Virus record (IMG/VR): IMGVR_UViG_3300029641_000003 | Direction: 5' to 3' (one strand) | Source of the DNA: a virus | Taxonomy: Duplodnaviria; Heunggongvirae; Uroviricota; Caudoviricetes | DNA: 64,000 nucleotides | In this document: in pieces, positions 1 to 64,000 of the stretch | How positions within the stretch are numbered: position 1 is the first letter of the stretch | Layout of the letters: each line of letters starts with the position of its first letter | Notes under the pieces: model-generated | The model's database searches: none | What the model was told of the DNA's origin: nothing | The model's input: the letters and a program-made list of their open reading frames with translations, nothing else | Position numbers and translations under genes: made by a program

Positions 1-2
1 CA

Positions 3-482
3 GAGCAACTGGCGGAGCGTAACGCTGAGTATGTAACGGAAATTTCCCGACTTGAGAAAGAGCGCGCGGCGCTGGCGGCGGAGAATGCACTTGCTCGTAA
101 AGCTGTTCAGGCATTCTGTGAGGTTGTTGGCGACAACACTGAGATTATCTCCGAGTTGGTTGGGCAAGATGACGTTCTGGTTATTTTGAAGGCCATGAAG
201 GCAACAGGAAATATGTCAGCCACCGATGCTTTCCTGGCTGAAATACGTGCGGAGGCACGCAACGAGGGGATTAACTACACCGCAAGCCGTCTTGCTGCTG
301 CGTTCAATCACGGATTTATCAATAAGTCTTTGCGTGAAGTTTTCGACGTTACACGCATGATTTTGTCAGCGAAAGAAGAGTTGGCTAATGAACCGCATCC
401 GATTGATGGCCTGTCTGGTGAATATGCGGAGAAATCCCTTGAAGAATGGGCGGAACAGCTTCGTAAAGGAGTCATCCAGTGA
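3..482 (+). CDS. hypothetical protein, 5'-truncated at window edge
   Basis: Frame 3 is open from base 3 into ORF 156..482; stop overlaps GTG start of next gene (GTGA). Confidence 0.5.
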   Translation, partial: EQLAERNAEYVTEISRLEKERAALAAENALARKAVQAFCEVVGDNTEIISELVGQDDVLVILKAMKATGNMSATDAFLAEIRAEARNEGINYTASRLAAAFNHGFINKSLREVFDVTRMILSAKEELANEPHPIDGLSGEYAEKSLEEWAEQLRKGVIQ

Positions 483-1309
483 GCAAGATTGACTATCAGG
501 CACTGCGTGAGGCGGCAGAGCGTGCAATTCCGGCAATGGAACGCCTGTTAATGTTGCCAGTTGATGATGATCTGATAAGCGAGCAGGAACTTAAAGATAG
601 CGGTGTTGATATTGATGCGCTCAACGCCTTCAAAATTCTGGCCGGACCAGAAACCGTGATGGCGCTACTGGATGAACGGGAAAGAAACCAGCAATACATC
701 AAATCTCGCGACCAGGAGAACGAGGATATTGCGCTAACGGTAGGGAAGCTGTTAATCGAAAACGGTCAGCTTGTTGCCGATACGCTACGCCACTTAGCTG
801 ATAACGAAATCGACTCTGATTATTTTGCTATCACCTCAACTAATGAGAACGGTACTGAAATTGATCATGAGATGTCTATTACCGATTACGCACTGCAAGC
901 TGCCGGAACTGTAGACGAATTGGTTGCGGCGCTGGAAGCCGCAAAATCAAAACTCAACGAGCAGCGTGAGTATTACGAGGGCGTTATCTCGGATGGAAGT
1001 AAGCGCATTGCAGAACTGGAAGCACGGGAAATAAAACCAGCCAAAGGTGAAGTTCTGGTCGTTGTATCTGGTTTTACTGGTTGCGGAAAAAGCGCCATTG
1101 CCGGGGAAATAGAAATCGCGATGAAGGCTATTGGTGTACCGGTTCAGTGGACTAATGGCGATGCGGAAAAGCGCATGACAGGAGCTGACTGGCTGACAGC
1201 GATTGAGATGTACAAACCAACAGTGCGCATCGTGGAAGTTAATGTGCCACGCGCCCCTGGCATTCGCATCAAAGGAGACGCAGGAGAACAAAACGATGAA
1301 AAACCGTAA
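479..1309 (+). CDS. hypothetical protein with C-terminal P-loop-like motif (GFTGCGKS)
   Basis: 276-aa ORF, GTG start with AAGGAG RBS 8 nt upstream; Walker-A-like GxxGxGKS near C-terminus. Confidence 0.55.
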   Translation: MSKIDYQALREAAERAIPAMERLLMLPVDDDLISEQELKDSGVDIDALNAFKILAGPETVMALLDERERNQQYIKSRDQENEDIALTVGKLLIENGQLVADTLRHLADNEIDSDYFAITSTNENGTEIDHEMSITDYALQAAGTVDELVAALEAAKSKLNEQREYYEGVISDGSKRIAELEAREIKPAKGEVLVVVSGFTGCGKSAIAGEIEIAMKAIGVPVQWTNGDAEKRMTGADWLTAIEMYKPTVRIVEVNVPRAPGIRIKGDAGEQNDEKP

Positions 1310-1535
1310 AGCAAAATTACTTCTTTTATCGCGTTCGACGGGGTACGAGAAGCTACCAATCAGCAATCACAAACGGGCGGTGATCGGCATGTTTGGTAGG
1401 GTGGTATTCGCATTTAACTATAAACCCACCGCGTCGCGGAACAGACGAGAGAAGGGGTACGCAGTGCGATGAAAAACCGTAAGGCAAAGATGCTGATAGC
1501 AAAGCCCGGGCAGCGTATCCGTATCTCAAATCGGC

Positions 1536-2117
1536 TTGTTATTTACTATAGATATCTGGGTTTTAGGGGGTGTTCCTCTATTCGTTTTTACGGTGTCTGG
1601 CGGAGCAGAAGCGCGGCGCAAAACCGCTGGAAAAACCACTTGCGCACTAAAGGAGAGTGAGGTGCCTACACTATTCAGGAAAAACTATCCGCGAAAGAGT
1701 AGAGCAATAGAATTGCTGTTTATCATTCTGTTTTTCGTGTTGCTGATACCAATAGCCTCAATATTAGTGACTGTTCTAATGGGGAGAGTATTTGAACCGT
1801 TAGTTGAACTGTATATCGATATAGTGTGGACCCCATTCAGGAAGCTACACAATAAAATTAACCCACATAAGGAAACAGATATGGCAACTTTGACAAAAGA
1901 AGATCGTTTTACCAAAAAACAAATCGCCGAGGCAAAAATCCTCGATAACAACGGAACCTACTTCATCAACGGCTCCATTCTTCCAGTTTATATCAATGAA
2001 GATGGAGACACTTACCTTATTGAAGAGTACGAAAAAGGCGAGCCGAGCGAACACCTCATTAAAGATTTGTTCGCGGATGGCGTTATTGTTGCTGTTAATC
2101 CGATTGGCTACAACTAA
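1536..2117 (+). CDS. hypothetical protein; true start probably ATG at 1881
   Basis: Track ORF starts at TTG; in-frame ATG at 1881 has an AGGA RBS; N-terminal part is hydrophobic. Confidence 0.4.
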   Translation: MLFTIDIWVLGGVPLFVFTVSGGAEARRKTAGKTTCALKESEVPTLFRKNYPRKSRAIELLFIILFFVLLIPIASILVTVLMGRVFEPLVELYIDIVWTPFRKLHNKINPHKETDMATLTKEDRFTKKQIAEAKILDNNGTYFINGSILPVYINEDGDTYLIEEYEKGEPSEHLIKDLFADGVIVAVNPIGYN

Positions 2118-2127
2118 AGCATAAATT

Positions 2128-2640
2128 ATGACCAGTATTACCAGAGAACAGGCCAAGAAAATTATTGAAGCTGCCGATGAGGTTATTAGTGCGCTTGCCG
2201 GAACTAACGAGGATGTTCACCCTGGTAGCGATAACATGCTACGTCTGTGGGATGACCTGAATGACCGTTACGCGCCGCCGGAAGTTGTGCGTGAGCTGGC
2301 GCGTATCGTGCTGGCATCGCTGGAAGCGGAGCCTGTAGCGTGGCGATATCGCTACGTGAAAAAAGGCGTTACGGACTCTCAGGGGGAGCCGTGGGTTGGT
2401 GACTGGAAATATGTACCGACAAAAGAGGATTGCAACGACAGGCCGAGCTATGAGATTCAGGCCTTATTCACTGCCCCGCCAGTCCCGGTGACATCAGAAG
2501 GACTGGTTAAAGCCGTGCGTTTCTATGAACAAGTTAAGCGTGAAAATCCGCCAGTCGAAACCGGAGCATGGAAAGACGCGGTTGACTGGGTGCTCAAAGA
2601 GGCCTGCCAGGTTGTAAACACTGGCATCAAAGGAGACTGA
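2128..2640 (+). CDS. hypothetical protein
   Basis: 170-aa ORF; shares an ASLEAEPV ... TxPPxP segment with ORF 2848..3813. Confidence 0.55.
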   Translation: MTSITREQAKKIIEAADEVISALAGTNEDVHPGSDNMLRLWDDLNDRYAPPEVVRELARIVLASLEAEPVAWRYRYVKKGVTDSQGEPWVGDWKYVPTKEDCNDRPSYEIQALFTAPPVPVTSEGLVKAVRFYEQVKRENPPVETGAWKDAVDWVLKEACQVVNTGIKGD

Positions 2641-2641
2641 T

Positions 2642-2851
2642 ATGGCTATTGCCGCAAGTTACACCATGCATCTCTATTGTGATTGCCTCCAGTGTACAGA
2701 TGGCAAATATAAGTCGCCAGACTTCGGTGAGTATATCGGTACGTCATGGGCTGGCTGTGCAAAAGAGGCGCGCAAGGATGGCTGGCGAATAAGCAAAGAC
2801 AAAACGCGTGCTTTTGCGCCCGGGCATAAAGTTTTGAGGATTAACAAATGA
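2642..2851 (+). CDS. small Cys-rich protein, possible zinc-binding
   Basis: 69 aa with CDCLQC and a further Cys; tightly packed between neighbours with overlapping stop/start. Confidence 0.4.
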   Translation: MAIAASYTMHLYCDCLQCTDGKYKSPDFGEYIGTSWAGCAKEARKDGWRISKDKTRAFAPGHKVLRINK

Positions 2852-3813
2852 CCACTTTAACCGACAAAGAACTGATTAAAGAAATCAAAGAGCGCATAGG
2901 CAGTCTGGACGTGCGAGACAATATTGAGCGCCGTGCTTATGAAATTGCTCTGGCATCGCTGGAGGCAGAGCCTGTTCTGTATCAGTCCTGCACTCGCCCC
3001 ACCTGGAATAGCGGTGTTCCGTGGACGGAATGGAAAGAACGAAGTCGTGAGTGCTACGAAGACGATTTGCGCTTTACAGACACGCCTGACCATGCCGGTT
3101 GGATATACAAATGTCGAAAACTATATACCACTCCGCCAGCGCCGATAGCGTTAGAGGCCATTGAAAACGCAATTGAATACATCCGCAGTATCGCTTTTCA
3201 CATCAATGAAGACGATTACCACGGCAAGCATATTGCGTATTTCATGCGACAAGCATTGGCCTGGCTGGAAGGGCATTCATGCAGCGACGACAGACTGGGT
3301 AAAGCCGAGAATCAAACAGTACACGGCAACCAGGCTGCCGAATCCAATCGCGGTAATGAGTGGACCGGCAATCCTGATATTGATAACGCCATCATCATGC
3401 TCGATCGCATAGATACGCTGGAAAGTTGCGATGATGACCGTATTGAGGCGGTTAAGACTGTTTTGCGTAGACTGGCAGGCAACTCTCCGGTAATTCCGGA
3501 TGGTTTATCCACGGTATGCGCTGAGGCTTATCAGGTTGTAGGAGTTATGGCAGATGCGCTTGGTGTATTCGGTGATGCAGCAGTACAGAAAGTTCTGGAT
3601 AACCTGTCACAGCAAAAACTTGTTCACAGAGATGTGCTGCCGTTCTCGCTTCCGGTAACTCCGGATGGTTGGGTTATGGTTCCTAAACAGGTAACGCCGG
3701 AAATCAGCAACGCGATAAACGTTGTGGGTCAACGCTGTACATGCGGAAATTGCTCTCAGCGGTTGTGGGATTTATTACTCGACGCCACACAGCAAGGAGT
3801 TAACCGTGGCTAA
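2848..3813 (+). CDS. hypothetical protein
   Basis: 321-aa ORF, start overlaps upstream stop; N-terminal region paralogous to 2128..2640. Confidence 0.55.
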   Translation: MTTLTDKELIKEIKERIGSLDVRDNIERRAYEIALASLEAEPVLYQSCTRPTWNSGVPWTEWKERSRECYEDDLRFTDTPDHAGWIYKCRKLYTTPPAPIALEAIENAIEYIRSIAFHINEDDYHGKHIAYFMRQALAWLEGHSCSDDRLGKAENQTVHGNQAAESNRGNEWTGNPDIDNAIIMLDRIDTLESCDDDRIEAVKTVLRRLAGNSPVIPDGLSTVCAEAYQVVGVMADALGVFGDAAVQKVLDNLSQQKLVHRDVLPFSLPVTPDGWVMVPKQVTPEISNAINVVGQRCTCGNCSQRLWDLLLDATQQGVNRG

Positions 3814-3989
3814 CCTGCAACTTATCCTCAAAGGTGAAAAGATTTGAGGATTCGCATCATTAATAACACCGACAAACATCCGGATGATTATTTGGATTGC
3901 TCGTTAGCAGAGCGCGTGGAATTGATATAAGAGAATCTCCGCGCATCGGCAACACACAGCTAAATATGTTCGCAATAAAGGGTAAATCA

Positions 3990-4391
3990 ATGGCTAAATT
4001 TCGGAGAACTATTATTTTTCTGGCAATGTTATCTGCCTGCCATTTATCACATGCATCGGTTATTGTTGCAACCGCCGCAACAACGGCAGCAATTAGCGCC
4101 TCAGCCGCAAGCGAGCAGGAGCAACGCACTGCAATCAATGCATCCGCAAATACTACCACTGTAGCAGTCACGCAAGATAAGCCAAATATAGGCTTTGTTA
4201 CTTGCGGAAAACGGTATGGAGAGACGGTCGGTTCTCTTGGTTGCGCAGTGTGGCATGACGAACGAGCAGAAATTCCGTGGAAATCATGGCCTGGTTACAT
4301 TCTTGGCGAAAAGATACCCACCAGCTATGAAGTAAATGCTATTTCGTTCGATCAATATAACAGAGTCGCAACGGTCTACTTTTCTTATTAA
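3990..4391 (+). CDS. putative lipoprotein
   Basis: ATG at 3990; signal peptide with lipobox-like LSAC (MAKFRRTIIFLAMLSAC). Confidence 0.5.
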   Translation: MAKFRRTIIFLAMLSACHLSHASVIVATAATTAAISASAASEQEQRTAINASANTTTVAVTQDKPNIGFVTCGKRYGETVGSLGCAVWHDERAEIPWKSWPGYILGEKIPTSYEVNAISFDQYNRVATVYFSY

Positions 4392-4397
4392 CACGGA

Positions 4398-4697
4398 GTG
4401 ATTATGTGGCGCGGTAATAATCATGGCAGAAGCCATATGATACTTACCGAATATAAGCTAGACCACAAAACCAATAAATCGCGCTCAGTATATTTGCTCC
4501 GGCACAATAGCCGCGTAAGGAATACCGTGCTGGAGCAAAATCTGACCGTTGAAATGGATAATTTCGGGAATTTCAAGCCAACAATATCGCTTGATGATTT
4601 CCCTCGTGGTTTAAGCGAAAGAGAAGCAATGCTGAAGTTAGCAGAATGGCTACAAAGATTGAGCATTGTTATTGAAGATAACTGGAGTCAACCATAA
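4398..4697 (+). CDS. hypothetical protein
   Basis: 99-aa ORF; stop overlaps ATG of a downstream small ORF. Confidence 0.4.
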   Translation: MIMWRGNNHGRSHMILTEYKLDHKTNKSRSVYLLRHNSRVRNTVLEQNLTVEMDNFGNFKPTISLDDFPRGLSEREAMLKLAEWLQRLSIVIEDNWSQP

Positions 4698-4873
4698 TGA
4701 AAAACAGAAAGAAATTTTGGATTACTTTTTTGTTTGTATGCCTTTGCGGTTTATTTGTTTTATTAGCTGGTGGTGTTAAATGGGGTACGGTGGGGTGTGG
4801 TTTTTGGAGTGGGCTTACTCTTTTCGCAGCTTGGCTTATCGCCAACTTTGAGTCAGGCGGAGGGTATTGGTAA
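4697..4873 (+). CDS. small membrane protein (58 aa), absent from ORF track
   Basis: Read by eye: MKNRKKFWITFLFVCLCGLFVLLAGGVKWGTVGCGFWSGLTLFAAWLIANFESGGGYW; two hydrophobic helices; ATG overlaps upstream TAA. Confidence 0.35.
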   Translation: MKNRKKFWITFLFVCLCGLFVLLAGGVKWGTVGCGFWSGLTLFAAWLIANFESGGGYW

Positions 4874-4952
4874 GTGGTCTTATTCCCCACTTCATAACGG
4901 ATATCACGCTCGTGATAACGGATATTCCAATTTTGATAACGGATAAGGCCAA

Positions 4953-5162
4953 ATGAAGCATTTTTTAAGGTTGGCATTTGTTCTGGCGCTATTTGCTCCT
5001 CAGGCTGCAATGGCTGGAGAACAGCAACATTGCACAAAAGAGAATGAACACCCTTTCATCGTTATTCAATGTGATGACGGAACGGTGACAGTGGTTAATG
5101 TAAGAAATGACCGTGTAGCTGTATGCCGTAAAGGCGAACCATGCAAGGAAATAAAACTATGA
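4953..5162 (+). CDS. small secreted Cys-containing protein
   Basis: 69 aa; N-terminal signal peptide ending AMA; four Cys in mature part. Confidence 0.4.
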   Translation: MKHFLRLAFVLALFAPQAAMAGEQQHCTKENEHPFIVIQCDDGTVTVVNVRNDRVAVCRKGEPCKEIKL

Positions 5163-5956
5163 CTAAAATCACTAAATTCCGCATATCAGAGATTATTGCA
5201 CGCATCGAAATGTATGGACACGGCGCTGGATACACGGCAGATGAGGTATTGGAGCTTGCCCAAATAGCGTTAGCAACCTGCAAAGACGGTGAGAGTATAA
5301 AGCTGATTGACTTGTTGGTGCAGGAGCTGCCAAAGCGTGGAGGGTGGCCTGATGATATGCTCGATTGTCGCATGGTTAGAGAGGACTGCTGTGAACCATC
5401 ATATGGTTTCTTTGCTTTTGGCTCTGATCCAGCGAAAAGCCCGTGTGGGCGCAATTTTTGCCTTGAGGTCAGGCTTCCGATAAGTAACCTTTATCGCGAG
5501 GAATACACGGAAATAATTTCGCGCAAACAATACGAAGAGGCTCTTGAAGCATCCAATAAGTTAAATTTTGAGCAATGGCTGGGGCAACAACACGAAAAAA
5601 TCGACCTGGACTGCGGTTGTGTGTCTACTGAAACATTCATGCACTGGCTGCGGGTAGCCTATGAATCTGGCAACCGTCTGGATACTCATCCACAAGAGGT
5701 GCCGAAGCCAAGAGTAAGCACAACTCTGGAAAGGAGCTATCTTGAAACTGCATTAAAGATTAAGGCAGGCCATACGCTAGGCGTCATTGATGCCATGTTG
5801 GTTCATGAAATGGCGAAGGCTTTACTACCAGAAATTCCCGCGAATACGCCTACGCAAGTATTGGCGCTAATGAACAAACACAATCTGCCCAGGGAAGCAT
5901 TCTGGTGCTTTGATCATGAACAGTGGAGATACTCATGCTATGAATGCCGGTATTAA
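5141..5956 (+). CDS. hypothetical protein
   Basis: 271-aa ORF overlapping the upstream gene end. Confidence 0.55.
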   Translation: MQGNKTMTKITKFRISEIIARIEMYGHGAGYTADEVLELAQIALATCKDGESIKLIDLLVQELPKRGGWPDDMLDCRMVREDCCEPSYGFFAFGSDPAKSPCGRNFCLEVRLPISNLYREEYTEIISRKQYEEALEASNKLNFEQWLGQQHEKIDLDCGCVSTETFMHWLRVAYESGNRLDTHPQEVPKPRVSTTLERSYLETALKIKAGHTLGVIDAMLVHEMAKALLPEIPANTPTQVLALMNKHNLPREAFWCFDHEQWRYSCYECRY

Positions 5957-6012
5957 TGATGACTGGTGATCTTGTAGTTCTGGCTACCCGCAGTACCCCT
6001 GGTTACTACAAA

Positions 6013-6363
6013 TCATTGTAGTGGGTGGCATTTAACGAAATCGATCACCCTATTCTGAACTTCGGAAAGAAGGTCTTTTTCACGCGCCAGGACGTCAGGA
6101 TATTGACGTTCTGGCCTTACCAGATGCCGGAGCTTCCCATTAAGCAGAATGGCCTCAGAAAACACTTTTACGCTGTGCTTTATCCCCTCTGTTTCACTTT
6201 TCAGCGTCAAAATAAAGCGCAATTGCTTATTAGCCTGATTCAGATTCAATACACGAATTTGCAGTTCGTCTATGCTGTTTCGCAATGGGATTGATGCCAC
6301 CACACTGGTGCAGTCTCTGATTGTCTGAATTGAACGGCTAACATTGAGAACGTTATTGTGCAT
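6013..6363 (-). CDS. Lxr-like paralog
   Basis: 116 aa, same length as ORF 6672..7022 and sharing SRSIQTIR/TRSMQTIR and F-x-x-KS segments; inverted relative to it. Confidence 0.4.
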   Translation of the reverse strand: MHNNVLNVSRSIQTIRDCTSVVASIPLRNSIDELQIRVLNLNQANKQLRFILTLKSETEGIKHSVKVFSEAILLNGKLRHLVRPERQYPDVLAREKDLLSEVQNRVIDFVKCHPLQ

Positions 6364-6395
6364 GTGCCTGATCCACTAACTCCGGGAGGTTTCTT

Positions 6396-6647
6396 GTGTC
6401 AGATCGAAATATAGCAGCTAAAAGCCAGGAAGAGCGAGACAATGTGAACGTAGACCTTGCCGCCAGCGGCGTTGCTTACAAAGAACGGCTGAATATACCT
6501 GTGATTGCAGAGCAGGTGGCCCGTGAGCAACCGGAAAACCTGCGCGCCTATTTCATGGAACGGCTACGGCACTACCGGCAGTTAAGTCTCCAGTTGCCAA
6601 AAGGGAGCGATCCGGTGTATCAGAACGAGGATGCGCAAAAAAAATAA
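6396..6647 (+). CDS. hot: Hot, homolog of DNA polymerase III theta subunit
   Basis: 83 aa; [41 protein letters not shown] matches recalled HolE/theta pattern; GGGAGG RBS. Confidence 0.85.
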
Positions 6648-6671
6648 CGGCAAGATGGGGGAGACTTAAAC

Positions 6672-7022
6672 ATGCTTAACTATCACGACAACACGCGTTC
6701 TATGCAGACAATCCGCACCAATACAGCGGTGGTCGATAGCTTTCCTGTACATACTCAAGGCCGTGAAGATACCGTGGAAGTGCGACGCATGTTGTGTCGC
6801 CGGTCACCAGGCCACCAGCACTTCATCGTAACGTTTAAAAGCGATGTAGAGCGCGCCGAGAAAATCTCTAACTCCACATCTCTGGTTAAGCCATTGGCGG
6901 AGGTTATTGTGCGCAACAATAAGGCGCGCTTTGTCCTTGAGGAGCATCATTCTGATTTTAATGAAAAAATCGAGTCAAGCATTTTGCAATATATGAATGG
7001 CAAGTTCACGCCACCAATGTGA
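6672..7022 (+). CDS. lxr: Lxr-like protein
   Basis: 116-aa ORF in the hot-lxr-humD position of P1. Confidence 0.6.
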   Translation: MLNYHDNTRSMQTIRTNTAVVDSFPVHTQGREDTVEVRRMLCRRSPGHQHFIVTFKSDVERAEKISNSTSLVKPLAEVIVRNNKARFVLEEHHSDFNEKIESSILQYMNGKFTPPM

Positions 7023-7083
7023 TTAGCCCCCAGCGTGGCGCGCGTACAAACCCCGCTTTCACAAACTATGCCTTTTCAATGTA

Positions 7084-7103
7084 TACTGTATAAATAAACA
7101 GCA
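7084..7103. promoter_or_regulatory. LexA (SOS) box upstream of humD
   Basis: TACTGTATAAATAAACAGCA fits CTGT-N8-ACAG, about 20 nt upstream of humD ATG. Confidence 0.75.
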
Positions 7104-7121
7104 TCATTGAGGTAAAACGCT

Positions 7122-7511
7122 ATGGGCTTCCCTTCTCCTGCGGCGGATTATGCAGAGAGCCGTATTTCTCTTGATCAGCAACTAATCAGACATCCTTCTG
7201 CGACCTACTTCATGCGAGCGGCAGACAGTCATCACCGTGAGGGAATATTGCAAGGTGCTTTGCTGGTGGTTGATTCCTCACTTACTCCGGTTGATGGTTC
7301 ACTGCTTATATGCGCTATGGAGGGTGAATATCGCATAAAGAGATACAGGAAGTATCCGCGCCAGCACCTGGAGGATTTAAGCACCGGGAAGAAAGAGGCG
7401 CTACCAGTGGATGACGATGGATACACGGGCAGTAATGCTGTTTTTGGTGTGATCACTCATGTCATCAATGATGCCCGAAGTGGGGAGTTTGATGATTGTC
7501 CGGTCATTTAA
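7122..7511 (+). CDS. humD: HumD, UmuD-like SOS mutagenesis protein
   Basis: 129 aa; LexA/UmuD-like fold pattern; SOS box upstream; P1 synteny. Confidence 0.85.
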   Translation: MGFPSPAADYAESRISLDQQLIRHPSATYFMRAADSHHREGILQGALLVVDSSLTPVDGSLLICAMEGEYRIKRYRKYPRQHLEDLSTGKKEALPVDDDGYTGSNAVFGVITHVINDARSGEFDDCPVI

Positions 7512-7583
7512 GCTGCAAAGTGCTGGTGCTTTATGCCTGTGAAGTTTATAATTGTGTACACATAACGAGTACACGAGGTGTTT

Positions 7584-7805
7584 ATGCAATCCATTAACTT
7601 CCGTACCGCGCGTGGCAACCTTTCTGAAGTGCTCAACAATGTTGAAGCCGGGGAAGAGGTTGAAATCACCCGCAGAGGCCGTGAGCCAGCAGTAATTGTC
7701 AGCAAGGCTACTTTCGAAGCCTACAAAAAAGCGGCGCTGGATGCTGAATTTGCATCCCTGTTTGACACCCTGGACTCCACCAACAAGGAACTGGTTAACC
7801 GATAA
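7584..7805 (+). CDS. phd: Phd antitoxin
   Basis: [49 protein letters not shown] matches P1 Phd as recalled; ATG at 7584. Confidence 0.95.
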
Positions 7806-8185
7806 TGAGGCATATATCACCGGAAGAACTTATTGCGCTTCATGATGCGAATATAAACCGCTACGGCGGCCTGCCGGGAATGTCTGATCCGGGCAGGGCA
7901 GAGGCCATTATCGGGAGAGTCCAGGCCAGAGTTGTGTACGAAGAGATCACCGACCTTTTCGAAGTCTCCGCCACCTACCTGGTGGCAACGGCGAGAGGGC
8001 ATATATTCAATGATGCCAATAAGCGTACCGCGCTAAACAGTGCGCTGCTATTTCTACGCCGTAACGGTATACAGGTATATGATTCTCCCGTGCTGGTGGA
8101 ACTTGCGGTGGGGGCTGCAACTGGTGAAATCCCCGTATCTTCAGTAGCGGAAAAACTACGTGAACTATATGGTTCCAATATTTGA
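7805..8185 (+). CDS. doc: Doc toxin (Fic-fold)
   Basis: 126 aa, [22 protein letters not shown]; start overlaps phd stop. Confidence 0.95.
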
Positions 8186-8220
8186 AAAGAAGCCCGCTCA
8201 ACCAGGCGGGCTTCCTACTA

Positions 8221-9327
8221 TCACTCAATGATTTTTTCTGCTGTCAGCCAGCTAATTTCTTGCCTGTCTTTCGGCGGTTTTAGCATGTGGGCGTATTCAG
8301 CGACATTCTCCCACGGAATTGTTTTTGCCCACTCAACGATAGCATTGTGATCTGCAGTGAAGAGTGGAATGGTGTGCGATTTCAACCACTCTAATGTTGT
8401 AACGCCATGTTTTTTGGCGTGGTGCTGTGCATGATGCCGGGCTATCACTAGTAATGGCATTGTCCATTCACTACCATCATGCATCGTAAAGCGCATTGTT
8501 TTCGGCATATCTGATTCAAGAACAGCCTCCCGAATACCCGGGAACTCACCAAGAACCATGCGACGGTAATCATCGCCGCTTTTACCACCATACATTTCTG
8601 CGATCCCATCAAGATAATCTTGAGTAAGCAGAGGTGATTCTTCTGCGTTCAGCTTGATGGCAGTATAAATACCACATGGATTTTCTTCAGTTTTTGCACG
8701 ACCATGATGGGAATCGTAAAAGTGTCCATGTTCCTCCTCTGGAGGAGCAGACGTCAAAAGTATACGTGAGTCGCCACTAACTAAAGATGCTCTTAACATC
8801 CCGAATAGCCGATAGCTTACCAGAGCCGCGTCCATAACAATGATCAAAAGATGTTCAGCATAATATCCGGCTACATCTTCCTCATAATTTAGGCGATATG
8901 GTTTAATTTCGCAGCCCCAAGATTTTTGGTAACGATGATTGAGGCCATTTTGGTCGATTTGAAAATACTCTCCCAGTAATGGCGCTTTTGTATTAGCTTT
9001 CTCCCAATACATATTCATGAGTGAGAGAGTTACCATTCCATTACGCTCAAAGTCTGGAGCGACCATGACCGTTTTAGACTCAGGCATCAGGATCGTATAA
9101 AGGATACAAATGATAGCCATAGCAGACTTATGCCCTATCCCAGTCGGTGTGGTAACGCTGACTGCTGAACCTTTTTGTTGAATCGCCTCAACAATTAATT
9201 TTTGCTGGTGGGTTAACTTAACCCCCATCAACTCTTCTGCTGCTAATGCCCAGTCATGGCTATATTTGCTTACCAGCTCTCTCCACTCTGGTAATTCGGT
9301 GATGTTTTTAGGCGTCAGCATCAGCAT
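8221..9327 (-). CDS. PacB-paralogous terminase-like ATPase
   Basis: 368 aa; long stretch alignable by eye to PacB at 14676..16184 (YAEHLLIIVMD / HAEHLLLILDE; HGHFYDSHHGRAKTEENP / SGYFYESHHSRAKAEGNP; MVLGEFP / KVLGQFP). Confidence 0.7.
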   Translation of the reverse strand: MLMLTPKNITELPEWRELVSKYSHDWALAAEELMGVKLTHQQKLIVEAIQQKGSAVSVTTPTGIGHKSAMAIICILYTILMPESKTVMVAPDFERNGMVTLSLMNMYWEKANTKAPLLGEYFQIDQNGLNHRYQKSWGCEIKPYRLNYEEDVAGYYAEHLLIIVMDAALVSYRLFGMLRASLVSGDSRILLTSAPPEEEHGHFYDSHHGRAKTEENPCGIYTAIKLNAEESPLLTQDYLDGIAEMYGGKSGDDYRRMVLGEFPGIREAVLESDMPKTMRFTMHDGSEWTMPLLVIARHHAQHHAKKHGVTTLEWLKSHTIPLFTADHNAIVEWAKTIPWENVAEYAHMLKPPKDRQEISWLTAEKIIE

Positions 9328-18428: not shown

Positions 18429-19000
18429 AAAACCTCCCAGTCAGTAGCGATAATATCAACACCAGTTGCAAACCAGTCTGTCTGTGCCTGTAAATCCCCA
18501 TTCATCATTACCAGGCGAGGCATAACCATCACATCACAACCTTCAACAATATCGAATGCCTCTTCCGGCAGGAATTCGACGAGCTTTTCTTTGCTGCCAA
18601 CACTGCCACGGAGCATCGATATATAGCTCCCTTTAGGCCATGATGTTCGCCGGGCATCAAGCCCCTTCATCATCCAGTAAAAGGCCGATGAGAACGGGAT
18701 GTTCTTTTTGGCGATGAGCACGTTATTCGCTTCTGTGTACTTCAGGAACTTAATTAACCTTACCATTGACTCGGATAACGCAATGTACGGCTCATGATTG
18801 ATTGCTGACACGCTTACGCCGTGCAGTCCAACACTTACCACAGTCATATCACCGTTCTGTGCGGTTTCGATGTTGACGCCTTTACGAACTAACGCTGCAT
18901 AAAGCTCCTCGCGCTTTTGCGTCCAGCATTCTCGTCGCCCTATAAAGTCACTCAAAACGAGATCATCTTCTGAATACGCGTTATCGTTCGCCGTTAACAT
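18425..19000 (-). CDS. two-domain protein with C-terminal DUF2829/Tad2-like domain
   Basis: 191 aa; C-terminal ARRTSWPKGSYI ... TDWFATGVDIIATDWEVF resembles the 10121..10783 C-terminus. Confidence 0.55.
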   Translation of the reverse strand: MLTANDNAYSEDDLVLSDFIGRRECWTQKREELYAALVRKGVNIETAQNGDMTVVSVGLHGVSVSAINHEPYIALSESMVRLIKFLKYTEANNVLIAKKNIPFSSAFYWMMKGLDARRTSWPKGSYISMLRGSVGSKEKLVEFLPEEAFDIVEGCDVMVMPRLVMMNGDLQAQTDWFATGVDIIATDWEVF

Positions 19001-19454
19001 AACGTCTCCTTTTTTACACGCGCGACTATCCCCCGGCTGAACCGGTAGTGACGTCGTAACTTCGTATTAATTAAGGGTTACAGCCTGAGCGGCTATATGA
19101 TGAATTGAAAGGAGTTGTGGCGGTGGTGCCTCCACCTGCCAGGTTAGCCACGCCCGGCGACGACACTTATCAGAACGTAGTGAATGAAAATGGCTTCGTC
19201 ACGAGCGCATAGCCGCAATTACCACAACGGAGAAGGCGCTCGTATTAATTAAACACCTTTTCCTGTTGTACGCCGTGCTATTCCGGCTGTCACACCGAAT
19301 CGCCAGGATGGTGAGTCCCTGAGTCCGCTATCCCTCCAACGGTGACTTGCACATTCCGGCTACCTGGTGTGCCCATGCAGTGTTAGTAAGGCACCTAACA
19401 GCTACACCAGACCGCTAACGACGCATGTGCCATACGCCGTGTTACAACCAAATG

Positions 19455-19530
19455 TGGTGGCCCCTACCGGACTTGAACCGGTGACCGTGCGATTATGAGT
19501 CGCCCGCTCTAACCACTGAGCTAAAGGGCC
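19455..19530 (-). tRNA. tRNA with CAU anticodon (Ile2-like, or Met)
   Basis: Reverse complement GGCCCTTTAGCTCAGTGGTTAGAGCGGGCGACTCATAATCGCACGGTCACCGGTTCAAGTCCGGTAGGGGCCACCA folds as cloverleaf; resembles recalled E. coli ileX. Confidence 0.8.
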
Positions 19531-19539
19531 AGATTACTG

Positions 19540-19668
19540 TTAATTACGCTTACGCTTTTTGCCAGAACCGCGTAAGGCTTTTGCCGCTTGCTCTACCCCG
19601 TATGCAACCACCAGCAGAAACAATAATGTCCACTCCGGGTTTTTATCGGCAAACGCCCAAAAATTCAT
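19540..19668 (-). CDS. small protein (42 aa) with hydrophobic core and basic tail
   Basis: Read by eye: MNFWAFADKNPEWTLLFLLVVAYGVEQAAKALRGSGKKRKRN; ATG overlaps stop of the 77-aa gene upstream. Confidence 0.3.
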   Translation of the reverse strand: MNFWAFADKNPEWTLLFLLVVAYGVEQAAKALRGSGKKRKRN

Positions 19669-19901
19669 CACTTACAGCCACCTTGCATTTCCTCGGATAA
19701 TTCATTGACTTTAGTGCTCAATAAGTAATCAAAGTAAAGATAAAACACAAAAGTAACGATAGTGCTTAAAGTGTCTGAAATTGCGTATTTCAGCTCAGGA
19801 AGCATGACAAAGCAGACAAATAGCGGAAGAAATAACTGCACTATGCACAGACTCTCCTTCCACAACCATCTATATCTGAAGTCTGACAACAAAAACTCCA
19901 T
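19668..19901 (-). CDS. small membrane protein
   Basis: 77 aa with two hydrophobic helices. Confidence 0.4.
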   Translation of the reverse strand: MEFLLSDFRYRWLWKESLCIVQLFLPLFVCFVMLPELKYAISDTLSTIVTFVFYLYFDYLLSTKVNELSEEMQGGCK

Positions 19902-20026
19902 TGCTTGAAACTTTATTAGATTGCGGTGCCTGGTGCCTCCAGGTGACGTTAACCAGTTAACAATTAACGCCGGGATGTTTGACTTAACTATTAAGGAAAA
20001 TTGTTTTAACTGTTCCGCGTGCGCTT

Positions 20027-20059
20027 AGCCGCATTCACCGCAATGGTAAGAGCATTTGG
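20027..20059. repeat. tRNA-cluster repeat, copy B
   Basis: AGCCGCATTCACCGCAATGGTAAGAGCATTTGG; related copies near 19211, 20383 and inverted near 20465. Confidence 0.5.
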
Positions 20060-20149
20060 CTGGCTGGGCGGCGATGACGCCTGTACGCATTTGGTGATCC
20101 GGTTCTGCTTCCGGCATTCGCTTAATTAGCCAAATACTCTTAACGTTGC

Positions 20150-20236
20150 GCTGGCGGAGAGTAATGGAATCGAACCATCATCGCTTGCGCAATGGGACGG
20201 TTTTCAAGACCGCTTGAGCACCATGCTCCCTACTCT
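20150..20236 (-). tRNA. tRNA-Ser (UGA anticodon), long variable arm
   Basis: Acceptor stem GGAGAGT/ACTCTCC plus G-CCA; anticodon arm CGGTCTTGAAAACCG as in recalled E. coli tRNA-Ser; D-arm atypical. Confidence 0.6.
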
Positions 20237-20382
20237 CCAGTGATTGTGGTGGTCGGTACTGATCTCCGACTGCGCCTCTTTTTTTCATAGCCCATAAGGC
20301 CGGTCAGTGCGCTTGATGACTGAGGCATCGATATTTACTACGCCGCCTCGTTGCCATAGGGCGGACTTGCGCGCCAGCAACG

Positions 20383-20486
20383 CGCATTCACCACAACGGA
20401 AAGAGCATTTATGGCTCGCATCGCGGGAAGCGGGAAAAAACCCACGGTAGAGAGTCGAACTCTACAAATGCTCTTACCTGTTGTGT
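20383..20486. repeat. inverted pair of the tRNA-cluster repeat (copies C and D)
   Basis: CACCACAACGGAAAGAGCATTT ... AAATGCTCTTACCTGTTGTG flank a GTAGAGAGTCGAACTCTAC hairpin 3' of tRNA-Thr. Confidence 0.45.
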
Positions 20487-20562
20487 TGGTGCCGGTTAAC
20501 GGACTCGAACCGCTGACATCCTGCTTACAAGGCAGGCGCTCTACCAACTGAGCTAAACCGGC
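20487..20562 (-). tRNA. tRNA-Thr (UGU)
   Basis: Reverse complement GCCGGTTTAGCTCAGTTGGTAGAGCGCCTGCCTTGTAAGCAGGATGTCAGCGGTTCGAGTCCGTTAACCGGCACCA. Confidence 0.85.
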
Positions 20563-20564
20563 AT

Positions 20565-20639
20565 TGGCGATGGTGGATGGATTCGAACCACCGACCAGTT
20601 GGTTAACAGCCAACTGCTCTACCACTGAGCTACACCATC
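20565..20639 (-). tRNA. tRNA-Asn (GUU)
   Basis: Reverse complement ...GTTGGCTGTTAACCAAC...GGTTCGAATCC...CACCATCGCCA; abuts tRNA-Thr. Confidence 0.8.
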
Positions 20640-21950
20640 ACTTGCCGGGTACGTCTCCGGCGAGGGCTTCCACCTCCGTATGCTTTTCGGCGCACCGCGC
20701 CCTGGCTGCAATTCGGTAACAGGGGATGCACAACCCTGGCTTCCAGCGTGATTAGCGCCTTCAGCATGACGGGATATACCCGTTACAAGACATTATTCCA
20801 GAAAGCCATTAACCAATGGCTGTTACGCGGAAAGGACGTAACAGGTAAGGGCGCTGACCAGAAAGACCTGACCCTTCTCATTCATCTGGTTAATCACACC
20901 AGCGCCCTTGCCTGTTATGCCTCCCCGTTCCCTAATACACAGACGGGGACACTCTGCGGTCGATTTTTTGACGGGGGACGACTCATACCCCGTGGTGTCA
21001 GGCTTCTTAGGCCGCTACCATCATCAGATCATCGTTTGCATTTACTTTAATGGTCGGGTTCTAAACCGCCGCAAAGTCGCTAACCATGACGAAAACACTG
21101 AAAAAACACCCACCCGAAGGTGGGCAAATATCCCACTCGCGGTATTGCCACTTAGGCGTATGGTCAACCTGGCAACTCGGTGTCCTCAACGGGGAAGGAA
21201 TAACCCCGCCATACTTACCGCCGCGCCTGTCGCGGTTATCGCTACGTATCAACATAAAAGCCGACTGCCTGAGCAAGATTCACTTTCAAAGGCCCGCAGA
21301 AAGGAATCCATAGTCGGCTTTTATCTTGAAGCGGCTCTCTCTCCGCCCGTCACCGCTCTGTCTCGGTTGTCACGTTTGCCACGCCAGCCGTAACGAGGTT
21401 TAAAGTCTTTGCACGTTTCCATCACTCGACTGCCGTCTGTGGCTGTTCGTTGCAGCGGGGGTGCCTCCCCCTGGGGATATCCCCGGCCTTACCCCATTCT
21501 TTCAAGACACAATGCAAGGCCACATCCGCATAGGTGCATTACCGCAACGTTAAGGAGACTCAGAGTCAGCAAAATAAGAGGAAAACCCAACTCTGCGCCT
21601 CCTTAACGTTGAGGATGTGCACTGATGATGACCCGATGCAGCCTGGCCCACTTAACATACTCACTGCCAGATCATCATCAATGAACACCATAAAAAGACC
21701 TTCCGTGGCTCAAGTCACTGTCGTTTACTCCGTAAAATGCTCTCGCTGAAACCACTTTACGCACTAAACCTGCCGGGCATGTATTTGCACGGTGCCGGAG
21801 CTTTCCCTTACCTTAAAATTTACTTTCTAACACTTAAATTTGTTTGATGCTGGTGGGGAAAGACAATGAAGTGACTATCAAACCCGCAAGCGACATGGGA
21901 AGCTCCCCACCAGCACGAAAAATTCTATGTTAAGTTAACCCCATAATCAA
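20640..21950 (-). ncRNA. ORF-poor, structure-rich region; candidate non-coding RNA(s)
   Basis: 1.3 kb without a convincing ORF; several long perfect stems (21256..21322, 21457..21471, 21544..21610). Confidence 0.3.
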
Positions 21951-21951
21951 T

Positions 21952-21983
21952 ATGTTAGAAAAACAATTTTAATTTTCTAACAT
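21952..21983. promoter_or_regulatory. palindromic operator pair
   Basis: ATGTTAGAAAAACAATTTTAATTTTCTAACAT downstream of the 402-aa gene. Confidence 0.6.
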
Positions 21984-21984
21984 A

Positions 21985-23193
21985 TTATTTCCCGTAAAGA
22001 TTTTCAACTCCACCGTTCTTCTTATCCCACTCGTTCGCCCATACCCGGCAAGCATCAATTATTTCCTGACGGCGATCGCCCTGCATGAACGGAATGCTTT
22101 CATGAAAGCTGCTTGGAATGCAGGCCACACTGAACACTGTATCAAACTCAGTCTGCTTGATTGCCTCCAACGTCTCTGGACGCATTTTCAATTCGTCGAT
22201 CGGTGCATCCTTAGAGTCCATAATCCGGCGATGCAAGCGTGGAAAATCCGTTTCAAGGTACGCCATAATTTTATCTGCCAGGCATTCGTCTATGTCGGTA
22301 TTCCAGTCAGTTTCGAAGCCAGGAATTCGGTAGTAAAGCGGCGTTCCCCATACTGACGGGATCACATCCATCGTCAGCAGGCGGCTGGTTCTGATTTGCT
22401 GATGGTAATTTGCCGTCAGCAACGCTTCGCCACGTTGCCCAGTCTCCGCGACCAGACCATGCGGAAACTCATGGATATAGGCAATAGCTTCTCTTCCGTC
22501 ATACATTAGCGGGAATGTCTCTGGCCTTTGCCCCATGCCACAGGCGCGATTCAGATCATGACCAAGCTCTGAGCACTCTCGTTTCAATGTTTCAATAATG
22601 CTCTGCGCCGCTGCTAACTTTTTACGCAGTGTGACGAGTTCGCCTTGATACTCAACGCATTGCTGATTTAGCTTGGTTAAACGCTCTTTTAGTTCCCGAC
22701 GCTCTCTTTTCAGCGTGCGGTTATCTTTCTCCGCAACATCCAGTCGTTTTGTCAGGCTTGGCGGATAGTCTTTTTTGTAACGACTCAAATCGACTTCAGC
22801 AGATTTGCGCAGTGTATTTGCCTGCTCAAGACGCGCCTCCAGATTGCCGATCTCATTACGCATATTCGCGGCAAATTGATTAACTGCATCCCCCAGGCTT
22901 TCAACTGTCGCTGATACACCAGTGACTTGAGAAAAACGGATCAAGCCATCATTAACGGCTTGCTGATATTCCTCAAACTGATCCACCAGCTTATTGTAAT
23001 CAACTGCCCCATCATCAAGGAGCTGGTTGATTTCCGCCACCAGGTTATCTGTAGTGGCAATGACGCTCTCATGCAGTCGCTTTGACAGGTCATCGCCCGG
23101 ATTTCGTTTCTGTATAAGCGCGATTTGTGTCCGCAGCGTTTCAATTGCGGTTGAGATGATCTCCAGGCTTGATGATTCTACTTGCTGACTCAT
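21985..23193 (-). CDS. coiled-coil protein, flanked by operator-like sites
   Basis: 402 aa; N-terminal half heptad-rich; operator-like motifs at 23214..23228 and 21952..21983. Confidence 0.65.
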   Translation of the reverse strand: MSQQVESSSLEIISTAIETLRTQIALIQKRNPGDDLSKRLHESVIATTDNLVAEINQLLDDGAVDYNKLVDQFEEYQQAVNDGLIRFSQVTGVSATVESLGDAVNQFAANMRNEIGNLEARLEQANTLRKSAEVDLSRYKKDYPPSLTKRLDVAEKDNRTLKRERRELKERLTKLNQQCVEYQGELVTLRKKLAAAQSIIETLKRECSELGHDLNRACGMGQRPETFPLMYDGREAIAYIHEFPHGLVAETGQRGEALLTANYHQQIRTSRLLTMDVIPSVWGTPLYYRIPGFETDWNTDIDECLADKIMAYLETDFPRLHRRIMDSKDAPIDELKMRPETLEAIKQTEFDTVFSVACIPSSFHESIPFMQGDRRQEIIDACRVWANEWDKKNGGVENLYGK

Positions 23194-23213
23194 GTTTGTT
23201 CCCTTTCTTGAAA

Positions 23214-23228
23214 TTAGTTTTCTAACAT
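23214..23228. promoter_or_regulatory. operator-like motif
   Basis: TTAGTTTTCTAACAT, 20 bp upstream of the 402-aa gene start. Confidence 0.55.
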
Positions 23229-23302
23229 ATTTTATTAGTATGCAATTTCAATAAAAAGACTCAGGCAACAAAAAACCCGCCAACTGGCGGGTTTATGACC
23301 GT

Positions 23303-23629
23303 TTAGACGTGTTGGAGTAGCATGTATGCCATATAAATCAAAGCTATCAGTACGACAACTACCTCTGAAATTCTAAACGCGCGCTTTACTATCTGCCGCT
23401 CACCGTGGGGTATACCATCCGAGTATTCCTGATCCGTCATTTTCCCCAGCCAGCTTACCGATAACAGAGCTGCATTCTCACTCATATCAAGTTCACTTAC
23501 GGCCTCTCGTATAAGTGGAGCGGTTACTTTCCTGGAAGCAACTTTCATGGTTATGCTTCTGGTTCTTCCGGCGTCATCAGCAAACGTCAGATTTACGTGG
23601 TGTTTTCTGCTCAATGAACAAACTCCCAA
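23303..23629 (-). CDS. small C-terminally membrane-anchored protein
   Basis: Likely starts at internal ATG 23548 (MKVASRK..., 81 aa); C-terminal helix VVVVLIALIYMAYMLL. Confidence 0.45.
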   Translation of the reverse strand: MGVCSLSRKHHVNLTFADDAGRTRSITMKVASRKVTAPLIREAVSELDMSENAALLSVSWLGKMTDQEYSDGIPHGERQIVKRAFRISEVVVVLIALIYMAYMLLQHV

Positions 23630-23811
23630 TCATTGGCTTTCGCGCTTTCCGGGGTAATGCATACCTTGTCGCCGGTAACTATGTTTCGGGCTTCTAATGC
23701 CCCATCATCCATCTTTTTAAGCTCTATACAGAAAGAATGAGGCCATGAGCAGCGACGAGCAACAACGTTAGCACCGGCAGGGATAAGTTCAGCCACGTTA
23801 AGTAAACGCAA
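23611..23811 (-). CDS. small DUF2829/Tad2-like protein
   Basis: 66 aa; VARRCSW near N-terminus and C-terminal ESAKANDWEFV echo the two larger paralogs. Confidence 0.45.
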   Translation of the reverse strand: MRLLNVAELIPAGANVVARRCSWPHSFCIELKKMDDGALEARNIVTGDKVCITPESAKANDWEFVH

Positions 23812-23825
23812 AACGATTTCTCCGT

Positions 23826-24272
23826 TTAATCAAGATTTACATATTCCGTGATAGCTTTTATGGCTTCATCGGCACTGCGCGCCTCAAAGCAGTAATAGCC
23901 TGCTTCCGTGAGGCGAGTCATCCAGACGAGCTGTTCGGGAGTCAGACGGTTTCTCCCGTGCTTCATCTCAATGCGCATTCCGTGATACCCACCACGAGCA
24001 AGGTCAATAGAAAGGTCCGGATAGCCCTTCTTCTGACCTTCTGCCACCATCTTAATGGCTGTCCTTTTGCCTCTCAGGCCGCCGTTCGGTGTTGAGTGTG
24101 TGTGCTCATACACGTATCGCATGTTGCGATACAGCCAATCCAGAACGCGAACCTGTTCGTAATGTTCGTAATTCCGTTTTAATAAGTCAGGTTTTCTTTC
24201 TAACTCTCTCAGTGCAGCAGCGTGCGGGGATATTTCAGAATACGCACTATGATGCCTGCGTCTTCGCATCAA
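23826..24272 (-). CDS. VRR-NUC domain nuclease
   Basis: 148 aa; GYPDLSIDLARGGYHGMRIEMKHG fits PD-(D/E)xK / VRR-NUC pattern; operator-like motif at 24271..24283. Confidence 0.7.
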   Translation of the reverse strand: MMRRRRHHSAYSEISPHAAALRELERKPDLLKRNYEHYEQVRVLDWLYRNMRYVYEHTHSTPNGGLRGKRTAIKMVAEGQKKGYPDLSIDLARGGYHGMRIEMKHGRNRLTPEQLVWMTRLTEAGYYCFEARSADEAIKAITEYVNLD

Positions 24273-24283
24273 ATTTCTAACAC
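24271..24283. promoter_or_regulatory. operator-like motif
   Basis: AAATTTCTAACAC immediately upstream of the VRR-NUC gene. Confidence 0.5.
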
Positions 24284-24458
24284 AAACCTCCTTAATTCAT
24301 AATCACGATAATAACAAGAGCGTTAGTTTTATCAAAACCGGGGGGAATACTACTAAAGAGATAGGTGGATGCAACAGGTCGGATTTGTTTTTAGAGCAAA
24401 TGGTGATAAGGGTCAACAAGCCGGGTAAATTGTATGTCATTTACCCAACTTGTTATTT

Positions 24459-24719
24459 TTAATGGTTTATTTTATCCGGTTCGTTAATTTCCGTAACCGC
24501 CTTGTCGATAGCGATCATCCATCCTTCATAGGATAAATCATCAACAAGCCCCACCAGCTTATCGTCAGTGTGCGGAAAATAAATCCATCCCCATTTCGAA
24601 GGGTTTTCTATATGCCGCAGGGTAAATACCCGCTTATAACGGTGGTATTCAAGGGCGTATCCCTTCCCTTGTGAGTACGCTTTTAAGTCGTCGATCGTAA
24701 ACCTACGATTCTTTCGCAT
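24459..24719 (-). CDS. hypothetical protein
   Basis: 86-aa ORF downstream of darB, same strand. Confidence 0.5.
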   Translation of the reverse strand: MRKNRRFTIDDLKAYSQGKGYALEYHRYKRVFTLRHIENPSKWGWIYFPHTDDKLVGLVDDLSYEGWMIAIDKAVTEINEPDKINH

Positions 24720-24721
24720 GG

Positions 24722-25156
24722 CTACCCCACGATTCGATATTTCTCTATAGACTCGTCGTAACTTGTGTATACGTATGGCTCTGTATCATCAGCATAAGGC
24801 GCGACTTCCAGAGCATGAACGGGATTGTATACCGCGTCATTTTCCAGGCGATCGCTCGAATACAGATGCCCGGCTAAAACCGTAAGCGCCGGGCGACTCA
24901 TTTTGTAGATCTCTGCCACATCACTATCTACAACTTGTCCAAATGATATGTCGCCGCGCTCCAGCAATAACGTTTTAAGCGCAGGCCACCACGGCCCATA
25001 AAGGTGATAAAGCTGTGGATCTCTTTTCAGCCTTTCCACCATGCCATCCAGATATGCATCCAGAAACGCCTCTTCACTCCTGCCATTGAGCGCCTGCGGC
25101 AAAATGTCCTCAAGGTAGGATTCCGTCGGTTTTACAGTGTCAATTAATGTCGTCAT
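24722..25156 (-). CDS. hypothetical protein
   Basis: 144-aa ORF immediately after darB. Confidence 0.5.
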   Translation of the reverse strand: MTTLIDTVKPTESYLEDILPQALNGRSEEAFLDAYLDGMVERLKRDPQLYHLYGPWWPALKTLLLERGDISFGQVVDSDVAEIYKMSRPALTVLAGHLYSSDRLENDAVYNPVHALEVAPYADDTEPYVYTSYDESIEKYRIVG

Positions 25157-25192
25157 TCAAATTCGGCCCCGGATGGGGCCGCTCCTTATCTG

Positions 25193-28100
25193 TTAGGCCG
25201 CATCGGCGATTATTTTACGCAGTTCATCTACCGAGTAACGCGTAGATACCATCCATGCCGGACGGTCAAAGTTCACATCAGCAACCGGGTTTGCTTCAAA
25301 ATTCCAGAAACGCCCGCCAATCTTCTTAATCGCGTCTTTGGCGTTTCGTATTGTCGAGGAACCAGGTTGGTCGGCAATGAGATAAACCGCGCCAACGTCC
25401 TCGCTGACGCTCCACCAGCGCCCGCGAACACGCGCCTTAGCGCGAATCGGCTTATCATTAACCACAATGATATAGTCATCATTCGCCGCTTCATCAGCTC
25501 TGGCTTCAGCCACTGCCGCCTGCTCTTCTCTTTTGCTTTCAGCCTGTTCAAGCCTTTCCGCGATCTCTGATTCGGTGGCCCCGCCGTTTTTCAGCGATAC
25601 ATAGTCTTGCCACGTAGCTGATTTGAGCGCATCCGGCAACTCATTCACATAGTCACCGTCTTTCAACTCACGGGCGCGGCGGGTAGCCATTTCTACCAGG
25701 CGATTAACAGAAACAGCATCAGCAAAATCGTCCTTACTAATTTTTTCATCAAATGCATTGATGACAGCCCCCACCTTAATCCACTGTGCTGCCGGTGATT
25801 CCAGGGGGTTATCAGCCTGGACTATGGCGAGTTTCGCTCCATCTACCCCATTATTCGCCAGCTGTTCCAGTGCCGCCCATCCATCTGCATCACTGAGTGA
25901 TTTATATTGCTCAAACAATGCATCGCGCCAGGCCACCAGCGCAGAACGTGTTTTTTCGATCTTCGTCTTAATTTTCGCGATCTTGACCTGATTAAACATC
26001 CGTTCAATATCATCGATATTGCTAAAGGCTTTCATCCTGCCCTGGAATAAACGGTATGCCAGCACGGTCCTCCAGAATGATTCCAGACCTTCTCCGGACG
26101 GTTTGCGGAACAAGCTAAGAATATCTTCAGAAGTGACTTTATTAAGCGAACGACCTGACAGACCACGCCCAGCCATCCAGTTTTCGAACTCCTGGGCAAC
26201 ATCATCCATCGTTGCCTGTGCGCCCCATGCCTGCATTCCCTGGATGTAATCATACCCATACAATGCCTGGAGGAATCCCTCACCGTCCACGATATTCAGC
26301 GGGTTATCACTGGCTTGTATTTTTGCCACTTCACGCTTCAGCGCCTCATCGTTGCCATCTGGATATATCCATCGTTCAGGTGCTATATCCGATGCTCGCC
26401 CGATTTTTTGGCCTATCACGCCATCATAGGCCGATGACAGCGCGATCTGACCATCATCTGTGCGATATGCCCAGTATTTAATAGCTGACCCACCGCCCCA
26501 TGCATTACCAGGTTTACCAGCAATAACATTCATTACCCCATTGCGAATAGCATCATAGAACTGATCGCGAGTAAGTATTGTTGATAGCTGGTGGCACTGA
26601 ACACCACGCGCAGCCGTTGCGCGCGATTCAGCTACCCCCTCTTCAAAAGTTACCGCTTCAATCACAGAGTCAAACGGCAATGTAACGATTGACCCCGGTG
26701 ATCGAGCGTAACGACTTGCTCTATCCAGCCAGGCGATACGGCAGAGGTATTGTGCTTTTTCACCGTCAATTTTTTCCACCCGGACAATCGCTGTTGTTTC
26801 GCGATCATCAATGACTGCACGGTAATAACTACCTTTATGCAACAGGATATTCTTGTCAGTGCGCATATATTCCTGTGGGTTCTGAATAACATCGATACTG
26901 ATATCCAGCACACCAGACTTAATAGCGCGCTCCACATCACCACGAGAGCGTTTCATTATGGTATCCGCGTCTTTTGCCCTGGTGATCGCAAACCGCAGCA
27001 CCCGCGCACGTTTTCTGTAGCTACTCAACTGCTCAAGCGCGAATTTTTGCCCATTCCTGTTCGTACCCGCTTTTATCAGGTCGTCAAGATTTCGCTGGTA
27101 ATACTCTATCTGTTCCATCGCGCTTTTCAGTTCTGTCTCCATCATGCCGATATCTTTTCCAGCGGCGTTTGCCGCTTTCAGGTAGATATCGAGAGCATTG
27201 TTGGCCTCGCGCTGTGCTTTCAGTTTCAGACGTTCTTCACGCTCTTGCGCCTGGCGAGCCATGATTGCGCGGCGTTCTTCCGGGTTTGCCGCCAGCATAA
27301 TGGCGCGTTCATCAGCATCATCCGCATCACCATTGGCGATCTCTGACATGTCGGAGGTCATCACCATCTTGATCCAGTCTTTCTTACGTTTCAGCGTATC
27401 CAGACGGAAGTCGTCGAATGTGCCTTTGCCACAATAGTAGTGAACATTGACCTTCTCTTGCGGTGAACCTACGCGCGCACCGCGCCCATTTCGTTGGTCG
27501 ATACTGGCTGGTGTCCAGGGTAGTGTCAGGTGGTGGATATCGGTTGTCCCGATATGCAGGTTAATACCTACTTCAGCCTTCTTGTTACAGATAATGATGC
27601 GCGTGCGCCCTTCGTTATAGTCGGCGGCAATGCCTTCCATACCCTCAAGGCCAGCATCATTTTTAGCTGAGAGATAATCCTCATATTGGGCAAGTTTGCT
27701 GTAGTAGGTTTCCCATGCCCCTTCTTTGTATTCACCGTTTTTATTCGGAGTAGGTTCAGTCGGCTTATTCACCTTCTTCAGCTTGATGCCGCCAGCCTGG
27801 CTAACGGTCGTCGCATTGATAATGCCTATCTCCTGCTCCGGCATTTGCAGTGCACTGGCGATAATACGGCGCAGCTTCTGGTGCTGGGCTTTTTCATCAA
27901 TGAAGACAATTTGTTTACCGTTCTTCAGACCTTCACGAAGGTTTTCGATCAGCGCGGCATACTTCGGCGGGATGGGGTGTGATACCTGCTGCAGATCAAT
28001 CCCGGCGGCAGCAATGGCCTTCAGTATTTCAGCTTCCAGTTCAATGCTGGCGCGTATTTCAACATGCACCGGATGTTCACTAAAGGTGGTCTTCACTACC

Positions 28101-31100
28101 TTGCTGGTACGTGTATTGACCAGTCCACCAGCGCCGTCTTCTTCGACCTCGTCTGCATCATCTGCCACTTTACCGCCAGCTACTTTTGGCAGGGCATCAG
28201 CAATAGCTTTTACCTTGTCTGCAAGCTCAACGGGGAACTGGAATGTAATCGCACTGGCATACAGATCCGGATCTATAGCAACCTTATCCATGTCGCGGAT
28301 GATGGAGAAGATGAAATCATCCGGTTTTTCGTTTGTGATATGCCCGTTTTCATCAACCGTCAGCGCATCTTTACTACTTAACTCCTGTGCACGCTTACGA
28401 AGTTCTTCATAAGCAGCCTCCTGCTCCCCTGTCATCGGGATCTGCAAGGTATTCTCGACAATATCAGGGATTTTAACCGTCGCCCCGACGTCCGCAGCAG
28501 TCTTCAGAGTAGTCCAGCGATGGAAAATACCACGCAGGCCATCAAGGTTCTGGAAGCCAACCAGCCCCTGCTTCTCTTCCACTTCCCCGGAAATTTTCTG
28601 GACCTGAACTGTGGCTGTTTTACCAAACACACGAACGAAATCATCAGGCGTAATGATGCCCATGCGCATCCACTCTTCCTGCGGAATGACAGTAGACAGC
28701 ATGTTGAAGGCATCAATCGGACTGTTCACCAGCGGTGTTGCCGTCAGCATGACTACACCACGCCCGTTGTTGCGTTTCATCATGTACGCAGCTTTTACAG
28801 CCATGTCGCGGGCCATCTTGGATACTGCCGGGTTAGGCAAATATGCCAGTTGTCCCGCTTCACGCCCGGCATTAAAGGAGTTGCGGTAGTTATGCCCCTC
28901 GTCGGCAATCACGCTATCGAAGTTCATATCCTCAAAGTACGGGATATTCTGCTTCTTCGTTGTACCGGTATTCGCGGCCTGATCCTTAATCTTGTTCTTC
29001 TTCTGCGCATCACGGTGTTTACCAGACGCCAGGTCAAGACGCCCCATTTCCACAGCATTAAAGACAGCTTGCTGTGAGTTCTCCTCGATGGTTTTTTCTC
29101 GTAGCGGGATAGACGCGAATTGTTCTTTTGTCATGATGACCGTTCGCCAATTTGACGACGGGATCATGTTCATGCGCTGAACGATAACGGCGCTGGCGGA
29201 CTCTTTCACAACATTTCTGGTAAGAGGCTGCCCGTTACTGTCGAGGCGGGGTTCGCCATTTTCATCAAGCACCGGCGCGGTCAGAATATTGCCGTCTTCA
29301 TCACGAACCTCATCCAGACCGATAAACATCATATTGGCGAAGGCATCAGCACTGTAGAAGCTCTGTGCCTCGTGATACCAGTTCTGATAAACCGCCTTCG
29401 GAACAACAATACACGTGCGTTTAGTGCGACCTGTTTCGAAGTTATACGCCTCAAGCGCAAGCGCAGTCGTGGTTTTACCCAGCCCGGTACCAAATCCCAT
29501 GATGCCGCGCCCATCTTCTGACAAGCGACGAACTTCTTCATTCTGATAAGTCAGAGGAATGCGCTTTCCACTAATCCCTTCCAGGCCAAGCGGTGCGTTA
29601 GAGTGCGTAAACGGAATGAAGCCATTGAATGCGTCGTTATAGTCACGGGCTATCTGATCCGCCTGCGGGTGGGTGCGTAACCAGTCGTTAAAACTAACTT
29701 CCAGTTGAGCAATTTTATCCAGGTACTCGTTAGCGTTCTGCCCACGCGGTTTAACACCGTTCAGGTAGTTTTCTAACTGGTTCAGGAAGCCGTCTTTATT
29801 GTTGGCCTTCTTGAACTCATTCCCGTTTTTGCCGTTTACGGTTCGTAGTTGATAGCCGGTAAATACCCCGTCCTTACCTTCGTAATCGTCCGGAGATACC
29901 AGAATGCCATCGACGACCTTCAGATCAGGTTCAGTGTACTTAAACTCGTCATAGCCCTGCTCTGCCAGGAACTCTTTTATCAAGCGGCGATCCAGCCAGC
30001 GGGCGTTCAGATTAACGGTGACTTTATTTAGTGGCGTGAAAATGCGTTTCTCTTCGATTTTCGCCAACTGACGCTCAAAGTTCGCTTTCTGCTCACCTGT
30101 TGACGCATCACGCCAACCCACCAGCAATGTTGTTTTGGTTGCAATATCGCCGCTGGTGGCGCGGTCCATCGGCAGCAGGCAGCCATACCCATCAATAGCG
30201 ATATCATCAAATTTCGCCAGGTATTCAAGGGCCGCGTCGTCGTCCTCTGGCAGTTCACCAGCAAACGCCTCACGAAAGTCGCCCAGCGTTATAGGATTAA
30301 GGGCTACATCACTGAAAAGATGTGCTATCACTTGTTCAGGACGTGTAAAGTCAATACCGGCAGCACCATCCGTTACATCAAGTCGCCCTGCCAGAAGGTC
30401 AGAAGTGGAACCATCCTGTTTCACATTGCCAGTGAACGTCATCCAGTTTTTAGCGCCAGCTTCTGCAAGCCCATTCAGCTTAATCGCGTGCGGTGGTCCA
30501 TACTTCGCAACTTCTGCTGCCGCCAGGCGGGATGCATCTGCCAGTTTGTCATCAACGTTCACCCCCAGGTTACGCAAATCAAGTGCCTTGTTGATCAACT
30601 GCCCTATCAACGCACCGCGCATAACGCGCTCCCTGTCTTTTTCTCGCTGTTTGCCAGCAAAGCGAATCATTGCTGCCACTTCATCACTGACAACCGATGG
30701 ATAGTCGGACGCGATCGCCGATATCTGGTCCCATGACAAAGCCAGAATCCCGTTTGTTGACTGGAACGCGATCTGCAGATCGCCAAACGTCGAAACACCA
30801 TATCGACTTACATCAAGCGCGGAGGATTTGGTTGTCGTGTCCTTAACCCATTTCAGACCATCAAACTCATGCCAGATACCGCCTACAAGGCGTTTATCGC
30901 CCACTTTCGCGCCCTGCCATGCCTGAGTAGTTACGCCGAGCAAATCCCAATTGATGCGACTATCAAAGCGACGAGATAGCGCGGTTTTCATCGACTCATT
31001 GGATACACGACCGTCTTTTTTCACCACCAGGGTATTGCGGAAGCTGGTGCGTTCCATGTCGCCGTAAACAAATCGCTTCCCTTCGGTTGTAAACCATTTC

Positions 31101-32041
31101 CCTTTGAGGAAGGTATCCCAAAGGACGTTTGCCGATTTGAGCGTTGCATCATCCGTGTCGGGGATCATCTCCAGGAAGGTTTCCGGGTGTTTACGCAATA
31201 CCCATACGTCCACCACCGTATCTGTACCGGATTCGCTGAACGTACCAGAAGGCATACGATGCGCGCCCAAAAATTCCGCTTTACGGCTGACTTTATCGCG
31301 CAATTTTTTGTATTTCGTACCATCGGTCATGCCATTCGGCACCACCAATACAATTAGTCCACCAGGCTTAACCTTGTCGATTGTGCGCAGCACAAAGTAA
31401 TTGCCAACGTTCTTCTCGTTTGCATATGCCGGATCAAGCCCGGCGACACCGGAACGCCCTTCACCAAACGGTACGTTACCAACAGCGTGATCATACATTG
31501 CGTCTTTCGCCGCCAGCGCCTCAAACGCCCCGATATTCACATCGTCTTCCGGGTGCAAAAGCTGGTTTATTCGACCGGAAATCGGAGACAGTTCGGCGCT
31601 GGTCATTATCATGCCCTGCCGTTTTGTCTCCTGGAAAATACCTGTGCCCGCTGATGGTTCCAGTACGTGCCCGCCATCAATACCGTAGTCAGCAAACAGA
31701 TCCCATATACCTTCAGCCATAAACTGTGGCGTGTAGTATTCGTATTGGCTGCCCTCACCATCTGTCAGGCCGCCTTCACCGGTATACCCGGCAAGAATCT
31801 GACGTTGTTCGTCAGTTAATTTCGCCCCATCGAAGCCGGGCGGAAGGGAATTAAGAAGATTTACTGCGGCGTTGTTTGCTGCCCGGCGTGTTTTCTGAAT
31901 ACTGACGCCATCGACTTTCTTAACGCCAAAGGTCACTACAGCTCGCGGTTTATGCAACCGACTAACAATTTCAATCAGCGCCCCAATGCTGGTGGCCTGG
32001 CTAATTGAATCAATTATTTTGTCCAAAGGAAGCCCCCTCAA
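25193..32041 (-). CDS. darB: DarB-like antirestriction protein (N6-adenine methyltransferase + helicase)
   Basis: 2282 aa; MTase motifs VLEPSAGTGIF and NVPFG; helicase Walker A GFGTGLGKTTTAL and DEGH box VIADEGHNYRN; size matches P1 DarB. Confidence 0.9.
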   Translation of the reverse strand: MRGLPLDKIIDSISQATSIGALIEIVSRLHKPRAVVTFGVKKVDGVSIQKTRRAANNAAVNLLNSLPPGFDGAKLTDEQRQILAGYTGEGGLTDGEGSQYEYYTPQFMAEGIWDLFADYGIDGGHVLEPSAGTGIFQETKRQGMIMTSAELSPISGRINQLLHPEDDVNIGAFEALAAKDAMYDHAVGNVPFGEGRSGVAGLDPAYANEKNVGNYFVLRTIDKVKPGGLIVLVVPNGMTDGTKYKKLRDKVSRKAEFLGAHRMPSGTFSESGTDTVVDVWVLRKHPETFLEMIPDTDDATLKSANVLWDTFLKGKWFTTEGKRFVYGDMERTSFRNTLVVKKDGRVSNESMKTALSRRFDSRINWDLLGVTTQAWQGAKVGDKRLVGGIWHEFDGLKWVKDTTTKSSALDVSRYGVSTFGDLQIAFQSTNGILALSWDQISAIASDYPSVVSDEVAAMIRFAGKQREKDRERVMRGALIGQLINKALDLRNLGVNVDDKLADASRLAAAEVAKYGPPHAIKLNGLAEAGAKNWMTFTGNVKQDGSTSDLLAGRLDVTDGAAGIDFTRPEQVIAHLFSDVALNPITLGDFREAFAGELPEDDDAALEYLAKFDDIAIDGYGCLLPMDRATSGDIATKTTLLVGWRDASTGEQKANFERQLAKIEEKRIFTPLNKVTVNLNARWLDRRLIKEFLAEQGYDEFKYTEPDLKVVDGILVSPDDYEGKDGVFTGYQLRTVNGKNGNEFKKANNKDGFLNQLENYLNGVKPRGQNANEYLDKIAQLEVSFNDWLRTHPQADQIARDYNDAFNGFIPFTHSNAPLGLEGISGKRIPLTYQNEEVRRLSEDGRGIMGFGTGLGKTTTALALEAYNFETGRTKRTCIVVPKAVYQNWYHEAQSFYSADAFANMMFIGLDEVRDEDGNILTAPVLDENGEPRLDSNGQPLTRNVVKESASAVIVQRMNMIPSSNWRTVIMTKEQFASIPLREKTIEENSQQAVFNAVEMGRLDLASGKHRDAQKKNKIKDQAANTGTTKKQNIPYFEDMNFDSVIADEGHNYRNSFNAGREAGQLAYLPNPAVSKMARDMAVKAAYMMKRNNGRGVVMLTATPLVNSPIDAFNMLSTVIPQEEWMRMGIITPDDFVRVFGKTATVQVQKISGEVEEKQGLVGFQNLDGLRGIFHRWTTLKTAADVGATVKIPDIVENTLQIPMTGEQEAAYEELRKRAQELSSKDALTVDENGHITNEKPDDFIFSIIRDMDKVAIDPDLYASAITFQFPVELADKVKAIADALPKVAGGKVADDADEVEEDGAGGLVNTRTSKVVKTTFSEHPVHVEIRASIELEAEILKAIAAAGIDLQQVSHPIPPKYAALIENLREGLKNGKQIVFIDEKAQHQKLRRIIASALQMPEQEIGIINATTVSQAGGIKLKKVNKPTEPTPNKNGEYKEGAWETYYSKLAQYEDYLSAKNDAGLEGMEGIAADYNEGRTRIIICNKKAEVGINLHIGTTDIHHLTLPWTPASIDQRNGRGARVGSPQEKVNVHYYCGKGTFDDFRLDTLKRKKDWIKMVMTSDMSEIANGDADDADERAIMLAANPEERRAIMARQAQEREERLKLKAQREANNALDIYLKAANAAGKDIGMMETELKSAMEQIEYYQRNLDDLIKAGTNRNGQKFALEQLSSYRKRARVLRFAITRAKDADTIMKRSRGDVERAIKSGVLDISIDVIQNPQEYMRTDKNILLHKGSYYRAVIDDRETTAIVRVEKIDGEKAQYLCRIAWLDRASRYARSPGSIVTLPFDSVIEAVTFEEGVAESRATAARGVQCHQLSTILTRDQFYDAIRNGVMNVIAGKPGNAWGGGSAIKYWAYRTDDGQIALSSAYDGVIGQKIGRASDIAPERWIYPDGNDEALKREVAKIQASDNPLNIVDGEGFLQALYGYDYIQGMQAWGAQATMDDVAQEFENWMAGRGLSGRSLNKVTSEDILSLFRKPSGEGLESFWRTVLAYRLFQGRMKAFSNIDDIERMFNQVKIAKIKTKIEKTRSALVAWRDALFEQYKSLSDADGWAALEQLANNGVDGAKLAIVQADNPLESPAAQWIKVGAVINAFDEKISKDDFADAVSVNRLVEMATRRARELKDGDYVNELPDALKSATWQDYVSLKNGGATESEIAERLEQAESKREEQAAVAEARADEAANDDYIIVVNDKPIRAKARVRGRWWSVSEDVGAVYLIADQPGSSTIRNAKDAIKKIGGRFWNFEANPVADVNFDRPAWMVSTRYSVDELRKIIADAA

Positions 32042-32178
32042 AACCGTTAAATCCGCCTTAAGCGGTTCGGTTTGAGAGGGTATGGAGAATGTTATTTTCA
32101 GGGATGAACGACACTACCGTCAAAATCACATACTCACCATAGTTTGCCTACTTATTAACCCATGAGCGGGAGAAATAT

Positions 32179-32664
32179 ATGGCAAACATTGAACCTCGCT
32201 GGCTTATTGAGGCCCGTAAAAATATTGGAGTCACCGAAATAAAAGGAGCGAAACACAATCCAGAGATCGTTCAGTTCTGGCGGGATATTAAGCGCAGCGG
32301 AATTAAAGACGACGAAACGCCGTGGTGCGCTGCATTTGTTGGTGCAATGCTGGAACGTGTAGGTATCCGCTCAACAAGATTTGAGTCGGCAAAATCCTAT
32401 CTGGATTGGGGCGAGAAATTAGATACACCGGCATACGGATGTATCGTTGTATTTACCCGCGTAGGCGGTGGGCACGTAGGCTTCGTTGTCGGACACCGCG
32501 CCAATGGCGATCTGCTTGTCTTGGGTGGGAACCAGGGGGATGCTGTTAATATTCGCGCATTCCCAACATCAAGAGTGTCTGGCTATCGCTGGCCTGCTGG
32601 CGAACCACGCAATACAGCTCTGTTACCAGTCGGAGACGCAGCAACCTCAACTAATGAGGCATAA
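32179..32664 (+). CDS. NlpC/P60- or CHAP-like putative cell-wall hydrolase
   Basis: 161 aa; ETPWCAAFV (Cys) and GGHVGFVVG (His) spacing typical of this peptidase class. Confidence 0.5.
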   Translation: MANIEPRWLIEARKNIGVTEIKGAKHNPEIVQFWRDIKRSGIKDDETPWCAAFVGAMLERVGIRSTRFESAKSYLDWGEKLDTPAYGCIVVFTRVGGGHVGFVVGHRANGDLLVLGGNQGDAVNIRAFPTSRVSGYRWPAGEPRNTALLPVGDAATSTNEA

Positions 32665-32695
32665 AAAAGCCCCGGCCAAGCCGGGGCATCACACT

Positions 32696-32908
32696 TCAAG
32701 TTACGATCCAATCATTACCGACTGCATCCGCCGTCGATAAATCGACTTCCCGGATCTGGTATCCATTAATACAAAACCATCCAGTAGTAGAGCTATTATC
32801 AGGCCAGACCCATACACCAACACTCCATGCTTTACGGCGGCACACTTCAGCCTGTCCTTCCCTGATTTTTTTTACCGCCTGCATGATGTCCATCACTCGC
32901 CTCCCCAA
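32696..32908 (-). CDS. hypothetical small protein
   Basis: 70-aa ORF overlapping the end of the Rha-like gene. Confidence 0.35.
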   Translation of the reverse strand: MGRRVMDIMQAVKKIREGQAEVCRRKAWSVGVWVWPDNSSTTGWFCINGYQIREVDLSTADAVGNDWIVT

Positions 32909-33600
32909 CCGATTACCTGGAATTGCCCCATCCTTGGGTGATACCAGCGTTTTCCTCGGTGTTCAGCCTCCGACATCATCAGGGTAAAGGCATTCATGAA
33001 GGGAGATAAGGCCACAATAGTACGACGCGACAATACCCCCTCTGGCGTCAAAAACTCATGCGTATCTGTGGGGATCCGGTAAGCGTTGACCAGGTTACGG
33101 CATTTGGCTTCAGTCAGGCCGCATTTCGCCGCCAGTTGGCGGTAGCCAATGTAGCCTTCTGGTATGTTGCCTTTCTTGATCTGCTCGACGGTTTCAGCGA
33201 CCTGGCTAACCTTTGACTCAACAGCATGAAGCCGCTTTTGCTGCTGAACTGCATTCGCAGCCATTGCAGCGATCATCTCTATTTCGGTCAACGGCTGGCG
33301 TACTTGTTCTTCCAGTTCGCGCCAGCGGTCCACCAGCCGGGCGGTGAATTCGGGAGAGAGCTGCGCAACGACAATAATGCTGTCTCGTTTGCCTTGCTCG
33401 CCTTCGAAGACGTAAGCCTCAACGCCACGACGCAATCCTAAGTTATTGATTTTTTCGAAAACAGCCATTGGCGGTTTTCGGATAATGCTTCGAGCAACCA
33501 TACGCTCAATACTACGTTTAACGTCAGAGTGTTGACTTCCCACCAGCTCCGCAATCTCAATGCTGGTCATTGATAGTTTTTCGAGAATGCAGATATCCAT
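32893..33600 (-). CDS. Rha-family regulatory protein / antirepressor-like
   Basis: 235 aa; N-terminal MTSIEIAELVG... typical of Rha proteins. Confidence 0.65.
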   Translation of the reverse strand: MDICILEKLSMTSIEIAELVGSQHSDVKRSIERMVARSIIRKPPMAVFEKINNLGLRRGVEAYVFEGEQGKRDSIIVVAQLSPEFTARLVDRWRELEEQVRQPLTEIEMIAAMAANAVQQQKRLHAVESKVSQVAETVEQIKKGNIPEGYIGYRQLAAKCGLTEAKCRNLVNAYRIPTDTHEFLTPEGVLSRRTIVALSPFMNAFTLMMSEAEHRGKRWYHPRMGQFQVIGWGGE

Positions 33601-33824
33601 CAGTGAGCCTCCGCAATGCCGGGATTGGTAATATTGCGATACCAGGGATTAGTGTTTGGTTGTGGGGAAGTAGAGAAACGACCAGTGAGAACGCCATACT
33701 GATCAGGGATCAGAGAACGGGCTTCTTTTTCAGTTGCGGCAATTGCGAAGTGATCACAATGTTTTTGCAGGGAGTGGAAACGCCAGATGAATTCTGGGCG
33801 TGAGCAATGATTGGCATTAACCAT
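33600..33824 (-). CDS. small protein upstream of Rha-like gene (Icd-like position)
   Basis: 74-aa ORF translationally coupled to the Rha-like gene; follows a 330-nt leader behind an operator pair. Confidence 0.35.
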   Translation of the reverse strand: MVNANHCSRPEFIWRFHSLQKHCDHFAIAATEKEARSLIPDQYGVLTGRFSTSPQPNTNPWYRNITNPGIAEAH

Positions 33825-34152
33825 AGTTACGGCCTCGTAAGTTGATAAACAACCTGCGACCCGCTGTCAAACAGGTGGCAGGACGTGACAGGGTTGACAG
33901 ACTGGCACTTACGAAACCAGCAGGCCGAAGCCTCCCCATCACGCCCCACCATAATTCGGGCGTAACGTGGTTTTACGGACACAAAAATACCGCAATATCG
34001 GAAATGTGCGGTTGTCCGCGTAAGTATTCAGGCTGTCAAACCTGGTCGCAGAATTTGCTACGACGGCATGAATATAAGCCTGAACATTAGAAAGATCAAC
34101 AGAATTTTTATCAAATGCTGTTTTTTAGTGACAATGTAAATCATACATTCTT

Positions 34153-34183
34153 GATTAGAAACATCAATTTAATTTTCTAACAT
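34153..34183. promoter_or_regulatory. palindromic operator pair
   Basis: GATTAGAAACATCAATTTAATTTTCTAACAT. Confidence 0.6.
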
Positions 34184-34239
34184 AGATTTTCGAGCGATGA
34201 AATTCCCGCCGCACGGTTATTGTACAGTCAATCGCAACA

Positions 34240-35199
34240 TCATCCCCGAAAGCCCTCCGGAATTGACCAGTCTTCCCGGTCAAATTCAGACCGATAGCCA
34301 CGCTGTATCATCAGGTCAAATGCTTCATTGATGGTTGCACATCCCTGGGAACCAGAATAATCCATAGAGAAATCCAGGGCGCTGGATCGTTTGGGCTTAT
34401 TCACTGTGGTAGCACTACGTAACCATGCAAATTTTTTTGCCAGTTTTTCAGCGGTACGATACAGAGCCTGCCGTTTTGCGTACCCCTCGTCTGAACGACG
34501 CTTTGCAGCTCTCGCTTTTGCTGCCGCCAGGCAGTGGTTGGTATGTTCTTCCCTGATTACTGTTTTTTTATCCAGCAAGCCATTATCCGCTTGAGAACTA
34601 TCTGCTGGTGAAGCCTTTGGCTGAACCGCGCATGATCTTTCTCTTCTTTTGGCTATAGAGTGACTCTTATTTTCTATTGGCTGTTCATTTTGAACATGGG
34701 GGGGCTTGTTCAATTTGAACAGGGGGTTCCCAGTTTCAAAAAAATAACGAACCTTTGAAATCAACTGCTTAACCAGTTTTGTGGCGTTGGCAAATTTGAT
34801 GCCCTGCTTACTCCCTATCTCCATTGCTACATGAATGAAGTGGAGAAATTGTGTTGTAAACCGGTACACGTTACACACCTGAGCATTGTTATTCGCTACC
34901 TGATGCTGCTTAACAAGCATTCCGCACTTCGTCGCTTCGGCAAATGCCCGGCGCACAGTAGAAATACTGCGTCCTGTAATCTCGGACATATCCGCATATG
35001 AGCGACGGATCATGTATTCATCGGTAGCTCCTGCCAGGTTGGCGAACTCGGCAATAATGGCGCTATGTGAAGGGGAAAGAAAACCGCTATGACGAGCAAA
35101 AAAACTCAACTGATGACCTTTGATTTTTTTGTGGTATTCAGTGTTGTTTTTATACTCAGAAGTGTTGAAAGTAACTGAAACTGAATTTAAAATACTCAC
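34240..35199 (-). CDS. HTH protein, possibly RepL-like lytic replication initiator
   Basis: 319 aa; helix-turn-helix EMSEITGRSISTVRRAFAEATKCGMLV; operator-like motif upstream at 35371..35385. Confidence 0.4.
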   Translation of the reverse strand: MSILNSVSVTFNTSEYKNNTEYHKKIKGHQLSFFARHSGFLSPSHSAIIAEFANLAGATDEYMIRRSYADMSEITGRSISTVRRAFAEATKCGMLVKQHQVANNNAQVCNVYRFTTQFLHFIHVAMEIGSKQGIKFANATKLVKQLISKVRYFFETGNPLFKLNKPPHVQNEQPIENKSHSIAKRRERSCAVQPKASPADSSQADNGLLDKKTVIREEHTNHCLAAAKARAAKRRSDEGYAKRQALYRTAEKLAKKFAWLRSATTVNKPKRSSALDFSMDYSGSQGCATINEAFDLMIQRGYRSEFDREDWSIPEGFRG

Positions 35200-35370
35200 C
35201 AGATAGTTCCGTGAAAAATCTATCTACCGTATAAATCTATGCCAGTGGATTTATACACCCAAAAGCCGCTACTCAGCGGCTTTTGCTTTTTTTGGCAGTC
35301 GCTACCGGAGCAGTGACCGCGATCCTACTCGATCACGTGCCGTCGGATCAACAGTGTATAAAAACACACT

Positions 35371-35385
35371 GTGTTAGAAAATTAA
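35371..35385. promoter_or_regulatory. operator-like motif
   Basis: GTGTTAGAAAATTAA. Confidence 0.5.
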
Positions 35386-35398
35386 GCTATCTTTTAGC

Positions 35399-36397
35399 TC
35401 ACATCCTCTTAGACACAAAGATCAGCGGAGTCACCGTCTTGTTCTCTTTCACCGGTATTTCTTGTTGTTTATTGGCTGATATTGGCAGACCATAAGTGGC
35501 ATTAGCCCCCAGGGATTCAAGCATCGCTGCAACAATGCGTGCATCATCCTCTGACTGCATACGGCAGAGCGCCCGGCGCTGTTCTGTGCTGATAAAAACA
35601 GGCATTTCCTGGATAGCATCACGCAAAATACGGCGGCATTTCTTCGCGTTCTCCCCCTGGCTTTCCATCATCGCGGCCTGGTCGCGTAGTTTGTCGCGAA
35701 GCTGCATATTTTCCACTTCAAGATGTATCAGTTCCGACTCCAGAACTTCACGTTGTGCTGATTCGAGTATGGCTTGCTGACTCTTCATTGCTGAAAAGTG
35801 GTGAACCAGATCCGTAGCAGCATTATCGGTAAAACCTTGTTCGATAAGTGCCGCATGAATCGCCGCGTCGCGTTCTTCTGCTGATTCAAGCATCAGGCTT
35901 TTCTTGTCGAGGCTGATATAGTTAGGCACAGTTACGTAATCAAAACCGTGAAAAGACTTTACCAGGGATACAGAGTAATCTGGACCAGATGTAGCCCATG
36001 ACCAACCACCTGCGCCAGAATTAATCATACCCTGAACAATACGTCCGGTGTCCGTATCCAGTATTTCCTGTGTATGGGTAACAATGCCGTTGTCGTCAAT
36101 TGAAATGTCGATAGTCCTGTTTGACGGCACGTTCTCCAATACAACAGGCTTCCCATCTACCATCACAACAGAGACTTCCGGCAAGTCCAGGCTTTTCGTT
36201 TTGTTATAGTGCATCGCCCGGCGACCATGACCGTAATAACCATACATCTCACCCAGTGCGATACGCTCTTTTGTTTCTGGCGAGTTGAATGTGTCTCGTA
36301 CCGACTGGATAACGTAATTGCGATTGTTCTGAGGTGTGTGTTTGCGGATTTTCTCTACCAGGGAGAAGCGATCCGTAACGGTATTCAGTGATTGCAT
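35399..36397 (-). CDS. putative head processing protein (Pro position)
   Basis: 332 aa immediately downstream of the portal-size gene; coiled-coil C-terminal half. Confidence 0.4.
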   Translation of the reverse strand: MQSLNTVTDRFSLVEKIRKHTPQNNRNYVIQSVRDTFNSPETKERIALGEMYGYYGHGRRAMHYNKTKSLDLPEVSVVMVDGKPVVLENVPSNRTIDISIDDNGIVTHTQEILDTDTGRIVQGMINSGAGGWSWATSGPDYSVSLVKSFHGFDYVTVPNYISLDKKSLMLESAEERDAAIHAALIEQGFTDNAATDLVHHFSAMKSQQAILESAQREVLESELIHLEVENMQLRDKLRDQAAMMESQGENAKKCRRILRDAIQEMPVFISTEQRRALCRMQSEDDARIVAAMLESLGANATYGLPISANKQQEIPVKENKTVTPLIFVSKRM

Positions 36398-36410
36398 TAT
36401 TTCCCTCCGG

Positions 36411-38096
36411 TTAATTATTGCTCATCACAAATTTTGCAAAGTTGATTAATTGTTCTTGCGTCCAGTTTTCCGGATCGTCACCGGACGACAACGGCGCGGA
36501 TTCGTACATACCATGCTCGTTGTTTTGCTCTGATTCATTCGCCTTAAACTCTTTGATCATTACGTTGAGAGTGTCATCGTCGATACGAAGCTGTTCGGTG
36601 AACAGATAACGCATAAACGCGTCGCTACCCGCCAGTTTCGGGTTGTTCTGGATCTGGTCCATTATTTGCGAGATGACAGCTACGAAGTTGGCGCGCGCAT
36701 CCAGCTCTCGGTTTTCCTCTTCCTGGATAGCTGTATTCATTGAGTTGAATTGCACGTCATAAGGACGGTTTTTTTCGGTGTAAACCTTCCCGTATTTATA
36801 AGCGAGGTGAATGTCATGAAGCCGATAAATAGTCCGCTGGGCGGCCTGTCTGATCCAGTTCGCGCGTAATGCGGCCTGGATAGCTGTTTGCTGCCAACCG
36901 CCTTCTCCAAGTCCACCACTCATCTGATCAGCCCAGCCAAGCATTGTTGCGTCAATACCGAGGCTTGCCGCGAGCTGTCGGAGATGAAACATAACGTCTT
37001 CGATACCACTGATATCTGCGGGTATAGATTGCGTATCAATGGTGATCCCGTTCTTCCCATCCCCCATGACGGGTATCAGATGGTTAAGTACAGATGGGAG
37101 AGCATTAGAATTAATCGACCGTTGCGCTACGAGGTCGCTATGACGCTTCAGTGCCTGGCTGACCCCGCGCGTATAATTCGCCGCGTTTACCGGATCTATC
37201 GTGTTCGTTGTGAGTGCAATCAGGCGATCAATTTTTGCAGCGTTGTTTCGCGTTGCTTTCAGCGCAGCAAGCGCGGCACATAAATTCAGGTAGGGTTCAT
37301 AACTGTATTCAAGAAACGACGTACCGTAGTTCTGCGTCTCCATTAACGGCTTGTCCTGCTGTTCACTAAGCAAGGAATAGCCTTTAGTGCCGTAAGTTAC
37401 TGGCATTACTTTATGCTGAGGCGTCCAGTACGGGTTTTTCATGGAAACCAGATTCCACGGTTCGGTTATAACTCTGCGCAAAGTATGCGTATCCAGAATG
37501 TAATCACCGCTGAATCCGACAAGTTGGCTACCGCGATAAAACTCCTGAACGAAATGAGGGAGCGTGTAATAGCTCGACTCAATTCCAGTTATCCCCTTCC
37601 CTTGCTCTGCATATGGACGGATATACGACACACCGAAAATAGCCATGATCATGGCCCACGATGGAAGGCCATCATTAATCATTGAGCTTAAATCAGCGGT
37701 CAATTCCTCACATCGACTTACAGCCTCCTTATCCGCCCCATTTTTCGGCGCGAGAATAAATGCGAGGCCTGTTTTTTTTGATGGAGCCAGAGAATGCGCA
37801 ATGTGAATGTTTAATGCTGTGGAGATAGTCGGACTTTTCGCCATCGTCTCCAGTATGTTGTATTTTTGCAGGCGGTCACTCGGTAATTCTGCCGATATAG
37901 ATACTGTATCCGCCGCGCTTGTCATGCCATCGCTATTGCTCCCCAGGATGCCAGGACGCAAGGCGGACAGGCCAGAACGAGCAACGACGCTATGCCCGCT
38001 CGCAAATACGACCGGATCGGCAGGCGTAACATCACCACCGCTGAAGGCTTTCTTCAATGCCGACAGAAAGCCCTTGTTTTTGTCTTTCGTTGCCAT
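36411..38096 (-). CDS. putative portal protein (Prt position)
   Basis: 561 aa; size and position relative to the Pro-like gene match P1 prt-pro. Confidence 0.5.
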   Translation of the reverse strand: MATKDKNKGFLSALKKAFSGGDVTPADPVVFASGHSVVARSGLSALRPGILGSNSDGMTSAADTVSISAELPSDRLQKYNILETMAKSPTISTALNIHIAHSLAPSKKTGLAFILAPKNGADKEAVSRCEELTADLSSMINDGLPSWAMIMAIFGVSYIRPYAEQGKGITGIESSYYTLPHFVQEFYRGSQLVGFSGDYILDTHTLRRVITEPWNLVSMKNPYWTPQHKVMPVTYGTKGYSLLSEQQDKPLMETQNYGTSFLEYSYEPYLNLCAALAALKATRNNAAKIDRLIALTTNTIDPVNAANYTRGVSQALKRHSDLVAQRSINSNALPSVLNHLIPVMGDGKNGITIDTQSIPADISGIEDVMFHLRQLAASLGIDATMLGWADQMSGGLGEGGWQQTAIQAALRANWIRQAAQRTIYRLHDIHLAYKYGKVYTEKNRPYDVQFNSMNTAIQEEENRELDARANFVAVISQIMDQIQNNPKLAGSDAFMRYLFTEQLRIDDDTLNVMIKEFKANESEQNNEHGMYESAPLSSGDDPENWTQEQLINFAKFVMSNN

Positions 38097-38328
38097 GATT
38101 CACCGCAAAAGGTTTCCGATTTCGTGGCAGCTTATCCAGTGTGTGATTTCATCAGTAATTTTTCGTTGTTTTCACTATTTGCTGATGTTTTTTCATATGC
38201 GGAAATGCTTTTCCAAAAACGCAACCACTAAACAAAGAAGTTATGTTTATAAACATTTTTGTTGTGTTTTATATCTTTTGTGTTATTATCCTTGTCGCCC
38301 ATGATGGATAAATTGCATAAGGAAACTT

Positions 38329-38511
38329 GTGAAGTATTCAGAGTTCAAACGCTGGTTAATCCAGCAAGGGGCAGAGTTCAGGAAAGCGCCAGGTGGCGGC
38401 AGTCATCAGAAAGTGAACCTGAACGGAAAGCGGTCGGTTTTCCCGGACCACGGTTCAAAGGAAATGCCTGAACCGCTACGCAAGAAAATAATGAAGGACC
38501 TGGGGCTTTAA
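38329..38511 (+). CDS. hicA: HicA toxin (mRNA interferase)
   Basis: 60 aa, GTG start with AAGGAA RBS; GGGSHQKV ... KIMKDLGL typical of HicA. Confidence 0.85.
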   Translation: MKYSEFKRWLIQQGAEFRKAPGGGSHQKVNLNGKRSVFPDHGSKEMPEPLRKKIMKDLGL

Positions 38512-38541
38512 GCCCCAGCCTTTTTCACTAGGAGCTTCTCT

Positions 38542-38973
38542 ATGTTTAACTATCCGGTAAAACTGGAGCGCGACGACAAAACCGGCGCGTATGTCGTATC
38601 ATGCCGCGACCTACCATTGTTTAATTCCGTGGGTGACTCAGTTGAAGAAGCGTTGCTTGAGGCTGGTTATGGATTGGTCGCAGCGGTTGCGATTGAGATT
38701 GAAGAACGCCGACCTGTTCCCACTGGTAGCGAGCCAAAAGAAGGTGAGTACGTTGTCTCTTTGCCAGTGCTACCAGCAATGAAGGCTGCACTCCACAACG
38801 CGATGATAGAAACCGGCACACGCAAAGCAGAGTTGGCGCGCAAACTCGGCAAAAATGGAACACAGATTGATCGGCTTCTCGACGTCGAACATTCATCGAA
38901 AGTTGAAACTGTCGAGCTGGCACTGCATCAACTGAATAAAAATATCGCCGTATCTGTCACACCAATGCGGTGA
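38542..38973 (+). CDS. hicB: HicB antitoxin
   Basis: 143 aa directly downstream of hicA; C-terminal HTH region. Confidence 0.8.
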   Translation: MFNYPVKLERDDKTGAYVVSCRDLPLFNSVGDSVEEALLEAGYGLVAAVAIEIEERRPVPTGSEPKEGEYVVSLPVLPAMKAALHNAMIETGTRKAELARKLGKNGTQIDRLLDVEHSSKVETVELALHQLNKNIAVSVTPMR

Positions 38974-39085
38974 CTGCTCCCCGCCCTGGCTGGGCGAGGA
39001 TTTACGGGGTATTTGTTAAAAACGCTCTATTCAAAGAAGAAATACCGAATCCCCCGGAGGTTATCCGGGGTGTCCGGTCGCCAGG

Positions 39086-40471
39086 TCAGGTTTCCAGCCC
39101 AAAATCGCTTTGTTCTGTTTTGGCTTCGAACATCGTGAAGTTAAGCCCTTTCCCCTCTCCATGTTCCAGTTCAATCTCATTAGAAACAGCGGTCAAAATA
39201 CTACGTAGATCAACATCTCCACCGCCGAACATATCGCCCAACGCCTGCTGTTTATGAATCAGTTCGTCGTTGATTTTTTGTGCCATTTTTTTGAATGCAG
39301 CCCCCATGCGCTTCGCGCTTCGATTATTTGCCACGATGAATAGCGCCAACGCCTCAGCTTCCGGCGTGCTATCACCGAAGAGTCCGCGCTGGGCTATCAC
39401 CTCTTCCACTGCCTGACCGTTGTCTTTGGCTTCACGAACAAGGTTAATCGCGTCCTGGAGTGCTGCTATAGCCTGTTTATCCAGACCGTTCACCTGCTCT
39501 ATACCATCAACCAGACCAGTTACAGCATCATGATGTGCATCGCCAGAAATCGACTGCATTTGCGCAAAGTCACTGGCTGCTGTATTAAGCGCGGTCAGGA
39601 TATTGCGCATTTCCGGATCCGGTTCTTCCGCCACAAGCCGAACAAGTCGCTCATCCTTATAGGCTTTGGCAAAAATCGCATTCTGAATGCGATCGATAAG
39701 CTGTTTCGTTGGACGTCCATCGGCTGTAAGCAAACCTGCCGTCGCGGTATCGCCTATTTCGTGCAAAAACGCACGAATAAACGCATCATTGGACCGCGCC
39801 AGTAGATTTCCATCATCTGAAGGATTAAATAGCGCCATGACGCTCTCAGTGAGAAATTGCGCATCCGCATACGCTTTCTCACTTGCAGCCATCTCTTGCA
39901 GATCGCTGATGTTTGAGTCGCGTGCAAATTGAGCACGATCAACGTCAGTGAGGCGCTCGCGAACCAGTACAGGCATCACCATTGCCCTGACGTCTTCGGG
40001 ATTAAGGCCAAACTCTTTAGCGTGATCGATAAGATATTGTCGGTAATCTTCAGCCTGCCCTTGTTCATAAGCACGCCAGATTCCCATGCTTCGACCATTA
40101 CCAGACTCAACGACATTATCCGGACCAACAATCGGGGAACCATGACTACTCATACCCGAATCAGTGAGTTGTGCCGGGCGTAAATTGGCGGCGATACGGT
40201 TAACCTGGAGCTTGCTTGACAGTCGGGTGCGATCGCGAGGCTGGAGTTCCTCCGGAAATGACGGATTTATACTTCCGTCCAGGTTGTTAGAAATGATGAG
40301 CTTTTTGGCATCAATAACCTTGAACGCTGTTTTAACTTCGTCGCCTTTGCTGGTGACGACATAGCTGCTACGCCCCAACTTCGTCTCTTGCTTTTCAAGA
40401 GATGACACCACAGCGATAACCCCCTCAATGTTCGCTGCGGCCAAAAGTGCTGATGTTACGTTTTGAGTCAC
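39086..40471 (-). CDS. hypothetical protein in DarA/Ddr head-protein operon
   Basis: 461-aa ORF downstream of darA-like gene, same strand. Confidence 0.5.
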   Translation of the reverse strand: MTQNVTSALLAAANIEGVIAVVSSLEKQETKLGRSSYVVTSKGDEVKTAFKVIDAKKLIISNNLDGSINPSFPEELQPRDRTRLSSKLQVNRIAANLRPAQLTDSGMSSHGSPIVGPDNVVESGNGRSMGIWRAYEQGQAEDYRQYLIDHAKEFGLNPEDVRAMVMPVLVRERLTDVDRAQFARDSNISDLQEMAASEKAYADAQFLTESVMALFNPSDDGNLLARSNDAFIRAFLHEIGDTATAGLLTADGRPTKQLIDRIQNAIFAKAYKDERLVRLVAEEPDPEMRNILTALNTAASDFAQMQSISGDAHHDAVTGLVDGIEQVNGLDKQAIAALQDAINLVREAKDNGQAVEEVIAQRGLFGDSTPEAEALALFIVANNRSAKRMGAAFKKMAQKINDELIHKQQALGDMFGGGDVDLRSILTAVSNEIELEHGEGKGLNFTMFEAKTEQSDFGLET

Positions 40472-40562
40472 AATTAACCACCTTTCTGTAAAAAAGGCAG
40501 TGTAAAAAGTGTGTTATTTCGGTGACTATTTTAAGAAGAAAGGGGCATTCTGCCCCTTTCTT

Positions 40563-40934
40563 TCACGCTGCATACCCGTTAGCTGAAACCCAGTTTACGG
40601 TCTGTTCTTTGGCCTGGTCGAGTGTCAAAAATTCACCAATATATTGAGATATGCCTCTCAAAGCATCGATGAACTCCATTTGTGATGATTTAGTAAATGC
40701 ACCACTAAGGAAGTCAGCAACAATTTTAGGCGTTTCTTGTGCCGCCGGTTGCACTTCCTCTTCTTGCTGTTGTGCTGGATTATTCGATGAACCAAGCCCC
40801 AGCTTCATCATCACTTCAACTATCCGCACGCCAATAGTGACACGTTGTACCGCAGTCGCGCTTTTTTGCGCTGACATCAGCTCAGACAGTTCTTTGCCTA
40901 AGCTAAGGCGCTCCGTTACTGATATTTTCACCAC
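40563..40934 (-). CDS. hypothetical protein (DdrA position)
   Basis: 123-aa ORF whose start overlaps the darA-like stop. Confidence 0.45.
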   Translation of the reverse strand: MVKISVTERLSLGKELSELMSAQKSATAVQRVTIGVRIVEVMMKLGLGSSNNPAQQQEEEVQPAAQETPKIVADFLSGAFTKSSQMEFIDALRGISQYIGEFLTLDQAKEQTVNWVSANGYAA

Positions 40935-42880
40935 ACGCCCCCTTGTTGTATCTCTGCCAGAATGTTGATCAGGTGATCGGCTGCCGCACCAACAAGTGAC
41001 TCGTTCTCATCATATCGACCTGCGTTGATAAGAACATTAGCTGCCTCCTGAATGCGATCAAACTCCGCTCTAATCACCGTCAAATCACGGGACGTAAACT
41101 GCAACGGCACGGATTTCAGATATTCCAGCGCATTGTCCGCCTCCTGATCAGCCTCACTAACTACTGGCCCATCTGAACCTGTATCAGACTCTTTGGGGGA
41201 TTCAGGTTCAGACTCAGGTTCTGGTTCTGGTACTGCTTCCGGTGCCTGATCTAATGTCTGTTCAGCTTCGACTACTTCTGATTGATTCTGAAGCGCGTCA
41301 TAGATATCCATTATAAAAAGGTTCTCCCCATCTCCAAGTGGATAAGCGACGTTAGGAAATGCTTTGCGGAAGAGGATTTTTATCTGCGCCTTAAAGGTTT
41401 TCAAGTCGCTTCCAAACAGATCAACATAGCCATCAATATGGTTCGACATACTGGACGCAACCAATTCGCCTGCAATCTCTTTCAATTCATCGTCACCAGG
41501 GAGATATAGCAACTCGTACTGACTGACTTCTTCGTCTGTCAGTTTGCGGTCATACGTAATGATTCCGTGACGAGCATATTCGTAATACGGATCAGCCTGA
41601 TCAGGACGGTCAAGTACAGCTTTATTTCCTTCAGGAACCGCACCAACACCCGCCGGGCGAGATTGGAGCGCATAGCGATATTTACCAACCTCCAGGGGAT
41701 CAGGACGTGATGCTGGTTGTGGCTCCTGTTCAGGCTGCGGCTGATCAGTTGGCTCAGGCTGGCCCGGCAACACATCCACTTTGTATTGATCAGCATTATG
41801 TTCACGATAGGCTTTAAGTAATTTGGTTGCAGCGTCCGCTGAACTCCCACCTTTAACAGCACTGACATCAATACTGAAATTGCCTTCTGGTGCCTCAATC
41901 GTGACAAAGCTATCACTGCCTGACGTGACATACTTAACTACAGCACCATTATCCAGCGTTGTTTGGCCTTCTGTAGCAAGATTATGTTTTATGTGTCGCA
42001 GTTGATCATTGAAGGCACGCTCTTTAGTTCCTTGGCTCTTAGCTGACAATAAATTATCGCGTTTAGCCTGCAATTCCGCGTTAAGGGCTTTTTGTGCGTC
42101 TAATTTATTCTGCATATCATTGAGTGTTGAACGTTTCTCTGCCAGCCCCCGCTGTGCGTCTTCAACCTGCTCAATCAGCACAGAACGTTCTTCTGCCAGC
42201 TTGTCGGCTTCATTGAGATACCCCTCAATATCAGCCTTCATTTTGTCCTGGCGCTCCTTTGATTTTTTGAATTTTGCACTGTTACGCTCAATGAGGTTAG
42301 AAAGCGCCTGACACACCTGGCTCAGAGATACATCACGCCCACCGATTGGCGCAACAACATGCGTAACGTTTCTTTTGTTAAGAAGAAACTGAAACGCAAC
42401 CAGCTCGTCATCCCCTTTAATTCTTGTGCCGTCTGCGGTTGGAGAATGGAAAATTATGCTTGTCGTTTGTCCATCGGTTAGAGGTATTTGTGCTGTCACA
42501 ACAGGGATATTAGCAACCCGGCGCACGCGCCCAATGATTGCCCCACCGATACTATTACGTCCGTCCTCATATTCACCTGCCTCATCCGTACCCGCAGCAA
42601 TGTCAGTGCCATTCAGGCCGCGATTAAGCGCCCGGACAAATGCTCGCATTGTTTGCGCTAACCGCAATTTTGTTGTGGTTATAGCTTCGAACATTGCCTC
42701 ATTGGTAGTTACCAAAATTTCGTTGCCCATATAGGCCAGCTCGATATCTTCCAGCGTCGCAGGCTCGATAAGTAAATCATCCTCGGTGATATCTTCCGCC
42801 ACCCAACGATTAGGCGTATATCCAGTGAGCGTATCTGCAAAAGTGGACTGGATATTTATTCGAATAGGTTTCTTTATCAT
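40928..42880 (-). CDS. darA: DarA-like internal head protein
   Basis: 650 aa, coiled-coil middle, Pro/Glu-rich linkers; lydA/lydB-like genes upstream as in P1 darA operon. Confidence 0.6.
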   Translation of the reverse strand: MIKKPIRINIQSTFADTLTGYTPNRWVAEDITEDDLLIEPATLEDIELAYMGNEILVTTNEAMFEAITTTKLRLAQTMRAFVRALNRGLNGTDIAAGTDEAGEYEDGRNSIGGAIIGRVRRVANIPVVTAQIPLTDGQTTSIIFHSPTADGTRIKGDDELVAFQFLLNKRNVTHVVAPIGGRDVSLSQVCQALSNLIERNSAKFKKSKERQDKMKADIEGYLNEADKLAEERSVLIEQVEDAQRGLAEKRSTLNDMQNKLDAQKALNAELQAKRDNLLSAKSQGTKERAFNDQLRHIKHNLATEGQTTLDNGAVVKYVTSGSDSFVTIEAPEGNFSIDVSAVKGGSSADAATKLLKAYREHNADQYKVDVLPGQPEPTDQPQPEQEPQPASRPDPLEVGKYRYALQSRPAGVGAVPEGNKAVLDRPDQADPYYEYARHGIITYDRKLTDEEVSQYELLYLPGDDELKEIAGELVASSMSNHIDGYVDLFGSDLKTFKAQIKILFRKAFPNVAYPLGDGENLFIMDIYDALQNQSEVVEAEQTLDQAPEAVPEPEPESEPESPKESDTGSDGPVVSEADQEADNALEYLKSVPLQFTSRDLTVIRAEFDRIQEAANVLINAGRYDENESLVGAAADHLINILAEIQQGGVW

Positions 42881-43518
42881 GCATCTTCCTCCAGGCGCGC
42901 TATTTCTTCTTTCAATACGCGAGTTTTCGCCAGTTCCTGCGCCATCTCGGTTCTAATGATTTCAGTTTCTCTTGTTGCGCGGTCTGAATTACCTTGCACC
43001 TGATTTAATTTTTCTTTGGCCCTTTCAATATCCTCGCGGATCGCATCGCGAGATTCCTTTGCCTCTGCTAGTTTCTGCGCATTGGACTTAACGCCTTTTA
43101 TTTTCTTATTCCCATCATCAATATCTTTCGCCGCACGAGCTAACTTACGCGCCAATGATTTCTGAAATGATGATGCGCCTTTATTAAATAAAGCAGCCAG
43201 TGATTGCCCTAAAGCCGTCAGCGTTTTAACAGGCTTGAAAGGAACAATTTTTCCGTTCAGTTTTACACCAGAAATATCACCAGTATCATTAACCTGAACG
43301 TCCATCGTCTGCTCATCGATTCCGATAAGGGTAAACGTGCGCGTCATGATCCCGTCTTTCTTCCTGCCATTACTGGCGGGGATCACCCTCGCTATCTTGT
43401 AGCCTCCTTTACCGATTTCTTTGACGAGTTTTGCCAGCCCCTTTTCGTTTAACTCATCATAATTAAGAAGAACATAATTAGACTTATTTGACATTCCAGT
43501 CTCCTTCACACTTTTCAA
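42877..43518 (-). CDS. hypothetical protein (Hdf position)
   Basis: 213-aa ORF overlapping darA start. Confidence 0.4.
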   Translation of the reverse strand: MKSVKETGMSNKSNYVLLNYDELNEKGLAKLVKEIGKGGYKIARVIPASNGRKKDGIMTRTFTLIGIDEQTMDVQVNDTGDISGVKLNGKIVPFKPVKTLTALGQSLAALFNKGASSFQKSLARKLARAAKDIDDGNKKIKGVKSNAQKLAEAKESRDAIREDIERAKEKLNQVQGNSDRATRETEIIRTEMAQELAKTRVLKEEIARLEEDA

Positions 43519-43930
43519 TCATAAACTGGCGTTCTATGCAGTCATTGATAGGGAAAATGCGATAAAGCGGATTCAGGCGGCAATTACCGTTAGTTAATGT
43601 GACCTTTAGATCCCACTTCGCTGGCTCAAGATATTTCGTGTCGATGAGCAAATATTCTTCTCTCTCACCGCGTTTTGATGCGTCAACTGGTCTTGTTTTC
43701 CCCGAAATAACCACAGATGGATTTTTCAAATCCTGCAACCAATATTCGATTTGTGCATTGCTTACCCAGCTTCGCTTAACGCGAAGCGACACAGGAAACG
43801 CTATAGCAGACTCTTTCACTACAGCTTCGCCAATGCTCAAAATATCAACACTCTTGCGACGAAATAAGAAACGGTCAATAACGGCAACAAATGCCATGAT
43901 AAAAATGAAATAATTTCCAAAGTCACCCAT
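43484..43930 (-). CDS. LydB-like protein (putative antiholin)
   Basis: 148 aa with N-terminal hydrophobic segment; follows holin-like gene. Confidence 0.4.
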   Translation of the reverse strand: MGDFGNYFIFIMAFVAVIDRFLFRRKSVDILSIGEAVVKESAIAFPVSLRVKRSWVSNAQIEYWLQDLKNPSVVISGKTRPVDASKRGEREEYLLIDTKYLEPAKWDLKVTLTNGNCRLNPLYRIFPINDCIERQFMIEKCEGDWNVK

Positions 43931-44256
43931 TACTTCTCTCCACCTTTTCCCCCACTCGCTATTACGCTTAAGAGATTCAAGACGTTACTAGCTCTGGACT
44001 TCAAGCCCTGTAAAATTTCACTTCCGTTGTTACTGGCAATCAGAACAACGCAGTAAATGATGCCTTCCGGCCATTCATAGCTATCAGCCACCCAAAACCC
44101 CGCAAGCCCGGCAGTTACCGCAGTAAACAATTCACTCGCGAGGTTGAGCAGTGACGCAGATATGCGCCCGTCTCTAACTCCGAGAAGGAATACGCCGGTT
44201 CCACTTAGCAGGGATGTTATGACTGCTACAGCCAGATTTTCATAATCTGCAAACAT
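43930..44256 (-). CDS. holin-like membrane protein (LydA position)
   Basis: 108 aa with three predicted transmembrane helices. Confidence 0.5.
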   Translation of the reverse strand: MFADYENLAVAVITSLLSGTGVFLLGVRDGRISASLLNLASELFTAVTAGLAGFWVADSYEWPEGIIYCVVLIASNNGSEILQGLKSRASNVLNLLSVIASGGKGGEK

Positions 44257-44268
44257 ACCCCTCCAGAA

Positions 44269-44556
44269 ATGACGTTTAACGCCGCTTCAACTTATCCAGT
44301 TTGTTATTTCCCGACTAAATGCCGTTCACACAAAATGGATGTATATGATGGCCCGGTGCTTCGTAAGCCTCGTCACTCAGAGCGTGGAGAATGCCAAATT
44401 CGCGTATCAACAAATGGTCCAAACACGGCTTTAAAGAGAAATACGCTTGAATGCGCAAGATGTGAGCTGATTCTTGAAGACAAAATGATGACATGTGAGT
44501 CTTCACAAGCGTCATTCAGTGAATATAATGCCACCCTCTCAGATACCACTAACTGA
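44269..44556 (+). CDS. possible small Cys-containing protein
   Basis: ORF (likely ATG-start MDVYDG...) ending 12 nt before a strong plus-strand terminator. Confidence 0.25.
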   Translation: MTFNAASTYPVCYFPTKCRSHKMDVYDGPVLRKPRHSERGECQIRVSTNGPNTALKRNTLECARCELILEDKMMTCESSQASFSEYNATLSDTTN

Positions 44557-44567
44557 GTATTCATTTT

Positions 44568-44601
44568 GCCCGCCGTCATTGACTGGACGGCGGCTTTTTT
44601 G
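44568..44601 (+). terminator. rho-independent terminator
   Basis: GCCCGCCGTC-ATTGACTG-GACGGCGGC followed by TTTTTT. Confidence 0.7.
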
Positions 44602-44646
44602 TACCAAAGGATTGTATTACTAAAAAAGGTCACAAAAGCACTCACT

Positions 44647-44670
44647 AATAAATCCCTCAACAAAAGAGGG
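44647..44670 (-). terminator. rho-independent terminator after tail-fibre genes
   Basis: Minus-strand transcript reads CCCTC-TTTTGTT-GAGGG-ATTTATT, 46 nt after the U-like stop. Confidence 0.5.
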
Positions 44671-44715
44671 CTTGAAATATCAAAAAAGCAGTGCTGATTG
44701 GATTGTTATGATTGT

Positions 44716-45138
44716 TTATGCAGGCATCTCAGGCCATGAGATATCTGCATCAACAGAAGTGTCAACTCTATTAAGAAGAACTCTATACCTCTTTAACTTT
44801 GTCAACATTTCTATTTCCTCATCAGTGGCAATATCCATATCAACAGCATCCTGAAGCGTTGATATTTTTATGCTCACATCATTGATAAGACTACTTTTGG
44901 TGTTTTCAGCAATGCTGACTCTATCCTCTAAGCTCATAGGTTGTGGGTCAGATAACATTGGATAACCATCGCCATTTGCAATTATTATTTTCCCATTGCC
45001 ATACCCTGATAACAATTCATCATATAAGTCATCAGGTATATGTACAGTATCGGACGGCCATGAACCGTTTTTATCGTAATCTTCTTTTAGTCTGTCGTCG
45101 TAGAAACCACCAGTCTCTTTGCTGTAATACTTTGCCAT
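44716..45138 (-). CDS. tail fibre assembly protein (U-like)
   Basis: 140 aa; MAKYYSKETGGFYDD N-terminus typical of Tfa; immediately downstream of tail fibre gene. Confidence 0.75.
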   Translation of the reverse strand: MAKYYSKETGGFYDDRLKEDYDKNGSWPSDTVHIPDDLYDELLSGYGNGKIIIANGDGYPMLSDPQPMSLEDRVSIAENTKSSLINDVSIKISTLQDAVDMDIATDEEIEMLTKLKRYRVLLNRVDTSVDADISWPEMPA

Positions 45139-45169
45139 TTAAGCACCTTCATTCTAATTAACTATATTT

Positions 45170-48100
45170 TTAATAACCATAAGCAACATACTGTGCATAT
45201 ATTTTATCAGTGGAGCTACTTTTCACTGTAAAACCAGTGACTGAGTGGTTATATGTATAAAGAATTGAATTGACAGCATTCCCGCTGTGAGGCGAAATCA
45301 CAACTACCGCACACGCCTCAGGAAAAGTAGTCGGAAAGTTAACCACGCTTCCTGGTGTTAAATTTGTTATAAACCCCCACTGCATCATCACCTTAGTTGA
45401 TGTATCCTTATGCCATCCATGAATGTTGGCATATGCAGTGTTTTTAGCCTGATATTTCGTGTTGAAATTACTATAGTTACCAGGGGTAATCTGACCAGCG
45501 GCAGATAAATTCCCCATAACCCTTACATGACCATCAGCACGTCCTAATTCTACGCGACCATCACCGCCATCTATCTTTAATGGAGTGTAAACGACATCAC
45601 CATTAACATTTTGCCCAGTGGTTGATATCTGGAAACTATATCCAGTATTAGTTATTAGGAATCCATAGTTATTATTATAAGTTAGCCGTATAGCATTTTG
45701 GCTGCTGGATATAATTTCACCGGTAACAGTACCACCTGTTGTTGGTAACGCACCAACATGACTTGCCGTTAATGTGATATCTGCGGAACCATCAAAAGCC
45801 ACGCCACTTATTTTCCTGGCTGTTTTTAACTTTGTCGCTGTAGCTGCATTACCAGTTGTATTTTGATTCCCGGCAATATTGACGCCCGGAAGATTGATGT
45901 TGGCGGTGCCATCAAACGAAACCCCGCCTATTGTGCGTGCTGTTTGCAGTTTTGTTGCAGTTGCGGCATTGCCAGTAGTGCTCTGATTACCTGTTTTATT
46001 CACGCCCGGCAGGTCGATATTTGCGGTGCCATTAAATGAAACACCACCAATAGTTCTTGCCGTTTGTAATTTCGTTGCAGACGCCGCGTTTCCGGTTGTG
46101 TTCTGGTTGCCTGTTGTATTTACACCAGGGATGGAATCCTTCGATGTGTAGACCTGCGCCCAATCAGACCATGCTGCATCTGTTGAATCTCTGCGAGAGC
46201 GAATAAAAGCCGGAGCATGAGCGCCACTTGTACCGCTCCAGCCTATGAACAACTCGCCTTCACCAACTGCCGTTGCGCCCTTAAGATGAAGCACATTCCC
46301 GTAAGCAGAAGGATAGCCGTTGTTGTACGCCTCATACATCTGCAATCCAGCAGCAGCACCTTGCGTTGTACCGGTGAGCGCAGTAACACGCCCTCTGGAC
46401 GTAATTGTTGGTATCGAAATGTTCGCAGAACCATCAAAATTAACACCGTTGATTTTGCGGGCTGTTTGCAGTTTTGTAGCGGTTGCAGCATTACCTGTTG
46501 TGTTCTGGTTACCGGCAATGTTCACACCCGGCAGGTTGATATTGGCGCTGCCATCAAATGACACTCCGCCGATTGTGCGTGCCGTCTGAAGTTTCGTTGC
46601 GGTTGCAGCATTGCCGGTAGTGCTCTGATTACCTGTTTTATTCACGCCTGGCAGGTCGATATTGGCGCTGCCATCAAATGACACCCCGCCGATTGTGCGT
46701 GCCGTCTTGAGCTTTGTCGCAGTATCTGCGTTTCCCGTCAAATTACCTGTAATGCCACCACTAACTGTTACCCCATTACCGATCGACACCAACCCAGTTC
46801 TTAAATTTATAGCAAAAGGTCTTAATGGGCCGATGTCACCATTTTCTCCCTCACCTTCATTTGTCGGGACAAGATGCAGAGATTCCTCGGATCTCCTGAA
46901 GATAAGGCCAAAGGACTGATTAAATATTCGAAGGGCATTTAATGTGCCAATTTTTAGTTCACCCCCCATTGTATCGCCAGAACGCTGAACTGCGTTACCA
47001 GCTTGAGAAGCAATATCCGTTAAGCCAAGATCTTCTGGGGTTAGAGTAATATCGGCAGACCCATCAAATGCCACACCGTTAATCTTTCTGGCTGTTTTTA
47101 ATTTCGTCGCAGTATCGGCGTTCCCGGTCAGCGTACCAGTGATCCCCGCGCTGAAAGTCTGGCGCGCACTCCAGGTATTAGCCGTGCTCAACAGGGGGAT
47201 CTTTTCTCCGCTGGTTCCGAGTTCTCTTAAACCAAGGTATTGGATAACAGCCAGTGTGCTTGTTTTAGCAAGAATATCGCGACCGACTGACGTTAAATCA
47301 GTCTGGGCTACAGTGTCTGTTCCGGTAAAGTACGGTAATTTATTTGCTCCCGTCGCCAGGCCTGCGAGCGCGGTTAAGGTTGCGTCGAGAGGCTGCTTAC
47401 CTGCCAGTGCATTTGTCATTGTAGTCGCAAAGTTCGGGTCATTGCCCAGTGCTGCAGCAAGCTCATTCAGGGTATCAAGAGCTTCTGGTGATGAGCCGAC
47501 CAATGCAGAAATAGCGGCACGAACATAAGCGGTTGTTGCAATCTGAGTGTTGTTCGTACCTTGTGACGCCGTAGGAGCTGTTGGAACCCCCGTAAATGCC
47601 GGGCTTAATAACGGCGCTTTAAGAGCTAAAGCATCATTAATCGTCTGGCTAAACTGGGGATCATTGTTTATTGCATCTGCAATTTTTTTCAGCGTATCCA
47701 ACGCTGAAGGAGAACCATCAATAAGGGCGGTTATAGCGGCCTGAACAAAGGCAGCGTTTGCGATTTGTGTACTGTTTGTACCTTGTTCCGGAGTTGGAGA
47801 TGTAGGGATACCTATAAATTCCGGGCTATCAACCGGAGCTTTAAGTTTATTTAACGTGCTGATAGCAAGGGGGGTTGCAGCTTTATATTCTTCGTCACTA
47901 TCCAAAGCACTGGAGAACTCAACACCTACAGCACGATTAGCGCGATATTTAGTGCTAATCATATCTGCGGTAACGGCTTGAGCATTGTCAGGCACGATCA
48001 CTCGGCATATCTCAATCTGGTTAGATGCTATGCCCTCATCAACGAGAGCTATAATTCTCGCTGCGCTAATATCCGATGAACTATCTACCTGGCTGGTTTT

Positions 48101-48439
48101 CACTCCATGTTCGTAATTAGCTTCAAGAACGATGATTGTCGTTACACCTGCTTCTACAGGAACAACAACATCACTGACTTGCTGCACGGATATCTGACAT
48201 TTACCCACGTCAACTGAAGCCGCCCCTCTTCCCTCTGTTTTCTCGGATGTAATCCGCACAAACAGGCCATCCCCTGGCACAGGTTCAAACCCACAGTACA
48301 CACCGGGCAGAACGATATTTTTCATCTTCCTGTTTAGAGCTTCGGTGCTATACAGCTCAAAGTATTGCATGTCTGCAATTAGTGGCGCGGAAATGTCCGA
48401 AGATAAGGTGACAATGTTCTTTACTTTATCTGCGCACAT
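45170..48439 (-). CDS. tail fibre protein (S-like) with internal tandem repeats
   Basis: 1089 aa; repeated ~37-aa units TGNQxTTGNAATATKLQTARTIGGVSFDGSANIxLPGVN; C-terminus ...YAQYVAYGY. Confidence 0.85.
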   Translation of the reverse strand: MCADKVKNIVTLSSDISAPLIADMQYFELYSTEALNRKMKNIVLPGVYCGFEPVPGDGLFVRITSEKTEGRGAASVDVGKCQISVQQVSDVVVPVEAGVTTIIVLEANYEHGVKTSQVDSSSDISAARIIALVDEGIASNQIEICRVIVPDNAQAVTADMISTKYRANRAVGVEFSSALDSDEEYKAATPLAISTLNKLKAPVDSPEFIGIPTSPTPEQGTNSTQIANAAFVQAAITALIDGSPSALDTLKKIADAINNDPQFSQTINDALALKAPLLSPAFTGVPTAPTASQGTNNTQIATTAYVRAAISALVGSSPEALDTLNELAAALGNDPNFATTMTNALAGKQPLDATLTALAGLATGANKLPYFTGTDTVAQTDLTSVGRDILAKTSTLAVIQYLGLRELGTSGEKIPLLSTANTWSARQTFSAGITGTLTGNADTATKLKTARKINGVAFDGSADITLTPEDLGLTDIASQAGNAVQRSGDTMGGELKIGTLNALRIFNQSFGLIFRRSEESLHLVPTNEGEGENGDIGPLRPFAINLRTGLVSIGNGVTVSGGITGNLTGNADTATKLKTARTIGGVSFDGSANIDLPGVNKTGNQSTTGNAATATKLQTARTIGGVSFDGSANINLPGVNIAGNQNTTGNAATATKLQTARKINGVNFDGSANISIPTITSRGRVTALTGTTQGAAAGLQMYEAYNNGYPSAYGNVLHLKGATAVGEGELFIGWSGTSGAHAPAFIRSRRDSTDAAWSDWAQVYTSKDSIPGVNTTGNQNTTGNAASATKLQTARTIGGVSFNGTANIDLPGVNKTGNQSTTGNAATATKLQTARTIGGVSFDGTANINLPGVNIAGNQNTTGNAATATKLKTARKISGVAFDGSADITLTASHVGALPTTGGTVTGEIISSSQNAIRLTYNNNYGFLITNTGYSFQISTTGQNVNGDVVYTPLKIDGGDGRVELGRADGHVRVMGNLSAAGQITPGNYSNFNTKYQAKNTAYANIHGWHKDTSTKVMMQWGFITNLTPGSVVNFPTTFPEACAVVVISPHSGNAVNSILYTYNHSVTGFTVKSSSTDKIYAQYVAYGY

Positions 48440-48441
48440 AA

Positions 48442-48888
48442 TTATCCCTCGACCTGTTCAATGGTCATGAGCAAGCTGTATCGCTTACCTTTGAATAAGG
48501 TGTCCTGTTGAGTACAAACAACCCCAAAAGCCTGATCCTCTGCATCTACGAGAACCAGCGTATTGAAATCGTAAGGTGTATCGTCCGGCATCGTTTCTTG
48601 TGGAAAAGCGGCATTAATCGTAATGACACCATCGAGGCTGGAAAGAATGAGATTGGATTCAGCAAAATGCTGTGCATCACTTAACTTGAAGTCGAGCGGA
48701 ATATCAGAAATAGTCCAGCCACCAGCACTATTTACCGTCACAAGATCGGACTTGCACCAATAAGCCTTTGTCATAACAAAACGCTCACCTCTGCCGATTG
48801 CAGACTCTGCACGGCGAGAGTAGTAGTAAGAAAGGAGTTGCGCCTTGTAAATACTGGAATCGCTTTGGGATTTTAAAGTTTCAGCCAT
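48442..48888 (-). CDS. putative tail fibre-associated protein (R position)
   Basis: 148-aa ORF directly upstream of S-like gene. Confidence 0.4.
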   Translation of the reverse strand: MAETLKSQSDSSIYKAQLLSYYYSRRAESAIGRGERFVMTKAYWCKSDLVTVNSAGGWTISDIPLDFKLSDAQHFAESNLILSSLDGVITINAAFPQETMPDDTPYDFNTLVLVDAEDQAFGVVCTQQDTLFKGKRYSLLMTIEQVEG

Positions 48889-49004
48889 ACGAACATAGCC
48901 CCTTTAACAAGCAATAAATCGAAGGGCAGTATGTTCAGTTTGTGATTTCCAGTGGTCTTTTGTTTTGAGAAATGGCCCCACCCAGGTTGGCGGGGCCTGG
49001 TTTG

Positions 49005-49847
49005 CTAAGGTGCAAAATTATAATCCAGCGCCCAGGCGTCGAGCGGGAGTTCATCGAGATGAAGCACTCTTTCCGTCGTCCGGTCTGGCCTTCCTGCGAA
49101 CTGGATGCCGCCTATTTGAATGATCGTATCGCTAATAGATAGCTCATCGACCATCTCTTGCGTCGTGTACACCCCCTCAATAAAGGACACTTCCGCAGAT
49201 AAGCAATTCAGGATCTCCGCCATTTCCGGCAATGTTGCGCTCAACTGGAAAGAAACACCATCAAACACGATATGCAATGGCAATAGCGGCGCTATAACCG
49301 TATCAAAATCAGCAAGTAGCTTCTGTACAGCAACGTCTCTGTCATCGCTATCATAAGCTCGATACAGCTTATTTTGGTTGACGACAACCAGCCCCCTGGA
49401 TGTCAGGAAAAACTCACCATATTGTGCCTGAGCGGTCGGTATTTCATTTGCGGTCGCGAAGAATGAACCATAGGGATGTTTTTCTGTATCGACTGGCGCA
49501 TACAAGGGTTCCCATGAGACGGGAATTGTGCCAAATTCACGCCAGAACGTTTGCTCTATCGGCCTTACAGTTCCTTTGAAGTGCACCTCATCCAGTCGTT
49601 GAGCTAATAGCATTGGCCTGCGTGTTTTGTCCGTTTCTGTGATAACAAAGAAACGACCATATTCAGCAATGCGAGTGTCCATATCCTCGCTTGCCATTGT
49701 GAAAAACGATTTACGGTTGCTTATTCGCGTGAGAATAGGTTCAACCGATTCATTCCACACGTCCTGAATCGTATCAACAAAGGCAGCCCACAATTTAGAG
49801 TCCTGTTTAAATTGCGTCAGACGCTCTTTTAGCCAGTTATTCTGCAT
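49005..49847 (-). CDS. putative baseplate protein (gene 16 position)
   Basis: 280-aa ORF in conserved structural block; by synteny only. Confidence 0.4.
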   Translation of the reverse strand: MQNNWLKERLTQFKQDSKLWAAFVDTIQDVWNESVEPILTRISNRKSFFTMASEDMDTRIAEYGRFFVITETDKTRRPMLLAQRLDEVHFKGTVRPIEQTFWREFGTIPVSWEPLYAPVDTEKHPYGSFFATANEIPTAQAQYGEFFLTSRGLVVVNQNKLYRAYDSDDRDVAVQKLLADFDTVIAPLLPLHIVFDGVSFQLSATLPEMAEILNCLSAEVSFIEGVYTTQEMVDELSISDTIIQIGGIQFAGRPDRTTERVLHLDELPLDAWALDYNFAP

Positions 49848-49856
49848 TGTGACCTC

Positions 49857-51287
49857 TTACGGATAGGTTATGCTGAACGTTGATGATTCCACGTCCAGAT
49901 AAACAAAATCATTAAAGTACACGGCTTCTTTCATGTTCTGCGTAGCCACGTCATAAGACAGGAACATATCCAGCGATTCGATTACTCGCCAGATATCTTT
50001 CACTTTGACCTGTGCATAACATTGCTGTGAGTCGTCATCACTCTGCAATAGCTGGCTAAATGACATGGAGTCTTTACCGAAGTTCTCCTCCAGTGCCGCT
50101 TTAATTGCAGTTAGCGCGTCATCCACCAGCACACTCTTTTTTACGATACCGGTAAATTTGATGTTGAACGGCTGTTCATTGGTGGCAACGTATTCGAACT
50201 TCTTATTCAGCTCATTAGGGATACTCTCAAGGGCTGATAATATCTCTGTTTTCAGAGCTTCCTGTGTTACGCCGGGCTTGTGCCCACAAAAGAAAATTTT
50301 GTTGATATTACGCACATCAAAGCCCGTGATTTTCTCCTGTAGCGCCTCCCCCCACACGTTAAGCCATGACGTGCCACTGACCACGTTCTGAATGAACTGT
50401 CGGTAATCACCGCCCCAAACAACCTGCTCATCGTAGGCCACATAATACTGCGCCCTGTTTCGGGTTTCCTCGGTAGTTTCCATGCCACCACCGCCAGAAA
50501 TGATCGAATCGGTTTTTACTTCCAGTGATTCGACATACCCGGAGATGTTCCCTGCTGGTTCAAGTTTCTGGCCTTCAGCCAGCGTGTAATCACCGAGGCT
50601 TGCCATAATATCAATGCGTACCTGACTCCCTGCCGCTGGCATCATCCCCATTGATCCATCACCGAAGCGCACGCCGATCTGTTCTGTCGGCTTATAAACC
50701 AACACATAATGTTTACTGTTATCCCTGGACATGCGGAACAGGGGGTTATGTGTCCATTTTTCCTCGACACCATTAGTTATCACGACAACTTCCAGGCTGG
50801 CGACTTCTGCTGTTAACTCACGGGAAAGTAACAGCGTCAAGAATGGTGTTTCTTGCACCACGTCGAACGTTACGCTGACAGCTTCATGCTGTTTTACTTC
50901 TATGCCGGGTACTGTTTCACCAGCAGGGATAACAACACTACTGCTGGTTGCAATTGGTGTCTGGTCACTTGTCAGTAATTCAGCCCCTCCGGGTAGCGTA
51001 ATATCCCTGTCGGTTTTGTTGGTGATGGAAACAGTGCCGTATGACGCATCGACCAAACGACCGACATAGCCACGGTCTTCCGCTGCCGCGAGAATACTTG
51101 CTCTACGCGTCGCGGTGGAAATGAATCCTTCTGTAAGTGCACGGCTTGCAAATGTACGCGCAATATAAACAATCTGCGCGCCAAAAACGGACTGCATTTG
51201 AATAAACTGGCTGTTTACAAAACGCGCCCACCAGGGGTTTTCGTTCAGCTTGGCATTAAACTTGTCCAGTAATTCGGTAATACTCAC
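49857..51287 (-). CDS. putative baseplate protein (BplA position)
   Basis: 476-aa ORF; overlapping start/stop with neighbours. Confidence 0.45.
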   Translation of the reverse strand: MSITELLDKFNAKLNENPWWARFVNSQFIQMQSVFGAQIVYIARTFASRALTEGFISTATRRASILAAAEDRGYVGRLVDASYGTVSITNKTDRDITLPGGAELLTSDQTPIATSSSVVIPAGETVPGIEVKQHEAVSVTFDVVQETPFLTLLLSRELTAEVASLEVVVITNGVEEKWTHNPLFRMSRDNSKHYVLVYKPTEQIGVRFGDGSMGMMPAAGSQVRIDIMASLGDYTLAEGQKLEPAGNISGYVESLEVKTDSIISGGGGMETTEETRNRAQYYVAYDEQVVWGGDYRQFIQNVVSGTSWLNVWGEALQEKITGFDVRNINKIFFCGHKPGVTQEALKTEILSALESIPNELNKKFEYVATNEQPFNIKFTGIVKKSVLVDDALTAIKAALEENFGKDSMSFSQLLQSDDDSQQCYAQVKVKDIWRVIESLDMFLSYDVATQNMKEAVYFNDFVYLDVESSTFSITYP

Positions 51288-51658
51288 GCTGTATCTCCGC
51301 TATCTTTCTGCATAACAACATTCACGGTGCCTCCTTTTGCCTGGAAGCTAATTAGTAACTGGTCTTCAGAGACAGTCGCGCAGCGGATCGCCTGGAGTCC
51401 AAGCCCTGGTAAGTCCTGCTGTAGCTTCGTCATCATTCGCGCTTCAATCGCCACTTCAACAATGTGTGACGTATCAGAACCGAAGGGTTCGTGTTTGAAC
51501 TCCTCCATCGGATTCCCCCATGACGGCAATCCGTAAACGCTGCCATTTGGTGTCCGTAGCCATTCATCGAGTCGGGCTATCCAGGCGTTTGTGTCGCCTT
51601 CAGCGATCACCACCCCGCTCTCGTTTGTCTGAAGGCGGGCATCAATCTCATAAAGCAT
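51284..51658 (-). CDS. putative small baseplate protein (PmgA position)
   Basis: 124-aa ORF between Sit-like and baseplate genes. Confidence 0.4.
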   Translation of the reverse strand: MLYEIDARLQTNESGVVIAEGDTNAWIARLDEWLRTPNGSVYGLPSWGNPMEEFKHEPFGSDTSHIVEVAIEARMMTKLQQDLPGLGLQAIRCATVSEDQLLISFQAKGGTVNVVMQKDSGDTA

Positions 51659-51663
51659 CGGTC

Positions 51664-54600
51664 TTAATCCTCCAGTAATTTGTCAAGAGATGGGTCATTG
51701 ATAGTCGTGCTGGCACGCTGACGAGGTTGTGGTTGTGATGTGTTCACAACTTTGTCCTGATCGCCTTTGCGGTTGTCTTTGCTTACGCCAAGAATCTCTT
51801 TGAGAACGGAATAAACGTTCTCCAGTGCTTTCAACATAGCCGGATCGTTATTTGCGGTATCTGTTGTTAGCATCTGCCTTATTCCGCTTCGTGCGAGGTC
51901 CGTGACGGTTGGTAGCTGAGGAGGCATTGCAAGGAACGGTTCTTTAGCAGCCACGCCCGAAGCAAACAGGCTTTGATTGATTGCGCCAGTTGTGTCCCTG
52001 ATCGTATCCGCCGTTTTCTGTATGCCACCATTCAGCCAACCGCCAACACTCCTTGTTAACGGACTAATAGCGCGAGCAACATCGGTATTCTGTCCAGAGG
52101 ACTGCAATACAAAGTCATTTAACATTCCGGTGCTATCAATACCGCCCACAAGTCGCGAGAGGTTATCTCCAACGGCGGGGAGGACGGCGGAGGCTACCTG
52201 GTTAAGCCCTGACACAGTTGAATCAAATAGCGAGCCAAAGAAGCCCCTGTCCTCACCTTCAACCACCTTGTAGCCGTTGTCGTAAATCTGCACACCCGCC
52301 GGTGTCGATCTGGCACGCTTCTCGCTGATGGTTGCCGGACTCTCCGGAAGCAGGTCAATGGTTTCTGTATCGCGGTTAACTTTGCGCTTTTGCTGTATAG
52401 CCGTAGTGATATCGGCGATCTGTTCCGCCTTCTGGAAACTAAAGTTTTTGCCCGTTGCTCTGGATATTTTTTCAACAAGGAACTTATCCAATTGCTTGGC
52501 TTTTGCTGCTAACGAGGACATCTCTTCCGGAGAACTGACAGGGCCGAGATTTAGCCCCATATTCGGATCTCCCCCAACTATCCCGGCGATGACGCCCCCA
52601 ACACCGTCTGCACTCATTAACCGCTCCGTCAATCCGGCTGCGGCGGAAGAATTGCCACTAGCTTTCGCGTGGCTGATCGCTTGGGCATTTTCCTGTTGAG
52701 CTGCCTTCGGTTTTTTAGCTGCCTGTGCGTGTTGAACCACGTCAGTAGGGGCAGGCATTACAGCCTGGGCTACGCTTGACGCAGGAATCGCAGAAGATGA
52801 GCCGTTGGCGTATTTGACTTTGCTACCGACACTATATTGGGAGTTGCGAGCGATTAGAGGACCGCCCTTTTCCTTCTGGATTTTATTAATGTGTTCCAGC
52901 GTTTCATCATTGAATTGCCCTTCCCAACGCCCAGTTTTAGCGTTGAATGAACCAAGAGCTGTTTTGATGAAATTGTTGTTAACCGCCGGGTTCCCCCCCT
53001 CCTTCGTCGCAATAGCGCGAACAAGGTGCGTCATAACTTCAGGGTTGCTAACGTCTATTTTATCGTTGGGGGATACCCCTAGATATTTGCTGACGTTTTC
53101 AATGTACTGATTGGTGTTGTTCTCTGTTGGTGGTGCCCATTTTGAAATGATGCTGGATACTGTTTGCAGCTTCTGATACCCGGCGGCAGCACTTGTACCG
53201 TTGTAATAACTCGATACCTGGTTTGCCAATGCCCGAATCCCTTCTTCGGGCGTATTAAACCGCGCAAAACGCTGTTCGCCTTTCGCGTTCGGCGCTTCCA
53301 GTACCGCCCCCTCCTGATTTGCAAAAACCAGGTTCCCCAGGTTGTTATTCCGGTAATTCCTGTTCTTGGCGTTGCTTCCGCCTATATTCAGATCAGCCGT
53401 TATTGTATTTTTTTCAGGCGCTTTAAATTCGTCTGGCGATTTGTAGCCGTGTTCACCCACGCCATCCTCACCACTGCGCCCGCCCTGTAGCTGTCGGGCC
53501 AGATCATTAATTGCGGCTACCGTTTGCTTGGTGCCATCTTCAACGGCTTTCTTAACCTGCGCAGTGCCTTCGCTGCTTGATGAGAACGATTCTTTTAGGC
53601 TGCTGAATACGTTTTTTGTCGTGTCTATAGAACTATTTATGCCACGAGCAATATCTCCAGTATCAAAATTCTGAAGTTTTTCACCAGCCCCCTCAAAGCC
53701 TAACGCAGAAATCCCTTTACCTATCAGGTTGGTTGCGCCAGAAACTAAGCCGCCCATATCAAGCACATTAGCTGTTGCGTAAGCCGATTTTTGCTGTCTG
53801 GACACAGCATCATCATCACTTAAGCCAAAAGCTGCCTTTTGCGCCTCTGTATCAGAGTAACCGTCTATAGCATCGTATCCAGCCATAGCGATATTACCGA
53901 TAATTGGGATTCCTCTGACACCAGCCCTTACGGCTAAGCCTCCGGCAGCTTTGAGAGCTACTTTTCCAGCTTCTTTTTTCGCGATGTTTTCACCAGCGGC
54001 AACGGCAACCTTACCCGCCTCTTTCCTGGTAAGGCTTTCCCCAGCGGAAGTTGCCGCTTTACCAGCGTCTTTCCCTGCCGCTCCACCAGCCGCCGTTTTG
54101 GCTACGCTTTCTTCAGTGACCTTACCTGCTCTGGTTTTAACTGAAGATTTATCACCTGATGATTTTGGTGAGGTACTACCCTCGTTCCCACCAGCATTTT
54201 TTGTCCGATTTTTTTCCTCGCCCGCACTGTTGTTTTTGCCTGGCTGATTTTTTTTCCCCTCTTTGCCTTCCTGACTCCTGCCCGTCTCAGTAGGTTTGCT
54301 GGTGTTTTTTCCCTTCTTGCCCTTGTTTTCTTTACTGTCTCCAGTGCGGCCCGTGTTGCCACCACGTGCACTGCTACGACCGCGTGTAGGGGATATTTTG
54401 GTACGTAATCTGCCACCGCCGAGGAGGTCGCTCAGTTTTAGCCCTCTCTCCTGTGACTTTCGTAGTTTCCGGATCTCTTCGGATACAGTTTCCAGCTCAT
54501 CAATTATCTGGCTGTCGTTGCGTTGAAGCACTTTCGTTTGTTCTTCGATCGCACGCACAGATTTTTCTTTAACGGCTTCAGTAAATGCCTTTGCTGAACC

Positions 54601-55527
54601 GGGCGCGTTATCTGGAGTCTTCCTTTCATTGTCAGGTGCCGGGTAAGTAATGGCGGGGGCTTTTGCGACCACCGGTGCGCCAGCCGCCTTGTCGTTGCCA
54701 TTATCTATCCATTCTTTCAATGATTTAGCCTTACCAGTAATCTCGCGGCTGATATCAAATACGCCCCGTGCTGCCATCCATAGTGGACCACCAGCCCCTA
54801 CCCCGGCAGCATCGGTTACAGCTCCATCGTCGGCTTTCCCTGAACCATCAACCCCCATAATGGAACCGAGTTTTCGCAGGAACCCAACCTGTAGTTTTGC
54901 CTGTGCGCGTAGCTCATTCTGGCGTGCGAGATCCTCGTTTTTTTTCTGAGAGGCAAATCGTCCGTTGCTATCCCGTAACGGTGCACCAGAGGTGCTCTGG
55001 CTTTCTCTAACTGGTTGTTCTTGCCTTGCAGGCTGAATGTCAGGAGTGAGCAACTGAATGCGCTCAGGCGATGACTTCGTGGCTTTGCCTTCAGCCAGCG
55101 GTGCTGTTTTTGATTCCGAATGAGCGGTGCGGTGATTTGCTGCTGCTTTTTGCGGATTATCTATCTCGCTAGTGTTGTTTATACGTAATCTCTGTTTCCT
55201 GGTAGGGAGCCGGTCTTTATACGGCCCCTGTGTGAAACTGTTGCGTTGCGCCCCTGCTTTCCCTGTTCGGGCCAGGCGACGACTTACGCGTCCTTGTGGT
55301 GCGTCGCTGGTATCAGGATTGCGTCCGTAAGACTCAAGTGCTTTTTTTATTTCTGAAAGCGCAGCTAGCTCTTTCGCGTTTGCCGTTTGTATTGCGTCGA
55401 TTATCGCTATTCGGTCTTTTTTATCGTTCAAAATAACCTCACTTACATCGGCGGTGATCACCCTGTTTTTTTGGCGTGGGCTTTGTATTTCTCTTCCAGT
55501 GCTTTTTCCATATGGAGTGCCCGCCAC
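51664..55527 (-). CDS. sit: Sit-like tape-measure / injection protein
   Basis: 1287 aa; long Gly/Lys/Ala-rich low-complexity middle; position before baseplate genes. Confidence 0.6.
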   Translation of the reverse strand: MAGTPYGKSTGREIQSPRQKNRVITADVSEVILNDKKDRIAIIDAIQTANAKELAALSEIKKALESYGRNPDTSDAPQGRVSRRLARTGKAGAQRNSFTQGPYKDRLPTRKQRLRINNTSEIDNPQKAAANHRTAHSESKTAPLAEGKATKSSPERIQLLTPDIQPARQEQPVRESQSTSGAPLRDSNGRFASQKKNEDLARQNELRAQAKLQVGFLRKLGSIMGVDGSGKADDGAVTDAAGVGAGGPLWMAARGVFDISREITGKAKSLKEWIDNGNDKAAGAPVVAKAPAITYPAPDNERKTPDNAPGSAKAFTEAVKEKSVRAIEEQTKVLQRNDSQIIDELETVSEEIRKLRKSQERGLKLSDLLGGGRLRTKISPTRGRSSARGGNTGRTGDSKENKGKKGKNTSKPTETGRSQEGKEGKKNQPGKNNSAGEEKNRTKNAGGNEGSTSPKSSGDKSSVKTRAGKVTEESVAKTAAGGAAGKDAGKAATSAGESLTRKEAGKVAVAAGENIAKKEAGKVALKAAGGLAVRAGVRGIPIIGNIAMAGYDAIDGYSDTEAQKAAFGLSDDDAVSRQQKSAYATANVLDMGGLVSGATNLIGKGISALGFEGAGEKLQNFDTGDIARGINSSIDTTKNVFSSLKESFSSSSEGTAQVKKAVEDGTKQTVAAINDLARQLQGGRSGEDGVGEHGYKSPDEFKAPEKNTITADLNIGGSNAKNRNYRNNNLGNLVFANQEGAVLEAPNAKGEQRFARFNTPEEGIRALANQVSSYYNGTSAAAGYQKLQTVSSIISKWAPPTENNTNQYIENVSKYLGVSPNDKIDVSNPEVMTHLVRAIATKEGGNPAVNNNFIKTALGSFNAKTGRWEGQFNDETLEHINKIQKEKGGPLIARNSQYSVGSKVKYANGSSSAIPASSVAQAVMPAPTDVVQHAQAAKKPKAAQQENAQAISHAKASGNSSAAAGLTERLMSADGVGGVIAGIVGGDPNMGLNLGPVSSPEEMSSLAAKAKQLDKFLVEKISRATGKNFSFQKAEQIADITTAIQQKRKVNRDTETIDLLPESPATISEKRARSTPAGVQIYDNGYKVVEGEDRGFFGSLFDSTVSGLNQVASAVLPAVGDNLSRLVGGIDSTGMLNDFVLQSSGQNTDVARAISPLTRSVGGWLNGGIQKTADTIRDTTGAINQSLFASGVAAKEPFLAMPPQLPTVTDLARSGIRQMLTTDTANNDPAMLKALENVYSVLKEILGVSKDNRKGDQDKVVNTSQPQPRQRASTTINDPSLDKLLED

Positions 55528-55578
55528 TGCGGTAATTGTTCAACGTCACTAACTGGCTGGTAGCCGTATAACGTCAGG

Positions 55579-56403
55579 TTATTGATAATGGTTAGCCATC
55601 CATTCAGATCTAATTGATGGGATAAACTCTCTATTGAGAAATGGGGCGTACAGCGTGGTAGTCACGTCTGCACCCTCCTTAGCGTTTTTGCAACGTTGTG
55701 GCGGTAGGATCAGGCGGCTTGTGCCTCGTTCAATAGCCATTTTTAAGCCGTGGCGAAGGTCTTTCTGCATGAGCTGAATGCGAGCTACCAGAGGGGTAAA
55801 CTCGGTTTCCAGAGCCATGTTTTCAATGATATCGAATCGTCTGTTTGCAGCTTGTGTGAAGTCTTCTGGATCGTCGTTCAGAGATGTACACAAGGCCAAC
55901 TCAGCTATGCGGAGACGAGCAACCTCAGCACTGTACTCTGGAGTTTTCATATCAGGCAAAGTGGCGCGCATACGTTCAAGCAATTCAGCGCCTTTCCCTG
56001 TTAGTGGTTTAAGCGTCCACTCGGTTGGTACTCCGTTTATAGGGACCATAGTTTTAATAAACGGCGGGACAGTCAGGATTTCTACCGTTTCGGCAAGGTC
56101 TGAAAGGTTAATATCTGCGTGATGAACGTTTCCACAGTGACCACACTCATATGAGTAAGTCATGACGGCATCAGGCCTGGAATTAACAAAGATCCACCAA
56201 AGCGCGGTTCTGCGATCCTGAACTGTCCAGTTTGAGCTGTCGTTAATTTCGCCGTCTTGCATAGCGTTGAGGTATTCTGTTGTGGTTGCCTCGTCTTCTG
56301 CCGGATTGATGTCTGAATATTTCAGGGCATCTTTCACAGTAGGTGCATGAAACTGAATTTCTATTTCAGGCTGTGAAGGCAATGGGAATTTGGGAATGTT
56401 CAA
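55579..56403 (-). CDS. hypothetical protein with CxxC zinc-ribbon-like motif
   Basis: 274 aa; YECGHCGNVHH. Confidence 0.5.
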   Translation of the reverse strand: MNIPKFPLPSQPEIEIQFHAPTVKDALKYSDINPAEDEATTTEYLNAMQDGEINDSSNWTVQDRRTALWWIFVNSRPDAVMTYSYECGHCGNVHHADINLSDLAETVEILTVPPFIKTMVPINGVPTEWTLKPLTGKGAELLERMRATLPDMKTPEYSAEVARLRIAELALCTSLNDDPEDFTQAANRRFDIIENMALETEFTPLVARIQLMQKDLRHGLKMAIERGTSRLILPPQRCKNAKEGADVTTTLYAPFLNREFIPSIRSEWMANHYQ

Positions 56404-56647
56404 GGATTCCTCCGAAAGCTAGGTTCAGTTAGTTTTTCAGAGGATAGGGAGTGTGTGATTTGTGGGAGTATTGAATAAGGATCTTTGTCGATCGAACAGC
56501 AACTATTGAGGGTGATTTTTACACCTTAAGTGACGCAATTCACATATCCACAGAGTATTTTTATAAACCTTTTTCTCTTTTTAATCCTTTTTAGATCCTT
56601 TTTAGGCATCGCGGAGGCCAGGGGTGGCGGGGCTTGTAGAGGACCAA

Positions 56648-56765
56648 GGTGTAAGATTTGCCCTCAATTAAGCTATTGAGGTGTAAGATTTGCCCTCAGC
56701 CGGTGTAAGATTTGCCCTCAAAAGGTGTAGTAATTGCCCTCAAAGTGATGTAAAAATTGCCCTCA
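56648..56765. repeat. five direct 19-bp iterons upstream of rep
   Basis: GGTGTAAGATTTGCCCTCA x3, GGTGTAGTAATTGCCCTCA, GATGTAAAAATTGCCCTCA, spaced about 22 bp. Confidence 0.9.
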
Positions 56766-56789
56766 CCATTTGAAGGATCACACAGGGTT

Positions 56790-57545
56790 ATGAACAGAGC
56801 GGAATTAACGGCAAAAGCCGTCAGTCTGATTGAATCAGCGACACCAATTAGCCGTAGCTTGGCGCAGGCCAATGAGATCACAGAGGCGGCTTATCACCTG
56901 ACACGCGACCAAAAGCGACTGTTGTTTATTGTGGTGGGAAGACTTCGCTATGCTTCTAAGGATGGCGTTCTTGGTTCAGGTGCCTGTGAGTTGACGGTCA
57001 ACGAATATGCAGAGATGTATAATTTGCCCTCTGCTGAAGCCAGCAAGGATATTCGTAAAGCTATCTCCGGACTTAGTGAGAAGAAAGTCACGATATATAA
57101 CCCTGATGAATCAACCGAATCAGAAGACAGTTATGAGTCTTATCCCTGGATGATTAAGGAGGCTTACTCACCACGCCGGGGGACTTACATTATTCATCTG
57201 AATCCATATCTCATGCCGTTTTTTACTCTGCTTGATAAGAGGTTCACGAGGCTGAATTTTACTGAAGTGTCTCGCCTGACAAACCCTTATTCTATGCGGC
57301 TTTATGAGTCCTTATGCCAGTATAGAAAGGATGATGGGAGCGGCTTCGCTATACTTGGCGTTGAATGGATGCGGGAGCGTTATGGTCTTCCCAAAAGCTA
57401 TCAACGGTACGCCGAATTTAAGAGAAGCTTTCTGGCAAAAGCTGTAGCTGAAATCGAAAAAAACACAAAAATGAAAATAGTTTTCTCAGAGGTTACAGAA
57501 GGTGGCAGAGTTACAAAAATAAAATTCACCTATCAGCAGTCTTAA
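56790..57545 (+). CDS. repA: Rep_3-family replication initiator (RepE/RepFIB-like)
   Basis: 251 aa from ATG 56790; alignable to recalled F RepE (AAYHLTRDQKRLLFIVVG, SYPWMIKEAYSP, NPYSMRLYESLCQYRKDDGSG). Confidence 0.9.
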   Translation: MNRAELTAKAVSLIESATPISRSLAQANEITEAAYHLTRDQKRLLFIVVGRLRYASKDGVLGSGACELTVNEYAEMYNLPSAEASKDIRKAISGLSEKKVTIYNPDESTESEDSYESYPWMIKEAYSPRRGTYIIHLNPYLMPFFTLLDKRFTRLNFTEVSRLTNPYSMRLYESLCQYRKDDGSGFAILGVEWMRERYGLPKSYQRYAEFKRSFLAKAVAEIEKNTKMKIVFSEVTEGGRVTKIKFTYQQS

Positions 57546-57824
57546 GGGCAATTTCTACACCTCTCTGTAGGTGTAGGATTTGCCCTTAAAGATGGGAGAT
57601 TGAGGGCAATTCTTACATCATTAGTTAGTTGGTTGGATCTTTAACGGCTAACATTATTTGTAATTTATTGATTAATAAGGAATGTGTAAAAATCACCCTC
57701 AGATGGCATCGTATGCTATAGCTATTTTTATCGCACTACTGTTGAATGTTTTATGGTTGTAACGCGTTGATTTTGTTGTGATGTGTAAAAAATGCCATCA
57801 TTGACGTAAACAGCAGGTGTAGAT
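57545..57824. repeat. iteron cluster downstream of rep, mixed orientation
   Basis: AGGGCAATTTCTACACC, GTGTAGGATTTGCCCTT, GAGGGCAATTCTTACATC, TGTGTAAAAATCACCCTCA, GGTGTAGATATTGCCCTCA. Confidence 0.8.
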
Positions 57825-57876
57825 ATTGCCCTCAAGTTTGCCCCTTCCCCACCTTCTCGCACTTTAATACTGCATT

Positions 57877-58614
57877 TCAAAACTTGATCACGTTGCTGGC
57901 GGCGCTTTTAAGTGCGCTTGTTGCTAAACCAGCAGCTCCATTGACTAATGCGGACAGGCCGGAACCGGCAGATGTGTATCGCTGGAACGTGATCGGATAG
58001 GACAAGAATTCGGACACCTGATCACGTGAGCGGCTGATCTCTCCTATCTGAGTCGGAAATACACGCATTTCCTCTTCCAGCTCTTTCCCGCCTTCCTGTG
58101 TAACGCGGTATAGCCTGATATTCATGAGATAATCTGGCGGCAGGTTTAGCGTACCATCGCTATTGGTTACACGAGCGCGGCGCTCTTTGAACCAATTCAT
58201 TATTTTGCCGTCTTCTGTGTCTCTGACCGTCATTGTTACCGGCCCGGCGGTTACGTGCGTTGGCTTATTGAACTCGACGCTACCAATGATTTTGCTTTCT
58301 GTTTCAATATTCCCGCTACTGTAAGTGATGTCCTTAACGAACATATCAAAGCCGCTTAATCCGTCTACGTCTACCGTCCACTGCCAGCCCTGGGCATAGC
58401 GGATACGCATAGCCGTAGCAACTACGTTCTTTCCGTAAGCGATGTCATTGCCGTAGCTCCCACTAACGCCACTGCCAGACACCGCTCTATCCAGAATGTC
58501 GCTGATAAGGTTGCTGGTGAACGATTTCGCGCTAAACGATACCGCACTGGATAGCGTTTGCGTTGCAGCACTAAAAATACTCACGTAGCCCTCCGTGTTA
58601 AAAAATGGTGGCAC
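57877..58614 (-). CDS. putative tail structural protein
   Basis: 245-aa ORF heading the structural block after the replicon. Confidence 0.4.
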   Translation of the reverse strand: MPPFFNTEGYVSIFSAATQTLSSAVSFSAKSFTSNLISDILDRAVSGSGVSGSYGNDIAYGKNVVATAMRIRYAQGWQWTVDVDGLSGFDMFVKDITYSSGNIETESKIIGSVEFNKPTHVTAGPVTMTVRDTEDGKIMNWFKERRARVTNSDGTLNLPPDYLMNIRLYRVTQEGGKELEEEMRVFPTQIGEISRSRDQVSEFLSYPITFQRYTSAGSGLSALVNGAAGLATSALKSAASNVIKF

Positions 58615-59149
58615 CAGGGATAATGGCCCGGTTGGCTGCCATTTTTTCTTCTATCTCCTGAACACGCGCGTAGAGCGTCGCCTCATCAGGAAGATCGGAG
58701 TAATCAAACTTGCCATCAATTGACGCCCTTCGCTGGCGGGCAACGTTGCGGACATTGATTAGTGCTTCAAGATATTCCTCAAGCATTCCGATAATCGCAG
58801 GTGGAACTTGCCACTCATCCAGGTTGCGATCGCGGAGATTTACAAGGTATTGCATCTTGAAAGGCCAGCGTTCAGAACCGGTAAGCTCAAGTTCGACAAA
58901 ACCGGCAATCTCGTCGGCGTAAACCAGAAGTCCGTTGTGGTCAGTGACGTGGACCAGAGACAGATAATCATCCGGAACAGGGATCGCCGTACCGTCTGCT
59001 TTCTCCAGCTTTAATGCCTTCACTACTCCCGCTCTGTCCTGGTAAGTAGTCAATGCTTTGATCAGGAATGCTTTCAGTGTCTCCTCTTCCCGTACAAGAA
59101 GAGGATTGAATCGCGCTTTAACGCTTTCTAATAGTTCAGAAGGTGTCAT
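58598..59149 (-). CDS. putative tail protein
   Basis: 183-aa ORF overlapping neighbour. Confidence 0.4.
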   Translation of the reverse strand: MTPSELLESVKARFNPLLVREEETLKAFLIKALTTYQDRAGVVKALKLEKADGTAIPVPDDYLSLVHVTDHNGLLVYADEIAGFVELELTGSERWPFKMQYLVNLRDRNLDEWQVPPAIIGMLEEYLEALINVRNVARQRRASIDGKFDYSDLPDEATLYARVQEIEEKMAANRAIIPGATIF

Positions 59150-59200
59150 AAATACTCCGGACGGAGGGGGATAATCCCGCTCTTTTGAGCGGGATCGGTA

Positions 59201-59692
59201 TTACTCAACCCAGTTGTACACAATACGCAGGGTCGGTCTGACAACCGCCGTTACATCTTCTGATGAGAAATCAACGGCATCGGAATACACTTTGCAGTGT
59301 GAGTAAGTACGTGACAGACCTTTGCTGTCACCGCTGTTAGATTCAGCGGCAGCCTGGAAAGAGATATCCAGATATTTCTTCTGATAAACCATCTCTTTGA
59401 CGGCAGCGAGTACAACACCTTCAATCGTCTCCGCACAGGTAACCTGAAATTCACCTGAGTTACGCAGCGGGCCGTGTTGGTTGAACTTCATACCGCCTGG
59501 AGCGTAATCTTCTACGTCTTCACGCGTCATTTCCGGTAACTGCGCGGTGCGGATCAGCACTGACAGATTTTCGTATCCCTTAATGGTCATCCAATATTCA
59601 GTGCCAATTAATTTTTCGCCTGCTGCCAGGTTCTTGTTGAATCTGGCTTTCAGGAAGGCGAGATCGGCTTTTGTGTTTGAAAAACCGGCCAT
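59201..59692 (-). CDS. putative tail tube protein
   Basis: 163 aa; tube-like size downstream of the sheath-like gene. Confidence 0.4.
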   Translation of the reverse strand: MAGFSNTKADLAFLKARFNKNLAAGEKLIGTEYWMTIKGYENLSVLIRTAQLPEMTREDVEDYAPGGMKFNQHGPLRNSGEFQVTCAETIEGVVLAAVKEMVYQKKYLDISFQAAAESNSGDSKGLSRTYSHCKVYSDAVDFSSEDVTAVVRPTLRIVYNWVE

Positions 59693-59700
59693 AATTACTC

Positions 59701-60318
59701 CTAAACAAAAACAGATGAGATATTGCTGCGGTTAATAGATGTGTTACCACTGCATTGCAGAGTGACCGTGTTGTGGGTGAAATAGCCTTCCGATGTGCGC
59801 GGGGCGTCAAGCTGATAGCTGACGCTTTTGATCACAACGTTCGTTAACATCACGTTCCTGCCGATATTTATCGTTACGGCCTCCGGGACTCGACCAAAAG
59901 GCGTAATGTCGTTTAGTTCTGGCGATGCCATTTTCAGCAACGTCGTGATGGCGTCATTCACTTCCGTTTTGGCGTTGGACATCGCTAAAAAATCCAGTAC
60001 AAGGGTAAATTCCGGCGGTTGTTGCCCTTCCCACACGAGGGTGGAGTTGAACCGGCTTTTACTCGTGTACCCTGATGATGTCTGCACGATGCCTGCAAGA
60101 GATGATGCCGCCTCGCTAATAGCGCCTAACATGCTGCCCATCGCTTTATCTTCAAATGGCGACTGCCACAGAGACGTTAATTCGGCAGAGGAACCTTCGC
60201 CGATATATCCGATGACCATATCCTCGCTTGATATGATGTATGCTTTCATTAGCGGACTGATTCCGTCCGCAACGTTAGCGCCGCAAATCACTGCTATTTC
60301 TCCCAAACAGGCCACCAT
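59701..60318 (-). CDS. hypothetical structural protein
   Basis: 205-aa ORF. Confidence 0.4.
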   Translation of the reverse strand: MVACLGEIAVICGANVADGISPLMKAYIISSEDMVIGYIGEGSSAELTSLWQSPFEDKAMGSMLGAISEAASSLAGIVQTSSGYTSKSRFNSTLVWEGQQPPEFTLVLDFLAMSNAKTEVNDAITTLLKMASPELNDITPFGRVPEAVTINIGRNVMLTNVVIKSVSYQLDAPRTSEGYFTHNTVTLQCSGNTSINRSNISSVFV

Positions 60319-60336
60319 TACAGGTGGCTTACATCA

Positions 60337-61083
60337 TTACAGACCGCGTTTTTTGCGAATGCGGATAGACTTGCGGCGGCGAGTGTTAGCTATCGACGTA
60401 TGCGCCTTAAGGCGAGCTTTTTTCAGCGCCTGCTTTTGTAAGGACGTCATGCGACGCGGGCGCGGGCGTTTGCGGATGATAGTAACCTTGCCATCACGAA
60501 CGACTTTTTTGCTGACAGCCTCGAGCATTGCGGCATTGCCACCAGCAACGGTGTAAATCGCAATGGCTTCTTCCATCATTTCGCTATCGCTTTCTGACAG
60601 TGCGTCAAATACGCGTTCTGCTGCCGCGTCATCTTCGTCATCGATCATCTCGGTGACGTCGTCCTGATCAGCGCCCAGGGCCACAGCCGCGTTAGCCAAC
60701 GCCGCGAGTGCGTCGTTATATGCGTCAACCTGTTCGTCGGTCAGTTCTGTGTCTTCGTCAATGTCGGCCAGGCCAGCCATTGTGATTGCCAGCGCATCAA
60801 ATGAATCCGCTTCAGGGTCGCCATCTTCTACCCAGCTCGCCAGCATTGAAGCTGCCAGACTGCGGATGTCACTTTGTGCACGGGATTCCACCGCTTCCAT
60901 CATTGCGGCTTCGATATCCGCGCCATCGGTTCCATTCTTGGCACTTTCCAGGATGGCGTTATCGCCACTTTCAAAACAACCAGAATCTTTGGCGCTTTCC
61001 AGTATGGCTGTATCTGCGTTATCGGCTGTTTTGCCTGCAAATAGCGCGCGCATGAATGGATCAACAACAGAATAGTTTTTCAT
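60337..61083 (-). CDS. hypothetical protein, acidic N-terminal region and basic C-terminal tail
   Basis: 248 aa; C-terminus RKRPRPRRMTSLQKQALKKARLKAHTSIANTRRRKSIRIRKKRGL. Confidence 0.4.
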   Translation of the reverse strand: MKNYSVVDPFMRALFAGKTADNADTAILESAKDSGCFESGDNAILESAKNGTDGADIEAAMMEAVESRAQSDIRSLAASMLASWVEDGDPEADSFDALAITMAGLADIDEDTELTDEQVDAYNDALAALANAAVALGADQDDVTEMIDDEDDAAAERVFDALSESDSEMMEEAIAIYTVAGGNAAMLEAVSKKVVRDGKVTIIRKRPRPRRMTSLQKQALKKARLKAHTSIANTRRRKSIRIRKKRGL

Positions 61084-61126
61084 TAGGAAACCTCATTCAT
61101 CCCCGCGTTTCAGCGGGGAAGATAAA

Positions 61127-62782
61127 TCAACGCATCAGGATTGGTTTGCCGAGGATTCGACGGGCAGTGCCTGTTGGGCACACGGACCATTCCACTTCCC
61201 ACAAGTCGATGTCTTTTTGAGTTACCTTGACCACATAAGGGTCAGAACCTTGAGATTCATCGCGTGGTGTAACCAGCGCACCAGCCGCATAAAAACGGTC
61301 CAGAAGATCTGTCAGTGCGTTAGTCAGACTTTCCTGCGTAACGCCATCAGGTTCATGCTTGATTGCCTGAGCAACTTCATAGAAATTGCGGGCAATTGCA
61401 TTCATCAGTGATGAAACGTGCTGGAATCGCAGATAGTTATTTTTGCTGTATGTCGTCAGGGAGTCGTCGATGTAGACAGAACCATCCGCTGCAACGCTTA
61501 CAGGGTTAATACGAGCGGTCACATACGCTTCACGATCGATTGTGCCAATTCCGGAGAGTCTGGTGATGTTCTGGCGATCAATGATTGCGCGAGACAGACC
61601 AGCCGGGGCGTAATGCCAGCCGCCTACATCAGACACAAGCGCAACGCCTTTCGCTTTTGCCACGAACGCATCACAACTGATTCCGTAAACCACATTCATA
61701 CCGCTGAAAGTGTCACGGCATGAGTACGGGAAGTGATAACGTGCAGCCTGGTGGGATTTGCCGAAACCATGTGATTTAGCTTCCGCGATAGCGTTATCAC
61801 CAGTCTGAGCACATTTCAGGTCGTAGAACATATCCACGCGAACGTCTTCTGCCAGCGAATTAATTTTTGCCAGCACGGATGCGTCGTAGCAGCCCATAGA
61901 AAGCAGTGCGGTATAATTAACTTCTGACGCTTCGAGAACCTCTAACGCTTTCAGATAATCATCAGCGTCAATTGAGGACAGATCGCCATCTGTACCGCCT
62001 TCAAACGCTACATCTTCGAAAGTCAGCAAGTGAGCGGAGTCTTCGGCACCATCAGCCAGTACAGCTCCAAGCCTGGAGGACTGACTTTCTAACAACGCAG
62101 GAATCCATGCTGGCTGGCCCATATCGTTCGTTGCATCCGGATCGAAAGAAACCTGGTAGCTTTCCAGAGTTTCTACAGAACCATCGGTCTGTGTCTCTTT
62201 CAGTTCCAGAGTGAACAGGTCATTTTCTTCATCCTCACGGATCAGTGATAACGTGCGGTTGGTCGAAGCATCACCGTCCTTAATGTAGAAAATAGCCAGT
62301 TCACTGCCGGAAATTTCAGGTGTTTCGCTTGCAGCGAAAGTTACCGGAGAAGTGGCTCCGGAAATGGCGCGAATGGTCAGTGTATCGCCGATATTTACCG
62401 TTGCTTCGGTCGGAGCAATTTGCAGAGTTTTTGCAGACTTGGTGCTTTTAGACCTGGCCTGAACAGAAACGGCAATGCCCGGTACTTTCATGTCTTTTGC
62501 GCATACGCGAACTACATAACCGGTGCCGCCTTTTACTGCGCGTTCAACGTGGCGATATGGTTCAAATGCGGCCCCGGTGCGCGGGTGAAGAGGTGAACCT
62601 AACACGCTCTGATAGTTGGCTGCTGTAACCTGCAAAACCTTACCTGGCGCCCCTCTGCGGGAAATGACCAGCCCGGCAAAGACGGAAGCACCGCCAGATG
62701 TATTAGTCAGAGTAGCATCGGCATTAACGTCCGCTACCGCAACGCCCGCAGCCTGACCAACAGAAAAACCAATTTTATTCAT
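61127..62782 (-). CDS. putative contractile tail sheath protein
   Basis: 551 aa; size and position (before tube-like gene) typical of myovirus sheath. Confidence 0.5.
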   Translation of the reverse strand: MNKIGFSVGQAAGVAVADVNADATLTNTSGGASVFAGLVISRRGAPGKVLQVTAANYQSVLGSPLHPRTGAAFEPYRHVERAVKGGTGYVVRVCAKDMKVPGIAVSVQARSKSTKSAKTLQIAPTEATVNIGDTLTIRAISGATSPVTFAASETPEISGSELAIFYIKDGDASTNRTLSLIREDEENDLFTLELKETQTDGSVETLESYQVSFDPDATNDMGQPAWIPALLESQSSRLGAVLADGAEDSAHLLTFEDVAFEGGTDGDLSSIDADDYLKALEVLEASEVNYTALLSMGCYDASVLAKINSLAEDVRVDMFYDLKCAQTGDNAIAEAKSHGFGKSHQAARYHFPYSCRDTFSGMNVVYGISCDAFVAKAKGVALVSDVGGWHYAPAGLSRAIIDRQNITRLSGIGTIDREAYVTARINPVSVAADGSVYIDDSLTTYSKNNYLRFQHVSSLMNAIARNFYEVAQAIKHEPDGVTQESLTNALTDLLDRFYAAGALVTPRDESQGSDPYVVKVTQKDIDLWEVEWSVCPTGTARRILGKPILMR

Positions 62783-62847
62783 GCTGCTCTTTTCCTCTTT
62801 ATCGAGCGGATGAGAGAAGCCTCCCCATTTGCATGGGGAGGCTTTTA

Positions 62848-63138
62848 TCAGGCTTCGCCGACCGTGAAGCTGTCACCTACCGTCACTTCTTTGGTTGACG
62901 GATCAACGCTGACAGAGTTGACACTTACTGCGGCTTCATTAACCGTTACAGTGCATGTTGCGGTTTTATTTCCATCTGTAGTTTTGATGGTTAGTACCGC
63001 AGTACCAGCAGATACTGCGGTGCATGTGGTTCCATCAACACTCACAATTTCCGGATGATCGGATTCGACAGTGAAAGTTTTATCTGTCGCATTTGATGGG
63101 GTAATAGTTACTTGGATATCAGCCATTTTTTCCTCCAT
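62848..63138 (-). CDS. Ig-like (Big_2-type) domain protein
   Basis: 96 aa; alternating Thr/Val beta-strand pattern TATCTVTVNEAAVSVNSVSV. Confidence 0.5.
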   Translation of the reverse strand: MEEKMADIQVTITPSNATDKTFTVESDHPEIVSVDGTTCTAVSAGTAVLTIKTTDGNKTATCTVTVNEAAVSVNSVSVDPSTKEVTVGDSFTVGEA

Positions 63139-63267
63139 ATAGCCCCTTATTCAGGGGCTGGTCTTACTTCTTTTTGGGTGTTTTTCGTGTCTTTGAAGTG
63201 CTCGCGGCGATAGTTTCACCTTCGTTTACTTCAATTGCCGTTGGTGAAACTGACACGTTCGCCACTG

Positions 63268-64000
63268 CTACTTTTTTTCGTTGATTTGCCCGCTCAACAT
63301 GTCAATCGCACCTTCTTTCGAACGTGTCAGGCGAAGGCGAGTGAAATAGTTCTCACCGTTGCGCGGATGCACATCGTTGATTGCTTTGCCCCAGAAAGTG
63401 GTGCGGTTCACCAGGGCTGGATTTGTTTCGTGGACATACGGAATAGCAGGCACAGCATCACCTGCGACCAGGCCTGCTTTACCAATGCCTTCGCCACGAC
63501 CATAGAAATAGATGTCGTCCAGGCCGAAGTCGTAGCCATATTTCTGGAATTGTTTGCAGATAGGCTTCGGCACTTCGTAGATACGAATGGAACCAAACAG
63601 GGTGCCGATGTATTGAATGTACGGCGACTGTACATAGCCCGGTGCCAACTGGAAGTGCTGCGGCGGTAAGGAACGCAGGAAGTTAGCAGCATCGCCACCA
63701 GCAAAGCCACCACGGATACCGGTAGTCAGGGTGCGGTCAGCCATCTCCTGTGACAGCGCGTTCACAACATGGCGAATTAAACCAACCCACGACTCGTAGT
63801 TCTGCGCTTCTGGCAGTGCCACATCAAATTCACGACCGTAAACGGTGTGGAATACCAGAGTGCGCAGGCGCATCATATCGATTTCGTGGGAAATCCAGTT
63901 GCGCATTGCAGAGAATTGCAATGCTGCCAGTTCGAGTCCGTGTTCACGGCTCAGGTCAGATGCAGCCATAACCGTATGTTCGGATGCGATCACGTACTCC
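63268..64000 (-). CDS. putative major head protein, 5' end outside window
   Basis: Reading frame open to the window edge; position upstream of Ig-like and sheath genes. Confidence 0.4.
   Translation of the reverse strand, partial: EYVIASEHTVMAASDLSREHGLELAALQFSAMRNWISHEIDMMRLRTLVFHTVYGREFDVALPEAQNYESWVGLIRHVVNALSQEMADRTLTTGIRGGFAGGDAANFLRSLPPQHFQLAPGYVQSPYIQYIGTLFGSIRIYEVPKPICKQFQKYGYDFGLDDIYFYGRGEGIGKAGLVAGDAVPAIPYVHETNPALVNRTTFWGKAINDVHPRNGENYFTRLRLTRSKEGAIDMLSGQINEKK

Follow-up and report, generated by a model that had tools for sequence, protein, structure and literature searches.

The window, a 64,000-nucleotide stretch of tailed-phage DNA, contains a replication initiator gene surrounded by short direct and inverted repeats. 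A preliminary description read this locus as an F-type, RepE/RepFIB-like iteron replicon that had been swapped into a P1-type backbone. Which replicon family does the locus belong to, how did it come to lie among tail genes, and how would it be grouped by incompatibility? The window element is a D6-like (P1-g2) phage-plasmid, distantly related to P1, and the locus is the normal, already annotated replicon of such phages, known in its essentials. Judged by sequence comparison, the replicon is a sister of F RepE/ori2, not an F replicon, and is unrelated to P1 RepA. It very probably serves as the low-copy plasmid-prophage replicon of the element, of an iteron-controlled theta type homologous to F ori2/repE/incC.

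Layout of the replicon

A complete iteron replicon occupies positions 56462–57836 of the window, on P1-like but D6-type phage-plasmid DNA (Table 1). A single plus-strand gene, rep, lies between the pmgB and tub homologues, with repeats around it. The module is sequentially composed of an inverted iteron, a DnaA box, a T-rich tract, a GC-rich spacer, five direct iterons, rep with an intragenic iteron-like site, and six further iterons. The repeats, the initiator and the flanks were all recovered from the sequence, and the proposed iteron replicon is thus present. Its placement between tail genes also holds, the flanking genes being homologues of P1 tail and morphogenesis genes. The interval first assigned to it, 56648–57824, opens at the first origin iteron and closes near the last one downstream of rep. 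The module itself starts near 56462, with the upstream inverted iteron, the DnaA box and the AT-rich region all left of 56648, and its right end is at 57834–57836.

Table 1. Positions of the replicon, its elements and its flanking genes in the window.
Feature	Position	Strand	Basis or remark
pmgB homologue, left flank	55579–56403	−	41% identical to P1 PmgB and 91% to D6 PmgB; corresponds to D6 orf41
Exchangeable replicon cassette (origin and rep minus its last 14 nt)	56462–57531	+	Segment swapped for a p0111-type one in NZ_CP085065.1
Inverted iteron left of DnaA box and unwinding region	56507–56525	−	GGTGTAAAAATCACCCTCA on the minus strand
DnaA box, ATATCCACA	56544–56552	+	8/9 match to TTATCCACA
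T-rich DNA unwinding element (DUE), five T5 tracts and GATC, TTTTTAGATCC	56556–56604	+	GC drop; alignment with F
Five direct 19-bp origin iterons, at 56648, 56680, 56702, 56724 and 56747	56648–56765	+	Spacings of 32, 22, 22 and 23 bp
rep, 251-aa Rep_3 (WH1+WH2) initiator, D6-type sister clade of RepE	56790–57545	+	Pfam, structures, tree
Iteron-like site inside rep, GATGTATAATTTGCCCTCT, codons M-Y-N-L-P-S	57014–57032	+	2 mismatches to the 17-mer
Downstream iteron cluster (n = 6), analogue of F incC and P1 incA	57543–57834	mixed	17-mer and repeat-family searches
Downstream iteron 1	57543–57561	−	Overlaps the rep stop codon
Downstream iteron 2	57570–57588	+	17-mer search
Downstream iteron 3	57601–57619	−	17-mer search
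Downstream iteron 4	57683–57701	+	17-mer search
Downstream iteron 5	57782–57800	+	17-mer search
Downstream iteron 6	57816–57834	+	17-mer search
tub (tail tube) homologue, right flank	57877–58584	−	48% identical to P1 Tub and 83% to D6 Tub; corresponds to D6 orf43

The repeats are confined to this module. Across the whole window, the 19-mer GGTGTAAGATTTGCCCTCA occurs exactly three times, at 56648, 56680 and 56702. With up to three mismatches it occurs at seven sites, all within 56648–57619, where shuffled sequences lead to an expectation of 0.01. A looser 17-mer yields 13 sites against 0.49 expected, all within the 1.33 kb between 56507 and 57834.

The origin elements are conserved among related replicons. 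Phage D6 matches the window exactly in its five origin iterons, its inverted iteron upstream, its DnaA box and its unwinding element; the spacers between the iterons differ. Homologous replicons with 53–78% Rep identity carry four to six direct iterons at the same place. The inverted iteron is also invariant in one D6-like plasmid, and one homologous replicon contains three inverted iterons at the equivalent place. Strings resembling a −10 element (TAAGAT/TAAAAAT) lie within the left half-iterons, at the wrong spacing from any −35 element. At the 8/9 level, DnaA-box matches number 11 in the window against 14.7 expected, and a single box by itself carries no significance. The box at the origin aligns with the second of the two boxes of F and with that of a Nissabacter homologue. 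The GC content falls to 25% at 56550–56609, and the T-rich region aligns with the AT-rich region of F ori2, including ATTTTTATAA and TTTTTAGATC. Rep_3 iteron-type theta replicons are defined by Pfam families PF01051 and PF21205, and both winged-helix domains, WH1 and WH2, are present in the window protein. The origin is also of this type, with tandem direct iterons beside rep at about two helical turns (22–32 bp spacing) and a DnaA box and AT-rich element next to them.

An additional iteron-like site is embedded in rep at codons 76–81. Its nucleotides, including the proline codon CCC, are retained in six of eight D6-type lineages, with Rep identity down to 57%, while the adjacent codons vary. 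Direct comparison found no such site in F repE, and no description of a conserved iteron within rep was found in the literature accessible to search.

The downstream iterons occupy conserved positions in D6, and the DNA in between has diverged. Homologues contain one to ten iterons downstream of rep, mostly inverted. In the window, the first downstream pair forms a 20-bp palindrome, which as RNA would fold strongly (−32 kcal/mol, z −5.7). An Rfam search returned only sub-threshold miRNA-like matches caused by this palindrome. A structured RNA or terminator was rejected: the arm differences between the window and D6 are non-compensatory, and most homologues have a single inverted iteron. For these reasons the palindrome is read as a pair of predicted protein-binding sites. 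A promoter-like site on the minus strand at 57690–57662 was dropped, since it is not conserved in D6.

Kinship with F RepE and divergence from the F replicon

The window Rep matches both Pfam domains well above their cut-offs, Rep3_N with 103 bits (2e-29; cut-off 22.4) and Rep3_C with 56.8 bits (3e-15; cut-off 21.1). The start codon, ATG at 56790, is backed by a conserved N terminus (MNR...) among homologues. In the PDB, the closest matches are the RepE structures 1REP, 2Z9O and 7UXY, at E values of about 1e-73, and the matches to R6K π (4e-6) and pPS10 RepA (4e-4) are far weaker. The protein has the same length as F RepE, 251 aa with two winged-helix domains, and is 50% identical to it over 228 aa (E 2e-86). 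By comparison, the best BLASTP match to P1 RepA has an E value of 0.056, without significance, with 13% identity in a global alignment. The reference p0111 Rep (pO111_2, from RefSeq NC_013370) gives an E value of 0.023 and 17% identity, and F RepFIB is 16% identical.

A neighbor-joining tree places the window Rep, D6 orf42 and six database relatives (53–98% identical) in one clade. This D6-type clade is the sister of the RepE/RepFIA clade, with 43–51% identity between them. P1 RepA, p0111 Rep, F RepFIB and a 294-aa Nissabacter Rep form a separate, distant clade, whose members are 40–48% identical among themselves and 10–17% identical to the window Rep. The tree thus bears out the proposed closeness to RepE. 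Clustering of the initiator with P1 RepA, named in advance as the outcome that would overturn this relationship, is not seen, so the relationship stands. The label RepFIB-like is mistaken, because RepFIB is a relative of P1 RepA: it groups with P1 RepA and p0111, and homology of the kind that defines RepFIB/p0111 replicons was not found for the window Rep.

The replicon follows the same general plan as the P1 oriR-repA-incA (IncY), p0111 and RepFIB replicons: a plasmid-prophage replicon of the theta type, controlled by iterons and dependent on DnaA, in which origin iterons precede rep and control iterons follow it. It lacks significant sequence similarity to them, with 13–17% identity between the Rep proteins, and the P1 iterons, GATGTGTGCTGGAGGGAAA, are unrelated to those of the window. 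P1 repA lies beyond gene 23, beside parAB. The window replicon is instead found between pmgB and tub, two genes that in P1 are direct neighbours, 14 bp apart. Unlike F and P1, the window replicon has no linked partition genes, including no adjacent sopABC of the F type, and no homologue of ParA, ParB or RepA was found in the window. In P1-g2 phages, 14 persistent genes lie between the replicase and the partition system (Pfeifer 2021, PMC7969092).

The F origin provides a closer comparison. In F ori2 (NC_002483), a pair of DnaA boxes and an AT-rich region are followed by four iterons (TGTGACAAATTGCCCTCAG) and an inverted-repeat operator; beyond repE lie five incC iterons in inverted orientation. 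The origin elements of the window replicon follow in the same order, and the DnaA box, the AT-rich region and the GC-rich spacer can be aligned with F. Both replicons have 19-bp iterons at a spacing of about 22 bp and a second iteron cluster downstream of rep. The differences lie mainly in the accessory sites. The window replicon has one DnaA box instead of two, and its iterons and start codon are not separated by an inverted-repeat operator. The F operator, TGTGACAA N9 TTGTCACA, shares only the left half with the F iteron, and no inverted half-site of this kind is present in the 24 bp between iteron 5 and the ATG of the window rep. Conversely, the window replicon contains additional iterons: inverted ones to the left of the origin and across the stop codon, and the one in the gene. 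F ori2 has no inverted iteron at the place equivalent to 56507–56525. The downstream iterons are of mixed orientation, whereas those of F incC are inverted.

The similarity to F is split within the iteron. F and every D6-type replicon share an identical right half, TTGCCCTCA (9 bp), whereas the left half reads GGTGTAAGA or TATGTAGAA in the D6 type and CTGTGACAA in F. The initiators display the same split. The WH1 helix α4, SAEASKDIR, is conserved in both clades. The WH2 helix α4′ reads PDFRRRF in all members of the RepE clade and (A/G)EFKR(S/N/G/A/K)F in all D6-type proteins. In the window the latter helix is AEFKRSF, in which RepE R205 and R207 are replaced by lysine and serine (KRS versus RRR). 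In RepE, R205, R206 and R207 of α4′ are required for binding of iteron dsDNA (PMC10602881), and WH2 contacts GTG/GtCA, which lies within the left half-iteron (PMC4980987). These alignments suggest that WH1 and the right half-site have been kept while WH2 and the left half-site have co-diverged. The claim of F-like iterons, unlike those of P1, is supported as regards the right half; the left half differs.

The replicon is therefore not of F type in the strict sense. The window Rep scores 281.4 bits against the NCBIfam RepE equivalog NF010305, below its cut-off of 342 bits, and F RepE scores 537.8. The full F iteron with its WH2-read half TGTGACAA, which would characterize IncFIA proper, and the F-type operator are both absent. 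At the nucleotide level, on which replicon typing is based, a megablast search retrieved 111 plasmids, all of the D6 type, and not one IncFIA plasmid.

RepE R118 is a dimer-interface residue, and the R118P substitution yields constitutive monomers. The matching residue is glutamate in the window Rep, so the control of monomers and dimers may differ from that of F. RepE residues N22, R47, L142, R145, F146, Q171 and Y172, which contact the single-stranded DNA of the DUE (PMC10602881), are all conserved in the window Rep. RepE binds a thymidine pentamer of the T-rich DUE strand (PMC10602881).

The D6-like family and exchange of its replicon

The backbone of the window element is collinear with that of P1. 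The gene order 16-bplA-pmgA-sit-pmgB-[rep]-tub-pmgC-bplB-pmgG-21-22-23 is the P1 order, and the structural proteins are 41–54% identical to those of P1. In a nucleotide search with the 24-kb region, D6 is the sole phage record covering much of it (37% at about 80% identity). P1-type phages match 3–6% of the region, in the tail-fibre gene. The backbone can thus be called P1-type as regards synteny, but it is a divergent, D6-like one.

The replicon meets its counterpart in D6 orf42, which the GenBank record of D6 describes as a putative plasmid replication initiator (pfam01051). The Rep is orthologous to orf42, the iterons agree, and the position between pmgB and tub is the same; the replicon is thus of the D6 type. 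Rep is the best-conserved protein of the neighbourhood, with 98.4% identity to D6 against 62–91% for its neighbours. The rep reading frames are 91.7% identical at the nucleotide level, and their 63 nucleotide differences lead to 55 synonymous and four non-synonymous codon changes. The two phages differ in the spacers of the control region, which have diverged, and in about 45 extra bp before tub in D6. The backbone of the window represents a divergent sub-lineage, in which Sit has only 62% protein identity to that of D6.

Among 5426 complete E. coli genomes, 94 (1.7%) carry a replicon of this type. Its 101 occurrences are all plasmid-borne, mostly on molecules of about 90 kb, with none on a chromosome. 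MOB-suite assigns the D6-type replicon to rep_cluster_1704. A D6-like plasmid has been described as having a "repB associated with iteron sequences" (PMC6799933), and a recent preprint used D6 repB as a screening marker and reported that D6-type replicons are missing from PlasmidFinder (10.1101/2025.09.12.675607). This gap means that D6-like phage-plasmids, despite this occurrence in E. coli, are easily overlooked or mislabelled. With PMC6799933, PMC7969092 and the preprint covering its essentials, the feature is counted as already known; the basic picture is unchanged, and the main finding would be expected by a specialist. Three modest details are new: the split of the half-sites relative to F, the intragenic iteron and its conservation, and a cassette exchange that leaves orphan iterons. 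An explicit statement of the sister relation to RepE/ori2, or an analysis of the half-sites, was not found in the literature accessible to search.

The D6-type replicon can be replaced at the pmgB/tub locus. A p0111-type cassette sits between pmgB and tub in at least four E. coli plasmids, NZ_CP085065.1 among them, whose flanks are 96–99% identical to the window. In NZ_CP085065.1, the left flank matches 52880–56461 of the window (1–3581 of the plasmid extract), and homology resumes at 57532. The incoming cassette encodes a Rep of 294 aa, 85% identical to the p0111 reference, and has its own DnaA box and 21-bp iterons. It is typed by MOB-suite as rep_cluster_2164 and shows about 77% nucleotide identity to the common p0111 replicons. 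Of the D6-type replicon, the swapped plasmids still have the final 14 nt of rep and five of the six downstream iterons; one iteron and 88 bp were lost via a deletion between two iterons. The retained rep end and iterons mark the RepE-like cassette as the older allele at the locus. Judged from these remnants, the exchange is real and ran from the D6 type to the p0111 type. D6-type Rep genes are also found elsewhere. One (72% identity) occupies the canonical P1 repA position beside gene 23 on a P1-like metagenomic contig that encodes a gp23 with 77% identity to the P1 protein. Another (78%) lies near ddrB/darB-like genes on a different phage-plasmid-like contig, and a third (57%) is on an ordinary Nissabacter plasmid, beside a rep of the P1 RepA family. 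The cassette exchange in the sister plasmids shows that replicon modules move within the D6-like phage group, and the virion genes stay put.

These exchanges bear on the proposal that the window element arose by a recent swap, in which a P1-type phage-plasmid would only lately have exchanged its P1 RepA replicon for one taken up from an F-like (IncFIA) plasmid and inserted among the tail genes. P1-group phage-plasmids do exchange replicons, and IncY and p0111 alternate at one locus in this group (PMC9603915, PMC7969092). The D6-type Rep at the P1 repA position and the p0111-type cassettes at the pmgB/tub locus of sister plasmids are also in keeping with such an event. Yet the same replicon, with the same iterons, is present at the same place in D6 and in about 100 sequenced D6-like plasmids, which marks this position as the ancestral arrangement of the family and not as a swap in the window element. 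The remnants in the swapped sisters likewise identify the RepE-like allele as the older one. Capture from an IncFIA plasmid is further at odds with the protein identity of only 50% to RepE and with the missing nucleotide match to any IncFIA plasmid, and no IS element or repeat is seen at the cassette borders. A recent swap is therefore very unlikely.

Function, control and incompatibility

The same body of evidence bears on whether the module still works. One could regard it as an inactive relic, a decaying rep/iteron module in an element whose plasmid state is kept by another replicon, such as one of the RepL type. A promoter scan recognizes no rep promoter, and the window contains a RepL homologue at 34243–35118, 28% identical to P1 RepL. 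In P1, RepL is annotated as the lytic replicon and is repressed in lysogens, and the homologue fits a role in lytic replication here. Against decay, the rep reading frame is intact and under strong purifying selection, and the iterons are conserved while the spacers have diverged. The architecture is kept in homologous replicons down to 53% Rep identity. Moreover, in the near-identical complete plasmid pMUB-MIN14-1 (89.7 kb, 99.9% identical), rep_cluster_1704 is the sole replicon typed by MOB-suite. The exclusive occurrence on plasmids in the 94 E. coli genomes likewise favors a working replicon. A relic is extremely unlikely on these grounds, and the replicon is real and almost certainly functional, although no experiments on it were found in the literature accessible to search.

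A working replicon might still cross-react with F. It would then be functionally IncFIA, with titration by iterons and incompatibility with F-like plasmids, on the argument that the half-site read by WH1 is identical. The conserved 9-bp right half-iteron and WH1 recognition helix favor this reading. Against it, the two clades are consistently distinct in the left half-iteron and the WH2 helix, and MOB-suite gives the D6-type replicon a cluster of its own. Functional membership in IncFIA is accordingly improbable. The co-divergence of WH2 and the left half-site instead predicts that the replicon should be separate from IncFIA in incompatibility, and a consequence for incompatibility grouping, as the preliminary description expected, is plausible on the sequences.

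The preferred reading, a functional D6-type plasmid-prophage replicon, comes with a ready mechanistic model because of its sister relation to RepE. By homology with RepE, Rep monomers would bind the five direct iterons. The WH1 helix α4 would read the half-site shared with F, TTGCCCTCA, and the WH2 helix α4′ the family-specific left half, GGTGTAAGA. Host DnaA at the adjacent box may help to melt the T-rich unwinding element. The same Rep molecules would hold the T-rich strand on their back face, after which loading of the host replisome would follow. Loop-back melting of the RepE type is considered the best model, given the conserved DUE-contact residues and the five T5 tracts. The six downstream iterons are predicted to titrate or handcuff Rep, which would limit copy number and cause incompatibility. 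The intragenic and upstream inverted iterons probably also titrate or handcuff Rep.

A scan for the rep promoter with the σ70 consensus returned nothing on the plus strand, and comparison of eight upstream regions with manual inspection revealed no conserved −35/−10 pair for rep. A late-promoter pattern derived from four annotated P1 promoters was applied to find a late promoter for pmgB-sit re-created beside the replicon. It gave six matches across the window, where 7.6 would be expected, and none of them is close to the replicon. With only 24 bp between the last iteron and the ATG and no F-type operator, the rep promoter probably overlaps the iterons, like P1 PrepA. Rep bound there would then autorepress, as at PrepA.

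A more specific proposal for the D6-type control circuit is put forward tentatively and is itself rather unlikely. It holds that the circuit differs from that of F in that the operator has been replaced by iterons at three places: inverted to the left of the unwinding element, inside rep at codons 76–81, and, again inverted, across the stop codon of rep. By binding there, Rep would loop or roadblock the gene that encodes it. In the swapped sister plasmids, the orphan D6-type iterons left behind would function as an incompatibility determinant and so keep out competitors of the D6 type.

The identity of the replicon matters because it determines coexistence with other plasmids and phage-plasmids, as well as classification by typing tools. 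One conserved and one diverged half-site constitute a natural experiment on iteron specificity and the evolution of incompatibility. The one 216-kb cointegrate examined carries IncFII, rep_cluster_1418 and rep_cluster_1704, and IncFIA is absent from it.

Replacement of the replicon cassette in sister plasmids

Sister plasmids whose backbone is 96-99% identical to that of the window carry a p0111-type replicon at the same locus. Their Rep is 294 aa long and shares 85% identity with the pO111_2 Rep. The p0111-type cassette brings a DnaA box and five iterons (21 bp each) of its own, and leaves behind the final 14 nt of the D6-type rep together with five orphan D6-type iterons. The difference between the D6-type and p0111-type replicons at this locus is an allelic cassette replacement.

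Features of the window, with strand where assigned
Feature	Window coordinates	Strand	Description
P1 RepL homologue	34243-35118	-	28% identity, E 1e-21
Exchanged segment	56462-57531		Corresponds to 3582-5006 of L018, the locus of sister plasmid NZ_CP085065.1, by sequence comparison
Iteron-like sequence in rep	57014-57032		Codons ATG TAT AAT TTG CCC TCT
Inverted iteron pair	57543-57588		Two full iterons forming a 20-bp palindrome that begins at the rep stop codon

Iteron sequences in rep and residue 124

The palindrome at the rep stop codon has a predicted RNA fold of -32 kcal/mol (z -5.7), and an inverted iteron overlaps the stop codon in five of the eight D6-type lineages. In six of the eight lineages (57-98% Rep identity), the iteron-like site within rep is kept at the nucleotide level, down to the CCC codon for Pro, whereas the surrounding codons are variable. 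Among the compared rep genes, the site is missing from F repE and from those of loci L009 and L017.

The R118P mutation of the F initiator RepE yields the constitutively monomeric, high-copy RepE54. The equivalent residue in the window Rep, at position 124, is E. It is D in D6 and in P0002, a D6-type relative, whereas D6-type members that are more distantly related have R or K. Judging from these residues, monomer-dimer control of the window Rep may differ from that of F.

D6-type Reps in other backbones

A D6-type Rep of 72% identity is encoded on a 104-kb metagenome scaffold (L011, 6001-6759), next to gene 23, where repA canonically lies in P1. The scaffold backbone is P1-like (gp23 77% and gp22 74% identical to P1). 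A 380-aa HTH/metallophosphatase-like protein occupies the place of parAB in P1. A D6-type/RepE-like rep of 57% identity is also found on CP028040, an ordinary 73-kb plasmid of Nissabacter sp. SGAir0207 (L013, 6001-8472), accompanied by two DnaA boxes and by six iterons at perfect spacing. It directly adjoins a rep whose product (294 aa) belongs to the P1 RepA/p0111 family; therefore, the two replicon families lie side by side on one plasmid.

Lineage of the element

By sequence, the window element is a divergent D6-like sub-lineage. Region 40000-64000 aligns to D6 at ~80% nucleotide identity across only 37% of its length, and the Sit proteins are 62% identical. Near-identical plasmids are found in E. 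coli and E. marmotae. The RepL homologue is probably the lytic replicon of the element.

Part of the tail-fibre gene (45897-47785) shares 82-85% nucleotide identity with the S tail-fibre genes of P1, P7, and phages related to them. The backbone outside this segment does not match P1 at the nucleotide level. The pattern suggests that the segment is a mosaic piece gained by exchange.
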